DNA of 64,000 nucleotides from NCBI GenBank assembly GCA_963745025.1, contig CAVUWD010000019.1:288001-352000 (forward strand), read 5' to 3'. A program made the translations under genes and the position numbers. The DNA comes from an uncultured delta proteobacterium (GTDB taxonomy: Bacteria; Desulfobacterota; Binatia; JACPRU01). The notes under the pieces were generated by a model that searched no databases, was not told the origin of the DNA, and worked only from the letters and a program-made list of their open reading frames with translations. Positions 1-64,000 of this stretch are shown here, in pieces. How positions within the stretch are numbered: position 1 is the first letter of the stretch; each line of letters opens with the position of its first letter.

Positions 1-494
1 AGATCGCCATCGGCAAGGAAAGTCCCGTGGTGATGCGCGAGTACTGGAAGAATCCGGAAGCGATGCAGGAGAAGTTCAAGGGCGAGTGGTGCGTCACCGG
101 CGACATGGGTTACGCCGACGACGAGGGCTACTTCTACTTTCAGGGCCGCGGAGACGACGTCATCAAGACCTCCGGCTACCGCGTCGGTCCTGCCGAGATC
201 GAAGCCAAGATCATCGAGGTGAAAGGTGTGGCATCGTGCGCCGTGATCGGCGTATCCGACCCGCAGCGCGGGCAGGCGATCAAGGCGTTCATCAAGGTCA
301 TGGCCGGCACCGAGAAGTCCGACGCGCTGATCCGCGAGATCCAGGAGCACGTGAAGAAGAAGCTCGCGGCTCACGAATACCCGCGCGAGATCGAGTTCAT
401 CGACGAGTTCCCGATGACGGTGACGGGGAAGGTTCGCCGGCGGGATCTGCGCGACGCGGAGGAGAAGAAGCGCGCGGCGGCGCGCCGACCGTGA
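1..494 (+). CDS. acyl-CoA synthetase (AMP-binding), C-terminal part; gene starts before the window
   Basis: Adenylate-forming enzyme motifs TGDMG, GRGDDVIKTSGYRVGPAEIE and MTVTGKVRR. Confidence 0.9.
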   Translation, partial: IAIGKESPVVMREYWKNPEAMQEKFKGEWCVTGDMGYADDEGYFYFQGRGDDVIKTSGYRVGPAEIEAKIIEVKGVASCAVIGVSDPQRGQAIKAFIKVMAGTEKSDALIREIQEHVKKKLAAHEYPREIEFIDEFPMTVTGKVRRRDLRDAEEKKRAAARRP

Positions 495-505
495 GGAAGG
501 TTATC

Positions 506-600
506 ATAGCGAGACGATCAAGGAGATCGTCGGGGAGTTCATGAAGCACTTCTCCGCGGGTGACATGAAGGCGGCGCTCGGCCTGATGGCGGACAGCGCG
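506..600 (+). pseudogene. SnoaL/NTF2-like protein N-terminal remnant
   Basis: Reads SETIKEIVGEFMKHFSAGDMKAALGLMADSA and then loses similarity; start codon damaged. Confidence 0.45.
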
Positions 601-739
601 GCCGGCGGGCCGTATACGGCGGTACCCAGAAGTTCCAGGCCGACCCCCACTATTCGGGATGCTCGATTCGACGAAGCTGCTCGAGGCTGGAAAGCGTGCG
701 GCTTTTACCCGCGGGGAACTTGGAACGTAGGCGACGGCC

Positions 740-1324
740 TCACGACCGCACTGGCTCTTCTGTGTGCTCTTCCTCGTCTCGACTCTGCAACCGAACCCAG
801 AATATGCAAAACACGGACAAAATGATTGCCGCTAGGATAACGGCCACTCCCAAGACCATCCCTCTGTGCAGCGGGATCCACCACTCCAACAGAACAAACA
901 GCCACGTCGACACGATGAGCATTGGTAGCGCCAGAAACGGTTCGAGCAAGTGACCGGCCCGCTCAAGCCATGGACAAACCCAGGCATTTCTCCGCCAGTG
1001 TCTGATTCGCTTCTTCGGCCATCCATCGAAAGGCAGCTGTTCCTCCCGTATTTTACCAAGCTTGGCTTCCCTCCCAAGGAACTGGAGATATTTTCGGGCG
1101 TGGTAGCCCTGGTAGAGGAGCACGAACGCGGAGAGGCTTACCAGAATTCCCGCCACTGCTATTCCGTGGGTTACCTCCAGATCCTGGCGCACACCGACAT
1201 AGGCGTTCACCAGAAGCCCTTGAATAACCAACAACCACATGATGCGGTGATTGGTCAATTCGTTTTCGTGCTTGATCAGATCACGAATGACGGTGGCATA
1301 CTGCTCCGGTCCGACGTCGTACAT
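740..1324 (-). CDS. membrane protein resembling the RipA/8xMP octameric membrane protein family
   Basis: N-terminal IKHENELTNHRIMWLLVIQGLLVNAY motif and about 4 hydrophobic helices. Confidence 0.6.
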   Translation of the reverse strand: MYDVGPEQYATVIRDLIKHENELTNHRIMWLLVIQGLLVNAYVGVRQDLEVTHGIAVAGILVSLSAFVLLYQGYHARKYLQFLGREAKLGKIREEQLPFDGWPKKRIRHWRRNAWVCPWLERAGHLLEPFLALPMLIVSTWLFVLLEWWIPLHRGMVLGVAVILAAIILSVFCIFWVRLQSRDEEEHTEEPVRS

Positions 1325-1390
1325 AGGTCGGTTCCCCCTATCTCGTCAGGCCGCTCGATCGGGGCCAGCAAGAGTGAATATATCGCATGC

Positions 1391-1497
1391 TCAGGGTATG
1401 CCGACGCCCCGGCCCGCCGTCTCCTCCTCCTCGTTGTCCTCCTCCGTGACGAGTTTGTGAGCGAGGTAGTACTTGTAGATGTTTTCGCGACGTAGGC
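1391..1497 (-). pseudogene. MltF-like lytic transglycosylase C-terminal remnant
   Basis: Allowing frameshifts reads YVA(N)IYKYYLAxKLVTEE, like the conserved MltF-family C-terminus. Confidence 0.45.
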
Positions 1498-1531
1498 GCG
1501 TGCCACCAGAAGGAATCACACATGACACGCG

Positions 1532-1996
1532 TCAGCCCATGATCAGGAAGTAGACTCCTGCGAGGCCGATGGCCGTGAGGAGCACGCCCACCGTGATGCT
1601 GAGCGGCCACTGCGTCAGGACGGGCGTCTCGCCCCGCCGGAGCCTGCGCAGCGCGCCCCAGTGGGAGGCGCCGGCGAGCACCGTCGCAATGATCCCCAGG
1701 AACAAGAGCGCCATGCCCATCTGGATCGCTCCCTCGTGCATGCGGGCCGCCTCTGCGCTCTGCGGATGCTCTTCCCGCAAGGCGCGGAAGAATGCGACCA
1801 TGCCGAAGCCGAAGCTCGCCATAGTCAACGTCGTCCGGATCCAGGCGAGCGTCGTCCGGTCCAAAGCCAACTTCACACGGTAGCTGGCCAGGCTCGTCCG
1901 ATCGCGAGCCAGCGCGGTGGCGTCCTTCTCGAGCTCTTCACGGCCCCCGACTTCGCCACGCGCCGGGCCGAGAGACGGCCGTGTAATCTCGCTCAC
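1532..1996 (-). CDS. DUF202/YidH family membrane protein
   Basis: LALDRTTLAWIRTTLTMASFGF motif, 3 TM segments, GAGGAGG RBS before GTG. Confidence 0.85.
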   Translation of the reverse strand: MSEITRPSLGPARGEVGGREELEKDATALARDRTSLASYRVKLALDRTTLAWIRTTLTMASFGFGMVAFFRALREEHPQSAEAARMHEGAIQMGMALLFLGIIATVLAGASHWGALRRLRRGETPVLTQWPLSITVGVLLTAIGLAGVYFLIMG

Positions 1997-2325
1997 GAGC
2001 TCACCTCCTCGCCTTCGACAGGCTCCGCCCCGAACTGTCCCATACTGTGCGCTGAGGAGCAGGTCTGTCTTCGCCTTCACCCGGTGAAGGGCGAGAGACG
2101 AGCCCGCAGGCTTCGCAGCGCTGTAGGCCTCGCTCCATGGCGGTCACGGCGAGGTCGTCACGAGATCGGCTCGGCCATGGGCTTACTGCGCGGGGCGCCC
2201 GCCTCGGCCCATTGCCGGTCCCAAACCTCCCGCGGATCGAAGTTCGCTTGAATCGCTGCGAGGATGAAGACGAGCGCTCCGAGGAGCGAACAGCGCCACG
2301 CTCGGGATCATCTGCGCGCGGATCG

Positions 2326-3414
2326 TCACCTGCCAGGGATTCCCGCGACGTGCTGCAGGTCGATCACCGAACAGATCGGCGAAGAGTGTGTCACATAGGC
2401 GAGCTTGCCGTCGGGACTGACGGCGATCGCCCGCGGCTCATTGGCCACGCCGACCGTCGCGACGACCGCGTTCGTGCGGGTGTCGATCACGGAGACCTCG
2501 CTCGCGCCGTAGCAGGTCACGTAGACGAAGGTGCCGCTCGGGTCGACGGCGATGCCAAGGGGCTCGGCGTCGACTGGAATCGAGGTCACCGTCCCGGTGG
2601 CGAGATCGATGGCCTGAACGCCACCCGCCATTCCAGTCGGAATGTACGCCCGCGTGCCGTCGGGGGTCACGACGAAGCCGACGGGAGCAGCCGGCAGAGG
2701 GATCTTGGAGACGACGCTGCCGCTCGCCGCGTCGAAAACGAGGAGCGTGCCGTCGACGCACGCAAGCTTGCAGCCGGCGACATATAGGCGCTGCCCGTCG
2801 GGGCTGGCCGCGATGCCCACGGGATGAATGTCGAGTGGATGCCTACCGGCGATGGTGTTGGTGGCCGTGTCGATGACGACGAAATAGTCCTCCATCGGCG
2901 TGGCGTTAGTCACGTACGCCCGCCGGCCGTCGGGGCTGATCGCCACAGCCGGCGAGCGAACCGGGCGCTCGAGCGGCGCGAGGTCTATGCTCGTGGCCAA
3001 GCTGTCGTGAGTCGTGTCGAGCACGAACAGGGAGACACCTGCTAGGTCGGCCACGTAGGCGTGCGCGCCGTCGCGGGTGAGCGCGATCGCATAGGGTCGC
3101 CCCTCCGTCCTGATCGTGCTGACGACCTGCCTGCTGGTGAGGTCGAGGGCGAGGACACTGCCGGTCTGGAGCGGCACGTAGGCGCGCGTGCCGTCGGGAC
3201 GCACCGCCACGTCGGTACCGTAGTTGCTGAGCGGGATGGTTGCGACCACGGCGGAAGCGCTGGCCTGCAGCCCACCGGCACCCCCGCCAGAGGGCACCCC
3301 ACAGCCGAACGATCCGACGACCAGGAGTGTGATTGCTGCCGCGACGTTTATCGTTGCGCGCGGGCGCTCATTCATGGCTGGGGCCCTATAGATCATGTTT
3401 GCGATATCGGCCAT
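2326..3414 (-). CDS. YVTN/YncE beta-propeller lipoprotein
   Basis: Repeated AVSPDG..AYVT blades, lipobox GSFGC, GGAGG RBS. Confidence 0.85.
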   Translation of the reverse strand: MADIANMIYRAPAMNERPRATINVAAAITLLVVGSFGCGVPSGGGAGGLQASASAVVATIPLSNYGTDVAVRPDGTRAYVPLQTGSVLALDLTSRQVVSTIRTEGRPYAIALTRDGAHAYVADLAGVSLFVLDTTHDSLATSIDLAPLERPVRSPAVAISPDGRRAYVTNATPMEDYFVVIDTATNTIAGRHPLDIHPVGIAASPDGQRLYVAGCKLACVDGTLLVFDAASGSVVSKIPLPAAPVGFVVTPDGTRAYIPTGMAGGVQAIDLATGTVTSIPVDAEPLGIAVDPSGTFVYVTCYGASEVSVIDTRTNAVVATVGVANEPRAIAVSPDGKLAYVTHSSPICSVIDLQHVAGIPGR

Positions 3415-3475
3415 CGTGGATTCCCCCTCCGGTCCCATCGTTGCTGGCCTCGTGTCAAAGCACCTTCGTCCGGGG

Positions 3476-3524
3476 TCGGAGAAGGGGAGCCCTACCTGAA
3501 AGGGTCGGAGCTCCCTTTCTCCGA
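3476..3524. terminator. strong hairpin downstream of the DUF1134-like gene
   Basis: TCGGAGAAGGGGAGC ... GCTCCCTTTCTCCGA, 15-bp near-perfect inverted repeat. Confidence 0.55.
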
Positions 3525-3533
3525 GAGCTCGGC

Positions 3534-3971
3534 TTACTTCTTGATCTTCATGCTGACGCCTTCGGCGGCAAACGTGAACTTCAGGCCCTGCGTGGTGGAT
3601 ACCAGGCGGATCTCCACGCCGTTCTGATTCCTCATGATGCTCGCGCTCGCGCCTCCTGCCACCGTGGCGCCAGCGGCCGCAGCCGTGTAGTTGCCGTCGA
3701 AGTCGGAGAGCTTGGCGAGGTGATACACGTCTCCGGCTGCTTCTGCCTTGCTAATGCCCACGTCACCCACGGAGAGACCCTTCACCTCGACATCGTACTT
3801 CTTGCCCTGGTAGGTCAGGGTACCGGCTGCCCAGCTGTAGCCGATGCCGACGGCCACCGAGCCGCCGCTCAGCTCGATCCTACCGTCGGGCTTGTCCTCC
3901 GCTCGAGCCGCGGTCAGGAGAAAACCCAACGCAGCAACAGTCGCCAACATGCATATGTTCCGCATTCTCAT
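3534..3971 (-). CDS. exported DUF1134/EipA-like protein
   Basis: Signal peptide; GGSVAVGIGYSW...GDVYHLAKLSDFDGNY...MRNQNGV pattern; GAGGAG RBS. Confidence 0.75.
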   Translation of the reverse strand: MRMRNICMLATVAALGFLLTAARAEDKPDGRIELSGGSVAVGIGYSWAAGTLTYQGKKYDVEVKGLSVGDVGISKAEAAGDVYHLAKLSDFDGNYTAAAAGATVAGGASASIMRNQNGVEIRLVSTTQGLKFTFAAEGVSMKIKK

Positions 3972-4195
3972 ACTGACTCCTCTTCTGTCGTCATCGTCGC
4001 GATTCACGTTCTCATGCGCAAATGTGCCCTTCTTCGGCCAGGCGGCGGTCGAGCCAACTGATTCAGCCACCGAGACTCTATCATCGAGGCTGCTAACACG
4101 CCGGGCGTGCATCGCGCAGCGGCCAGCTCGGTTCCTTCCTTTCTCGTCGCCATCGCCATCAAGTCGTCCGAATGTGCGCTACGACCCCTGAATCT

Positions 4196-4296
4196 CTACT
4201 GTTCTTCGGTGACGATCTCTATCCGTCCTGCGCGCACCGCCTTCTCCAGCACTGCATGGTCACGTTCGCTTTGATCGGCGTACGCGATGGAGAAGG
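4196..4296 (-). repeat. 3' end of a DUF2252 paralog, a near-copy of 5003-5102
   Basis: FSIAYADQSERDHAVLEKAVRAGRIEIV encoded at both places with a few, mostly synonymous, differences. Confidence 0.85.
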
Positions 4297-4800
4297 CCGC
4301 ACGGCCAGCGGACGATGAACGGCGTGCGCAGCGAGCCCTCCATCGCGCGTGAAGTACGTGCCGCGCCAGGGCCCGCTGTCGCCCTCCCAGGGGTCAGTCG
4401 CCTCCGGGCCGTTGTCGCTCGTGAAGATGACCAGCGTATTGTCTTCGATGCCAGCTTCCTTGATGGTGTCGAGGATCTGGCCGGTCCGGTAGTCCATCTC
4501 CGCGAGGCAATCCGCCCAGTCGCCGTTGCCGGTCTTACCGGCGAACTCCGGGTTCGGCAGCGTTGGCATGTGGACCAACGAGAAGGACACGTATGCGTAG
4601 AACGGCTTGCCGGCCTTCACCTGACGCTGCATGAAGTCGATGCTGCGGCGCGTGATCTCCGCTTCCATGAGCCGGCGTTGCTCCACGTCCAGTGTTCCGA
4701 CCTGCCGGGCCCTGTCGCCTTTGCGCGCTTCATAGATGGGTTCTGGGGGAACGACCTTCGCGTTCCAGCCCTGCTTGTCGCCGACCGACGGCCACATGCC
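4297..4800 (-). pseudogene. internal arylsulfatase fragment
   Basis: NTLVIFTSDNGPE...GDSGPWRGTYFT..EGSLRTPFIVRWP; lacks the catalytic N-terminus and the C-terminus. Confidence 0.85.
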
Positions 4801-4853
4801 TTTCGTCTCGTTCAATGATCTTTTCATTGTTGTTCTCCTGAGGTTTAGACGAT

Positions 4854-4933
4854 CATCAAGAAGCGCCGGATTGCGATCGCGCGGAATCCGGTCGGCCTAC
4901 AAACGCTTCGTGAGCGATGCCGGCTTCTTGATG
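4854..4933 (-). ncRNA. candidate structured cis-regulatory leader RNA (three-way junction)
   Basis: Perfect 11-bp closing stem CATCAAGAAGC/GCTTCTTGATG enclosing two hairpins, about 14 nt upstream of an AGGAGA RBS. Confidence 0.4.
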
Positions 4934-5002
4934 CCTTATCGCGTCGCGCCTTTCGTGGTCGCCGACCCGCGTTTTCGGATTGGTCGTTTCCACGCCGGGG
5001 CT

Positions 5003-6421
5003 CTATCGCGGCTCCATGACGATTTCTATCCGTCCTGCGCGCACCGCCTTTTCCAGTACTGCATGGTCGCGTTCGCTTTGATCGGCGTAGGCGATGGAGA
5101 AGTCCGCGATGGCCTTGTCGAAGTGGTCGCTCTTGCCGAGGTAGCCGCTGATCTGCGCGGGCGCACCGGAGCGGGCGTGGGCGCGCGCCAGCGTCCAGCC
5201 GCAGATCTCGGCATACTGGGTCATGACGCCCGGACGTGAACAGCTCGACCAGGGGCCCCGATCTTCATGTCCCTGAGCTGGCGGACGTAGAAATGCCGGC
5301 CGAGCTTGCCCTTCGTCCAGCCGAGGAAGATGTCGCTCGCCGATTGCATGAGTCGGTAGCCGTTCACGACCCGCTGGCCATGATTGGGGTAGATGCTCTT
5401 GCCGGCATACGCCTCCAGGACCGAGGGGCGCGCCTCCTTGACCTGGAGGAACAGGGGATCCTGCTCGCTGGCCATCAGCAGCATGACGGCGCAGAAGGTG
5501 CCGACGCTGCCGACACCGACCACCTTGATGGCGATGTCCTTGAGCTCATAACGGTCGAGGAGCACCCGTCGGTCTTCCTGCAGCGATTCCCGGTAGCCGG
5601 CAAAGGCCGCCCGGGCGCGCGTCAGCAGATCTCTCACACCCTCGTTCACGCGGGTGGTAGATCAGCGGCGGGTTGTCCTTGATGGTCGGCCGCTGACCGG
5701 CCATGGCCGCGAGCTTGGGAAAGTCGTGTTCCAGCACGCTGCGCGCGCGGGCCTTGGCCAGCCGCTTCTGGTGCCGCTGGCGGGCCTCCTTGTCCTTGAT
5801 CGTCGGAAGCACTTCTTCGACGTCGATGCTCGCGTACCACACGTCCAGCACCGGCATCTGGCTGTATTCCGCCATGCGTTCGCGATACGACCGAACGCAG
5901 GCCAGCACGGCATCGCGCGCGCCGCCCTTGCTGAAGCCGTTGTTGCGACAGGCAAGGACGAAGCTCGCGGCCAGGCGCTTGACGTCCCACTCCCACGGGG
6001 CGGGAAGGGTCTCGTCCAGGTCGTTGATGTCGAAGATGACCCGTCGTTCCGGCGTGGCGAAGTCGCCGAAGTTGAGCAGATGGCAGTCGCCGCACGCCTG
6101 CACGCGCAGGCCGGTCGCCGGCGTGACCGCCAGGTCGGCCGCCATGTTGAGCGCCGCCCCGCGATAGAAGGTGAACGGCGACCGCACCATGCGTCCGTGG
6201 CGAATGGGGATCAGCTCGGGAATGCGCCCCTTGTTCGATTCCTCCAGCAACCGCAACGGATCCGGGCGGTTGTGCGGCGCCTTCCAGACCGCGTGCGAGC
6301 TGCGCGGGCACTTCTCCCGCAGGCTCTTTCCCATCGCATAGAGTTCAGCCTGCGAAGGACGAGAGCCGAGCGCCGGCGTCGGTCCGATCGATGGTGTTCG
6401 CGCCGACTGTCCCATCAACAT
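5003..6421 (-). pseudogene. DUF2252 family protein with two frameshifts (about 5650 and 5240)
   Basis: IRHGRMVRSPFTFYRGAA, CGDCHLLNFG, FDINDLDET, KVVGVGSVGT and LFLQVKEA motifs spread over three frames. Confidence 0.9.
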
Positions 6422-6448
6422 AATCCAGGTACAAAGGAAATATGAATC

Positions 6449-7354
6449 CTACTCCGGAAAAAGAAGCTTGATTTGGAAGCGCAACTGCCAATCAGCCCCA
6501 AATTGCGGTTTTGCCACATTGTCGAAGGCCTGGAGTTGCATGTCGATCGGGTGTTTGTCTATTTTGAACAGTCTGCCCACACCGCCACCGACCGGAACCG
6601 TCCACACATCGCCCGCCTTGTCGGCTTTCCAGTTGGCCGTCAGGATCGGTACGCTCGTCAAATACCAACCCTCGGAAAGATTGTAATTCACGAACGGCTG
6701 AAGCAGGAACGCGTTTACGCTCTTCTCGCCCCAGCCGGCAACCGACCACTGGTTGTTCATCAGCGCCCCAAAGAGCCAATGTCCTTGTATTGTCAACACT
6801 ACTGCCGCAGGACCCATGCTGAATTTGCCGTTCCCCAAAAGGGAGTCGGTGGCGGTCGGCAGAGTCAATGTCGGCCCCAAGCCCCAAATCAGCTCGCCGG
6901 GCTTTGCCGGTGAGAGAAAAACCGTCGGGTTTAGGTCCCCAAGCCCCGTCGCACTGCTCATTCCAGGAAACAGCGACGGTTGGTTGATAATCGGTAAGAT
7001 GGTGCGCGTAATCAGATTCCAGTCGTCGGCAATGTGAATCGGAATCACCGGCTCGAGGTTACCCACATAAACGGTCGCGTCCTTTGATCCCGTGCCGAAG
7101 TAGAAGTTGTTCTGAAGCGGCACACTGATGAGATTCGCTATCGGGTTCTGTGACTGCTTCGCTAGCTCTTCAGCGCTGGGTTCTTGCGGGCTGGGTTGTT
7201 GTGGCTCCGCAGCCTCCGTGGACACCGCTGAGAGTAAATAAAGAGTGCTCAGTAGGGCGAAAAATTTACGCGCTCTTGTCGTTATTCTCTTCTGCCACGA
7301 CGTTTCCTTGCACCGCATCTGGTAGTCCTTGTCGTCCACGGGCGTCGTCGTCAA
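6449..7354 (-). CDS. putative outer-membrane beta-barrel of the so-called neuromedin U-like family
   Basis: AEELAKQSQNPIANLISVPLQNN, PVIPI, WNLITRTILP and C-terminal WQLRFQIKLLFP. Confidence 0.85.
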   Translation of the reverse strand: MTTTPVDDKDYQMRCKETSWQKRITTRARKFFALLSTLYLLSAVSTEAAEPQQPSPQEPSAEELAKQSQNPIANLISVPLQNNFYFGTGSKDATVYVGNLEPVIPIHIADDWNLITRTILPIINQPSLFPGMSSATGLGDLNPTVFLSPAKPGELIWGLGPTLTLPTATDSLLGNGKFSMGPAAVVLTIQGHWLFGALMNNQWSVAGWGEKSVNAFLLQPFVNYNLSEGWYLTSVPILTANWKADKAGDVWTVPVGGGVGRLFKIDKHPIDMQLQAFDNVAKPQFGADWQLRFQIKLLFPE

Positions 7355-7399
7355 ACGTGGCGATGCGTTCGGTGCCGATCGGGACGGCGACGCGAGCTC

Positions 7400-8740
7400 T
7401 CAGTTGGAAGAGCCGAACAGCTCCACGGTCGCGAACGGTTCAGCCGACCACGGCCGGAAGCGGTTGAGGGTGAACTTCGTTGGCTGGCCTGGCTGCACAT
7501 CCACGAGCAGGTAGTTGTATTCCTCCTTGGGAGGCTGGCCCTTCCAGTAGAGGTCCTGCGGGTATCCTTCGGGCACTTTGAAGCTCGTGCGCCCGGGGAG
7601 GATGGGATCCTGCTCCGCGCCGCCGCCGCCGAGGAGGAGGTATTTCACGCCGTCTACGGCGAACACTTCGGTGGTGTGGACATGCCCGTTGAAGACCACG
7701 ATGTCGAGGTCCTTGGCGTAGGAGGCGAAAATCTTGTGGGGATTCTGCACCTCGGGGATGGGGCCCATGCCGGAGCGGCAAAATGCCGGGGCGTGGAAGG
7801 CGATGAAGACCTTTTTGGTTCCCGCGGCTTTCGCCTCGTCGAGCCACTGCCTCAGCTCTTTCATCTGGGCCTCGTAGGCAGGCTGGGTGGCGTCCCAGCC
7901 CGTGGGCTGGCGATAGTCGTAGGGGCCGGTCCAGAGGAAGATGAAGCGCGCGTCGTTGAAATCGAATTTATAAATAAGCCGCTTGTCGGTGACTCCGAAT
8001 TTTTTCAAGTAGGGAAACGCTGCGAGGAGGCCCTGGACATCGGAGTCATCCCAAACTTCGTGGTTGCCGACGGCGGGGTAAACGCGGCCTGGGAGCCCGG
8101 CGGCTTGCATCTGGGCGTCGGCCGCGGGCAGTTGGTTGAGTACGTTCTCATACACGAGCTTCCAATAAGGGTTTTCGGAGGGCTTGGCACCCTGGGTGCC
8201 CCACCACACCATGTCGCCGGTATTCAGAACGAACTTGGCCTTCCCGGCCTGGACCGCATTCACGAGGCCGTGGGCAACCCACTCGCCCCCGTACAGTCGG
8301 AACATGGTCCGGCGCACGCCGGGGAGCAGTTTCACGTCCTCGACGGAAGCCTCGGTGACCCAGCCCTGGTCCACGGTCAGGGTCATGGCTTCGCTCCTGC
8401 TCATGAACGGCATGACGACCTGCACCAGTTGTTTGGTGGCCGGGTCGTAAGTGAGCTTCACGTTTTTTTGCACGACTTCTTCCGCGATCTTCTCCGGCAT
8501 CACCAACTCGAACAAATTGACGAGCAGCTTGATCGCCTCCGCCCGCCGGTCCGACGCGGGCGGGAGATACAGCATCGAGCGCGAGTCGCCATAGACGGCG
8601 AACGAGAAGCCAGAATCGGGAGAGGAAGGCCCCTCCCGTTCCGCCTGGGCGGTGGCACAGCCGGCCCAGAGCGTCAGAAGCGCAGCCGCGGACGCAAGCG
8701 TGTTCATCGATCGAGCAAGCCACGCTGGTCGTGTCTTCAT
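7400..8740 (-). CDS. calcineurin-like metallophosphoesterase, probable lipoprotein
   Basis: YGDSR, TGDMV, GNHE, FHAP and GHVH metal motifs; lipobox LWAGC. Confidence 0.85.
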   Translation of the reverse strand: MKTRPAWLARSMNTLASAAALLTLWAGCATAQAEREGPSSPDSGFSFAVYGDSRSMLYLPPASDRRAEAIKLLVNLFELVMPEKIAEEVVQKNVKLTYDPATKQLVQVVMPFMSRSEAMTLTVDQGWVTEASVEDVKLLPGVRRTMFRLYGGEWVAHGLVNAVQAGKAKFVLNTGDMVWWGTQGAKPSENPYWKLVYENVLNQLPAADAQMQAAGLPGRVYPAVGNHEVWDDSDVQGLLAAFPYLKKFGVTDKRLIYKFDFNDARFIFLWTGPYDYRQPTGWDATQPAYEAQMKELRQWLDEAKAAGTKKVFIAFHAPAFCRSGMGPIPEVQNPHKIFASYAKDLDIVVFNGHVHTTEVFAVDGVKYLLLGGGGAEQDPILPGRTSFKVPEGYPQDLYWKGQPPKEEYNYLLVDVQPGQPTKFTLNRFRPWSAEPFATVELFGSSN

Positions 8741-8888
8741 GGCCTCCGTCCTTTTCCGGCTTCCGTCATCGTCTCGGAGTCGGTGGTCGGCACCGACGAC
8801 GGCTGTGGCCCCACGCGTTCAGCAAGCATCTTGCGGGGCGACATCAGGTGCTCTTCCAACACAAATCCACTGAGTGGCACTGCCGCGG

Positions 8889-8992
8889 CTAGTGCGATCG
8901 CCAGCTAGCGCGATGGCGCCCTTTTCGAGCCGGTCGACGGCGTGAACCTCAGCCGCAAACAGGTCGGGAGGCTTCCGTGGCTTCTCGCTCAC
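8889..8992 (-). pseudogene. DUF202 paralog N-terminal remnant
   Basis: AGGAGG RBS plus VSEKPRKP...RLEKGAIALAGDRTS, matching ELEKDATALARDRTS of the 1532-1996 gene; truncated. Confidence 0.7.
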
Positions 8993-9086
8993 GATGGTCC
9001 TCCTGCGGCGCTTCCCCGAAGGAAGGCAATGCCGGCGAACGGCATCCGGTTCAGCGGAACAGCAACGGTCTGCGACCTCCAACGCC

Positions 9087-9824
9087 TCAAGGCTTCAAAT
9101 CCCATTCTTTAAGTTTTTTCGTCGCCGTCCCGTAGTTGCCCAGATGGTAAACGGCCGCGCCCGCCGGCGAGAAGGTGAACGACTCAAATGGCTCGGCGGC
9201 CATCTTGTCCAGGTACGTCTTGGAGGCGAGACCGGTGGTGACATGCGGCATGTAATGCTCGCCGGAATGTTCCGGCACAAACACTTCGACGTATTCAATC
9301 ACCTGCGGGCTGATGACGGAGCCATCGGTTGGGGGGACGAACGCGGCTGCGGTTCCGGTTTTCAACGCGAACGGGGTCACGGCTTCAATCACCGCCTGTT
9401 GCAGTTTGAGCAATTCCGGAGTCGGCTTCACGACAATACCCTGGAGGCCAAGTTCCCCGATCGGGATGTAGTAGTATTTGTAGGCCTCGAGCTTCAAGCC
9501 GGTCACATTGGCGCTGACCAGAACTTTGCCGACTGCGGCATAGACTTTGGGGAGATCCGTGGTGCGCACGTAACGCTGGGCCATGGTGACGTGGGGACGG
9601 TGGGAGGCGTCCAAGGAAAAGCCCTTGGGGTAATCCTTGAGCAGAAGGTCGTTGACGGCCGTCGCGTGCTGGACCATGGTGGCGTCCGGCTTGAGGAGGA
9701 TGTCGATGGCGGTGACAGGGGTTGAGGTTTCCTGTGCATGAGCATTCGCTCCGGTGATTGCCAGGGCACAGGCCATCACGCCCTTCATCATGAAGTTCGT
9801 AAGGTTTTTCGTCGTGTCTTTCAT
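9087..9824 (-). CDS. exported 2H phosphoesterase (2'-5' RNA ligase superfamily)
   Basis: Two HxT motifs (RPHVTM, MPHVTT); signal peptide ending AHA. Confidence 0.75.
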   Translation of the reverse strand: MKDTTKNLTNFMMKGVMACALAITGANAHAQETSTPVTAIDILLKPDATMVQHATAVNDLLLKDYPKGFSLDASHRPHVTMAQRYVRTTDLPKVYAAVGKVLVSANVTGLKLEAYKYYYIPIGELGLQGIVVKPTPELLKLQQAVIEAVTPFALKTGTAAAFVPPTDGSVISPQVIEYVEVFVPEHSGEHYMPHVTTGLASKTYLDKMAAEPFESFTFSPAGAAVYHLGNYGTATKKLKEWDLKP

Positions 9825-9867
9825 GGTTGTGTCGTTTGTTGGTTCTTGACGGGTTGAGCGCTGACTA

Positions 9868-10872
9868 TTACTCGAACGCGAAGATGCGCTTCCAATCGTT
9901 CTTCATGCTGATGACCGTCCACTTGTTCGCTTTGGCTTCGGCCATCAAAGCGTCGCTGAAGGTGCCGATCTTCGACTGCGCGCCATAGGCATACTCGCGC
10001 ACCGCGTCGTCGTGATGCACGAGCATCATCAAACGCGCGCCGCTGCCGCCTTGCGTCCACTCCAGCATTTGCTGGTCGCCATCGGAATTGCCGAAGGCGG
10101 CGATGGGCCGGCGACCGATGTGCGAGTTGATGCCGACCGGCTTCCCGGTCTTGTCGTCGATGAAGTCGATCGCCGCCAGACGCACGAGGACGGGCTTGCC
10201 GTCGCGCATTTCGTACTTCGTCTTGACGCTGCTGCCGACGACCTGTTCGGGCGGAATGCCGTAAACCTTTTCCGTCCACGGGCGCATGAACTCGATGCCG
10301 CCGCCGGAGACGATGAAGGTCTTGAAACCGTTCGCCCGCAGGTAGGCGAGCAGTTCGACCATGGGTTGATAGACGAGCTCGGTGTAGGGCCGCTTGAACT
10401 TGGGATGCTTCGCGGTCGCGAGCCAGTCCTTCACGATCTTCTCGAACTCCTCGGTGGTCATGCCCGCGTGCGTGGCCATGACGATCTCGAAGATTGCAGG
10501 CTCCCCGCCTGCAAGCGCACCCTTCACGTCGCCCTTGAGCAGCGAGGCGAACGGCTCCTTGTCCTTCCACTCCGGATGCTGCGGCGCGAGCACCTTCACC
10601 CGGTCGAGAGCGAAGAGCAGCTGGAAGTACATCGGCTGCTCGGCCCAGAGCGTGCCGTCGTTGTCGAACGTGGCGATGCGTTCGGCCGGCGGCACGAAAT
10701 CCGGCGAACCTTTCTTCGTTACTTTGGCCACGAAGTTCACGATGGCCTGCTTGGCCGGACCGTCGTTCCACGAGGGCAGCGGGTCGGCTGCCGCCGCGGC
10801 CGTCACCGTCAGGAGGGATAAGCCAATGAGCGCGGCGGCCAAATTCGGCAGCTTCAGAAATGTTGGCTTCAT
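9868..10872 (-). CDS. exported HAD-family hydrolase (acid phosphatase-like)
   Basis: DPLPSWND, FDNDGTLW, IVSGGG and FGNSDGD motifs; signal peptide. Confidence 0.92.
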   Translation of the reverse strand: MKPTFLKLPNLAAALIGLSLLTVTAAAAADPLPSWNDGPAKQAIVNFVAKVTKKGSPDFVPPAERIATFDNDGTLWAEQPMYFQLLFALDRVKVLAPQHPEWKDKEPFASLLKGDVKGALAGGEPAIFEIVMATHAGMTTEEFEKIVKDWLATAKHPKFKRPYTELVYQPMVELLAYLRANGFKTFIVSGGGIEFMRPWTEKVYGIPPEQVVGSSVKTKYEMRDGKPVLVRLAAIDFIDDKTGKPVGINSHIGRRPIAAFGNSDGDQQMLEWTQGGSGARLMMLVHHDDAVREYAYGAQSKIGTFSDALMAEAKANKWTVISMKNDWKRIFAFE

Positions 10873-10913
10873 CTTGTTGTTCCAGCCGCGGACGGATGTC
10901 TGTTTGTCCGCTG

Positions 10914-10960
10914 CGTGAATTCGCGGGCCGCTCCGTACGAAGCGGCCCGCGCGGTTCACG
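10914..10960. terminator. hairpin between the arylsulfatase and HAD genes
   Basis: CGTGAA..CGCGGGCCGCT / AGCGGCCCGCG..TTCACG inverted repeat. Confidence 0.5.
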
Positions 10961-10975
10961 ATCGGACCGATGCGC

Positions 10976-12656
10976 TTAGTGCGCTCCGACGGTCTTCGGC
11001 ACCTTTATCGGATCGTACGGCAGCGGGTTCTCCGGGTTCTGCAGATTCGGGATCATGTCGTTCGAAGCTCCGCCCGGGAACCGTTTCTTGTTCGGATACT
11101 GGACGATGGACTTGTTGAACTCCGAGAGCGGAATGTCCAGGAGCGAGATGGCCCAGCCATTGTCCATGCCCGAGTAGCGGCCCGGCGACGTGGTCGGGTT
11201 GCGCACCGCCACTGCGCCGTTGAACGTCATGTCGTACTTCTCGTACGGGTCCATGGTGAGGTTGTAGGTCGAGCCGATGGCGCCGAGGTTAAGCTCAGGC
11301 CCCAGCCAGGTGTCCTTCGAGGTGTAGAGGAGCTTCCACGCGATCCTCAGATCGGGATTCGCCAGGTCGCCACCGACGTCGTAACGCATGCCACAAAATT
11401 TCTCGCCGTCGGTGTAGATCCACCCATCGCGCGCCGAATGCTCGCGCCTTGCCCGTGACGTAGGCGGTGTTGTCGATGCCGTCGAAGTAGATCGGCTTGC
11501 CGTTGTTGTCCTGCCACGCGCCGTGTGGCGGCGGGGTGAGGCCGACCATCGTTGCGGTGGTCGGCCAAACGTCCATGTGCGACATCATTTCACTCAGGAC
11601 CTGCCCCGCCGGAATCTTGCCCGGCGCCCACATGATGCCCGGCACCCGGAAGGCCCCTTCGAAGCCCGTGCCCTTTTCACCGCGGAACGGGTTGGTGCCG
11701 GCGTCGGGCCAGGCGTCCTGCCAGGCGCCATTGTCCGCCGTGTGGATGACGATGGTGTCGGGCGCCTCGGCGCGGATGGCGTCCATGATCCGGCCGATGT
11801 TGGCGTCCATTTCCATCATTTTGTCGGAGTAGTTGCCAAGGTGCGACTTGCCCTGGAACGCCTTGCTCGGGCTGGTCGGCTGGTGCATGCCCATGAAATT
11901 CACGCTCATGAAGATCGGCTTGCTGTCCTTGGCGTGCTGCTTGATGTAGGCGACCGCCGAATCGGTCTGACGGACATCGAAATCGGCAAGATTCTCCAGC
12001 GTGATCACGGCGCCGTTGTTGCCCTTGACCGCAGGCTTGCCCGCCGTGCCTTCCCATTCGTACATGTTCACAACTTTCTGATACATGTCCCAGTATTCTT
12101 TGTTGTACTTCGGGAACCACGGATGGGCATTGGGATCCGTGTCGCTGTAGGCGTAGACGCCCGGGTAGTAGGCAGCGAACTGCTTCATCTCGTCGAAGCC
12201 GTGATTGATCGGGTAGAACTTCTCCACGTCGCCGAGGTGCCATTTGCCGGAGAAGTAGGTCTGGTAGCCGTTCTTCTTGAAGAACTCGGCGATGGTCGGC
12301 GTATCCGCGTCCAGGCCATTCGGGTCGCCCGGAACGACGACGACCGACAGCGCCGTGCGGACCGGGATGCGCCCGGTCATGAACGAGGCACGACCCGCCG
12401 TGCAGCTGGCCTGGCCATACCAACTGGTGAACACCGCGCCTTCCTTGGCCAACCGATCGATGTTCGGCGTGGGATGTCCGAGAGCCGCTCCGCCGTAGTA
12501 CACACCGTAGTCGCCCCAGCCAACGTCGTCGCTCATGAGCATGACGACGTTGGGCTTCTTTTCCCCCGCGCCCTCGGCACAGGCGGTCATGAACGACAGA
12601 CTAGCCACCGCCGCGAGCAGCGAGACAGCCCACTGTTTACTTCCCTTTGCCCTCAT
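10976..12656 (-). CDS. arylsulfatase (Cys-type) with an apparent frameshift at about 11445
   Basis: KKPNVVMLMSDDVG, SCTAGRASFMTGR formylglycine motif, GKWHLG; C-terminus continues in the 10976-11440 frame. Confidence 0.9.
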
Positions 12657-12744
12657 TAGAGTCCTCCTCTTGTTTGGTGTGTCCAGACTCCTCGGAATCC
12701 AAGGCGTGTGCCAAGCGCACGGCCATTTACTCAGAGACCGGTCT

Positions 12745-13131
12745 TCATGACGGCATCCGTGGTTCGATCGCCGCTCTGACGGCTTCCAGCAACGCGGTGC
12801 CGCGAAACGGTTTGGCCAGATAAAAAGCCACCCCGCACCGCTCGGCCTGCTCGCGCAAGCCCGGCGCGTCATGCGCCGTGATCAGGATGAACGGCGGCGG
12901 GACGTCGCGTTGGCGCAATGCCGCCAGCAATCCTAAGCCAGACATGCCAGGCAGCATCAGGTCGCTGATGACGCACGCGGAATCTTCATTGACGCCTCCC
13001 GCCAGCAGCGCTTCCGCCGACGCGAACGCCGCACACCCAAAACCAGCAGCTTTCAGCAAGCGTTGGATCGCCTCGCTCATACTGACGTCGTCTTCGACCA
13101 CCAAGACCATCATAGACGGCGCAACAACCAT
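12745..13131 (-). CDS. single-domain response regulator (FixJ-like receiver)
   Basis: VVEDD, ISDLMLPGMSG, ITAH, YLAKPF. Confidence 0.9.
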   Translation of the reverse strand: MVVAPSMMVLVVEDDVSMSEAIQRLLKAAGFGCAAFASAEALLAGGVNEDSACVISDLMLPGMSGLGLLAALRQRDVPPPFILITAHDAPGLREQAERCGVAFYLAKPFRGTALLEAVRAAIEPRMPS

Positions 13132-13524
13132 TTGGCGCTCGGCCTGTTTAGCCGCCCAACATACCGAAAGGCTCAGTGGTCATGCGGCCGGATCATCAAC
13201 CCTCCGTGCCGAAGAGACAATTGGACGAAGGGGACAGGCGGTTGGCACTAAGGGGCCATGCCGTTTGCCCGAACGGGCAATAGGGATTGCCCCATCGGAC
13301 AATGCGCTCGCAGATCAGGCCGCGGATGAGGGTTGGGCAGACGGCGCCCTAGCGACACGCTCCTCAGCATCGCGAAGCTGCTGCGCTATCTCGTACCATG
13401 TCCCTGCGGTCTTTCCGCCTGACTCCTCCGCAGGCGCATTTGCGCGCGGCGTGCGTTTTCGCTAAGGGGGCAGTGCCAGGCGTTCCCGCACCCAGTCAGA
13501 AGCGCACCGGGCGCCTGCTAAGAG

Positions 13525-14289
13525 ATGCCGATCACTCTTGCTCACTTCAATGCAGCCACGACGGCTTCGATGCTCGCGGTTATGATGGTCGCTGCATTGC
13601 GCGTTGGATGGTGGTTCGGGCACCGACAGAAGACCCGCTACGGCGACGTGACGAACTCGCGGTGGTATGGCGCCGTGCTGCCGCTGCTGAGCCTATTGGT
13701 GGCGTTCACGGTCAACACGTCGCTAGGCAAGCAGAACCAACGCCAACAACTCGTCGTTGCCGATACCAACGCGATTCGCGAGTTCTACAACTATACTACA
13801 ATGCTCAACGAGCCCACGAAATCCTCATTCCGACAGCTCATTCGCGAGTACACGAGGCTGCGAATTGACCTAAGCGATCTTTTGGACCAACCGTCGTTTG
13901 ACGACGCCCTGCGGCGGTCCGATCAGATCCAGGCACAAATGAACGAATTGGTGGGGCAGGTAGTGATGGACGGTACGCCGCTCGCGGCCGTTCTGATCGG
14001 TGCTTTCGGCCGCATCGCCGACAGCGCGGATGCACGCCTTGCCGCCGCCGTGGATCGCTTACCGGCAACCCTGGTGCTGCTGCTGATGTCGGCGGCACTG
14101 ATCTCGACGTTGGTGGTCGGTCGCGAGGAGGGCGTGTCGGGCAGGACGCATGTGGCGGGTGCGGTCGGATTCATCTTCCTGGTGAGTTTTAGCGTTTACG
14201 TGGCACTGGATCTGAATCAGCCCGGACGAGGGCAAATCATTGTGAGCCAGAGACCAATTGAGCGTCTGCTGTCGTCGATGCCGAAATGA
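13525..14289 (+). CDS. DUF4239/bestrophin-like membrane protein
   Basis: LLSLLVAFT...RQQLVVADTNAI...LDLNQPGRGQIIVSQ pattern; 4 TM segments. Confidence 0.75.
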   Translation: MPITLAHFNAATTASMLAVMMVAALRVGWWFGHRQKTRYGDVTNSRWYGAVLPLLSLLVAFTVNTSLGKQNQRQQLVVADTNAIREFYNYTTMLNEPTKSSFRQLIREYTRLRIDLSDLLDQPSFDDALRRSDQIQAQMNELVGQVVMDGTPLAAVLIGAFGRIADSADARLAAAVDRLPATLVLLLMSAALISTLVVGREEGVSGRTHVAGAVGFIFLVSFSVYVALDLNQPGRGQIIVSQRPIERLLSSMPK

Positions 14290-14411
14290 GCCGCCGCTGC
14301 GGCAAGCTCAAATCCGCGAGGCAAAACGTGAGGCGAGCAGACGATGAGGCGCCAACAGCGGTCGCGTATTGGGGAAGCGTCAGCCGGGAGCAAACCGGCC
14401 CGCAGGCCTCG

Positions 14412-14920
14412 CGGAGCCTGTCAATGAAAGTGAAACAGTGGGTCGTCCGAGTTTAATGCAGAATCCTCCGTGTTGAGCGCGATGATCTTGGTGGTGTTCG
14501 ACTGAGCGTCGACAGTCTCGACGAGCTTTCGAGTATCGTTTTGGGGGGATACCTGGATATGGATCGAGTCCGCGGCGTGGCTGTGCGGGGCTGTAAACGC
14601 GAAGTTCTGCTCGCCATCGACCTGCGGAGCGCGGATTGGTTCGACGAGCGCGTTCTTGGGCGGGTTGATCCAGACCGCCGTGGGTCGAGCCGGTGGACGC
14701 TGGGCTCCAGCAACGAAGCGCTCAGGATGAGCGGCGAAGGCCGCGGAGAGCACATCGCTTCGAGCCGCCACGCGCTGCTCGGCCAGGCCGTGGTGGACAA
14801 CGTCGGGCGTGAGTAGCCCGATGCCCGAGTGACGATGCTCAGTGTTATACCAGCGGAAGAAGCCCGCACAGAAGCTGCGCGCGTCGTGGAGCGAGCCGAA
14901 CCGATCGGGAAACTGCAGCC
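14412..14920 (-). mobile_element. IS3-like (rve integrase core) transposase 3' remnant with its element end
   Basis: FPDRFGSLHDARSFCAGFFRWYNTEHRHSGIGLLTP...HPERF...WINPP followed by TGTTTCACTTTCATTGACAGGCTCCG. Confidence 0.8.
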
Positions 14921-14926
14921 GGCGCC

Positions 14927-15547
14927 CTATCGTTCGGGCCGGCGTCGCAGCAGTTCCGCCAGCCGGCCGAGCTCGGCCGCCGAGTTGGCACCTAGCTTTG
15001 CCATGACTTGCCCGCGATGCCTCTTGATGGTGCGTTCCGAGATGCCTAGCTCGGAGGCGATCTGTTTGTTGAGCTTGCCGGCGGCAATGCCATCGAAGAC
15101 CTCGCGCTCGCGCTGCGTGAGCGAGCCAAAGCGCGCATGCAACCGGTCTGCTCCGTCGCGCGCCGTACGCTGGTGTGTATCGCGCGCGAGTGCGCGCCGG
15201 AGCGCATCGAGCAGGACGTCGCGCTTCACAGGCTTTGTCAGGAAGTCGACTGCGCCGGCCTTCATCGCCCGCACGCTGGAGGCCACATTCGCGTGTCCGG
15301 TCAGAAAGACCACCGGAAGCGTGACGCCCTGCTGCTGCAGGGCCGCCTGGAGCTCGAGACCGGAGGGGCCCGGCAAGCGTAGATCGAGCAGCAGGCAACC
15401 GGGCCGATCGGGCAGTGGATGCAATAGGAACTCGCCCGTCGACGCGTAGCCGCGCGCCTCAAACCCGGCGGCATCGAGCAGCCGCAACAGAGCGGTGCGC
15501 ATTGAATCGTCGTCATCGACGACGTGGATTAGCGGGTTCGTGCTCAT
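14927..15547 (-). CDS. FixJ/LuxR family response regulator
   Basis: Receiver domain plus LTQREREVF..GKLNKQIASELGISERTIKRHR HTH. Confidence 0.95.
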   Translation of the reverse strand: MSTNPLIHVVDDDDSMRTALLRLLDAAGFEARGYASTGEFLLHPLPDRPGCLLLDLRLPGPSGLELQAALQQQGVTLPVVFLTGHANVASSVRAMKAGAVDFLTKPVKRDVLLDALRRALARDTHQRTARDGADRLHARFGSLTQREREVFDGIAAGKLNKQIASELGISERTIKRHRGQVMAKLGANSAAELGRLAELLRRRPER

Positions 15548-17441
15548 GCCGGATTCTGCGACGGCGTGCCGTTCGCGACCGCCAGGGGCAATTCGATCTG
15601 AAACACAGAGCCCTCGCCGGGACCGTTCTCGGCCCAGATGCGTCCACCGTGGGCTTCGACGATGGTCCGCGTAATCGACAGCCCAAGCCCCATGCCATTG
15701 CGTTTCGTGCTGAAGAACGAATCGAAGAGCTTCGTCCGGTGCTCGGGCGCGATGCCTCGGCCGCGATCACGCACCGAGATGACGGCGCCATTCTCACCCC
15801 TCGCAATGGACACGACGACCCTGCGCCGGACTTCGGGCACGTCGGCCACTGCGTCCATGGCGTTGAGCACAAGATTGATGAGCACTTGCTGGATCTGGAT
15901 CCGGTCCCCGACTATCGTAGTGGTCATCGGGGCAGGTCGAATTTCGAGTGTGACGCCGCGTCGTTTCGCTTCGGCGCGCAGGATGGGTTCTAGCTCACTA
16001 ACGACTTCGTTGAGTTCGACCGCTGTCCGTTCGAACTCACCCTTGCCGAGCAGTGCCCGAAGTCGATGGATCACCTCGCTGGCACGCTCGTCGTCGCGGC
16101 GGATGTCGGCGAGAATTCTGCGCAGCTCGTCGCGCCGATCCGTGCCGGACTCGAGGATGAGGTCCGCGGCGTCCGCATTGCTCAGGATCGCGCCGAGCGG
16201 CTGGTTGATCTCGTGTGCGATTGCTCCCGTCAGCACCCCGGCCAGCGCGAGGCGTGACGCATGGGCGAGCTCGGCGCGCTGCGCCTGCTCGACTTGCTCC
16301 GCCAAACGGCGCCGGCGGCGCTGGGCGATCAGCGAGACAATGAGCAGTGTCTGTCCAACGACGATTGCAAGCGTAACGACGATTTGCCACCAGTATTGGC
16401 GCCAGAACGGCCGGTCCGCGAAGCGAATTTCGCATCCGCTCGGCAGACGCCGCTCGTCCAACGACCAGCGCTGCAGCGCACGCGCGTCCGCAACGCATCG
16501 GCTCGGCGTTTCGAGCAGGACGCGACTCGGGTCGGGAGGCCCGCCCCCGAAGCGCCGCGCGCACCTGCTCGCCGACGAGCCGTCCCTTGGCCTCATACGA
16601 TTCCACGTTGCCGGCCGCAGCGCCGAAGCCTATGTAGGTTTCGGCGACACCGTACACGGGCGCGACCGATGTTTTGCTGATTGCACGCAGCACTTCGCGC
16701 GGCGTGTACGGTCGGCCGTCTCGGTCGCGGAACTGCGCGAGATAAATAACGATTGTGTCAACTGGCTCCGCAGCCACCCGGGCGACCAATTCTGGCAACG
16801 GCAGGCCGGAAAGGAACTCCACGGGTGCGAGTTCGGCCCTCGTCGACAGCGCCGTTCGCGCCAGCTGCTCGACTCTCTTGTCCAGGTCCGACGCACCGGA
16901 GACCACGACGACGCGGCGCGCATCGGGCTGCAAACGCCGCGCGAGATCGATGGTTCCACCCACGTCGTTGTGCGCCACGACGCCGGTTGCGTTCGGTGGT
17001 AGCGCCGCGGGTTCGATGTCCTCCCCCGGGAAGCCCTGATACACAAGTCGGGCGCCAGGCCAAAGTTGCTCGCCGTGCCGCTTGAAGAATTCGAAGCGCG
17101 GTTAGCGAGATCGCCACGACCACGTCGATGTGCATCGCGCTGTACTTCTTGGTGAGCAGCGCCAGGAACTCGGACTCCAGCGCTTCCACTGGGAAGCGTT
17201 GTGCGTCGAGCGGCTCGGAAAAGAAGACGATCCGCCTTGCAGTTTCATTGGCGAGGCTCTCGCGCATTGCGCTGTCGATGGCCAGATAGGCAGGAAGATA
17301 CGGGTCCACGCCATTCAGGATCAGGACGCGCGCTTCTTCCTCAGCTGCGTGTAGCGGCACCGCAATCCAGCACAAGACGAGGGCCGTCATCAGAGTACGT
17401 GCGGCGCATATCCGTTGGTTTTTCGATCTCTGCGGCATCAT
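15544..17441 (-). pseudogene. sensor histidine kinase with periplasmic ABC-type substrate-binding domain; several frameshifts at about 16500-17100
   Basis: AIAHEINQPL, QQVLINLVLNA, DRGRG and GMGLGL boxes; the N-terminal sensor is split across frames; its stop overlaps the regulator start. Confidence 0.85.
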
Positions 17442-17778
17442 GGTCGCGAGTGGTATTGCCGCGTGTTCGTTGCCAGAGGCCGGTCGGCTTATAATTCTGC
17501 GCAAGCGAAGAATAAAGCGGGCGGACAGGAGGGAAGGGGAGGGAGAGTCCGCAGCGTCTGACGTCTCCCTTATGTTTCGGGTTGTGCGTCTTGAGGGTTT
17601 ACCTCCTTGACGTGCCTCCGTTCAGACCAGGCGGCCGTCAGACCAGCACTCACCGGCCGTCCATTCGGGTCGTTTGCGCCCACGTTTCGCTGTCGCTCGA
17701 CGCCCTGAGAGCGCCGTAACCCCACCCTCAGCCGTGTTCGGCGCGGTTCGAGCAGATCACCGATGTGCCGACGGATGC

Positions 17779-18330
17779 TCATCCGATGCGCAGCTTGCCT
17801 CCGGCGGCGCCTCCGCCGGACTCGGCGAGCTGACGCATCTTCGATCCGTCGACGTAGTAGCGCTTGGCCCAAATGCCCGTGTACGGCTCACCCTCGCGCG
17901 GCATCCGCCACGTCGTGACCTTTGCTTTCGCGAGGTCGATCGCGAACAGCGCGCGCGGCTGGTCGATCGTCTCGGTGATGTAATAGTCCGCCGAGGCGTC
18001 GTCGACGTATCGACAGGCGATGCGGCGGTAGAGATCTCGCCAGCGGTCGTCTTCGCCGTTCTCGTAGAGGAACTCCACCCGGCCCTCGACGAGGATCTTG
18101 CGGTAGGAGCCGCCTTCCTCGTCGATGGTGATTGCCGTGCGCGGGTCGCGCCGCAGGTTCTGTCCGAACTCGGAGTGCTTCCGCGGCGTGATGTGGATCT
18201 TGCCGCGCTCGTAGAGAAACCACACGGGCACGACGCTCGGCGAGCCGTCCGGTCGCACGGTGGCGATGCGCGCCAGGTGCTCGCGCTCGCCGAGGAAGGC
18301 TTCGATCTCCTGCTGTGTGAGCTTCGGCAT
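17779..18330 (-). CDS. pyridoxamine 5'-phosphate oxidase-like (PPOX/F420-type) protein
   Basis: ARIATVRPDGSPSVVPVWF...NLRRDPR. Confidence 0.85.
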   Translation of the reverse strand: MPKLTQQEIEAFLGEREHLARIATVRPDGSPSVVPVWFLYERGKIHITPRKHSEFGQNLRRDPRTAITIDEEGGSYRKILVEGRVEFLYENGEDDRWRDLYRRIACRYVDDASADYYITETIDQPRALFAIDLAKAKVTTWRMPREGEPYTGIWAKRYYVDGSKMRQLAESGGGAAGGKLRIG

Positions 18331-18397
18331 GAATGCCTCCTTAACGGTTTGTAGCACGCGATCTACGGTAGTTCTGCAGACGATTGCGACGAACGCC

Positions 18398-18856
18398 CTA
18401 CGTTCGCCGCCAGGCCGCGATCTCGGCGAGCGCTCGCTCGGCGAGCATCTGCGCCCGGACCCTCCACCAGAGCCACGCCGGCACGTAGACCTCGGAGGGC
18501 GTCCACCGCGGATCGACGGGTGTGAGCCCGGGTCGTAGCTGTTGGCGAAACTCGTGGTCGGTGGCGGAGCGAACGAACACCTCGTCGATGCACTCCCATT
18601 GCTGGCACTCCTGCACGCGGCAGCGCGCGTGAGACTCGCCGGCGCCTGGCTCGGTGACCCGCTGCGCGCCCGGCTCGACCAGGAACCTGCGCCGCGGCAG
18701 CGCTTCGACAAGCGCGCCGTGGCAGCGGTTGCCGACCACCGCCCCCCGGCAACGCACCGGATAGGCGATGGTCTCGCAACCGAAGCCAGAGCCGAACAGA
18801 TGGTTCCACGACCAAAGAATTGCGGCGATGGCCAGCGCGGCGAGGAGCAATCGCAT
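18398..18856 (-). CDS. hypothetical Cys-containing exported or membrane-anchored protein
   Basis: Hydrophobic N-terminus, several Cys, short gap after the cyclase gene. Confidence 0.55.
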   Translation of the reverse strand: MRLLLAALAIAAILWSWNHLFGSGFGCETIAYPVRCRGAVVGNRCHGALVEALPRRRFLVEPGAQRVTEPGAGESHARCRVQECQQWECIDEVFVRSATDHEFRQQLRPGLTPVDPRWTPSEVYVPAWLWWRVRAQMLAERALAEIAAWRRT

Positions 18857-18897
18857 CGACGCTCAAGGCCTGCTCAGCTCAGTCCGCAGCGACGCTC

Positions 18898-19869
18898 TCA
18901 CTTGATCGCCAGCGGATTCACCGGAGAGCCGGTTCCGCCGACGATCTTCAGCGGCGCGCCGACGAAGAGGAAGTCGTACTGGCCGTCCTTCGCGCAGTCG
19001 TCCGCGAGATCTTTCAGGTAGCAGATCTCGTTGAACGGGATGCCGAGGTCGCGGAGTAGCGCGCCGTGCAGCGGCAGGAAGACACTGCTTACCGACGACG
19101 TCGTTTGCTCGTTTGCGATGGTGTCGGTGGAGAATGACGGGATCTCCATCTCGTGGAACCACTTGATCAGCGCGGGCTCGTCGGTGATGCCGGGCTCGGC
19201 AATCGCCTTGTTCGGGAAGAACGCGTCGGGACCCTCCTCGTAGAAGACCTCCATCCATCCCGTGCGGATCACAAGGATGTCGTGCTTCTCGAGCTTCACC
19301 TTCTGCTTCTCGGCGGTCTTCTTGAGGTCGTCGAGCGTGATCTGCTGGTTCGGACCGAGATGCTTGACGCCCTTGTACCGCGCCACGTCGAGCAGCACCC
19401 CGCGCCCGACCACGCCGTGCTCGGCGATCGGCTGGATCGAGCACTTCTTCAGCCCGCCGATCGTCGTCTTGGCGTCGTAGCCGTTGTAGAGCTTGTCGTC
19501 GTACCAGACGTGGCCGAGCGCGTCGTATTGGGTGGTCCCCTGCACGTACATGAAGATCACGTCGTCGGCGTACTCGAGGCCGCCCGGGAACGACGGAGCC
19601 GCGTCGTTGTAGTAGAAGCCCTTGTCCATGTTCATGGTCTTCACGGGCTGACCGCGGCCCGGATAAATGGGGTCGCCTTCCTTGCGGCCCACCGGCACGC
19701 CGAGCGCGAACGTTTTGCCCGAGCGCACGGCGCGGGCACCGCGCACGACTTCCGGCGCCGTCAAGAAATTGATCGAGCCGAGCTCGTCGTCTTTGCCCCA
19801 CCGCCCCCAGTTCTTCGGCATGTCACGCAAGACTTCCCGTACGTGCTTCGACTGTGGTCCTACTGCCAT
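18898..19869 (-). CDS. cyclase family protein (kynurenine formamidase-like)
   Basis: NWGRWGKDDELGS, TTQYDALGH, GRGVLLDVA, GGTGSPVNPLA. Confidence 0.93.
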   Translation of the reverse strand: MAVGPQSKHVREVLRDMPKNWGRWGKDDELGSINFLTAPEVVRGARAVRSGKTFALGVPVGRKEGDPIYPGRGQPVKTMNMDKGFYYNDAAPSFPGGLEYADDVIFMYVQGTTQYDALGHVWYDDKLYNGYDAKTTIGGLKKCSIQPIAEHGVVGRGVLLDVARYKGVKHLGPNQQITLDDLKKTAEKQKVKLEKHDILVIRTGWMEVFYEEGPDAFFPNKAIAEPGITDEPALIKWFHEMEIPSFSTDTIANEQTTSSVSSVFLPLHGALLRDLGIPFNEICYLKDLADDCAKDGQYDFLFVGAPLKIVGGTGSPVNPLAIK

Positions 19870-20064
19870 CTGGTTCTCCTCCTTGAAATCGATGGTTTCC
19901 TTCGGTTTGGCGAATCGTTACTCGCTTTGCGCAGGGAAGGAAACTCTAGGAAGGTGTGACGTCGAATATCCTTGGGACGAGGTACGTCTCAAAGGTCGTA
20001 GCGCGGCCGAGCGCGGATCGCTCCTTTGCCCGTCCCGACAGCGACCCTAGAGGTGAAAGAGGAC

Positions 20065-21636
20065 ATGAACCTGAAGACGAGATCGTGGATCCTGATCATC
20101 GTTCTTTCCTTGATCGTAGGCGGCGGCTTCGGAACGTTTGCCGCAGACTGGTTTCCGTGGGGATCCTCGAAGGGCGAACCGACCCCGGCTCCATCCCCGG
20201 CGCCGCCCGCAGAGGCTTCGCTGCGCGCGGCCCCGGGCCGCCAGGGGGCGGTTTCGTCCTTCGCGGACATCGCGGCGGGGGCCGAGCCCGCCGTCGTCAA
20301 CATCTCGACCTCGCAGACCATCAAGAGCGAGGGTTTCCACGGCTTCGGGCCACTCCCTGGCCCCGGCGGCCGCGGAGGTCCCGAGGGGCCGGGAGGCGGT
20401 TCCGGCCCCAGCCCGTTCGGGGAGAACGACCCCTTCGAGCAGTTCTTCCGGCGCTTCATGCCGCAGATGCCGAAGAGCTTCAAACAGCGCAGCCTCGGGT
20501 CGGGATTCGCCATCAGCTCCGACGGCCTGATCGTCACCAACAACCACGTCGTCGAGCACGCCGACGAGATCCTCGTGAAGCTTTCCTCTGGAGAGCATCA
20601 GTACAAGGCCAAGGTTCTCGGCACCGACCCGAAGACCGATCTCGCGCTGGTGAAGATCGAGCCGCAGGGAAAGATCGCTGCGCTGAAGCTCGGCGATTCG
20701 GGGAGCCTCCGTGTCGGGGACTGGGTGATGGCGATCGGCAATCCCTTCGGTCTCGAACACACGGTGACCGCGGGCATCGTCAGCGCCAAGGGCCGCGTGA
20801 TCGGCCAGGGCCCGTACGACGATTTCATCCAGACCGACGCCTCGATCAATCCCGGAAATTCGGGCGGTCCGCTGCTGAACGTCGAGGGCGAGGTGGTCGG
20901 CATCAACAGCTCGATCTTCAGCGAGTCGGGCGGCAACATGGGAATCGGCTTCGCGATCCCCTCGAATCTCGCCAAGCCGGTCGTCGAGCAGCTCCGCACT
21001 CAGGGCAAAGTCGTACGCGGATGGCTCGGGGTGATGATTCAGGACGTGACCGAGGATCTCGCCAGCTCGTTCAAGCTCTCCGAGCCGCACGGAGCGCTGG
21101 TTGCGAGCGTGAAAGAGGATGGCCCCGCCGCCAAGGCCGGGCTCGAGCGAGGCGACATCATCGTCGAGTTCGACGGCAAGCCGGTGAAGTCCTCGCATGA
21201 GCTTCCCTCGATGGTTGCGGCTTCGCCGATCGGCAAGGACGTCGACGTGAAGGTCCTGCGCGAAGGCAAGGAGAAGACCTTGCAGATGAAGATCGCCGAG
21301 ATGCCCAAAGGCGAGGGCGGTGAGACCGGTGGCGGAGAGTCGGAGGAGCCATCGAGCGAGAAGCTCGGTCTGACGGTCGCGCCGATCACGCCGGACGTGG
21401 CACGCGAGCTCGGTATCGAGCCAGGCTCGGGAGTTCTCGTCCGTGCCGTGAAGGCGGGCAGCACGGCCGAAGACGCGGGTCTGCAGCCCGGTGACGTCAT
21501 TCTCGAAGTCAACCGCAAGGCGGTGAAGTCCGTCGAAGCATTCAAGAGCGCGGTGAGCGGCGGGACGAAAAGCGAGAGCCTGCTGTTTCTCGTCCGGCGC
21601 GGCGACTCGACGATTTTCCTCGCGCTGAAGCGCTAG
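20065..21636 (+). CDS. degQ: DegP/DegQ (HtrA, Do) serine endoprotease with two PDZ domains
   Basis: TNNHVV, TDLAL and INPGNSGGPL catalytic motifs; two PDZ domains. Confidence 0.95.
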   Translation: MNLKTRSWILIIVLSLIVGGGFGTFAADWFPWGSSKGEPTPAPSPAPPAEASLRAAPGRQGAVSSFADIAAGAEPAVVNISTSQTIKSEGFHGFGPLPGPGGRGGPEGPGGGSGPSPFGENDPFEQFFRRFMPQMPKSFKQRSLGSGFAISSDGLIVTNNHVVEHADEILVKLSSGEHQYKAKVLGTDPKTDLALVKIEPQGKIAALKLGDSGSLRVGDWVMAIGNPFGLEHTVTAGIVSAKGRVIGQGPYDDFIQTDASINPGNSGGPLLNVEGEVVGINSSIFSESGGNMGIGFAIPSNLAKPVVEQLRTQGKVVRGWLGVMIQDVTEDLASSFKLSEPHGALVASVKEDGPAAKAGLERGDIIVEFDGKPVKSSHELPSMVAASPIGKDVDVKVLREGKEKTLQMKIAEMPKGEGGETGGGESEEPSSEKLGLTVAPITPDVARELGIEPGSGVLVRAVKAGSTAEDAGLQPGDVILEVNRKAVKSVEAFKSAVSGGTKSESLLFLVRRGDSTIFLALKR

Positions 21637-21798
21637 CTCGGGAGGATGCTCGGCCGAAGATGGTTCGCGACCAACGGGAGCGGTCGTGACGAGCGTGATG
21701 GGAGATATGCGGTCGGAGCCTGCAGCGTCCGTTGTGCCTCGCTCCCGTCGGTTGCGAGGTCAGCTCCGCCCGAAGACTCGACTGGAACAGCCCCACCC

Positions 21799-21834
21799 GG
21801 ACCCGTGCTCGGCTCCTCGTCCGAGCACGGGTCC
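21799..21834. repeat. perfect 14-bp inverted repeat (terminator or REP-like)
   Basis: GGACCCGTGCTCGG-ctcctcgt-CCGAGCACGGGTCC. Confidence 0.6.
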
Positions 21835-21935
21835 CCCCCGCCGATAGGCGCGAGGGTAGGCGATCCGCGCTCGCTCGGGCGCCTGGAAGCTCATCGCCCG
21901 CGAGTATAGCCGAACGTTGACCTGGCGAAGACCCC

Positions 21936-22742
21936 GTGATGTACGAGAGAGAGATGGACGACAGCCGCCCCGCGTTCCGCCGCAAGCTGGCGTTCGAAAT
22001 TCCCGCCGAGGTCGAGCTCTATGAGAAGCTGAAGGCGTATCAATGGAATGCCTCGACCGAGATCGATTGGTCGCGTCCGATCCGCAACTACTCGGAAGAG
22101 GCATATGCCTCCGTCGAGCGGCAGTTCTCGCGCGAAGAGTTCGATCGCCTGTGCGCGGAGCGGCGTGGCGTCACGTTCACGCAGCTCTTCCTCGGCGAGC
22201 AGGCCGCCCTCGCGCTCTGCGCGCAGCTCCTCAACATGGTCCCGGAGGTGGAGACGAAGTTCTGCCTCGCCGGTCAGATCATCGACGAGGCCCGCCACGT
22301 CGAAGTCTTCGGGCGCTATCTCGACAAGCTCGGCGTCGACGCGCCGTTCAATCCGCCGCTCGAGGAGCTCGTTTACAGGCTCTTCGAGTCCGATCACTAC
22401 GGAGAGAAGATCGTCGGCATGCAGGTCTTCCTCGAGGGCATCGCGGTGGGGATCTTCCAGCGCTTCCAGCAGGAGAGCCCCGACCCGCTGATGCGCGAGT
22501 TGATCACGCTCGTGCTGCGCGACGAGTCACGGCATGCGGGCTTTGGCGTCATCTACCTGGCGGACCGCTTTCGCGGAGCGTCCACGGTGGAGCGCGCGCG
22601 CATCGAACGCTTCGTCGGCGATCTCTGGCGCCTCTTTCATCACGCGACCGCATCGCCGTTCGGTGCCGTGAATGAGTTTCTCGCCGACACCTTCGCCGAC
22701 ATCCAGCATCGATTGCAGCGGATCGGGCTCGAGCTGCGCTGA
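21936..22742 (+). CDS. ferritin-like diiron protein (AurF-like)
   Basis: GEQAAL, DEARHVE, LEG and DESRH diiron ligands. Confidence 0.88.
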   Translation: MMYEREMDDSRPAFRRKLAFEIPAEVELYEKLKAYQWNASTEIDWSRPIRNYSEEAYASVERQFSREEFDRLCAERRGVTFTQLFLGEQAALALCAQLLNMVPEVETKFCLAGQIIDEARHVEVFGRYLDKLGVDAPFNPPLEELVYRLFESDHYGEKIVGMQVFLEGIAVGIFQRFQQESPDPLMRELITLVLRDESRHAGFGVIYLADRFRGASTVERARIERFVGDLWRLFHHATASPFGAVNEFLADTFADIQHRLQRIGLELR

Positions 22743-22755
22743 GCCTGCGGGGCGG

Positions 22756-24597
22756 ATGCCCCGGCGCGCGCGCTCGATCGCGATCGCCGCGGTCGCGGCG
22801 TGGGCGCTGGTGGCCTGTTTTTCCCGTCTCGGCGAACCGCCCGTGGTGATCACCAACGAGGCGCGAGAGGGAGTCTACGTGCGGGCGATGCTGCGCTCGG
22901 GAGACTTCTTGGCACCGCTCGTTCAGAACCACGTCGAGAACGACGAGCTCGTGCCCGACAAGCCGCCGCTGTTTCACTGGGTCGCCGCGGCCGCCACCCT
23001 GCTCCGCTCCCGTCTCTCCGGCGGGCCGCGGGTGCCGGGGCCGGATCTGTCGCGGCGCGTCGACGAGTGGACGCTGCGCTTTCCGTCGGCACTCTGCGCC
23101 TGCCTGCTGGTGATCTCGGTCGCCACGCTCGGCTCGTCATTCGTCGGAGAGCGGGCAGCGCTCTGTGCAGCGGCCGTGCTGCTCACCAGCGCGCAGTTCG
23201 GCTACCAGGCGCGCTTCGGACGCGTCGACATGACGCTCGCTTGCTTCGCATCGCTGGCGACCCTGCTCGCCGGCCGCGCGCTCCTCGATCCCCGCGAGGA
23301 CCGCTGGCTTCCTCTCGCGGGAGCGGCGGCCGGTCTCGCGGTGCTCGCCAAAGGACCACTCGGCGCGGTGTTGCCGGGGCTCGCGTGCGGAAGCGTTCTC
23401 GTCGCGCGCCGCTGGCGAAACCGCGCGGCGTCGCTGCCCGAGGGGGTGCGCTGGAGGACCGCTCTGGCGGCCCTCGCCGTCGTGGCGCTCCCCTGGTACG
23501 TCGTCGCCAGCGTGGCGCGCGGCGTCGTCGTGCTGCGCTCGCAGATCCTCGCCGAGAACTTCGTGCAGTTCGCGGGCATCGACGACCGCATGAACGAGCT
23601 CTACTACCTGCAGCCCTGGCTGCTCGATTCCTTCCCATGGAACCTGCTCGCCGTCGCGGCGCTCTTCGAAGCCTGGAGGCGTCGAGACCCTGGACCGAGG
23701 TTTTGTGCGAGCTGGTGGATTTCGTCGCTCGCCTTGTTTCAAATCGCCGCCTACAAGCGCCGGGCCTATCTCTTGCCGGCGCTTCCCGCCGAGGCGCTGC
23801 TCGCGGGATGGTTCGTCGATGCGGTGCTGCTGAGAGATCTGCCGCTGCCGTCGATCGATCTCTACGCGCTCGTGCGCCGGCTCGCGCGCCCGGCGCTTGT
23901 TTGTCTGACGGCAGCGGTCGTCGGGGCTCTCGGCGCGCCGCCTATCTATCGGATTTGGGTCGGCGACCAACTCCTTCATCCAATCGACGGTGCGCTCTTG
24001 CTCGGCGGCTCGGCGGCGATCGTGCTCGCCGCGCTGGCGCTCGTGCGGGCGCTGTTCACAGGGGATCGCTGGCGGACGCTCGTCGCCGTTTGCACCGGGC
24101 TCGGTGTTCTCTATGCCGCCGTCGTTCCGGCCGGCATGGCGGTGATCGCCAGACGGCGCTCGACGAAATCGCTGGTCGAGCGCATCGAGGCGACGCTTCC
24201 CGAGGGGAGCCGCCTCACGCTGTGCGGGATCGACCCGGATCCGAGCCTCCCCATCGTTTTCTACTTTCGCGACTCGGATCGGCTCGAGGTTTCCCGCGAC
24301 GGCGCTGCGTGCGCGAAGGACTCTGCCGCCGGCTCCTACCTCATCGCGGAGGCCGAATGGCTGCGCATAGAGCGACGCGGCGGTGAACGGGCTCTCTGGC
24401 ACGAGCGCCTGCGCGGCGAATTGCTGGGTTGGAGCCGTCGCTCCGGCGTCGTCTTGGCCGAGCGGATCGCTTCAAGAGCCGAGTCGGCGCCAGGGATCTC
24501 GATGGGCCAACCTTTTGCGGTACCTTTCGAGCCCCCGGCGCTCAGCACTGTTCGTGCTTCACGAATCCCGGGCACACGTTGTTGGCGCACGGGTTGA
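22756..24597 (+). CDS. ArnT/PMT-family glycosyltransferase (GT83-like)
   Basis: NEAREG, DKPPLFHW, LRFPSAL, RVDM, LAKGPLG and KRRAYLLP motifs; many TM segments. Confidence 0.9.
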   Translation: MPRRARSIAIAAVAAWALVACFSRLGEPPVVITNEAREGVYVRAMLRSGDFLAPLVQNHVENDELVPDKPPLFHWVAAAATLLRSRLSGGPRVPGPDLSRRVDEWTLRFPSALCACLLVISVATLGSSFVGERAALCAAAVLLTSAQFGYQARFGRVDMTLACFASLATLLAGRALLDPREDRWLPLAGAAAGLAVLAKGPLGAVLPGLACGSVLVARRWRNRAASLPEGVRWRTALAALAVVALPWYVVASVARGVVVLRSQILAENFVQFAGIDDRMNELYYLQPWLLDSFPWNLLAVAALFEAWRRRDPGPRFCASWWISSLALFQIAAYKRRAYLLPALPAEALLAGWFVDAVLLRDLPLPSIDLYALVRRLARPALVCLTAAVVGALGAPPIYRIWVGDQLLHPIDGALLLGGSAAIVLAALALVRALFTGDRWRTLVAVCTGLGVLYAAVVPAGMAVIARRRSTKSLVERIEATLPEGSRLTLCGIDPDPSLPIVFYFRDSDRLEVSRDGAACAKDSAAGSYLIAEAEWLRIERRGGERALWHERLRGELLGWSRRSGVVLAERIASRAESAPGISMGQPFAVPFEPPALSTVRASRIPGTRCWRTG

Positions 24598-25020
24598 TCG
24601 TGGTTCAGTAGAGAACCCCACCGCCTCAGCCGAACCGCCGCAGCCGACCGCCGATTGAATGGCGCTCAGCAGGACCGCGAGGTCGACCGTCTTGCGAAGC
24701 GTGGCCACCACGTGCGGCGATCGCGGCGCCAGGTCCGCGGCCGCGCTGAAGACGATCACAGGCACGTGCAACGTACGGTCTTGCTCGAAGGACTCCAGAA
24801 ACTGCCACCCGTTCATCTCCGGCATCTGGAGGTCCAGCAAGATTACGTCCGGCTGAGCGCCCTCTCGGAGCCGCTTCAGGCCGTCTCGGCCGTTGCCGGC
24901 TTCTGCGATCGCATGCCCCTGAAGCTTCAAGAGGTCGGCGAGGGGCTGTCGAATCGAGAGGTCATCCTCGATGACGAGAATCCTGGCCACATGTTCGTGG
25001 GGAAGCACGATCAATGCCAT
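24559..25020 (-). CDS. single-domain response regulator
   Basis: ILVIEDD, ILLDLQMPEMNG. Confidence 0.85.
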   Translation of the reverse strand: MALIVLPHEHVARILVIEDDLSIRQPLADLLKLQGHAIAEAGNGRDGLKRLREGAQPDVILLDLQMPEMNGWQFLESFEQDRTLHVPVIVFSAAADLAPRSPHVVATLRKTVDLAVLLSAIQSAVGCGGSAEAVGFSTEPRSTRAPTTCARDS

Positions 25021-25359
25021 CGTCTGCAGCTTGAAAAATCGGAGCAATCCCACGCGCGGTTCTTAACGGTGAGAACGTCGGCGTCACTTTTTCGACCGGT
25101 ATGAACCCCATGTGATGTGAGCTCCGAAGGACGATCCGCAGAACTCGCGGCACGGGTGCTTGCGTTCCCCTCGCGCTGCGGGGCAGGAGATGGAGGAAGT
25201 GCCGGCGTCCGAGAACGACCGTTGTGTAGCTTTCCGTGCGCGGAACGGCGGCTCAACGACGGCGGCGGGTAGGGCGAATGGCTGATGGACGCTTGGGCCC
25301 GTCGCTGGGCATCATGGTCGGCGCGAGGGCGCCGAACGTAGCCAGGAGGGAGGGCCGCG

Positions 25360-26496
25360 ATGCGACTCACCGAGGAACAGCTTGCGATCCGAGAGATGGT
25401 CCACGATCTGGCACGGGACCAGATCGCGCCGCGGGCAAAGGAGTGGGACGAGCGCGGCCGGTTCCCGGACGAGCTGCGGCGGCTTCTGGTCGAGCACGAG
25501 CTCTACGTGATGTACCTTCCGGAGGAGCTGGGCGGTCTCGGCTTCGACCTCGCGACGCAGTGCCTCGTGCTCGAGGAACTCGCCAAGGTGGACGGGTCGA
25601 CCGCGATGACCCTGCAGGACCAGGGCACTTCGAGCCACTTTCTGCTCACCGCGTGCACGCCGGAGCAGCGGCGGCGCCTCCTACCGCGTATTCGATCGGA
25701 GCAGCGCTTCGTTGCCTTCTGCTTGAGCGAGCCCGGGTCCGGCTCCGACGCGGGCGGGCTCGAGACGCGCGCGCGGCGCGAGGGCGACGAGTTCGTCCTG
25801 CGCGGCCAGAAGACCTGGGTCACCAACGGCGGGCCCGCGGAGTGGTACATCGTGTTCGCGCTCACCGACCCGGACAGGCGCACGCGCGGCGGCATCTCGG
25901 CGTTCCTCGTCGAGCGCGATGCGCCGGGCATGCAGCTCGGGCCCCCCATGAAGAAGATGGGGCTCCGGGCCTCCGCCACCGTAGACCTGTTCCTCGAGGA
26001 CGTGCGGGTCCCCGCCGATGCCTGTCTGGGGACCGAGGGGGCGGGTTTCAGCTACGCGATGAAGACGTTCGAGGCCTCGCGGCCCCAGGTGGCCACGGTG
26101 GCGCTGGGCCTCGCCGAAGGCGCCTACGAGTATGCTCTCGCATACGCGAAGCAGCGGCACGCCTTCGGCCGGCCGATTGCCGACTTCCAGGGTATCCAGT
26201 TCATGCTCGCGGACATGGTGACGCAGATCGCGGCCGCACGGCTCCTCGTCTACCAGGCCGCGCGCATGTACGACGAGGGACTGACGGACCTGACCTACCA
26301 CGCCTCCCTCGCCAAGCTCTTCGCCAGCGACACGGCGATGCAGGTCACCACCGACGCGGTCCAGATACTGGGCGGTGCCGGCTACGTCACCGAGCACCCG
26401 GTCGAGCGCATGATGCGCGACGCCAAGGTCACCCAGATCTTCGAGGGAACGAACCAGATCCAGCGGTTGCTCATCGCGCGACACATTCTGAAGTGA
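25360..26496 (+). CDS. acyl-CoA dehydrogenase
   Basis: FCLSEPGSGSD, GQKTWVTNG, QILGGAGY, IFEGTNQIQR. Confidence 0.96.
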   Translation: MRLTEEQLAIREMVHDLARDQIAPRAKEWDERGRFPDELRRLLVEHELYVMYLPEELGGLGFDLATQCLVLEELAKVDGSTAMTLQDQGTSSHFLLTACTPEQRRRLLPRIRSEQRFVAFCLSEPGSGSDAGGLETRARREGDEFVLRGQKTWVTNGGPAEWYIVFALTDPDRRTRGGISAFLVERDAPGMQLGPPMKKMGLRASATVDLFLEDVRVPADACLGTEGAGFSYAMKTFEASRPQVATVALGLAEGAYEYALAYAKQRHAFGRPIADFQGIQFMLADMVTQIAAARLLVYQAARMYDEGLTDLTYHASLAKLFASDTAMQVTTDAVQILGGAGYVTEHPVERMMRDAKVTQIFEGTNQIQRLLIARHILK

Positions 26497-26570
26497 CCGG
26501 CCGTCAATCCCGGCTTACATTCGACGCGGGGATCTCGCCGGTGGTTCCAGCGTGATGCATACGGAGGCAG

Positions 26571-26700
26571 GTGGCGAATATGTCGATGGTTCTTTCAGAG
26601 CGGCAAGGGACGATTGCGATCCTGACGCTTAACAATCCTAACCAATACAACGCATTGGGCGGGAGCATTCTAAGAGATCTGAGTGAAGCACTGGACGCGA
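26571..26700 (+). pseudogene. enoyl-CoA hydratase N-terminal remnant
   Basis: GGAGG RBS; VLSERQGTIAILTLNNPNQYNALG..LSEALD and then unrelated sequence. Confidence 0.75.
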
Positions 26701-26851
26701 GGGAGCCGCTGCGTGGGTGCAAAAGCGTCCACCGCATTTCACCGGTCGATAGCGTCCTTCACTTCTATCATAGGCGCGGTGGCGATCGAGCGCGCTATGA
26801 CGATCGGGGGACTAAGTACGAGGAAGCATTCTTCTCACAGCCCCCAGGCAC

Positions 26852-27667
26852 TCAAAGCGCCTTGTTGAACGCGCCCATGATCCGCTCCGCCCGGCCCTTG
26901 AAGTAAGGCAGCGCCTCCCGGTGCGTGTGAATGTAAAGGCAATTGTTCCGAATGGCATCGAGCACAAGTGTGGCAACCTGCTCCGCCGCTAAGGTCCGAC
27001 CCTGCAAGGCGCTTCGTTCCTCGTCGGTGTAAGTCCGGTTTGCGTTTGTTCCACCCAGTTCAGGGGGCCGATTGCGGGCGCTTTGGTCGATATTGGTTGA
27101 CACCCGCATCGGACAGAGAACGGAGGCGCCGATCTTGGTGTCGCGAAGATCTTTGTGGACCGATTCCGCCAACGCTACGACGGCCGCCTTCGTGACATTA
27201 TAGGGCGCAAGATCGCGGTTCGGAACGAGACCGGCGAAACTTGCCGTAAAGACCATATGGCCTTCCTCGGCCTGCGCTAGCATCCGCGGAAGAAAAACCT
27301 CAACACCATAAATCGGTCCCCAGAGATTCACGCCAACCGTCCACTTCCAATCCTCGGCCGTCATTCCCTGCACCGGTCCAAAAACGGCAACGCCGGCGTT
27401 ATGCATGATCACATGGGTGCCTCCGAAGCGCTTCCATGTGGCATCGGCAAGGCGTTCGACGGCGGATCTGTCGCTCACGTCCGTGACCAGGCCAACGGCG
27501 TCCACATGCTCGCTTTCCAGAAGGCTTACAGCGCTGTCCAGAGCGCGACCTTCGATATCCGCGAGGACCAATTTGGCGCCCTCGCTGCCGAGGGCACGTG
27601 CGACGGCAAGACCAATGCCGCTCGCACCGCCGGTAATGACCGCTACCCGATCTCGAAAGTCTTGCAT
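26852..27667 (-). CDS. SDR family oxidoreductase
   Basis: TGGASGIG, HNAG, YNVTK. Confidence 0.93.
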   Translation of the reverse strand: MQDFRDRVAVITGGASGIGLAVARALGSEGAKLVLADIEGRALDSAVSLLESEHVDAVGLVTDVSDRSAVERLADATWKRFGGTHVIMHNAGVAVFGPVQGMTAEDWKWTVGVNLWGPIYGVEVFLPRMLAQAEEGHMVFTASFAGLVPNRDLAPYNVTKAAVVALAESVHKDLRDTKIGASVLCPMRVSTNIDQSARNRPPELGGTNANRTYTDEERSALQGRTLAAEQVATLVLDAIRNNCLYIHTHREALPYFKGRAERIMGAFNKAL

Positions 27668-27874
27668 ATATCCTTCCTTCGGATCCTCATGCGCACCTTA
27701 GCCGGTTCATACCTCGCCAAAGCTACCGCTTCTAGTGCGAAGCCGATACAGCCTGGGAACACGCCGTGAGGATAGCGGGGCCCTGAGAACTGGCAATCCG
27801 CGGCCGGCCGTGTGTTCCACGGAGCGCCGCCCGCGGCGCGTGACAACGGCGCGACGGCTTGCTAGGCGGTCTCC

Positions 27875-28315
27875 ATGGAATGGCCGGTCACGTACCGACG
27901 GAAGATCCGCTTTTCAGACACGGACGCCCAGGGGATTGTCTTCAACGGCAACTACGCGACTTACATCGACGACACGGTCACGGACTACTTCGAGGTCATC
28001 GGCCTTCCCTGGGATACCTTCACCAGCAGCGGTTACGACATGGTGCTGGCGCGCAGTGAGACCGACTTCCGCTCCGCCGGGCGCCTCGGTGAGACGCTGG
28101 TGACCGGCGCGCGAGTCGCGCGCTTCGGGAAGACCTCCGTGGTGTTCTCGCTGCGTACGTGGGAAGAGAAGTCCGAGCGGGTCGTCATCGAAGCGCGTCT
28201 GATCCAAGTCGTCGTCGATCACCAGACGCTCCAGCCGAAGCCGGTCCCCGGCTTCTTCATCGAGGCCGTGGAACGCGCTCAAGGAGGAGCGGTCGAGCGG
28301 TCGTCGGCGGCGTAG
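27875..28315 (+). CDS. acyl-CoA thioesterase (4HBT/YbgC family)
   Basis: IRFSDTDAQGIVFNGNY. Confidence 0.92.
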   Translation: MEWPVTYRRKIRFSDTDAQGIVFNGNYATYIDDTVTDYFEVIGLPWDTFTSSGYDMVLARSETDFRSAGRLGETLVTGARVARFGKTSVVFSLRTWEEKSERVVIEARLIQVVVDHQTLQPKPVPGFFIEAVERAQGGAVERSSAA

Positions 28316-28396
28316 TAGTGCCCGGCGGCTCTGCCATCGGAGCCTCGTCGAGCGGCGAAGGGCCTCCTTGGCGAGACCCCAGTCAACCCGTCGACC

Positions 28397-29176
28397 CTAA
28401 TCCCCTTGATGTCGCGGTGTTTGCGAGCGGGCAAAGGAAGGTGTGGTCTCCGGAGGCTCGGGCTTCAGCCTGCCCTGCAAGAGAAGGAGCGCCGTGCCTG
28501 GATCGTCGGCGTACTGGAAGAGCTCAAGATCATCGCGATCGATCATGCCATGGCGGACGAGCGCGTCGAAATTGATGATCTCGTTCCAGTAGTCGCGCCC
28601 GTAAAGCAAGACGGGGATCGGCCGATCCAACTTGCGTGTTTGCGACAACGTCAGGACCTCGGCCAGCTCGTCGAGGGTGCCGAAACCTCCCGGGAAGACC
28701 ACAAGCGCACGGGCCAAATGCGCGAACCAGAGCTTCCGCATGAAGAAGTAGTGGAACTCGAACAACAGCTCGCGCGTGATGTAGGGATTCGGCCGCTGTT
28801 CGTGCGGTAACCCAATGTTGAGTCCGACCGTTCTTCCCCCGGCGTCGGAAGCGCCGCGATTGGCAGCCTCCATGATGCCGCCCCCTCCTCCCGAGCAGAC
28901 GATGTATCGATGAGCATGCGAAGGAAGGCCCTTCGACCATTCGGTCACGAGCCGCGCAAGTTCCCGAGCGTCATCGTAGTAGCGTCCGAGCGGACCATCA
29001 GGAGCAAGCCTCGCCGACCCGAAGAAGACGATCATGTCGTGGACGCGCTCGCGGCGAAAGGCCTGGAGCGGGCCGAGATACTCAGCGAGGATGCGGAGGG
29101 GGCGGGCATCGTCGCTGTCGAGAAACTTATGGTCCTTGTACGCGAGGGGGCGGTGCGTTGTCTCGGGCGGTTTCAT
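28397..29176 (-). CDS. LOG family protein (TIGR00730-like nucleotide phosphoribohydrolase)
   Basis: FFGSAR, SGGGGGIMEAANRGA, FMRK, PGGFGTLDE. Confidence 0.93.
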   Translation of the reverse strand: MKPPETTHRPLAYKDHKFLDSDDARPLRILAEYLGPLQAFRRERVHDMIVFFGSARLAPDGPLGRYYDDARELARLVTEWSKGLPSHAHRYIVCSGGGGGIMEAANRGASDAGGRTVGLNIGLPHEQRPNPYITRELLFEFHYFFMRKLWFAHLARALVVFPGGFGTLDELAEVLTLSQTRKLDRPIPVLLYGRDYWNEIINFDALVRHGMIDRDDLELFQYADDPGTALLLLQGRLKPEPPETTPSFARSQTPRHQGD

Positions 29177-30654
29177 CGGATTTGGACCCGCGCGAAATCG
29201 ATGAAGCCGCGCTCGACGTCGGTGTGGATGAGCTCGACGCGAACGCGCTCTCCCACATCAAGGTGCTCGAAACCCCGAACGACCTTTCCCTCTGCGGCTG
29301 GGTGAATGATTCGGACCCAGGTGCCCTTCGTCGAGGCGCCGGTCACGATGGCGTCGAATCGCTGCCCGATCCGCGACTGCAGCAGCAGCGCGGCAGCTGA
29401 CTTTCGCACCTGTCGCTCCACCTTGGTCGCGTTGTCCTCCTGTGCCGTGCAGTGCTGGGCCATTTCTCCGAGCTCCTCGTTGCCGTAGGGTACTGGTCGT
29501 CCTTCAAGCGCCGCTTTCAACAGTCGCTGCGCGATGAGATCCGGGAAACGCCGGTTCGGCGCGGTGGAGTGCGTGTAGTCGTTCACGGCAAGCCCGAAAT
29601 GGCCCTCGGCGCGTCGACCGGGAAGCTCGAGCACATACTCGCCCCGGCCCAAGAGCTTTACTACGGAGAGCGAGAGATCGGGAAAGCGCGCAGGATCTGC
29701 CTGCCGGCGTCTCCTCAGGAACCCCTCGAGAGCCGGAGCACTCGGTTCTGACGGGAGACGCTCGCCGAGGGCTGCAGCCATCTCGACGATTCGCTCCCAA
29801 CGCTCGGGCGAGCGCAGAACACGGCGTAGCGACGGGAAGCCCTTCTGCTCGAGATACCTGGCGGTCACCCCGTTGGCCGCGATCATGAAGTCTTCGATCA
29901 GCTCCTTGGCCCGATTCTTCTCGTCAACTCGTAGGTCGGCCAGCACATCGCCATCGAACAAGGCCCGAGCTTCGATCGTCTCCAGACTGAGCGCGCCGTG
30001 TTGGTGCCGGAGCTCCTTCAACGCCTGCGCCGCCCGATCCTGCATGCGCAGTTGCTGATCGAGTCCCGGTACCGCCGAGATCCGTGCCGGCGCGGGCGCG
30101 GTGCCATTGAGCCAGGCAGCCACGCCGTTGTAGGCGAGCTTCGCATGATTGACCACGACGGCCCGATAGACGTCAGACTCCTCCAGTAGTGCGCCGTCGG
30201 CTCTGACCGCCATCTCGATGACGATCGCCAGCCGCTCCTGACCCTCCGCGAGGGATGTGAGGTCCGTCGACAACTTCTCCGGGAGCATCGGGAAGATCTC
30301 GGCGGCCGTGTAGACCGACGTCGTGTTGGCTCGCGCGTGGCCATCGATTGCGGAACCTTCCTCGACGATGGCGTCGACGTCGGCCACCGCAACGAGGATC
30401 TTCACCGCGTTGCCGACGCTCGGCACCGCGACCGAGAGCTGGTCGAGATCGCGCGAATCATCGTTGTCGATCGACGCCCAGAGCAAACCCCGAAGGTCGC
30501 GGAGGGAAGCGTTAGCCTCCGTGGCCGATCTCGTAATGGAGTCCGTTTCCGCGAGAACCGCAGCGGAGAATTCCGGCAGCAGTCCCCGTTGGAGCATCGC
30601 TCGTCGAGCGATGCTCCTGAGCCTGCTTCGAGCCGGAGTGGTCGTCCGATTCAT
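29173..30654 (-). CDS. RNB-domain exoribonuclease with C-terminal S1 domain
   Basis: SIDNDDSRDLDQ, LIEDFMIAAN, HFGLA..YTHSTAPNRRFPD. Confidence 0.93.
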   Translation of the reverse strand: MNRTTTPARSRLRSIARRAMLQRGLLPEFSAAVLAETDSITRSATEANASLRDLRGLLWASIDNDDSRDLDQLSVAVPSVGNAVKILVAVADVDAIVEEGSAIDGHARANTTSVYTAAEIFPMLPEKLSTDLTSLAEGQERLAIVIEMAVRADGALLEESDVYRAVVVNHAKLAYNGVAAWLNGTAPAPARISAVPGLDQQLRMQDRAAQALKELRHQHGALSLETIEARALFDGDVLADLRVDEKNRAKELIEDFMIAANGVTARYLEQKGFPSLRRVLRSPERWERIVEMAAALGERLPSEPSAPALEGFLRRRRQADPARFPDLSLSVVKLLGRGEYVLELPGRRAEGHFGLAVNDYTHSTAPNRRFPDLIAQRLLKAALEGRPVPYGNEELGEMAQHCTAQEDNATKVERQVRKSAAALLLQSRIGQRFDAIVTGASTKGTWVRIIHPAAEGKVVRGFEHLDVGERVRVELIHTDVERGFIDFARVQIR

Positions 30655-30711
30655 CGGCGCCCGACGATATCCCTGAAAGCCGTCGCGCTCCAGATACAGA
30701 AGCGCGCCCGC

Positions 30712-30900
30712 TCGTTCCACGTCGGCGTGCGGAAGGCTTGGTAGTGGCCGGCGCGCAGCGAGACGTGCTCGGAGGCGTGATAGAGGAACGCCGCCTTGGG
30801 GCTCACCGCGGTGCGATCACGATCGCCGAACTGCCGATCGACGACCGTGTCGCCGGCAGCTCGGTCGCGCTCGAGCCGGAAGAGGTCGACCCAGAAGATG
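30712..30900 (-). pseudogene. TonB-dependent receptor internal remnant
   Basis: AVSPKAAFLYHASEHVSLRAGHYQAFRTPTWNE resembles the SP+..L.Y...SLR...YRAFRAPT.NE barrel motif. Confidence 0.6.
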
Positions 30901-30991
30901 AATTTGCCCCATGACTTGATCGCCGCATTGACCGAGCCCACCCAAGATCGCGCGTCGCGCCGTCAGGTGCAAGAGTGCCGAGACTGGGAGA

Positions 30992-31471
30992 TCAAGCGCC
31001 GGGCGCCGACAATTTCGCCGCTTCTCGAATCAGGATGTCGCGAACCAGTTCTGTCGTCTTGCCTACCAGCCGAATGCATCTCGCGAGCTTTTCAGGCGAA
31101 GCGATATAGGCCTTGACCTCTTCGGGCTTGGTGAAATCCGTGCCGGTGATGTCTCGGCAAAAGTGGCTGCATTCGATCTCGGTCGCGAAGCGACGGTAAA
31201 GCTCGGCGCACAGCGGGAAGAGCTTGCCGTCTTCCTTTTCCTCCAGCTTTCCCTTGCCGTATCTGGAGCTAAGCGCTGCCACGCCGCCGACAATCGCCCC
31301 GCACACCGAGCCCAACCCGCCGATTCCGCCACCGAAACCGCCCATCATCCGTACGGCATCCGCGTCCTCCTCCCCCAAAATCTCCTGCACGACCTGCAGG
31401 ACGGTCTGGCTTCAATGATAGCCGTTCTTGATGCAGAAGGTCGTCCGCTCCGTAATGTTGATGTCCTTCAA
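30992..31471 (-). CDS. C-GCAxxG-C-C family selenoprotein (Sec at the first conserved Cys)
   Basis: Continuous frame LKDINITERTTFCIKNGYH-U-SQTVLQ...GFGGGIGGLGSVCGAIVGG...CRDITG...C; TGA at 31412-31414; AGGAGG RBS before TTG. Confidence 0.88.
31384..31400 (-). promoter_or_regulatory. bacterial SECIS element
   Basis: CCUGCA-GGUCG-UGCAGG hairpin starting 11 nt after the UGA; similar in spacing and sequence to the E. coli fdhF SECIS (GUUGCAGGUCUGCAC). Confidence 0.8.
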
Positions 31472-31530
31472 CTTTATGGTTTCCTCCTGCCTGCCGCGAG
31501 GCGATTGTCGAGAGCTGTCGATCAAAGGCA

Positions 31531-31546
31531 AGCACCATTCGTGCCA
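31531..31546 (-). promoter_or_regulatory. sigma54 (-24/-12) promoter candidate for the selenoprotein gene
   Basis: TGGCACGAATGGTGCT with GG-N10-GC spacing, 60 bp upstream of the start. Confidence 0.6.
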
Positions 31547-31876
31547 GCGAGGTTGTCGGTTCAGCGCGATAGAAACCGCAATCGGACCGTGCTCGCCGAA
31601 GCATTGATCCGCGCGTCGCGGCTCACTATGACGCTCTTGGCGCCAGATCGGCTGCAAGTGTTGACTCCGCCGGAACCACGAAGCCGTAGCCACGCGCTGC
31701 CCGCTCAAGCACGAGCAAGCCGTTGGGGAAGCGGATTTCAACGGCCCGCTTCCTCTCTCTCGTCTCCCCCTAGCAGCGGTGAGCCCGATGGCGACGCCTG
31801 CTTGATCAAGATTCCGATGGTCAAGGAGAGCGCAACATCCGGAACTTCTTCAACACGAGCTCTCAGTCACAGGGAG

Positions 31877-32299
31877 TCAAGATGCGCGCAGCGCGACCAA
31901 GATCCCCATCCAGAACATACAGACCGCCTGGGTGAGGAAGAAGGCGAAACGGACTCCCACCACCGTCGTCGTCGGCTGCAAGACGATGTGGACGGTCGTC
32001 TGGCAAACACGCGCGACGAGGAGAACGACGGCGAGCGCGTCGAGCACTGGAGAACTAGCACCGCTCGTCACGATCGCGACCACGACCGCGCCGTAGACGG
32101 GCAGGTTCTCGATGCAGTTCGCGTGTGCCCGCATCGCTCGCCGATACCAGTCCGCCCCGTGCGGCACGTCGGCGACGAACTCAGTGATCCTGGCGCGTCC
32201 CGTGAGGATCCGGCTCCAGCGGTAGACGCCAATGCTTCCGAAGAGCGTGACCAGGGTCCAGCCTGCGAAGCCAAGGAGCACCCAAACGGGAACACTCAT
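31877..32299 (-). CDS. MAPEG family membrane protein
   Basis: RAMRAHANCIENLP; 4 TM segments. Confidence 0.88.
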   Translation of the reverse strand: MSVPVWVLLGFAGWTLVTLFGSIGVYRWSRILTGRARITEFVADVPHGADWYRRAMRAHANCIENLPVYGAVVVAIVTSGASSPVLDALAVVLLVARVCQTTVHIVLQPTTTVVGVRFAFFLTQAVCMFWMGILVALRAS

Positions 32300-32332
32300 G
32301 AAAGGATCATCTCCGCGGTACTCGCCGAGGCG

Positions 32333-33742
32333 TCACCCGCGGTAGGGACAGTCGCCGCGCTGGAGGTTCCCCATGGCGTCGTAGGTCGCGTACTTGTACA
32401 TGTCCGACAGGCTGGGATAGTTGAAGCAGGTGTCGATGAAGGTGGCGGTCGTGGCCCCCATCGTCATGCCGACGAGACCGCTCGCGATCAGCTCACAGGC
32501 ATTCTCGCCGATCATGTGCACCCCCAGCAGCTGCTCCTCCGGGAGGGAGAACACCAGCTTCAGCAGGCCCCAGCGCTCCCCGATCAGCGCTCCACGAGGG
32601 TTCTGCTGGTACCGGCAGCGCCCGGCGACGTAGGGACGCCTCTTCGCGCGCAGGCTCTCCTCCGTCTCTCCCACCATGGACAGCTCGGGGATGGTCCACA
32701 CACCGATCGGCAGCTGTCGCGCGATGCCGGTCTTGTACTTCAGGTCGAAGGCGTTCACCATCGCCATCCGCGCCTGCTCCATGGCGGTCGAGGACAGAGC
32801 CAGGCCGCCGATCACGTCACCGGCGGCATAGATGTGCGGCACGTTCGTCTGGAACCGCTCGTTGACCTCGAGCTGGCGGTGCTCGTTGAGCCGGACCCCG
32901 GCGCGGTCGAGTCCGAGCCCCTCCACGTTGCTCCGACGGCCGAGCGCCATCAGCACCGCCTCGGCCTCGAGCCTCCGCCCGTCCTGGAGGACCACGACGG
33001 GCACGTCGCGCCCGTCGACCTCGGCGACGTGCTGTGGCATCAGCAACTCGACCCCGATCGATTCCATCGCCTCCTGGAGCATGGTGGCGACCTCGGCATC
33101 GGCGAACGGCAGGAGCCGGTCGCCCGCGTTGATCACGCGGACATGGTCCAGGCCAAGGACCTTGAACAGGCAGGCGTACTCGCACCCGATTGTCCCGCCG
33201 CCGATGATTGCCAGTGACCGTGGGAGCCGGGTCATCTCGAGGATGGTGTCGGAGTCGTAAACACGCGGGTCGTCGAACGGAATCGTCGCGGGACGGATCG
33301 GCCGCGAGCCCGTGGCGATGAGAACGATCTGCCCGTGCAACAGGGTCTGGGTGTCCTCGTCGACGACCTTTACGGTGTGGGCGTCGACGAACGAGGCGAC
33401 GCCGCGATAGACATCGACGTGATGGCGGTCGAGGTTGGTCCCGACCCACTCGCTGAGCGCCTCGCGGACGACACGGCCGCGACGCATGAATGCGTCCACG
33501 GTGATCGTTCCATCGTAGCTGAGCCGGATGCCGTGCAGGTCGCGGCCCCGGAGGCCCGAGAGGTAGAGCGCGGTCTCGCGCATGGCCTTGCCCGGAATTC
33601 CAGTGTTGGCCACCGCGCCCCCGAGACGCGATGCGCGCTCGATCAGCGCCACCCTCTTGCCGAAGTAGGCGGCCTGAGCGGCGCCCTTCTCGCCGCCGGG
33701 TCCGGAGCCGATCACGACGAGATCGTAAGTCGCTCTTTCCAT
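32333..33742 (-). CDS. sthA: Si-specific soluble NAD(P)+ transhydrogenase
   Basis: YDLVVIGSGPGGEKGA, IYAAGDVIG, FNYPSLSDMYK. Confidence 0.88.
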   Translation of the reverse strand: MERATYDLVVIGSGPGGEKGAAQAAYFGKRVALIERASRLGGAVANTGIPGKAMRETALYLSGLRGRDLHGIRLSYDGTITVDAFMRRGRVVREALSEWVGTNLDRHHVDVYRGVASFVDAHTVKVVDEDTQTLLHGQIVLIATGSRPIRPATIPFDDPRVYDSDTILEMTRLPRSLAIIGGGTIGCEYACLFKVLGLDHVRVINAGDRLLPFADAEVATMLQEAMESIGVELLMPQHVAEVDGRDVPVVVLQDGRRLEAEAVLMALGRRSNVEGLGLDRAGVRLNEHRQLEVNERFQTNVPHIYAAGDVIGGLALSSTAMEQARMAMVNAFDLKYKTGIARQLPIGVWTIPELSMVGETEESLRAKRRPYVAGRCRYQQNPRGALIGERWGLLKLVFSLPEEQLLGVHMIGENACELIASGLVGMTMGATTATFIDTCFNYPSLSDMYKYATYDAMGNLQRGDCPYRG

Positions 33743-34041
33743 CGCTGGCTATCTTAGTCGAATCGGCTCACCGAGATCATCAGCGTTTCGTTAGCCGGAA
33801 TTGCCGGAACCGGACCCGGCGATGAAAGCGAATACGATAAAATATCGGTCAGCGATGACGGACGATTCGTTAGTTTCACCTCTTCTCGTGAAGGAGTCAG
33901 CGTAGGAAGCGCCCCCGACTCGTCGTCGGGAACCTGAATTGAGAACCTGATTTGACGACGAAGTTACCACGTGCTTGTGTAAGCTAAGTGCCCAGACGCG
34001 ATGTTGTGTGCGCATCACTCTATCGAACCATGGAGTAGACC

Positions 34042-34251
34042 ATGAAGCTAAGCGCTCGCAATGTACTCAAGGCCAAGGTGAAATCTGTGAAGCACGGCGC
34101 CGTGAACTCGGAGGTGATACTGGAACTCGCCGGCGGAGCGGAAATCGTTTCGATCATCACGAGCTCTTCCGCGAAACACCTCGGTCTGAGGCGGGGAGGC
34201 GAGGCATATGCGGTGATCAAAGCGTCGAACGTGATCATCGCCACCGACTGA
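34042..34251 (+). CDS. TOBE/Mop molybdate-binding protein
   Basis: MKLSARNVLKAKV...SIIT..S...LGL..G..AYAVIKASNV. Confidence 0.93.
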   Translation: MKLSARNVLKAKVKSVKHGAVNSEVILELAGGAEIVSIITSSSAKHLGLRRGGEAYAVIKASNVIIATD

Positions 34252-34389
34252 TCCGCCGCTCAAGCCGAAAACTGCCTCCGCGACTCTTACGCGCCCGCGA
34301 CCTGCACTGATCGGCGCCCGCCCGCCGGCACGGGGTCGGGCACCCTCGACGCCGCGCACCCCTGTCGCAAACCCTCGCCGGAGCGCGCC

Positions 34390-35979
34390 CTAGATCAGCA
34401 GGTCCCAATCCGTGTAGGAGAGGAGGGCCCGTCGCGTCGCTTCCTTTACGCGCAAATCGAAGAAGTCGATCGGATTGTAGTCGTCGGACAGCGTGATGGC
34501 CGGAGTGCGGTCGGGAAAAGAGAATTCCTTCCCCAACACCGCGCCGATGAGAGGCTCGGCCAGGTGGTGAACCGGGAAATCTTTGACCCGCTGCGGGTCG
34601 AACGAAAGCGAGCCGTCGTCGTAGGCGATCAGCGCGATGTTCTGGGGATCGGCGCCGCCGGCCGGATCGAGGTTCGGATAGGCCTTCACCGTTCCGAAGA
34701 CCTGCGCGAGAGTCCCGACGATGGACGCTGTCATGAATGGTTCTCGTTGCAAGCTGCCGACCAGGTTGATGGCGACGATGCCCTTCTTGGTGAGTCTCTC
34801 GTGCAGGAGCCGGAATGCCTCGAGGCTCATCACATGGGACGGAGCCCAGTCGCCGCCGGCGACGTCCACGATGATGTAGTCGTACTTCTTGTCCGACGTG
34901 GCCAGATGGTACCGCGCGTCGGAAATGATCACGTCTCCCGAGATCCTGAACCCGAAGAACTTCCCGGCGATGTCCGCGATCGCCGGGTTGATGTCGACCA
35001 CGTCCGTGCGGATGCCGCGCGCCTCGAACCACATCGGGATGACTCCCGCGCCCAGGCCGAGGACAAGGCAATTCTTCCCGGCCGGATTGATCCCGTAGGG
35101 CAGGAATTCCATCAGGTACGGGTACTCGTACGCGGACAGTCCGTTCGCCATGTCCACGCCGCTCTGGATCAGGCCGTCGATCGCCAACTCGCGGATGTGG
35201 CGGTCTCCGTTGGAGTAATCGAGGACCTTGAGACTTCCGTAGAAGCTGTCCGCCACGAACACTTCGGCCACCTTGGTCCCGTTCGCCTGGATCTTCTCGC
35301 GCAGCCCCGGCATCCGAAAGATGAAGCACGGCAGGATCAAGAGCCCGAGAAAAAACAGCCTTTTCCGGAAGACCGTGAAGTAGGCGACGGACAGGCAGAT
35401 CAGCGACAGGCCGACGAATTCGAAGATGCGGTCCACCCGGAAGTACGCGATCAGCACGAAGCCGGTGAGTACCGTGCCGAGGAAGCTTCCGATCGTCGAT
35501 ACGGCGTAGAAGAGACCGACGGTTCGGCCGATGTTCGTCATCTCGCGGGCGGCAATCCTCACGATATAGGGAGACACGCAGCCGAGGAGAAAAAGAGAAG
35601 GCCCGAACAGCAGCGTGGCGCTGACGAGTGAACCCGTGCGCAGACCGAAGGACATGCAGGCCTTGAGGACGGACGGCTTCAGGTGGGGGATCAGAAGAAC
35701 CAGGAACCCGGCGACCAGGATGATTCCGTAGAGGTACACCGGGTCGCTCTTCCGGTCCGACAACAGGCCGCCCGCGGCATAGCCCAGGGCCAGGGCGACC
35801 AGAGTGACCGTGATCAACGATGTCCATACGAACAGGCTGACCCCGAAGAAGGGTCCGACAACTTTCGAGCCGAGAACCTCGATGACCATCACCAGCCCGC
35901 CGCAGAGAACGGACGTGACGACCAGGAAGAACAGGAAAACCGGCGAATCGGATCCTGGGTGGCCCGGAGGCGGATTCAC
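34390..35979 (-). CDS. membrane-domain/spermidine synthase-like fusion
   Basis: MVIEVLGSKVVGPFFGVSLFVW TM domain plus VLGLGAG..VVDIN..DAR SAM-binding domain. Confidence 0.9.
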   Translation of the reverse strand: MNPPPGHPGSDSPVFLFFLVVTSVLCGGLVMVIEVLGSKVVGPFFGVSLFVWTSLITVTLVALALGYAAGGLLSDRKSDPVYLYGIILVAGFLVLLIPHLKPSVLKACMSFGLRTGSLVSATLLFGPSLFLLGCVSPYIVRIAAREMTNIGRTVGLFYAVSTIGSFLGTVLTGFVLIAYFRVDRIFEFVGLSLICLSVAYFTVFRKRLFFLGLLILPCFIFRMPGLREKIQANGTKVAEVFVADSFYGSLKVLDYSNGDRHIRELAIDGLIQSGVDMANGLSAYEYPYLMEFLPYGINPAGKNCLVLGLGAGVIPMWFEARGIRTDVVDINPAIADIAGKFFGFRISGDVIISDARYHLATSDKKYDYIIVDVAGGDWAPSHVMSLEAFRLLHERLTKKGIVAINLVGSLQREPFMTASIVGTLAQVFGTVKAYPNLDPAGGADPQNIALIAYDDGSLSFDPQRVKDFPVHHLAEPLIGAVLGKEFSFPDRTPAITLSDDYNPIDFFDLRVKEATRRALLSYTDWDLLI

Positions 35980-36099
35980 CGGGGCTTCCCGTCCCGGAGG
36001 ATTACTTCTCTTGCCGTCCGGTCGGGACGAGCCGCCATGCGCGCGTGCTACCGATTCCGTTCCGCGAGCGCAAGCGGCCTGGCCTGCGACAGATTTGTG

Positions 36100-36262
36100 G
36101 TCCGGCGTTCTTGAGGAGGATGTAGCCCGCGCGGAGGTTCTCGGGCACGCGCGATAGGTCCCCGACGGTGGGCGGATTGCCCTTCCCCGGGAGGTCCGCG
36201 AAGTCGCCGCGCGCGATCGCCTCGCGGATCCGCACCTCCGCGATGCGGGCGAGGAGATTCAT
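36100..36262 (-). pseudogene. DUF1992 family protein, 3'-truncated
   Basis: IAEVRIREAIARGDFADLPGKG..VPENLRAGYILLKNAG and then unrelated sequence; ATGA overlap with the upstream gene. Confidence 0.8.
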
Positions 36263-36846
36263 GCGCCCCGCGACCACTCGATCGCCTGCTCGAGGCGGTC
36301 GTTCCCCCAGAAGAGCTCGCCGCGCGCGACGAAGCTCGGCGCGCCGAAGACGCCGAGCGCGGCCGCTGCTTCCGTCTGCCGGCGGAGCTTCTCCCTATTG
36401 CCCGGAGCGAGCGCGCGGGCGATCGTTTCGGCCGCGGGCATGCCGATCGCCGCGAGGATCGCGCCGATCGTCGCTTCGGTGGCGATGTCGCGGTCCTCGG
36501 CGAAGTTCGCGAAGTAGGCCCGCCGCGTGAACTCCGGCACCCACGGCTCGCCGAGACTCGCGACGCGCGCGGCGAGGAGGCCGTTTCGCGGAAAGACGCT
36601 CGGACGCCGGAGCGTGAGCCCCTCCCGCGCGCAGAGCCGCTCCATGTCGCGCCACATGTAGCGGCCCTTCACCGGATAGAGGTTGAACGGCGAGTCGTTC
36701 CAGCCTTGCTTCTGGAAGATCGGGCCGAGGAGGAAGGGCTTCCACCGGACGTCCACGCCGGCCGCGCCGGCGAGGCGCTCGACCCGCATGGCGGCGAGAT
36801 ACGAGTACGTGCTCGCGAACTCGTACCAGAAGTCGAGCGTCGTCAT
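36259..36846 (-). CDS. 2-hydroxychromene-2-carboxylate isomerase (DsbA/GST-kappa family)
   Basis: DFWYEFASTYSYLA, GVFGAPSF..GELFWGNDRL. Confidence 0.92.
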   Translation of the reverse strand: MTTLDFWYEFASTYSYLAAMRVERLAGAAGVDVRWKPFLLGPIFQKQGWNDSPFNLYPVKGRYMWRDMERLCAREGLTLRRPSVFPRNGLLAARVASLGEPWVPEFTRRAYFANFAEDRDIATEATIGAILAAIGMPAAETIARALAPGNREKLRRQTEAAAALGVFGAPSFVARGELFWGNDRLEQAIEWSRGA

Positions 36847-37111
36847 CGCGGCCCCGATGATTCCATGCGCGGGGCGCAGACGGAAGTCGCCGGCCGGCTC
36901 GGAATCTCAGCCTCCCTCGGATTGCACTCCCTCCCAAGGTTCTGCCGGGGTCCCCACGGTATACTCGATGTCTGTCGGCTGATCCTGCCGGCAGGTCAAC
37001 GAATGAATTTGTGACCGGGGGAATCGGTGTCTCGCTTCGGTCGTCCTTGAGCCGCACCGAGCGCGGGGATAGTGTGCCTTCGCTTGTAGCCCGAGATCGA
37101 AAGGAGCCACC

Positions 37112-38032
37112 ATGTCCGAGATGCGCGAGATCACTGCCGGCCTGCAGTTTCCCGAAGGACCGATTGCGATGCCCGACGGGAGCGTAATCCTGGTCGAGAT
37201 CAAGCGCGGCACGCTGTCGCACGTGACGCCGAACGGGAAAATCGAGGTAATCGCCGAGACCGGCGGCGGCCCGAACGGCGCGGCGATCGGGCCCGATGGC
37301 AAGGTGTACATCTGCAACGACGGCGGTTTCGAGTGGTCCGAGATCAACGGCCTGACGGTTCCCGGCCACCAGCCCCACGATTACAGCGGCGGCCGCATCG
37401 AGCGTGTCGACCTCAAGACCGGCAAGGTCGAGGTGCTCTACACGGAGTGCGACGGCCATCTGCTGCGCGGACCGAACGACATCGTCTTCGACCGGACCGG
37501 CGGATTCTGGTTCACCGACCACGGCAAGGTCCGTGAGCGCGAGCGCGACCGAACCGGCGTCTACTACGCGAAGCCGGACGGATCGCTGATCCGTGAGGTG
37601 ATCTTTCCGATCGATTCGCCGAACGGTGTCGGCCTGTCGCCCGACGAGAAGACGCTCTACGTAGCGGAGACGTGGACCGGGCGGCTGTGGGCGTGGGACG
37701 TTCCCGCCCCGGGCCAGATCGCCCCGGGAAACCAGCCGTTCACTCCCGGCGGCGGCCACTTGCTCGCCGGTGTCCGGGGCTTCCAGCTCTTCGACTCGCT
37801 TGCGGTTGACTCCGCCGGTAACGTCTGCGTGGCGACGATCATCAACGGCGGCATCACCGTGGTTTCGCCAGATGGATCGAAGGTAGACCACGTGCCGATG
37901 CCCGACCCGCTCACCACGAACGTCTGCTTTGGCGGACCGGATCTTAAGACCGCGTTCGTGACCCTCTCGGGAACCGGCAAGCTCGTCTCCATCCCGTGGC
38001 CACGCCCGGGGCTGCGCTTGAACTTCTGCTGA
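37112..38032 (+). CDS. SMP-30/gluconolactonase/LRE family protein
   Basis: FPEGP, GPNDIVFD, PNGVGLSPD, TNVCFGGPD. Confidence 0.93.
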   Translation: MSEMREITAGLQFPEGPIAMPDGSVILVEIKRGTLSHVTPNGKIEVIAETGGGPNGAAIGPDGKVYICNDGGFEWSEINGLTVPGHQPHDYSGGRIERVDLKTGKVEVLYTECDGHLLRGPNDIVFDRTGGFWFTDHGKVRERERDRTGVYYAKPDGSLIREVIFPIDSPNGVGLSPDEKTLYVAETWTGRLWAWDVPAPGQIAPGNQPFTPGGGHLLAGVRGFQLFDSLAVDSAGNVCVATIINGGITVVSPDGSKVDHVPMPDPLTTNVCFGGPDLKTAFVTLSGTGKLVSIPWPRPGLRLNFC

Positions 38033-38069
38033 ACGGAACTGCCTGCTCGGCACCCCGGCAAGCTCGCGG

Positions 38070-38285
38070 GTCACGCAGGCGCTCGCTTTGGCGCGGCTGA
38101 AGGGCGAGGGCATCGCGCCGATTCCGGGCACCAAACGCGTGTCTCATCTGGTAGAGGACGTAGAGGGTGCGGACATGGCCTTGAGCGCGGCCGACGTCGC
38201 TCATCTCGACGAGCTGTTTGCGCCCGCCAACATCGTGGGCAAGCGTTATCCGCCGGCGCTCGCCGCATCCATCGACAGCGATTGA
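38070..38285 (+). pseudogene. aldo/keto reductase C-terminal remnant
   Basis: QALAL..GIAPIPGTKRVSHLVEDVEGA..LS..D...G.RY. Confidence 0.75.
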
Positions 38286-38343
38286 AGGCGGGGCGCGCAC
38301 CTGTCTCGCATGTGAACCGGCGCCGCTTTCCCCTGCGGCGGGG

Positions 38344-38379
38344 TTGACACCACGGCGGCCGAAAGTATACAAGGTATAC
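38344..38379 (+). promoter_or_regulatory. sigma70-like promoter with overlapping TetR operator; probably a leaderless transcript
   Basis: TTGACA at 38344; palindromic GTATAC-AAG-GTATAC at 38365-38379 directly before the ATG; no SD. Confidence 0.7.
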
Positions 38380-39045
38380 ATGGTGAAGATCGCGACAAGG
38401 ACACGCATCCTCACCGAGGCGCAGGAGGTAGTGACCGAACAAGGCGCAAGCGCCGTGACCATGCGGGGCGTCGCGGCACGCGTCGGCGTGACTCCCATGG
38501 CGCTCTACCGCCATTTCCCGAACCGCGAGGCGCTGCTCGGAGCGATCGTCGAGGAGGCGCAGGCGACCTTTCTCCACCACCTCCAACGGGCGATGGCGGA
38601 GCCTACGGCGGCTGCACGCTTGCTCGCGTCGGGCCAGCAGTACCTCGCCTTCGCGCTCGGTCACCCACGGCGCTACGCCGTGCTGTTCATGGAGGTCCAG
38701 CCTGTGGCTCCGGCCGCGGCGCCGGGGGATTATGCCTGGCAGAACGCCGCGACCTTTCGGTTCTTGGTCGACCGCATCCGCGACTGCGCCGCCGAGGGCG
38801 TGCTCCGAATCGACGACCCCGAGGAGGCCGCCCTGACCGTCTGGGCTCACGTGCACGGACTGGTCTCGCTCTACCTGGCCGGGAAGCTGCCGATCAGTGA
38901 GGCCCGTTTCCGCACCATCTACGAACACTCTGTACTCGATCTCGTCCGCGCCTTCGGCTGGCGAGGAGTGGCGGCCGTGGTTAGACGTCGAGCCGATAAG
39001 CCGATGAGTCTACGCCGTATACGCAAAGGAGGATCCGCCCGATGA
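38380..39045 (+). CDS. TetR/AcrR family regulator (WHG-type C-terminal domain)
   Basis: VTMRGVAARVGVTPMALYRHF HTH; WAHVHGL. Confidence 0.93.
   Translation: MVKIATRTRILTEAQEVVTEQGASAVTMRGVAARVGVTPMALYRHFPNREALLGAIVEEAQATFLHHLQRAMAEPTAAARLLASGQQYLAFALGHPRRYAVLFMEVQPVAPAAAPGDYAWQNAATFRFLVDRIRDCAAEGVLRIDDPEEAALTVWAHVHGLVSLYLAGKLPISEARFRTIYEHSVLDLVRAFGWRGVAAVVRRRADKPMSLRRIRKGGSAR
39008..39022. promoter_or_regulatory. second TetR operator upstream of the desaturase-like gene
   Basis: GTCTAC-GCC-GTATAC, one arm mismatch to the 38365 site, just before the AAGGAGG RBS. Confidence 0.6.
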
Positions 39046-40655
39046 CACGAATCGGCGAGCCGTGGCGCCCGGGCGCCGCGCAAGAACACTGGGACGCGGT
39101 CGTGATCGGCTCCGGCATCGGCGGGCTCGCCGCGGCAGCGCTGCTCGCGCGCCACGGCAAGCGCCGCGTGCTCGTGCTCGAGCGCCACTACACGGCGGGC
39201 GGCTTCACCCACGTCTTCCGGCGGCCGGGCTACGAGTGGGACGTCGGCGTCCACTACATCGGCGACGTGCACCAAGGCGGCATGCTCCGCCGAATCTTCG
39301 ACGACGTGACCGACGGTGCGCTCGCGTGGGCGGACATGGGCGACGTCTACGACTGCGTCGCCATGGGCGGGGAGCGCTTCGAGTTCCCGCGCGGCCGCGC
39401 CGCGCTCGAGGCCGAGATCGCCCGCCGCTTCCCGAACGAGCGCGATGCCATCCACCGCTACTTCGAGCTCGTCATGGAGACGGTCGACGTCATGCAGGCC
39501 TTCTTCCAGGCGAAGGCCATGCCGGCGCTGCTCGCACCGCTGGCGCGGCCCCTGGCCCGTCGGCGCTTCGCCGGGCTCGCGGCGCGCACCACACGCGAGG
39601 TCCTGGAGTCGCTGACCGCGAACCAGCGGCTGATCGGCGTCCTTACGGCGCAGTGGGGCGACTACGGCCTCCCGCCGGCGGCGAGCAGCTTCGCGATCCA
39701 CGCGCTCGTGGCCCAGCACTACTTTGCCGGCGGGTCTTATCCTGTCGGCGGCGCGGCCCGGATCGCGGAGACGATCCTTCCCGTCATCGCGGCGAGCGGT
39801 GGGCGCGTGCTCATCAACGCCGAGGTCGGCGCGATCGTCCTCGAGGGACGCCGCGCGGTCGGTGTCCGCATGGCGGAGACCGGTGAGGTCATCCGCGCGC
39901 CGCTCGTCGTGAGCGACGCCGGGGTTGCCAACACCTTCGGCCGCCTGCTCCCGGCCGACCTGCCCGCCGTATCGGCGATTCGCGCCGACCTGCGCTCGGC
40001 GCCGCCTTCGACGGCGCACGTCGCGCTCTACGTCGGCCTTCGCGGCACGGCGCGCGACCTCGGCCTGCCGCGCGCGAATCTGTGGGTCCACCCCGACGAG
40101 CACCACGAGCGGGCGGTTGCCGCCGCGGCGGCGGCGCCGTTGGCGCCGGGCTCCGCATTCATCTCCTTCCCGTCGGCCAAGGATCCCGACTTCGACCGCC
40201 GGTATCCCGGGCGCGCCACCGTCGAGGTCGCGGCATTCGTGCCGTGGACGGCATTCTCACGCTGGGATGGCACGCGCTGGCACAAGCGGGGCGCCGACTA
40301 CGATGCCGCCAAAGCGCGTCTCGCGGCGCACCTCCTCGGCCTGCTCGACGCCCACGTGCCCGAGGTGCGGGGTCACGTGGAGCACGCCGAGCTCTCGACG
40401 CCGCTCAGCACCCGCCACTTCGCCGCCCACCCGCACGGCGAGGTCTACGGCCTCGCGCACGACCCGGCGCGCTTCCGCCGCGCCTGGCTCCGGCCGCGCA
40501 CGCCCGTGCGCGGGCTCTTTCTCACTGGCGCCGACGTCGCGACCGCTGGCGTCGGCGGCGCGCTCATGGGCGCCGTGATGTGCGCCTCGGCGATCCTCCG
40601 CCGCAACATGGTGCAGGCCGTCGGTCGCGAGTCTCCTGCCCGCCGCGCCGCGTGA
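39042..40655 (+). CDS. phytoene desaturase-family FAD oxidoreductase (retinol saturase-like)
   Basis: VIGSGIGGL, GGFTHVF..GYEWDVGVHYIG, STPLST, GLFLTGAD. Confidence 0.9.
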   Translation: MTRIGEPWRPGAAQEHWDAVVIGSGIGGLAAAALLARHGKRRVLVLERHYTAGGFTHVFRRPGYEWDVGVHYIGDVHQGGMLRRIFDDVTDGALAWADMGDVYDCVAMGGERFEFPRGRAALEAEIARRFPNERDAIHRYFELVMETVDVMQAFFQAKAMPALLAPLARPLARRRFAGLAARTTREVLESLTANQRLIGVLTAQWGDYGLPPAASSFAIHALVAQHYFAGGSYPVGGAARIAETILPVIAASGGRVLINAEVGAIVLEGRRAVGVRMAETGEVIRAPLVVSDAGVANTFGRLLPADLPAVSAIRADLRSAPPSTAHVALYVGLRGTARDLGLPRANLWVHPDEHHERAVAAAAAAPLAPGSAFISFPSAKDPDFDRRYPGRATVEVAAFVPWTAFSRWDGTRWHKRGADYDAAKARLAAHLLGLLDAHVPEVRGHVEHAELSTPLSTRHFAAHPHGEVYGLAHDPARFRRAWLRPRTPVRGLFLTGADVATAGVGGALMGAVMCASAILRRNMVQAVGRESPARRAA

Positions 40656-40814
40656 ACCGCTCTGGAACCGACCGCGTCGAAGAATGACCATCCGCCGCCT
40701 ACGTGCCGACGTGTCTTCCCTGCGCGTCAGGCGTGCCCGTCTGCGCTCTTGCGGCGAGCCGTCCGCGATGCTCGCACGGGGGCGGGTCGTCGTTGCGCAG
40801 TCATGATGTCAGCG

Positions 40815-41630
40815 CCTACTTCGCAGCCGTGTCGATTTCAGGGTACATCGCCGAATGGGCCAAGTCCCGCGTGCCGTTTGCCGTAGCGCGATGGAACATC
40901 CTGCGTCCAGTCACTTGGCAGGATCAACGAGAACGCGAGCAGCAACGCGAAGGGGATAGGTCGCCAGCCGATGCCCGCCGACACGCGGCCGTCCTCGTGC
41001 CTGACCGCGGACACTACGCTGGCGCCGGCTCGGGCGCGCCTGCTCCGATACGTGATGACGATGGTGAGGAAACCAATTACGGACATCAGAAGGTTCAGGA
41101 CCTGTCCGGTCGCCAACCCGAGCAGGCTGGTGGGGTACTCGCGGAACAGGTCGATGAAGATTCTGAGGAACGCGTAGAGGAAGAGAAAGGCCCCGGTCAG
41201 CACCCCCGTGGGCGGCTGCAACGTGGACAGGTAGCACAGGACCGGAATGATCAGCAGGTTCTTGATCCCGTCGTAGAGCACGACCGGATGCCGGAATCCC
41301 TCCGCGTCCGGGAACTTTACCGCCCACCAGGCGTTGCTGACGCTGCCGACGATCTGCCCGTCGACGAAGTTCCCCATCCTGCCGACCCCGAGGATGAATG
41401 CGGCGGGGATGGCGAGAGCGTCCGTCATTTCGAGAAATGGCTTACGGTGACGGAGCGTGAACGCCCAGACGCCGAGCAGCCCGCCAAACAGCAACCCGTG
41501 TGTGGCCATCCCGCCGAGCCAATAGGCAGGAATCAGCGCCGGATGCTCGCGGTAGAACGGCCATTCGTAAAACGCCACCTCGACGAAGCGGCCGCCAAGA
41601 AGAACGCCGACGGCCAGAGAGATGCCCGAC
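40815..41630 (-). pseudogene. prolipoprotein diacylglyceryl transferase (Lgt-like), 5'-truncated and frameshifted near the 3' end
   Basis: GGRF..V.FY, GGMATHG, GRMGNFVDG and RHPVVLY motifs; N-terminus absent. Confidence 0.8.
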
Positions 41631-41639
41631 GCAGACACG

Positions 41640-41750
41640 CTGAAGTACATCCAGGAGTAGCTCGGTCATTCGTCGATCTCGATCACGTCCGACATCTACG
41701 GGCATCTCGTGCCACGCAACATGAACAACTTGTTTGGAGCCCACATCTAG
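41640..41750 (+). pseudogene. tyrosine recombinase/integrase C-terminal remnant
   Basis: LKYIQE*LGHSSISITSDIYGHLVP (box II, LGH..I.IT..Y) with an internal TAG. Confidence 0.8.
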
Positions 41751-41870
41751 CCCCAATGCCGGTAAGTTAACCGGATTTTCTAGTATCCGCGATAGGTTGG
41801 CGTCCCGGTAGGAGCCGCGGTGTGGGGGAAGTTGTGTCCGTTGTGTCTTACGGCTATAAAGCCGCAAGAA

Positions 41871-42224
41871 ATGAAGAGCCTTGTGGACCAGCGCCGGCGG
41901 ACTCTGCGGGCTTTGCCGTCTCTTGAAGAGATCGTGCGGGGAAGTGTCGTTGAGCGCCGACTCCGCTGTGGCAAGCCGGGCTGTCGCTGCGCCCGCAGAC
42001 AGCTCCACGAGGTCACCTACCTGAGCGTGACCTTCGCCGGTGGCCGCACCGAGCAGATCTCGCTCCCCGCAGATCTCGTCCCGGTCGCCCGCCGGTGGGT
42101 GGCCAACTACCAGGCGTGGTGGAAGGCCGTGGAGAAGATCTCGGCCATCAATCGGAAGCTTCTCCGTGAGCGGCGTTCGTCGGCGCAAAAGCGTTCGGCG
42201 CGCACAGGCAAGACTCCGCCCTGA
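41871..42224 (+). CDS. DUF6788-like Cys/His protein inside the IS
   Basis: RGSVVERRLRCGKPGCRCARRQLH..YLS pattern. Confidence 0.75.
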   Translation: MKSLVDQRRRTLRALPSLEEIVRGSVVERRLRCGKPGCRCARRQLHEVTYLSVTFAGGRTEQISLPADLVPVARRWVANYQAWWKAVEKISAINRKLLRERRSSAQKRSARTGKTPP

Positions 42225-42271
42225 AAATCTGAACAAACGAGGGCGGCCATGGCAGGAGGTGTGCGGTGGGG

Positions 42272-43630
42272 ATGGATCTCGCAGAGGCGTTGCTCCAGGC
42301 CGGCGAGGGACGAGCCGAGGCGAGCTTCGAGCTTTTTGCTCAGACCTTGGATCCCGGGTGGATCGAACGGGCGCTTCAGGCCACCGACAAGGCAAGCGTC
42401 CGACGGCGCAAGCTTCCCGCCGAGTACGTCGTGTGGCTCGTGATCGGCATGGGCTTGCTGCGCGACCGCTCGATTCAGGAGGTCGTGCGCCATCTCGATC
42501 TGGTGCTCCCCGGTTCGGATCGTGACCGCCAGGCGGTCAGCGGCGGCGCCATCGTGCAGGCCCGTGACCGCCTCGGACCCCAGCCGCTCGCCTGGCTCTT
42601 CGAGCACACGGCCCAGGTGTGGGCGACCGCCTCCGCCGACGAACACCGCTGGCGCGGGCTGGCGGTCTTTGGTGTCGATGGCACGACGCTACGCGTGCCG
42701 GACAGCGCCGAGAACGACGCGGAATTTGGTCGCCCCGGCACGAGCCGCGGCGGCGCTGCGGCCGGGTATCCTCAGCTGCGTCTGCTGGCCCTCATGGTGC
42801 TGCGCAGTCATGTGCTCGCAGCGCTCGCGGCCGGCCCCTATCAGCATGGCGAACTCACCCTCGCCGAGGATCTCTGGCCCAAACTCTCCGATCGTTCGCT
42901 CATCATCGTCGATCGAGAGTTTGCCACCTACGAGCTCTTTCACCGCCTCGCCGATCCGGGCCGGGAGCGCTACTGGCTGACGCGGGCCAAGCAGGGCAGG
43001 CGTACCGCCAAGCTCAGGATCGTCCAGCAACTGGGGCCCCGGGATTCCATCGTCGAGCTGCGTCCCAGCCGACACACTCGGCATCTCCATCCGACGCTGC
43101 CCGAAACGTTGCGCGTGCGGGCCATCCGCTACCAGCGGCCCGGTTTCCGTCCCCAGATCTTGCTCACTTCACTCCTCGATCCCGTTGCCTATCCCGCGGC
43201 CGAGATCATCGCGCTCTACCACGAGCGCTGGGAGCTCGAACTCGGCTTTGACGAAGTGAAGACCCACACGCTCGAGCGCGAAGAGGCCTTACTGCGCTGC
43301 AAGGCTCCCGAGCGCGTCAAGCAAGAGCTCTGGGGACTGGCGCTTGCCTACAATCTCGTGCGCCTCGCCATGGCTCGCGTGGCACAAAAGGCCGGCATCT
43401 CGCCAACGCGGATCAGCTACCGCCACGCCGTCAACTTCATCCGCATCTTCTGGCTCAGCGCCCACCTCGTCAGCCCAGGCGCGCTGCCCCGACGCCTCGA
43501 TGGCTTGCACAAAGAGCTCGCCCTGCTCATCCTCCCGCCACGACGTCCGCGCCGCTTCCCACGCGCCGTCAAAATCAAGATGAGCAAATTCCCCCGCAAA
43601 CGCCCCCGACCTCAACGGGGCCTTAAGTGA
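42272..43630 (+). CDS. IS4 family DDE transposase
   Basis: RRRKLPAEYVVWLVIGMGL N-terminal domain, VDGTT, VDREF, YHERWELELGFDEVK (YREK motif). Confidence 0.95.
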   Translation: MDLAEALLQAGEGRAEASFELFAQTLDPGWIERALQATDKASVRRRKLPAEYVVWLVIGMGLLRDRSIQEVVRHLDLVLPGSDRDRQAVSGGAIVQARDRLGPQPLAWLFEHTAQVWATASADEHRWRGLAVFGVDGTTLRVPDSAENDAEFGRPGTSRGGAAAGYPQLRLLALMVLRSHVLAALAAGPYQHGELTLAEDLWPKLSDRSLIIVDREFATYELFHRLADPGRERYWLTRAKQGRRTAKLRIVQQLGPRDSIVELRPSRHTRHLHPTLPETLRVRAIRYQRPGFRPQILLTSLLDPVAYPAAEIIALYHERWELELGFDEVKTHTLEREEALLRCKAPERVKQELWGLALAYNLVRLAMARVAQKAGISPTRISYRHAVNFIRIFWLSAHLVSPGALPRRLDGLHKELALLILPPRRPRRFPRAVKIKMSKFPRKRPRPQRGLK

Positions 43631-43642
43631 ACGGCATTGCAT

Positions 43643-44107
43643 CTAGCCCGCCCTGGACGGCTTGGCGGCGTCCGGGCTCTTCCGCGTGGTCTTCTTGCAG
43701 CGGCAGGTGCCTGCCTCGTGCAGCTCGATCAGATTGCCGTGCGGATCGTCCATGAAGATCTGCTCGAGCTGGGGACCGACCACGGACTGGATGCTCCAGT
43801 ACTTGACGCCCATGCGGTCGAGCTCGCGCTTGGCCTCCTGGACATCCGGCACGGCCAGTGCCACGTGCAGCGTGGTCGGGTCCTGCTTCGGTCCCTTCGC
43901 ATAGCGCGAGACACCTTCGCAGCCCATGAGGTGAATCTGTGTGTCGTTGCCGCAGTCCATCCAGTAGCCGGGAATGCCCGGGATGTTCGGGCGCCCGGGA
44001 TCAGGCGTGAGCCCGAGCACGTCGCGATAGAAGGCCAGCGACTTCTCGGTCTCTTCGGGATTGACGCGGATGCCGTGATGGTGAAGCTCGAGTACCTTGA
44101 CCGCCAT
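43643..44107 (-). CDS. VOC/glyoxalase family protein
   Basis: LHHHGIRV..SLAFYRDVLGL..HVALAV..FMDDPHGNLIELH. Confidence 0.92.
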   Translation of the reverse strand: MAVKVLELHHHGIRVNPEETEKSLAFYRDVLGLTPDPGRPNIPGIPGYWMDCGNDTQIHLMGCEGVSRYAKGPKQDPTTLHVALAVPDVQEAKRELDRMGVKYWSIQSVVGPQLEQIFMDDPHGNLIELHEAGTCRCKKTTRKSPDAAKPSRAG

Positions 44108-44269
44108 GATGTCCCCCTGGGTTACTTACGGTTTCACCCCGGCGGAGCCGCCGCCCGGGAGCTTGTCCACCAGCGTGCCCCAGATGCCTTTGGGCCGAGC
44201 TCGACCTCACCTCGATCGACGGTGAAAGGCGGATATGAGCGACGTCGGGTGTCCGCTTCCGAGCGGCCG

Positions 44270-44419
44270 ACCAGGTCGAATGCGTTCAGTTGCGCGAGCT
44301 CGCGCTTGTCGGCGAGGTGCACGCCGACGACCAGAAGGCCGTAGACGAGGACGTCCGGACCACCTTTCCCACGACCGGCAACGTCGGTAGAACATGTCGG
44401 ACCAGATGCTCGCATTCAT
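44270..44419 (-). pseudogene. DUF421/YetF N-terminal remnant
   Basis: MNASIWSDMF..VLVYGLLVVGVHLADKRELAQLNAFDLV with several indels. Confidence 0.65.
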
Positions 44420-44440
44420 CGTTCGCCTCCCCGGACGGCC

Positions 44441-45112
44441 GTGACGCCGCTCGACGTCTTCAACCCCGCGAATCTGTCCGATGCAAGCCGGCTGACCGGG
44501 CCGGCCGGGGCGCGGGCGCTGCTCGACGCCGCGCGCAGCTTCCCGGGCGGCCCGGCCATGCTCGTCTTCGCGCTCTTCTGGTCGCCCGTCGGCCCCGGCA
44601 TTCCCGCCGGCGTCCTCCTCGCCCGCCACATCCCGCTCAGCCCGCCGATCACCTTCGCCCTCTATGCCGCCTCCGACCTTTTGGGAGCGCTGGTCTGCTA
44701 TCCGCTCTTCACCGCGCTCCGGCGCCACGCCAGGCGCGTGCGCCCGCTGCACTGGATCGGCACCCGCATGCTGCGGCTCGCGATGCTCGGGACGCGGGCG
44801 CCGCGCGCCGCGGAGGTGCAGGCCGAGCTCGGCCGCCGCGGTGTCGGCCCGGCGCTTTTTCGCATCGCGACGGTGGGCTTCGGCGTCGACGTGTACAGCG
44901 CGGGGATGGTCGCGACCGGACTCCCGGTGCCGCGGGCGCTCGGTTGGGGATCGGCGATCGCCGGCGACCTCGTCTGGTTCGCGCTGCTGCTCGGCACCAG
45001 CATGGCGGCGGGCGCCGCCGTCGACGACGATCGCGTCGTGGCGCTGGTCGTGCTGGTCGCCATGTTCGTGATCCCTGCCCTCGCCCGGCGCGTCTTCCCA
45101 GCGCTCCGCTGA
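44441..45112 (+). CDS. hypothetical integral membrane protein
   Basis: Multiple hydrophobic segments, high GC3 codon usage. Confidence 0.65.
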
Positions 45113-45194
45113 TCACGCCATTAAGAGCCCGCCGTGGATCGCATCCCGGGCGGCGCCGAGGAGACGACGGCTATGCTCGCGCTATACTCCGGAC

Positions 45195-46622
45195 ATGACC
45201 ACCACCCTCTCCCGTCCCCAGACCGGCTCGGCCTCCGACGCGGCCGCGGCGTGCGCCGAGGCGCATTACGGCGAGTTTCTCGAGGACCTCAAGACGCTCG
45301 CGCGCATCCCCTCGGTCTCCTTCCCGGGCTTCGACTCCAAGCAGGTCGACCGCTCCGCCGAGGCCGTCGCGGCGCTCATGAGCAAGCGCGGCCTGGAGAA
45401 CGTCGAGGTCCTCCGCATCCCCGGCGCCTTCCCTTATGTCTACGGCGACTGGCTGCACGCCCCGGGCAAGCCCACGCTCCTGCTCTACGCGCATCACGAC
45501 GTCCAGCCCGCGGGGCGCGAGGAGCTTTGGAAGTCCCCGCCCTTCGAGCCCGCCGAGCGCGACGGCCGCCTCTACGGCCGCGGCTGCGCAGACGACAAGG
45601 CCGGCGCGGTGGCACACACCTCGGCGATCGCCTCTTGGCTGCAGACCGCTGGCAGGCTCCCCGTCAACGTGAAGGTCATCATCGAGGGCGAGGAGGAGGT
45701 CGGCTCCGACAACCTCGAGCCCTTCCTGGCCCGCTACGCCTCCAAGGTGATGGCCGACGCCATCGTGCTCACCGACACCGGCAACTTCGACCACGAGACC
45801 CCGTCCATCACGGTCGCCCTGCGAGGCCTGGTGGCGCTCGACGTCACGGTCAAGTCCATGGATCACCCACTGCACTCGGGCATGTGGGGCGGCCCCACCC
45901 CCGACCCCACGGTCGCGCTGGCTAAAATGATCGCCGCCTGCGTCGACGGGAAGGGCCGCATGCTCTTCCCCGGCGCCTACAAGGGCGTGCTCCAGCCCTC
46001 CAAGGCCATGGAGGCCAGCCTCAAGATGCTCAAATACCCGGAAAAGGTCTTCCGCGCCCAGTCCGGGCTTAACCCCAAGACCAAGCTGATGGTGCCCGCC
46101 AAGGACATCCTGCGCTCCAACTGGTACTGGCCCTCCTTCTCGGTCAACGCCATCCAGGCGTCCTCGAGGAAGGACTGCGCCAACATCATCAATGACTCCG
46201 CCTGGTGTCACATGGGCGTGCGCATCGTGCCCGGCCAAGACCCCAAGGCCGTTCTCGCGGCGCTCAAGAAGCACCTGCTCAAGAGCGCTCCGTGGGGCGT
46301 GGAGGTGAGCTTCTCCAACGAGTCGGCCTCGCCGGCGTGGACCACTGACACCGGCGCGCCCGCCTTCGCCGCCGCGCGGAAGGCCCTGCAGAAGGGCTAT
46401 GGTCGTCAGGCGGTGGACATGGGCTGCGGCGGCTCGATCCCGTTCGTGGGCCCTTTCGCCAAGGCGCTCAAGGGCGCGCCCGCCCTGCTCATCGGCGTCG
46501 AGGACCCGCTGTCGAACCCGCACTCTGAGAACGAGAGCCTGCACCTGGGCATGTTCGCCAAGGCCATCGCCTCGGCGGCCCATCTCTACGGCGAGGTCGC
46601 CGCGCTCGACTCGGTGAAGTAG
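45195..46622 (+). CDS. M20/M25/M40 metallo-hydrolase (dipeptidase-like)
   Basis: [37 protein letters not shown]. Confidence 0.93.
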
Positions 46623-47114
46623 GGGACCGCCGGCGCGAGGTGGAAGGGAGATCCCGCCGGCGTCTCGCCAAGGACCTTCGCGACATTCGCAAGCGATAGC
46701 GTTCGGGGATGCTCGATGATGCCCATGGCTCACGAGGTCGCCGTTATCCCGTAGAACGAACTGGAGAAGCAGCCCGCGCCGGCGGCTCCTACCGCTTGAT
46801 CGCCAAGATTCCGCACTCGCGCCGCGGGCGCGTCTCGATGTCCGGCCGTCGCGTCATGGCCGCAGCGCTCAAGTTACGCGAGGTCGCTTACCCGAGCCTC
46901 TACGCCGAGGCTGCCTGACCTGGACACGATCCTCGCAAAACGCAAAGAAGATACGAGAAGGAATCTATCCTCAAGTAGGAGTCCGCGGCGACCTGGTCCC
47001 ACCCTCGCTGGTCCCACCCGTCGCTTGACAAGCCTCCCGCGAGGGGGCTACCCAGGCGGCCCTGTCCCGTCGTGAAGCCGGCCCGGGGACACCCCGGCCG
47101 GCGCGGAGCAGCAC

Positions 47115-48103
47115 ATGTCCTTTCCCGAGTCGGTGATCGCCTGCGAGTGCTGGGCGCGTGACGGCCTGCAGTCGATGCCCGTCGTGGTCTCGACCGCCCA
47201 CAAGATCGAGATGATCGACCGGATCACGGCTGCCGGGTTCAAGAAGGTCGAGGTCACCTCCTTCTCGCACCCGAAGCTGCTCCCCCAGTTCGCCGACGCG
47301 ATCGACGTGCTCAAGGGGATCCGCCGCCGACCGGGCGTCTCGCACGTCGTGCTCATGCCCAACGAGAAGGGCTTCGACCGGCTCGAGGCGTGCCAGAAGG
47401 AGGGATACGGCGCGGACGAGATCATCCTCATGATCTCCTCGAGCGAGAAGCACAACCTCCTCAACTTCCGCATGAACCACGCCGAGGCGATGGAGGAGCA
47501 CGCGCGGGTCATGAAGCGGGCCCACGCGCTGGGGATCCGCGTCATCGGGTGCGCCGGGACGGTGTACGGCTGCCCGGTCGGCGGCGACGTGCCGTATCGA
47601 CGAGGTGGCGAAGATCGTCCGCTTCTACCTGGAGCGGCGCGCAGACGATCATGCTCGGCGACACCACCGGCGTCGCGAACCCGGTGCTGGTGCGCGAGCG
47701 GATCGGCCGAGCTGCATGGCGACCTTCCCGAAGGCCGAGTTCATCGCCCACTTCCACGACACGCGCGGGACGGGCGTGCGTGAACTCCGTCGCCGCGCTC
47801 GAGCTGGGCGTCCGCTACGTCGACACCTCCCTCGGCGCCATCGGCGGCCAGCCCGCCACGGGCGCGGCCAAGTACTCGGCCGGCTTCACCGGCAACACCT
47901 GCAGCGAGGACCTCGTCGCGGTGCTCGAGGAGATGGGCGTCAGCACCGGCGTCGATCTGGATCTCGTGATCGACGCCGGCCGCCGCGCGGAGGAGATCCT
48001 CGAGCAGCGGCTGCGCTCGAACGTGATCCGCTCCGGGCCGGTCATCCACACCGAGTCTTCGCCGGTCAAGGAACCCGGGGTCGCGGCAGCGGCGCGGCAG
48101 TAG
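47115..48103 (+). pseudogene. hydroxymethylglutaryl-CoA lyase family protein, frameshifted at about 47595-47780
   Basis: RDGLQ, EVTSF, YGCP, LGDTTG, HFHDTRG and GN..SED motifs in alternating frames. Confidence 0.88.
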
Positions 48104-48127
48104 GTGCCACGCCGCGCCACGCGGCGG

Positions 48128-48264
48128 CGGGATCATGGCCCTTTTCGGAGCGCCGATCACCCACGAGGATCACGCGCAGCGCGCCTGCTACGCCGCGCTG
48201 GTCTCTCCAGGAGGACCTTCACCGCTACGCGAACGAGCTACGCGTCGAGAAAGGGATCAGCTTC
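48128..48264 (+). pseudogene. class III adenylate/guanylate cyclase internal remnant
   Basis: GIMALFGAPITHEDHAQRACYAAL..LQEDLHRYANELR, a paralog of 52501-53370. Confidence 0.85.
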
Positions 48265-48310
48265 CAGTGCGAGTCGTTGCTCGCAAGGTATGGCAGCCAT
48301 CTTCGGCGCA

Positions 48311-48979
48311 TCACCGTTGCGCCGCGGCGACGACCGCTTCGACGGCCTGTTCGAGGGCGAGCACGTCCGTGTTGACGACGATGTCGTAGTGCACCGGAAG
48401 CTCCTCGCCGATGCCGTAGAACGCCTTCAGGTACTCGCGACGGCTCTTGTCCGAATCCTTGATCATTCTCGCCGCCTCGTCGACGCCAATGCCGCGAGCC
48501 GCCGCGAGCCGCTCCGCCCGGACTTCGGGCGAGGCGGTGACGAAAACGCGCAGAACACCCTCTTCGCCGGCCAGCGCCATCGCGGCGGCATGAGCGACGA
48601 TGACGACGTTCCCCTCTCGGGCGGTGTCGCGGACGACTGCGCGGATCAGCTGGCGGAAGTACTCCGTGCCCCGAAAGGCCGCCCTGACGCCGGTCATTTC
48701 CTCGCCGGTCAGGAACGCGGCCGGATGTAGAGAGCCGGGCGAGATCGCCATTATCTCCGACGCTGTCGCCACGGCTAACGACTTGAGTACGCGCTCGATG
48801 AACGTCTGCCGACGCTCGGCGTCCTGTACCAGCTCGACGTCGACGCCCTCCCTTTCGGCAGCCGTGGCGACGATCTCTTCGTCCGCATAGCGAAAGCCCA
48901 TCCGCTGCGACAGCGCGTGCCCGATTTCCTCGCCGCCCGCGGCCAGCGCCCGCGACACACAGATCACCCGGGTTTTCAT
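48311..48979 (-). CDS. cytidylate kinase-like family protein
   Basis: VICVSRALAAGGEEIG..LRVFVTAS..R..SDKSRREY..YDIVVNT. Confidence 0.85.
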   Translation of the reverse strand: MKTRVICVSRALAAGGEEIGHALSQRMGFRYADEEIVATAAEREGVDVELVQDAERRQTFIERVLKSLAVATASEIMAISPGSLHPAAFLTGEEMTGVRAAFRGTEYFRQLIRAVVRDTAREGNVVIVAHAAAMALAGEEGVLRVFVTASPEVRAERLAAARGIGVDEAARMIKDSDKSRREYLKAFYGIGEELPVHYDIVVNTDVLALEQAVEAVVAAAQR

Positions 48980-49429
48980 CTCGATTTCCTTCCGCACCCC
49001 GGCTCTTAAGCCCCGGGGTTGATGCTGCACGCCCGAAGGAGCGGCCACGGCATGGAGTAGACCACGAAGAGGATCGGCGTCGCAAAGAAGAAAGGAAGGA
49101 AGAGGAGAATAGCCACCCAATGAGGTAGCGCGCACCCGGAGGGATGCTAAAGACGATCGTGCAAGGGCCTTGACGATCGCGGAAGAAGCGATCGGTTTCA
49201 TCCGGCGGCTCGGCTCCCGATTCTGGGAGTTCTCGGCTCTACTTCCACGGTACTCGCCGGACACGCGGTGCCGATCGACTCAAGGCGAACATCGCAATGG
49301 ATCCTAAAGGTCATCGACAATGCCGCTTTTCCGGACGGCAAGACGCACATAAGATGGCTTGAAGAGATCGCGCTCGTGTCGAACTGCAAAGCAACGTGGG
49401 ATAGAAGACCGTTCGACGTCGGTCCGGGT

Positions 49430-49999
49430 ATGGAAACCTGCGGACTCTACGTGCTTGCGTGCTTGATCCTGCCAGCGCTCGTGTCCGCTGCGTCGCCCGC
49501 GGCGATAGCAGATTACGAAGTGTTTCACAGGGGAGTGAGCGTCATGCGGGGTAGGTTGTATGTCTCGGGGGATCGATACCGTGCCGAAACCAGGACGCAC
49601 ATAATCCTCGTCGACGGGACGAGAAAGCGTCAATGGACGGTGATGGCGCCCCCACTCGGCTGCGAGAGCCACGTGCTCACCGAGGCGGTGAAACAAGCGT
49701 CTCCCTGGATGTTCGCCAAAGGTGCGAATGAGCGGTTCGTCGGTTCGGAAGTGATCGACGGTCATCCGACGAAGAAGTACCAGACCGTGACGAGCGGGAC
49801 GGGCCAAAAGGGTTATGTGTGGCGTGCGACGGATTTGAAAGGCTTCCCGGTCCAGATCACCGACGAGGCGGGAGAATTGAAGCGTGCGATCACGAATGTG
49901 GTTCTTCGTAAGCCAGACGCCTCGCTCTTCCGGCCTCCATCGGCATGTCGATCCGCTTCGCGCCTCAACGCGACTTCGCCGTCAAGCGCGAGCGAATGA
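49430..49999 (+). CDS. exported DUF4412-like protein
   Basis: Signal peptide; VGSEVIDGHPTKKY..VWRATDLKGFP..PDASLFRPP. Confidence 0.65.
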   Translation: METCGLYVLACLILPALVSAASPAAIADYEVFHRGVSVMRGRLYVSGDRYRAETRTHIILVDGTRKRQWTVMAPPLGCESHVLTEAVKQASPWMFAKGANERFVGSEVIDGHPTKKYQTVTSGTGQKGYVWRATDLKGFPVQITDEAGELKRAITNVVLRKPDASLFRPPSACRSASRLNATSPSSASE

Positions 50000-50419
50000 A
50001 CTGCGTCGAAGGCATGGACCTCGATCCTCGATGTGGTCTACGGTACCCTCGGTCGTGGAGTAAATCCGTTCGCTGCCGCGATGCAAGCGAAGCATCGAAC
50101 GGCTGGCACGTTCCCGAAGGCCGATGGTTATACCGCTCCGATGCTCGACCAGTTCGAGTTCTGGGCCATGAAAAAATGGGCGCGGACGGGCTCACGCGGA
50201 TTAGCGTGCGCTATCGGGTCAGGGCTAGCGAGAATCATGGCTCGTGGCGAACGATGAGGCGGAGGCGGATGTCTTGTAACGTTGGGCCGGAGCACATCGA
50301 GCGCCTTGGCTTTATCCCGCCGTGGGCACGCCCGGGTGGTGTCTTTCAATTGGTGAAAAATGGTTAGGCACGAGCAGGCTATCGTCACGAAAATCATTGA
50401 GCGAGGACAGGATCATCCC

Positions 50420-51634
50420 ATGAGGCGACCATTGGACGGGATCCGGGTTTTGGACTGCGGGGTCTACCACGCGGGACCGGGGGGGCCCGCCATCCTGGCC
50501 GACCTCGGAGCGGAGGTGATCAAGGTCGAGCAGCCCGGCGTAGGGGACCCGATCCGACAAGCGAAGCAGATCGGGAGCGTCCCCCTAGAGCTGCCGGGGG
50601 GCAGGAGCTTGTTTTTCGAGGGGGCGAACCGAAACAAGAAGGGCGTGGCCCTCGAATTGAAAACGCCGAAGGGGCAGGAGGTTTTTCATCGCCTGGTCGC
50701 TCGTTCGGACGTTTTCTTGAGCAACATGCGCCGGCCCGCATTGGAGCGGCTCAACATCAGCTACCCCGTCTTGCGAGAGATCAATCCTAAGATCATCTAC
50801 GCGGCCGTCTCGGCATTCGGGCCAAAAGGGCCCGACAGGTACAGCGGCGGGTTTGATTACCAGGGCCAGGCCCGGGCAGGGATCATGTATTCCATGGGCG
50901 AGGAAGGAACGCCGCCCGCCGCGTGTCAGTTCGGGCTCATCGACCAGGTGACGGCGATCCTGGTGAGCCACCAGATCATCACGGCCCTCTTCATGCGAGA
51001 GCGCACCGGGATCGGGCAAGAGGTCCACGTCTCGATCCTGAGCGCAGCGATGTACCTTAACTACTTCAATGTGCTCATCGCCGGTCTCGCTGGCTTTGAG
51101 GTACCCCGTCATTCGAGGACTACGGAGAACCCGATGCGCAACTACTATCAGTGCGGCGACGGGCGCTGGCTCATGATGACGCTGACGCCGCCGACCCGGC
51201 ACTGGGGTCCCCTCTGCCAAGCCCTGGCCAGGCCCGATCTCGAGCGCGACTCCCGGTACGATACGGACGAGAAGCGCAGCGCACACGCGCGAGAGCTCGT
51301 GGCTCTCTTCGACCAGATCTTCGCGACCAGGCCGCGGAACGAGTGGCTTGACATCTTTCGTGAGCGCGACCTGTTTTGCTGTGCGGTGAACAGGCTAAAT
51401 GAGCTCGCATACGATCCGCAGGTCATCGCAAACGAGTATTTGACGGATTTCGAGCATCCTACCGTGGGCAAGGTGAAGATCCCAGCCTACTTCGGCTCCT
51501 TTAGCGAGGCCCAGGCGGGGACGACGCGGGCCGCGCCTGAGTTGGGAGAACACACGGAAGAGGTGCTGAGCGGGCTCTGCGGCTATTCGGCGGCCGAAAT
51601 TGCGGAATTGAAAAGGACGGGTGCCATCGCGTGA
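50420..51634 (+). CDS. CaiB/BaiF CoA-transferase (family III)
   Basis: PLDGIRVLD..AGP..LADLGAEVIKVE, NRNKK, APELGEHTEEVL. Confidence 0.95.
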   Translation: MRRPLDGIRVLDCGVYHAGPGGPAILADLGAEVIKVEQPGVGDPIRQAKQIGSVPLELPGGRSLFFEGANRNKKGVALELKTPKGQEVFHRLVARSDVFLSNMRRPALERLNISYPVLREINPKIIYAAVSAFGPKGPDRYSGGFDYQGQARAGIMYSMGEEGTPPAACQFGLIDQVTAILVSHQIITALFMRERTGIGQEVHVSILSAAMYLNYFNVLIAGLAGFEVPRHSRTTENPMRNYYQCGDGRWLMMTLTPPTRHWGPLCQALARPDLERDSRYDTDEKRSAHARELVALFDQIFATRPRNEWLDIFRERDLFCCAVNRLNELAYDPQVIANEYLTDFEHPTVGKVKIPAYFGSFSEAQAGTTRAAPELGEHTEEVLSGLCGYSAAEIAELKRTGAIA

Positions 51635-51699
51635 TGTCGACCCGCGACAGCTTGCGGCGCTGGATCGTTGGGGCGAGCTAATCGTCGCCGTCACAAGAT

Positions 51700-52312
51700 C
51701 TGGCGCCGAAGACAATCGCACGCAACGCCAGATCGAGATCCGCGCTGGGCGTGACGATGACGGCGTTGTTGCCGCCGAGTTCGAGGATGGTCCGGCCAAA
51801 GCGGGCGTGGACGACGGCGGTAACCTTCTTCCCCATCGCGCATGAGTCGGTGGCGGAGACGAGCGGCACACGCGAATCGGCGGCGAGAGATTGGCCGACC
51901 GTCTTCGCGTTGCCGGTGAGCAGTGTGAAGAGGGCGGGGTCCGCGCCCGTCTCGCGGCAGACGCGCTCGGCGATGCGGGTGACCGCGATGGCGCAGAGCG
52001 ACGTTTTGTTCGATGGCTTCCAAAGGCAGGCGTCGCCGCAGACGGCGGCGAGCGCGGAATTCCAGGCCCAGACGGCCACGGGGAAGTTGAACGCGCTGAT
52101 GATGCCGACGAGGCCGAGCGGATGCCATTGCTCTATCAGCCGGTGCCCCGGCCGTTCGCTGGCGATGGTGAGCCCGTAAAGCTGGCGCGAGAGGCCGACC
52201 GCGAAGTCGCAGATGTCGATCATCTCCTGCACCTCGCCTTCGGCTTCGGCGATGATCTTGCCCGTCTCCAGCGTGACGAGTTTGGCGAGGTCGGGCTTGG
52301 CGACGCGCAGCG
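51700..52312 (-). pseudogene. aldehyde dehydrogenase (ALDH7-like) internal fragment
   Basis: GEVQEMIDICDFAVGLSRQLYG, ISAFNFPVAVW, LELGGNNA; both ends missing. Confidence 0.9.
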
Positions 52313-52500
52313 CGTAGAAGCGCAAGCACCACATCGTGGTCGAGCGGTTTAACCATGCACTCCGAGCTCGATGGTCGCGGAGACCTTCGCCTGCTGCTGG
52401 TTTGGGTTTCCCCGGGTTTCCCTTGCGAAAAGAGGCCCGAAGGGACTATCGGCAACTAGTCTTTCAGGGCTCGCCTGCTTGACCACGGCAGGCGCTATCG

Positions 52501-53394
52501 ATGCGTTGCTCAAAGTGTGGCCGGGAGAATCGAACCGGCCGAAGGTTCTGCGCCCATTGCGGCGCTAAACTCACGCTCGTCTGCGCCTCCTGCCAGGCGG
52601 TGAACGAGCCAGGGGAGCAGTTCTGCGGGGACTGCGGACAGCGCATCACTGAGCCCGCGAAAGCTCCGCCACGCCCGGAGCCGCGCAGCTATACCCCGAA
52701 GCATCTCGCCGACAAGATCCTCACCTCCCGTAGCGCCCTCGAGGGCGAGCGCAAGCAAGTCACCGTCTTGTTCGCCGACGTGAAGGGCTCGATGGATCTG
52801 GCCGAGCAGCTCGACCCGGAAGCGTGGCACGAGATCCTCGACCGCTTCTTCCAGATCCTGTCCGACGGCATTCACCGCTTCGAGGGGACGGTCAACCAGT
52901 ACACGGGCGACGGCATCATGGCCCTATTCGGCGCGCCGATTGCTCACGAGGACCATGCTCAACGTGCGTGTTACGCGGCGCTCCACCTTCAGCAGGAGCT
53001 GCGGCGGTATGCAGATGAGATCCGTCTAAAGCACGGCCTCGGCTTCTCGGTCCGTATGGGCCTGAACTCCGGCGAGGTTGTGGTCGGGAAGATCGGCGAC
53101 GATCTGCGCATGGATTACACCGCGCAAGGGCACACTGTCGGGCTCGCGTCGCGGATGGAGCAGATGGCCGATACTGGGAAGTCGCTTCTCACTGGGCACA
53201 CGGCCAAGCTCGTTTCCGGTTACTTCCAACTCCGAGACCTGGGTGAAACCCGCGTCAAGGCGCTGAGCGACCTACTGCATGTCTTCGAGCTCGAGGGTAT
53301 GGACCGGGTGCGGACCCGCCTGGACGTGTCGCGCGCGCGCGGCTTCACCAAGTTCGTCGGCCGCCAGCAGTCGGTCGATCCGTGCCGCAGGTGA
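52501..53394 (+). pseudogene. double zinc-ribbon plus class III adenylate/guanylate cyclase, truncated at the start of the ATPase region
   Basis: Four CxxC pairs, ERKQVTVLFADVKGS, GDGIMALFGAP; ends at FTKFVGR. Confidence 0.88.
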
Positions 53395-53598
53395 CCGTGC
53401 TGTTCGCCGACGTGAAGGGGTCGATGGACCTCGCCGAGCAGGTAGATCCCGAGGAGTGGCACAAGATCATGGATCTGTTCTTCGCGATCCTCTCCGACGG
53501 CGTTCACCGCTTCGAGGGCACGATCAACCAGTACACCGGTGACGGCGTCATGGCCCTTGTCGGTTCGCCAATCGGGCACGAAGATCACGCGCAGCGAG
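53388..53598 (+). pseudogene. second cyclase-domain remnant
   Basis: QVTVLFADVKGSMDLAEQVDPEEWH...GDGVMAL..HEDHAQR. Confidence 0.85.
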
Positions 53599-53674
53599 GG
53601 CGGATTCCGATTGACACTCCCGGCAGCAGGTCCTAGTTTGACTACGCCCTGCCGTAAACAATGGAGAGGGTTCC

Positions 53675-54556
53675 ATGGTTGTAACATTCCATCAGTTACA
53701 TCCCTATTTTGTCGCCGAGGTCAGTCCGGTAGCGTTGCGTAACGTTCATGACCAGGAAACACTTGCGCGGATTCGAGCGGGCATGGACCAGTACGCCGTG
53801 CTCGTATTCCACGATCAGTTTTTGACCGACGATGAGCACATCGCCTTTGCCCAACGTTTCGATGGTCAGTTGCATACCAAAACCGGCATCAGCGCTTTGC
53901 CTGAACACAAGAGCCGTCTCGGCAACGAGGCGTTGGCCGACATCTCGAACGTCGATGAAACTGGCGAGATCCTCAAGTCTGACGATCGGCGACGCATGTA
54001 CCTCCTCGGTAATCGTTTGTGGCATACCGACGCTTCGTTCCAGGACCCGCCTGGTCGCTATTCAATGCTCTCAGCCAAAGTTATTCCTGCCATCGGAGCC
54101 GACACACAATTCGCGGATATGCGGGCGGCATACGACGCACTGCCTGAAGAGATGAAGTCGCAACTGGCAGGACTTCGTGTTCATCACTCGATCGCATACT
54201 CCCGCCAAGTATTGGGGTTCGAGTTTTCCGAAAAAGAGCAAGATATCTTGAAAGGAGCGGTACACCCACTCATTCGCACCCTGTCCGGTTCAGGACGGAA
54301 GTCACTGTATGTTGCATCGCATGCGTCGAAGATTATCGACTGGCCGACGCCCGAAGGGCGGCTGATGCTACGCGAGCTCATCGAACATGCGACTCAGCCA
54401 CAGTTTATCTACCGTCACGTGTGGCGAGAGGGAGATTTGGTAATCTGGGACAATCGCGCCACCATGCATCGAGCGACGCCGTTTGCCGACGGCAAGCATC
54501 GACGTGAACTGCGACGAGTGACAACGCTCGACATCCCGCTGCCTTCCGCACCTTGA
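53675..54556 (+). CDS. TauD/TfdA alpha-ketoglutarate-dependent dioxygenase
   Basis: WHTDASF, TQFADMRAAYDAL, WDNRATMHR. Confidence 0.95.
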   Translation: MVVTFHQLHPYFVAEVSPVALRNVHDQETLARIRAGMDQYAVLVFHDQFLTDDEHIAFAQRFDGQLHTKTGISALPEHKSRLGNEALADISNVDETGEILKSDDRRRMYLLGNRLWHTDASFQDPPGRYSMLSAKVIPAIGADTQFADMRAAYDALPEEMKSQLAGLRVHHSIAYSRQVLGFEFSEKEQDILKGAVHPLIRTLSGSGRKSLYVASHASKIIDWPTPEGRLMLRELIEHATQPQFIYRHVWREGDLVIWDNRATMHRATPFADGKHRRELRRVTTLDIPLPSAP

Positions 54557-54816
54557 TCCGGCAATCGCTACACTCAAGAGCTTCAACACTTCATCGGACA
54601 GTTCGCGCGCTCGGTGGCGAGTGTTTCGACATGCCAGCTCGCTGGATTCATCGCCGCGGTACGCGCCGCTTGCTCCGCCTGCCACTCGGGGCGGCGTTGC
54701 TCCCGATTCCCGGGATTCCTGGTAGGGCCATCGCAGCGCTCTCAGTACTCGGCGAAGATGTCGTCGGGATGGCAGTTCAGCCACCGCTCCCCGGGGGGGC
54801 TGAGGAGGTGCGCGCG

Positions 54817-54907
54817 ATGAAGACACTATCCGCCGAACGGTGTCGCCTGCCGGCGCGACTCGCCGCGAGTAACCGAGGCGGAGATCGCGGAGCTCCGACG
54901 GGAGATC
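54817..54907 (+). pseudogene. pterin-4-alpha-carbinolamine dehydratase N-terminal remnant
   Basis: GAGGAGG RBS; MKTLSAERC-(V)ACRRDSPRVTEAEIAELRREI with a frameshift. Confidence 0.65.
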
Positions 54908-55145
54908 CGCCCGGCGTGCCCGTGGGACGCGCTGCGTGTTTTGCGGTGACAGGAACACCATCCCACCATCACCCCGAGCCGGTTGACGAGCGCCTTGTGC
55001 ACGCCGCAGAAGAGGGCATTCCGAGGCAGAAGTGCGGGGGTCGCCGTGCGTCCGAGATCGAGCCGGCGGGGATAGCGGTATTAGCGGGTCGGCGGAACTG
55101 CCTCGCAAGCGGTCTAGTCTCTGCCGCAACAACGGGAGGAACGCC

Positions 55146-55907
55146 ATGGACTTCGCAGGCAAGCGGGTGGTGATCACCGGATCGTCGCGCGGCATCGGGC
55201 GCGCCGCGGCCGAGGTGTTCCTGGAGGCGGGCGCGCGGGTCGCGCTCAACGGGCGCACGGCGGACTCGACCGCGGCCGGCATCGCCGCCCTGGGCGGCGG
55301 CCGCCACCTGGTCGCGGCACCGGGCGACGTCGCCAGCGTCGCCGGCTGCGAGGCGATCATCGCCGCGGCCGTCGAGGGCCTGGGCGGGCTCGACATCCTG
55401 GTCAACTCGGCCGGGATCGGTTTCTCGCGCCCGATCGGCGAGAGCGATGAGGCGATGTGGGACGCAACCCTCGACATTAACCTGAAGGGCACGTTCTTCT
55501 GCGTGAAGGCGGCGCTGCCGCACTTGCAGGCGGCCAGGGGCAATGTCGTCAACATCGCGTCGGACGCTGGCCTGATCGGCGAGAAGGGCCTTTCGATCTA
55601 CTGCGCATCCAAGGGCGGCGTGGTCAACCTGACCCGCGCCATGGCGCTGGAGCTGGCGCCCGACATCCGGGTCAACTGCGTCTGCCCGGGCTATGTCGAC
55701 ACCGACATGGTGCGCCGCGACGGCATCGAAAAGGCTGCCGACCCGGCCGCCGCCGAGGCAGCGCTCGTCGCCTACGCGCCACTCCGGCGGATCGCCCGGC
55801 CGCGCGAGATCGGCAAGGCGATCGCCTACCTGGCGAGCGCCGATGCGGTCTTCGTCACCGGCGCCGCGCTCGCCATCGACGGCGGCACGACGATCGGCCA
55901 TCCGTAG
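55146..55907 (+). CDS. SDR family oxidoreductase
   Basis: TGSSRGIG, NSAG, YCASK, IDGG. Confidence 0.95.
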   Translation: MDFAGKRVVITGSSRGIGRAAAEVFLEAGARVALNGRTADSTAAGIAALGGGRHLVAAPGDVASVAGCEAIIAAAVEGLGGLDILVNSAGIGFSRPIGESDEAMWDATLDINLKGTFFCVKAALPHLQAARGNVVNIASDAGLIGEKGLSIYCASKGGVVNLTRAMALELAPDIRVNCVCPGYVDTDMVRRDGIEKAADPAAAEAALVAYAPLRRIARPREIGKAIAYLASADAVFVTGAALAIDGGTTIGHP

Positions 55908-56159
55908 CCTTGCAACGCACCCCTCGCCCGCTTGCGGAAGAGGGACGGGTGAGGATCGGCATCTGCGCATCGCGCGGAGGCCGGGCTTCGGGCTAAGCTC
56001 GGGCAAAACGAGCCGAACAGGGAGAGGTCGATGGCCGGACGTGTCGAGGTCTGCCGGGCAGAGGGCGGGCGCGGCCGATGCGGGCGGCCCCGCGGCCGAG
56101 AGGATCGGCGCACGCGACCGAGAGGAGATGGACCGACACTGGCGGGACCAGCAGGGACG

Positions 56160-56412
56160 TCATGCCGGAGAGCTCGCAATGGCGAGATCCGCGACGATCC
56201 GCACACTCGGGAGGCGACGAAACACCTCGGGAGAGATCTTGATCTTCGCCGACCGGTCGCCGCTGCCGAGGATAACGTAGTCGAGATCCATCAACTGCTC
56301 ATCAACGTAGATCGGGAGATCTCTTGGTAGGGCGAGCATGGTGACGCCGCCGATCGCCATGCCCGTGAGCTCCCGGGCCTCCTCCGGCTTGGCGAAGGAG
56401 AGCCGGGCCAGC
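56160..56412 (-). pseudogene. YbaK/EbsC family C-terminal remnant
   Basis: LSFAKPEEARELTGMAIGGVT..LP.DLPIYVD..VILGSGDRSAKI. Confidence 0.8.
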
Positions 56413-56626
56413 GTATCTTTGCTGATTTTTTCCATTCCGTCGCGTTCCCGCCAACCCCGAGTGATCGAGCGCACCACGAGTAGCCTCCCCGGCGTCCCGC
56501 TGCTGGGCGGCCGCACGCCCTCCGCGCCTTGACTAAAGGTGTTCGCCGGATTGACGATACGCACAGAGCAGCGCCGAATTATCGTAAGAGTCAGAGAGCC
56601 TCTGGTCGTCGCGGAGGAGTGAAACG

Positions 56627-56716
56627 ATGGACTGCATGGTCGTCGGCCTTGTGTGTTTCGCGGTCGGCTTCGCGGTCGCGGTGTTTCTTGCGGTCGTGTT
56701 TCGCTGGGGAGATTAG
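56627..56716 (+). CDS. 29-aa single-TM small protein candidate
   Basis: GGAGGAG RBS; MDCMVVGLVCFAVGFAVAVFLAVVFRWGD. Confidence 0.45.
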   Translation: MDCMVVGLVCFAVGFAVAVFLAVVFRWGD

Positions 56717-56967
56717 GACGCCGCCGCGCTCGGCGGCTCGTGACCGGGGCGCGGTCCCGGCGAAACGCGCGAAGCCGCAGGTAGCGGCGACTTTCGCCTT
56801 TACTTCGCCCACGCCTCGACTTAGTAGCCCGCCGTGGCGAGGGTGTTGCCACCGATCACGCTGAACGGAGTCACGTACCGGGTACTGCGTCTCGACGGTA
56901 GCACTCCCGACGCGTCGCCGGCGACGCCGGGGGGTCGCTGGCTCCAAGGTAGCCTATCGTTCCCTGC

Positions 56968-57270
56968 TTGACGCAGTGGGCTCCTCTGCGGTTCTATTGC
57001 CCGTTGAGCCTTAACTTCCTTCGCGCTGAGCACCACGAAGTTTCTCGGTCAAGCCCCGAGCAACGACTCTGGACTGCGGCCCTCCATGACGCGGTGAAAA
57101 TCTGCCGCGGCCAGACGCCCGCGTCGGACGACGACAGGCGAAGAGCGATAGCCTGGTTCGCTCGCAAGTCGGATGACGTGGCAAGCTTTGACTGGTGCTG
57201 CCGCGTGATCGGGATCGAGCCTTCCGCTGCGCACGTCTGCGTCCAAGGCGTGGCAAAGATCAGCCGCTAG
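56968..57270 (+). CDS. conserved hypothetical protein; start uncertain
   Basis: SPEQRLWTAALHDAV..A.AWF..D.ASF.W.C..IGIEP pattern, recalled from Binatia-like genomes. Confidence 0.5.
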   Translation: MTQWAPLRFYCPLSLNFLRAEHHEVSRSSPEQRLWTAALHDAVKICRGQTPASDDDRRRAIAWFARKSDDVASFDWCCRVIGIEPSAAHVCVQGVAKISR

Positions 57271-58058
57271 GACAGGCCCGCCCGCCGCCGACTACTTCGC
57301 CAGCCGAGGGAAGACTCGAGACATCGACGACGGGTCCGTGCGGGATCCGCAAACGAGATGCACCGCCCCTGCCGGATGAGATAGCCGCGCCATCGCGTCT
57401 AGAGCCCGTCTGCGGCACTTGGCGCGCTCGGACGGCCCGTTTCAGCGCCTTCATCCCGTGGGATTGCTGGGGGTAGAGGCGTTCCTCGCGCCGTGGATCG
57501 GGGATCATAGAGGAAGGCCGTATGGTACAAGGGCGCGCGAGCATACGCCGCACTGTCAATGCTGGGAGCCTGTCGGCAAACGGCAGACCGATAGCCCACG
57601 GCAGGGGTGGCCTCCGACGCGAACTGAGCTAGACTTCTTCCGCTATTATAGACAAGTGGATCACTGACTTTGGGCCTTGGATCGTTTCAGGTTGGAGGGA
57701 GCCGAATCAACCCCAGACCTCATAGTGTTGCCATATTCTGATTCACTTCATCGCAGCTACCGGGCAGCAACTCATTGTCGAGATCGAAGGCGAGCCTGGC
57801 GCGGATGTGACACGCGCCGGTCGAACGCAAGGCGGAAGCATGGACGAACCGCTCGAGACCGGATGCGATCTCGACGAACGCGCCGAAGGACTCGAGGCAG
57901 CGGACTCTTGCCTTGCCACGCTCTCACCGTGAGGAAAACGCTCGAGCGCTCCGGCGGGGGTCAGCAGCGAGCGCGCTCAGCGATCGGCCGAAGCGGCTGC
58001 GGCCACCCGTCTAGTCGGGCTCGAGCTTCAGCACCTTTGCCTGACAATCTGGCCGACC

Positions 58059-58565
58059 TCAAGAGCTTCGCCCCCCGAGACGTTCATCCACAGCGAGCTC
58101 GAGCGCCCCGAGCGCTTGCACGTACTCGACCGGCAAGCCGTGCCGGCGGGCGCCGTCGAGCAGCAAGCCAAGGTACCGCGAGGAAGGCTTCCGTCCTGCC
58201 GATGCGAAGGAAGATCGATAGGTGAACGCGTCCACCCGCTCTTTATCGACACAGAGCAGTACCGGTGTTCTCTCGTAGAGCCCTCTCGGAACGCCCTCAG
58301 CCCGATCGAGGCGGTCACATTCCGAAGCACCGAGAAGATAGGCGACGCCCCAGATGTGCGCCCCGGCCACGAGCTCGACGTTCGCCACTCCGCGCTCCCC
58401 CGGGCCCACGGGAATGCTGAAGCACAGACGATAGCCCTCGAGCCGCGCGCGCTGGGTGGCGAGCGGATGCATGCCCCGCCGTTCGACGAAGATCGCCGGG
58501 CTCATGTTGCTGCCGTAGGCGAAATACCAGAGGGCATTGCCCGGGGCGTCGTTTGGCTCGGACAC
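58059..58565 (-). CDS. gamma-glutamylcyclotransferase family protein
   Basis: WYFAYGSNM, LDRAEG, PSSRYL. Confidence 0.9.
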   Translation of the reverse strand: MSEPNDAPGNALWYFAYGSNMSPAIFVERRGMHPLATQRARLEGYRLCFSIPVGPGERGVANVELVAGAHIWGVAYLLGASECDRLDRAEGVPRGLYERTPVLLCVDKERVDAFTYRSSFASAGRKPSSRYLGLLLDGARRHGLPVEYVQALGALELAVDERLGGRSS

Positions 58566-58696
58566 GTGCGGCTCCAGGCATCATCATGGTTGAGCGGCGG
58601 ATCGATTCAAGCTGGGCCCCGTCCGGCCGACAGGCGCTGAGGTGAAGCCCTCGCTCGCCGCGAACAACCCGGGTCGAGCATGACGGCATCCCCGGG

Positions 58697-59071
58697 TCAG
58701 CAGGTCGAGTGAAACAGTCCGCCAACCCGATCCGTCTCGACCAGCCGATTGTAGACTGGGACGGCTTCCTCGGTCTGTAGGACGTGAACGGCTATGCCTC
58801 GATCGCTAAGCAGCTTGAGCGTCTCGGGGCAGACCCGAAGCCGCTCGTACACGCCCTTGGTGAGCACGACCACCGTGGCGCCGTGCTCCAGCAACTCGGT
58901 GACGTCGGAGGGCTGGATTCCGGGCACGTGCGCAGTACCGGTCTCCGACCAATCCCACTCTCTCGCTCCGCCGGGAAAGAGCTTGGCGTCCTTGAAGGCG
59001 GGCCGACCATCGACCTCGAGGTGGCCCCAGGAAAGATGGGTGATCCTCGGAGAACGAGTGCTGCGGTTCAT
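58697..59071 (-). CDS. Mth938/AAMDC-like protein
   Basis: FKDAKLFPGG..EWDWSETGT.H.PGIQ..GGLFHSTC. Confidence 0.92.
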   Translation of the reverse strand: MNRSTRSPRITHLSWGHLEVDGRPAFKDAKLFPGGAREWDWSETGTAHVPGIQPSDVTELLEHGATVVVLTKGVYERLRVCPETLKLLSDRGIAVHVLQTEEAVPVYNRLVETDRVGGLFHSTC

Positions 59072-59295
59072 GTTCCCGAGCTCCGTTCAGACTGCCGTGA
59101 TCGAACGGCTTGAGCCTACGCTTGCTGCTCCGGCTTTTGCTCCGCCCGCTCTTCCGGTGCCGCCGGCTTCGAAAGCTCCTTCGGAGGCGAGGTGCCCTCG
59201 TTGAGCGCCTTCGGTGTTACCCCACAGAAGCAAGGCGCAGAACCAAGTTTCATGGACCGCTAAAATACAATCGTGATATCAGGTACTTAATTTGA

Positions 59296-59321
59296 TGGTC
59301 GCACCTGGACTCGAACCAGGG
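59296..59321 (-). other. tRNA 3' fragment (T-arm plus acceptor strand), att-like
   Basis: CCTGG-TTCGAGT-CCAGG-TGCGACC-A; no D arm or anticodon arm upstream. Confidence 0.7.
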
Positions 59322-60004
59322 AGACGGCCGAAGGCGACGTGGCGCGCCTCATCCTGCATGACGTACGCGTTGACCGCCGCCGCGAGCGCGTTCTTTGCAG
59401 TGTCGCGAATACCGGCGAACGCTGCGAGCGCGAGCCCCTCGATCAGCACCTGCATGCCGAGGTACGTCATGTCCCAGCACGAATCCGAAAGCACGTCGTT
59501 GAAGAGGCGTTTGAGCGTCGGCGTGATCGGATAGGCGAGCTCGAACTTCTCGTGCAGGAGGCGGGAGTATGTCTCGACGTGACGCGCCTCGTCGATCACC
59601 TGCGTGGCGGCGTAGAACTTGGAATCGATGTTCGGCACCTGCTGGACGATCTTCGCCGTGCACACGAGCGCGCCCTGCTCGCCGTGCAGGAACTGCGAGT
59701 TCGACCACGCCTGCACGTGGCGGCGGAGATTGGTGCGCTCCTTCTTCGTGAGCCTCTCCTAGACTTTCGATCCGTAGATCGAGATCGTCTCGTCGGGCAG
59801 CTCTTGAGGGTTTTCCGGGTCCAGGTCCTGCGACCAATCGATTCGTTGGTTCGTGTTCCACTGCAGGTTCTTGCCCTTCTCGTAGAGCTTGAGGAGGGCA
59901 TCGCGTCCGTTCTCGTATTCCCACTCGAATGTGGTCGGGAATGCGGAATCGACGATCCACTCGGCCTTCTCGATGGGGACGGCGTAACGCGTCGTTGTGC
60001 TCAT
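59322..60004 (-). pseudogene. AurF-like ferritin/diiron protein with an internal TAG and 3' truncation
   Basis: SQFLHGEQGAL, DEARHVE, IEGLAL and DEARHVAFG motifs; TAG at 59759-59761; cut by the tRNA fragment. Confidence 0.88.
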
Positions 60005-60142
60005 CTCGTGAAGCTAGTCGCCCGCGCGGCGGGTCAAACCGTCACTCTGTGTGGGCGACCCCGTTCCGAATCGAGCGCGCTGCTCTCGCGGCTCTCAGGC
60101 CGGCCCCTCGTTCCACTGGCGGACTCGGCGCCGTCGCCCAAA

Positions 60143-60694
60143 TCAGCGCGGAAATCGCGCCCCATAGGATTCGATCGGCAGCCGCAACGCGTTCGCGAGG
60201 AACGAGACCGTGTGATAGAAGCCGGCGAGCACGATCAGCTCGAGCAGCTGCTCGTCTGAAAATTCCACCGTCAACTCGCGCCATAGCGCATCGTCGATCG
60301 TCGCCGTTTCGTGCAGGGCGTCGGCGAGCCGGACGACGAGCCGCTCGCGCCGGCTCCAAGCGGGATCATCGGCGCCGCCTTCTTTCGTCGCGCGAATCTG
60401 CTCCGGTGTGAGCCCAGCCTTCTCGGCGAAGAACGCCACGTGCACGCCCCACTCGTATTCCGAGCCGCAGCGCGCGGTCGTGCGGTCGATCATGATCTCG
60501 CGCTCGTGCAAGCGGATCGATCCTTTGTCGAGGAGGCCGCCCGCCATGAAGCGCTGGAAAACGCGCGGGTTCCTCGCCAACGTCGTGAATAGCACGAGCG
60601 GCGCCACTCCCTCGGGCATGATTCGCTGGAGCACGGACTGAATCTCCGGTCCGAATGGCGGCTGAGCGGGAACGATCCTTCCCTCGACATCCAT
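60143..60694 (-). CDS. carboxymuconolactone decarboxylase/AhpD family protein
   Basis: REIMIDRTTARCGSEYEWGVH, LADALH, GFYH. Confidence 0.88.
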   Translation of the reverse strand: MDVEGRIVPAQPPFGPEIQSVLQRIMPEGVAPLVLFTTLARNPRVFQRFMAGGLLDKGSIRLHEREIMIDRTTARCGSEYEWGVHVAFFAEKAGLTPEQIRATKEGGADDPAWSRRERLVVRLADALHETATIDDALWRELTVEFSDEQLLELIVLAGFYHTVSFLANALRLPIESYGARFPR

Positions 60695-60757
60695 TTTCTA
60701 TCCTCCATCGCGACGGCGCGAACGACCACGCACCTAGATGCAATCGTCGCGGCATTG

Positions 60758-60799
60758 TGCTCTAAACGATAGAGCATGGATGCTCTAGAAAGTAAAGCG
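60758..60799. promoter_or_regulatory. tandem HxlR-type operators
   Basis: Perfect TGCTCTA-N5-TAGAGCA (60758-60776) and degenerate TGCTCTA-N5-TAAAGCG (60781-60799). Confidence 0.7.
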
Positions 60800-60801
60800 T
60801 A

Positions 60802-61140
60802 TTGAATACCGCCGCCCGCCTCCCTCGACCCGGAACGCCGGTCCGCGGCTCGGGTAGCGGCAGACCGATCATGGCGCTCCTCGACCTGCTCGGCCGGCGT
60901 TGGGCACTGAGGCTCGTCTGGGAGCTGCGGGACCGACGCCTGAACTTCCGCGACCTGCTCGGGCTGTTGGGTGGCAATTCTGGCGCTCTGAACACTCGCA
61001 TCAAGGAGCTGCGCCATGCGGGGATCGTCGATCATCTGGATGGTCACGGCTACGGCCTGACGCCCGAAGGCAAGAAGCTTCTCGAAAGTCTGTGGCCCCT
61101 CCATCGCTGGGCCGAACGCTGGGCCAAGAGGGAGAGCTGA
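60802..61140 (+). CDS. HxlR family winged-helix regulator
   Basis: LDLLGRRWALRLVWEL..F..L..LNTRIKEL..YGLTPEG. Confidence 0.9.
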   Translation: MNTAARLPRPGTPVRGSGSGRPIMALLDLLGRRWALRLVWELRDRRLNFRDLLGLLGGNSGALNTRIKELRHAGIVDHLDGHGYGLTPEGKKLLESLWPLHRWAERWAKRES

Positions 61141-61186
61141 TTCCGCTCCGCATTCTCGCCCAGTGCGCGAGCGCCGGCGGCAGGGG

Positions 61187-61510
61187 CTAGAAGCTAGGCG
61201 GCGGCTCGAAGCCGCCGCCGACGTCGGCGAGGCGGCGGGCGAAGTCGATCGCGGTGCGGTCCCGGAGGTATGGCGCGACGACCTGCACGCCGACCGGCAA
61301 CCCGCGCCGCGTCCGGCCAACCGGTGCCGCTACCGCCGGCAAATACGCCGCGGTGATCGCGGCGGCCCAGGCCACCTGATCGCAATACCCCAATGGCCTG
61401 CCGTCGACGAGGACCGTACGGTCGGCGGCCGGCTCGCTGTGATCGTGCCGTAGCGCGGCGGTGGGCATGACCGGACAGAGCAGCACGTCGAAGTCTCGAA
61501 AGATCGCCCG
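61187..61510 (-). pseudogene. amidase C-terminal remnant
   Basis: FRDFDVLLCPVMPTAA..LPAVAAPVG..GLPVGVQVVAPY..D. Confidence 0.85.
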
Positions 61511-61655
61511 TAATGAGCCCGGCGGGCCAAAGATCATCCGATGGATGGCAAGAAGGGGGTATAAGCCGCGATCAGGACGGAGGAGGTATCCATGGAAACT
61601 GGCAAGCTCTGGATCGTCAGAAACGGGACGCAAGGTGTTCCGGGGAGAGATTGCC

Positions 61656-61904
61656 GTGACACCCGAGCTGATCCTGCACCATTACGACTTCTCATGTTTT
61701 TCGGAGAAGGTTCGCCTAGTGCTGGGAATGAAGGGCCTTCGATGGCGCTCGGTTTCAATTCCGTCGATTTTGCCGAAGCCGGACTACGTGCCGCTCACCG
61801 GAGGCTATAGGCGCGCACCCGCTCTCCAGATCGGTGCAGACATATTCTGCGACTCGGTGCGAATCGTCGAGGAATTGGAGGAGCGTTTCCCCGAACCGTC
61901 CTAG
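61656..61904 (+). pseudogene. glutathione S-transferase N-terminal domain only
   Basis: ILHHYDFSCFSEKVRL..PKPD..LTGGYRRAPALQIGADIFCDS; stops after ERFPEPS. Confidence 0.85.
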
Positions 61905-62205
61905 AAACGGGGCGTCTCGTGTTTGGGCAGCGTCGGATATTGAGCCTTTACGTCAACTCCGCCGCTTATCCCAGCTATCCTCCGCGGACTTCACGTTTTC
62001 TAGGAGCGTTCCGAATTTACTCCCAGCAACACAAAGACGCTCGCATGGAAACGGACGTGCACGCGGAAGTCGTCCGCATCCTACCCACCTCCATATTTTT
62101 CCGTTGACCGCGGAAGCGACAGAGGATAGCGTAACGCTCGGAGTCCTGTTCAAATCGTCCGTTCGGGTCCTGGCACCGAGCGCCAGGTGGAGAGCGCATA
62201 GGTCC

Positions 62206-63138
62206 GTGAGGGACTTGTTCGCTATCGTTGCTTCTTCCGCCCTCTACGGCGCCCTCGCGATCGCAGGCTCGTCGGGCGCCGATTCTCAGTCCGCACCGCT
62301 GCTGTTGAGCGAAGTCGATGGCTCGGAGGGTGCGGCCGTCGAGATGCGAGGCGAGCGTCTGAGCGTTCGGTTCCAAAAAGCGCCCTTGAGCTTAGCGCTA
62401 CGGGAGCTCGGCCGTGCCACTCGGGCCACCTTCGAGGTTCATGGCGCAATGCCGCCGACCGTGACCGATGCGTTTGCGGCGGTTCCGCTCGAGAAGGGAC
62501 TGCGAAGACTGTTTCGCCGGGCGGACGTCAGCCTGCTCTATGCAGGATCGGAGAAGGCGCTCCGCGCCGAGCGGCGTCTCGTCCGGGTCTGGATTTTCGC
62601 CAGGAACCCGACGCCCGGCTCCGGACGCGACGCCGAGGAACATCTGGAGGCGAGCATCCTGAAGGCTACGTCCGCGGGCAGCCGCGAGGAGCGCTGGCAG
62701 GCGATCGGCGAGCTCGCCGACTCCAGGGAGAAGAGCGCGCGTGACGCCTTGCTGGCGGCCATGCGGGATTCGGAGCCGGACGTCCGCGAGCGAGCGATCG
62801 ACGCCCTCGGAGAATTTAGAGACGAGGCCGCCATCGGACCGCTCTCCGGCGCGCTCGCCCAGGACGAGGACGTGCGCGAGAGCGCCGCCGATGCTCTGGC
62901 CAACATTCCGAGCGCTGAGAGTGTTGCCGCCCTGAAGAGATCCCTCGAAGATGAATCGCCCGACGTCCGCGCGAGCGCCGTCGCTGGCCTCGCACGGATC
63001 GGTGGCCCAGACATGATTCAGACCTTACGGGGAGCTCTCTCCGACGAGGACCAGGACGTCCGTGATGTCGCCGCCGAGTCGCTGCACAAGCTCGCAGGTG
63101 GCGGAGCAGGCGAGTCGTCGTCGGGGACGACACCCTAG
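62206..63138 (+). CDS. exported protein with an STN/secretin-N-like domain and HEAT repeats; start uncertain
   Basis: LSVRF.KAPL..AL.ELG..V...F..VPLEKGLRRL domain followed by repeated D.D.DVRE.AA.AL units. Confidence 0.75.
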   Translation: MRDLFAIVASSALYGALAIAGSSGADSQSAPLLLSEVDGSEGAAVEMRGERLSVRFQKAPLSLALRELGRATRATFEVHGAMPPTVTDAFAAVPLEKGLRRLFRRADVSLLYAGSEKALRAERRLVRVWIFARNPTPGSGRDAEEHLEASILKATSAGSREERWQAIGELADSREKSARDALLAAMRDSEPDVRERAIDALGEFRDEAAIGPLSGALAQDEDVRESAADALANIPSAESVAALKRSLEDESPDVRASAVAGLARIGGPDMIQTLRGALSDEDQDVRDVAAESLHKLAGGGAGESSSGTTP

Positions 63139-63345
63139 AAAAAAGGAGACCTTGGGGATGCTGGTTTCTGCGTTGGTGATCTCGTGGGTTCTTGTTGGCC
63201 ATCGGCTGCTGGATCGGCATGATGCTCATGCAAAACGACGTTAGCTGGTAAGGTCTGAGCCGCGTGCGCCACCGACGAGGTTTGCTACCCGGTAGAGGAG
63301 AGGAATAGCGGAGTCGAGGCTATCCAGCGAAAGGAGAATGCAGAG

Positions 63346-63843
63346 ATGAGAACCAAAGAATTGCCTACCACGCTCGTGTTGCTGATTGCCGGGGTTTGGT
63401 TGCTCGCGTTGCCGACGGGCGCATTGGCCCAAAAACAAGTGTCACCGCTCTTGGGGCCGGAAGTTGGTCTCTGCGGGGGCCCAAGAGTTGGCAAGGTGGT
63501 CATCAAAGACCTGGACAATGGCGACACGAAGCTCAAGGTGAAGTTCACCAACGGGCCGCCGGGTCATACAGAGAAAGTGTACTGGCAGTGCACAACCGTC
63601 TCTGGTGGTTGCCACAATCCCTTCTGTGGTAGCGTTTTCATGGGCCAGTTCACATTGGACGCCACTGGCTTCGGAGTGTTTAAGAAGATAATCCCGGGTG
63701 GAAATCCCTTCCCAGGGAAGTTCGCCTTCATTGAGGCCGGGAGTGGTGCGGTGGGGGAGGTCTTCACCTCGACCTTCGGCGAGGTGCCTGCAGGGGCCGC
63801 CCCTGTGGCGGCTGAGGCTGAGGCTGGAGATCCAGTGCAGTAA
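63346..63843 (+). CDS. hypothetical secreted protein
   Basis: AAGGAG RBS, signal peptide ending ALA, four Cys. Confidence 0.7.
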   Translation: MRTKELPTTLVLLIAGVWLLALPTGALAQKQVSPLLGPEVGLCGGPRVGKVVIKDLDNGDTKLKVKFTNGPPGHTEKVYWQCTTVSGGCHNPFCGSVFMGQFTLDATGFGVFKKIIPGGNPFPGKFAFIEAGSGAVGEVFTSTFGEVPAGAAPVAAEAEAGDPVQ

Positions 63844-64000
63844 CATGCCGTGACCGAGTGAGCCTGAGATCGGGCGCTAACTCGATCTAGGTTCCGCCCT
63901 GAAAGATCAACAGGCGGGATCCGCCCTCATACGGTCTGTTCCGCGTCGCTCATGCTAGTAAGGCAACCCATGAGGACGGGTGCACACGTACTGGCGGGCT

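Follow-up and report, generated by a model that had tools for sequence, protein, structure and literature searches.

A probable C-GCAxxG-C-C family selenoprotein gene with a sigma54-type promoter element in a Binataceae-type metagenome-assembled genome

A gene for a small cysteine-rich protein, which automated gene calling splits into two pieces, in a 64-kb stretch of DNA (64,000 nucleotides, here called the window) from an uncultured soil or wetland bacterium, almost certainly decodes its internal TGA as selenocysteine (Sec). The combined evidence makes it highly probable that this is a genuine C-GCAxxG-C-C selenoprotein gene in a Binataceae-type metagenome-assembled genome, for which we infer transcription from its own sigma54 promoter and a redox or metal-centre role; selenium incorporation at the UGA is a prediction from sequence. 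A preliminary description of the window had called the gene a hidden selenoprotein and had held that Sec variants of the family exist. The second statement is right, and for that reason "hidden" does not apply in the sense of novel: the NCBIfam name of TIGR01909 is "C-GCAxxG-C-C family (seleno)protein," and two reviews (PMC9312934 and PMC13188914) list C-GCAxxG-C-C as a prokaryotic selenoprotein family. Since the family was already known to include selenoproteins, the finding amounts to a well-founded correction of an annotation, not to a discovery. Its practical weight lies in the public protein records of this clade, most of which are cut at the UGA and hence lack the residue most likely to be catalytic.

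The coding region is a single minus-strand frame of 159 codons, and translation with TGA read as U confirmed the earlier observation that the open reading frame track divides one gene whose only interruption is a TGA (Table 1). Gene calling with translation table 11 instead yields one piece at 31412..31741, ending in ...NGYH*, and another at 30992..31390, with a GTG start and 132 residues. The AGGAGG ribosome-binding site reported upstream of the gene was also found where it had been described. Its distance of 11 nt from the TTG start is rather far, orthologues having GGAGG-type sites 6 to 8 nt before their starts. In alignment with the closest Sec orthologue (L026), the TTG falls opposite its ATG, and comparison of the 17 codons before the TGA in the two genes gave 8 identical, 5 synonymous, and 4 non-synonymous codons. 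This N-terminal peptide is conserved, and the ribosome-binding site and start codon line up with the orthologous ones, which indicates that the frame upstream of the TGA is coding.

Table 1. Features of the selenoprotein gene and its upstream region (window coordinates)
Feature	Position	Strand	Basis or detail
C-GCAxxG-C-C family selenoprotein CDS (predicted)	30992..31471	-	complete, 159 residues, TTG start, Sec codon 20
Start codon TTG	31471-31469	-	translation
In-frame UGA, predicted Sec codon 20	31412..31414	-	context GYH-U-SQ; first conserved Cys column
Terminal TGA	30992-30994	-	translation
Shine-Dalgarno AGGAGG	31483..31488	-	read directly from sequence; 11 nt upstream of TTG
SECIS upper stem-loop UCCUGCA-GGUCG-UGCAGGA	31383..31401	-	RNA fold; 7-bp stem, loop GGUCG
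Predicted 5-bp lower stem	31409-31405 / 31379-31375	-	RNA fold; whole structure 31375-31409
sigma54-type -24/-12 element TGGCACGAATGGTGCT	31531..31546	-	-24 GG 31544-31545; -12 GC 31532-31533
Candidate upstream activator site, imperfect palindrome TGGCGC-CAAGA-GCGTCA	31629..31645	-	about 100 nt upstream of -24

Read through the TGA, the protein matches Pfam PF09719 (C_GCAxxG_C_C) at 88.7 bits against a cut-off of 27, over profile positions 1 to 118 of 118, and NCBIfam TIGR01909 at 77.7 bits against a cut-off of 47.4, over positions 1 to 120 of 120. The alignment to the C_GCAxxG_C_C HMM that had been proposed as a check therefore gives a full-length match above cut-off, and it places the TGA at the first conserved Cys of the family, as had been claimed. 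The four-Cys pattern C ... xCGAxxG ... C ... C is present with U20 in the first column, followed by C57 (in an SVCGAIVG motif), C105, and C132, the last three of which are invariant across 25 aligned sequences. The window gene is the only PF09719 gene in the genome.

Relatives of the gene carry either Sec or Cys at this column. In an alignment of 24 of the 64 homologous protein clusters, all 10 homologues that reach the first-Cys column have Cys there (GFH-C-SQTVL). The other 14 start just past the column, which is expected if their genes are also cut at a TGA, and only 8 of the 64 homologue matches cover at least 94% of the query. Twenty related loci were fetched and 18 examined, the two weakest (L044 and L045), with matches lacking the N-terminus, being left out. 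The codon at the first-Cys column is TGA in 10 of the 18 and TGC or TGT in 8. Within the Binataceae clade the nine loci divide into five with TGA (L026, L031, L032, L033, and L034) and four with TGC (L027 to L030), so Sec and Cys forms occur side by side within one orthologue group. All five Rokubacteria loci (L035, L036, L037, L039, and L040) have TGA, and all four distant loci (two from Bathyarchaeota, one from Hodarchaeota, and one from an Acidobacteriota member) have TGC or TGT. In one Cys-form locus (L030, also recorded as L023; G038:C13, about 24571-25038), the Ser of relatives is replaced by an in-frame TAG (GMG*VCGAI) and a point change disrupts the hairpin discussed below; gene decay or a fault in the assembly is the probable cause.

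A search of the phylum found the PF09719-type family in 183 of 301 genomes. One in-frame TGA was present in 24 of the 150 matches listed from this search, the window gene included, and of 14 TGA-bearing members fetched from among those 24, all except one have the TGA at the first-Cys column. The exception (L053; G258:C30:14511-15070) keeps its first Cys and has the TGA about 24 residues downstream (GIEH*QAMK), which may be the other "form" of Sec placement given in reviews, or a defect.

Contigs from four public runs, compared over 30700-31900, provided independent copies of the region. One DNA contig, from a sediment metagenome (X4), extends across the entire gene and promoter with 40 differences over 1145 bases (about 96.5% identity), and a metatranscriptomic-library contig (X16) covers 30944-31467, on both sides of the TGA, with 18 differences. 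Neither contig differs from the window at 31412-31414 or within 31383-31401; the codon is TGA in both, and the TGC or TGT named beforehand as a refuting observation was seen in neither. Fourteen contig differences were listed inside the gene, 7 of them synonymous. A second RNA-library contig (X17) covers 30962-31321, and the contigs of run X1 leave 31192-31765 uncovered, a gap in contig cover that proves nothing. The RNA-library contigs are a weak hint of expression and no proof of transcription. Those of two different studies end at 30944 and 30962, 30 to 48 nt past the stop, where the DNA contig continues. Their ends give a weak hint of a transcript 3' end, and no terminator-like hairpin was found at 30944-30962.

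The hairpin CCUGCA-GGUCG-UGCAGG described 11 nt downstream of the UGA is real, and its fuller form has a 7-bp stem that begins 10 nt past the UGA. The bSECISearch consensus model, as given in the Fig. 2 legend of PMC13188914, allows a loop of 3 to 9 nt with a G within the first two loop positions, a stem of 4 to 16 bp, a UGA-to-loop distance of 16 to 37 nt, and a minimum free energy of -7.5 kcal/mol or lower. Checked against this bacterial SECIS model, the window hairpin lies within every limit stated in that legend (5-nt loop, 7-bp stem, GG loop start, 17-nt spacing, -10.3 kcal/mol), and the same is true for all 11 TGA loci (the window and 10 others) and for 3 of the 8 Cys loci. Chance alone lets 134 of the 1544 TGA trinucleotides in the window satisfy it, including 76 whose stem is at least 7 bp long, and the 61-nt fold is unremarkable (z = -0.62; folds as good or better in 48 of 200 shuffles). 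An Rfam scan of 29000-34000 at E up to 10 returned no SECIS family and two chance-level matches only. A strict perfect-stem script found no hairpin in 7 of 14 TGA-bearing phylum members, which does not imply absence of a SECIS because bulges were disallowed.

The Rokubacteria stem differs (CUGCUGGC/GCCGGCAG), and two Desulfobacterota-type members have the stem UUCUUGC/GCAAGAA under a GGUCGG loop, indicating that the hairpin structure is kept while the stem sequence changes, with a GGUCG(G) loop on different stems across lineages. Three Cys-form orthologues (L029, L027, and L028) keep an equivalent hairpin, and the other five Cys loci fail the model. Common codons for the peptide VLQVVQ (or VLHVVQ) supply much of the hairpin, which is in part their by-product. 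The support for Sec insertion is the combination of elements and their conservation in relatives, the chance levels of the single elements being unimpressive.

The inference that the host decodes Sec was borne out by the genome, where selA, selB, selD, and tRNA-Sec were all located; rpoN is present as well. The genes selD, selB, and selA adjoin one another outside the window, all on the minus strand (G000:C20:20417-25012), and score 385, 397, and 571 bits, respectively, all above their cut-offs. The tRNA-Sec lies at C15:65252-65342, with an Rfam score of 76.5 bits and an ARAGORN call of tRNA-SeC with anticodon TCA, and rpoN scores 454.5 bits. The selD gene also contains one in-frame TGA (motif ...KAAG-U-AAKLGP), which gives the host at least one further gene that requires Sec decoding. 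The case shows that Binataceae-type bacteria decode Sec and that their selenophosphate synthetase, SelD, belongs to the selenoproteins as well. The metagenome bin consists of 20 contigs, is 92.65% complete, and has 7.6% contamination. Its Sec genes are on contigs C20 and C15 and the window on C19; their G+C contents are alike (0.645 to 0.662), in a genome of uniform G+C (0.642 to 0.671).

Among relatives, selA was present in each of the two Sec-form genomes searched for it (L034 and L031). Of three Cys-form genomes, two (L027 and L028, for which completeness is not given) yielded no selA match and the third (L029) has the gene. Such a distribution is consistent with repeated switching between Sec and Cys, some lineages having lost the Sec trait, and the two Cys-form genomes with no detected selA still retain the hairpin. 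In the L034 genome, selA matches as three consecutive pieces in different frames (G332:C1:471564-472903), which suggests frameshifts, either from long-read assembly errors or in a broken gene, though the Sec-form protein is kept. The protein query gave no match in any of seven genomes of the same genus or family (65 to 84% complete), a result that does not imply absence of the gene.

Two explanations would remove the selenoprotein altogether. If the TGA were a true stop, the product would be the 132-residue protein starting at GTG 31390, and the upstream 19 codons would form an untranslated leader. Table 11 calling yields just this open reading frame, and 14 of the 24 aligned homologues are recorded in N-truncated form. 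However, a product that began at this GTG would be missing the family's first conserved Cys as well as the opening positions of the profile, no ribosome-binding site precedes the GTG, and the upstream 19 codons are conserved as protein and preceded by a ribosome-binding site and a start in register with the orthologous ones. Cys-form orthologues read straight through the same column, and the same TGA in the DNA of L026 and L031 to L034 explains the truncated database entries, which leaves a true stop very unlikely. The other explanation, a pseudogene or assembly error in which a recent TGC-to-TGA nonsense change marks a dying gene, has a precedent in the clade, where the Cys form of L030 (G038) with its in-frame TAG and degraded hairpin points to decay. 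Yet in the case of the window gene the same TGA recurs in 10 other loci from two phyla-level groups and in independent contigs of other studies, the remaining frame is intact and under constraint, and no other PF09719 gene exists in the genome; we regard this explanation as more improbable still than a true stop. Decoding of the TGA as Sec is the reading carried forward here.

Control of the gene can be approached from its upstream region, where the sigma54 box of the preliminary description was recovered at 31546-31531. The element TGGCACGAATGGTGCT has GG and GC ten bases apart and matches the sigma54 -24/-12 consensus (TGGCAC-N5-TTGC context), which would place the transcription start near 31520. 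It is the only pattern match in the window, where 0.13 matches are expected, and at least one match arose in 11 of 100 shuffles. Across the genome there are 27 copies of TGGCAC-N6-TGC[AT] versus about 24 expected from base composition, hence no enrichment. In 8 of 10 orthologous Binataceae-clade loci, GGCA[CT]-N6-TGC occurs 47 to 74 nt before the assumed start (a range for which the assumed start is one codon off in L034 and L033), and the element is lacking in the other two (L032 and L029). In an alignment of four diverged upstream regions, the -24/-12 element is the only invariant block of the proximal part. No sigma70-like site was found within 30700-31950. Enhancer-dependent transcription is likely, given that the -24/-12 element is conserved in 8 of 10 orthologous loci and that rpoN is present in the genome. 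The genome also contains 27 Sigma54_activat matches, 22 of them at E 1e-60 or lower; no such domain was found anywhere in the 64-kb window or, for 14 related loci, inside a distance of 4 kb. The titles and abstracts of the literature consulted on the C-GCAxxG-C-C family mention nothing on regulation, and the conserved sigma54-type promoter is a modest new point for the family.

Upstream of the -24/-12 element, the imperfect palindrome listed in Table 1 forms a block conserved between the window and L026, where it is perfect and where the flanks have diverged. It is a candidate activator site, to be taken as a lead only. A palindrome scan of the genome found 16 sites, only two of which, besides that of the window gene, have sigma54-like elements downstream. 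Both of these carry a perfect TGACGC-N5-GCGTCA: one (L047; G000:C8, about 179975) is flanked by genes for an AMP-binding ligase and a luciferase-like oxygenase, and the other (L048; G000:C16, about 417908) by a gene for a multi-domain cytochrome c and a 153-residue open reading frame with no Pfam match. Sigma54-like -24/-12 elements lie on both sides of each palindrome, and the two sites could represent divergent sigma54 promoters under the same activator as the selenoprotein gene. The idea of a coherent palindrome regulon was rejected, as the genes at these two sites show no common theme.

The surroundings of the gene were compared with those of its relatives. Upstream on the same strand are genes for a MAPEG protein (31877..32299) and an SthA-type flavoprotein (32333..33742), and downstream are an RNase II-type (RNB) gene, a LOG-family gene, and an SDR. 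An earlier statement that the gene sits near MAPEG, sthA, and a Mop gene holds for the first two, both upstream; for the third, no Mop/TOBE match was present among the 12 window open reading frames scanned against Pfam. When the window SDR, LOG, RNB, MAPEG, SthA, and DsbA proteins were compared by tblastn with 14 related loci, matches were obtained for SDR and LOG only, and only in L033, and all-against-all clustering of open reading frames from the related loci gave no shared neighbour besides shadow ORFs and an SDR. Gene order is not conserved, so MAPEG and sthA are uninformative on function, and the neighbourhood was rejected as a clue because MAPEG, SthA, and RNB accompany the gene in none of the 14 related loci. 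The gene looks like a single-gene unit. Four long open reading frames elsewhere in the window (34235-35979 and 36395-38134 on the minus strand, 25236-26555 and 34564-35631 on the plus strand; 355 to 579 residues) had no counterpart in Pfam at an E threshold of 1e-4 (1e-5 for one scan), and some of them may be shadow frames in this 66% G+C sequence.

The selenoprotein could be real and the sigma54 element still not be a working promoter, with transcription reaching the gene by read-through from sthA-MAPEG or starting at an unrecognised promoter. The three genes share a strand, no terminator-like site was found on the minus strand between MAPEG and the selenoprotein gene, the genome-wide motif count is at chance level, no activator gene is nearby, and two orthologues lack the element. 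Set against these points, a 405-nt gap follows MAPEG, and 8 of 10 orthologous loci, where neither MAPEG nor sthA lies upstream, have the element in the corresponding position. By base composition arithmetic a 200-nt window is expected to hold the pattern about 0.01 times by chance, and the genome encodes rpoN and more than 20 activators. On balance, transcription without the sigma54 element appears unlikely, and a dedicated sigma54 promoter is the preferred reading.

Structure prediction offered a first idea of what the protein might do. The AlphaFold model is all-helical (pLDDT 92.5), and a wide structure search matched it to split-Soret cytochrome c (1h21_A; Z 13.8, rmsd 3.1 A, 139 residues aligned), with model residues 1-156 superposed on residues 23-195 and the next best match at Z 5.0. 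The same structure was the only PDB sequence match (E = 0.0013), with the similarity falling at the xCGAxxG motif and the final Cys; a Foldseek search of the PDB gave no match at E of 0.001 or lower and ranked 1h21 first. The iron centre of 1H21 is, we assume, a [2Fe-2S]-type cluster held by four Cys. The title of PDB entry 1h21 refers to it as "a novel iron centre." [quoted passage not shown] The cytochrome has a GFxC motif where the window protein has GYH-U, and the window protein lacks the CxxCH haem sites, the C-terminal cytochrome part, and the twin-arginine signal. Going by the model, it would be a free-standing form of the N-terminal iron-centre domain of split-Soret cytochrome c, and a cytoplasmic location is probable, since the sequence contains neither a Tat-type RR signal nor a CxxCH motif for haem c. 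The most likely role, judged from the modelled fold and the conserved residues, is that of a small redox or metal-centre protein in which Sec replaces the first of four Cys. A more specific proposal is considerably more doubtful: a haem-less cytoplasmic iron-centre domain with Sec20 as a ligand of, or reactive partner beside, an Fe-S-type centre, induced by a sigma54 activator that binds TGACGC-N5-GCGTCA. If true, it would describe an inducible, selenium-dependent metal-centre protein. The structural tie to split-Soret cytochrome c gives a family with no established function a testable idea.

The expression pathway suggested by these elements would begin at the gene's own sigma54 (-24/-12) promoter and hence would depend on an enhancer-binding activator encoded elsewhere. 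Translation would start at TTG 31471, and at UGA codon 20 SelB carrying Sec-tRNA(Sec) would bind the hairpin 10 nt downstream, allowing selenocysteine to be inserted. The insertion step is modelled on the established bacterial pathway, all sequence components of which are present. The predicted product is a 159-residue all-helical protein with conserved positions U20, C57, C105, and C132.

In its parts the gene resembles known bacterial systems. The GGUC loop motif of the window hairpin resembles the Escherichia coli fdhF element, and the bulged U of the fdhF element is absent from the window hairpin. Compared with the fdhF SECIS, the window stem is short, folds as a perfect 7 bp, and has part of its sequence dictated by VLQVVQ. 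Known C-GCAxxG-C-C selenoproteins share with the window protein the full HMM match, Sec in the first position, and a hairpin after the UGA, and nothing essential differs. The window gene belongs to a Binataceae-clade orthologue group of this family, one set apart by public protein records that are mostly N-truncated and by a conserved sigma54-type promoter.
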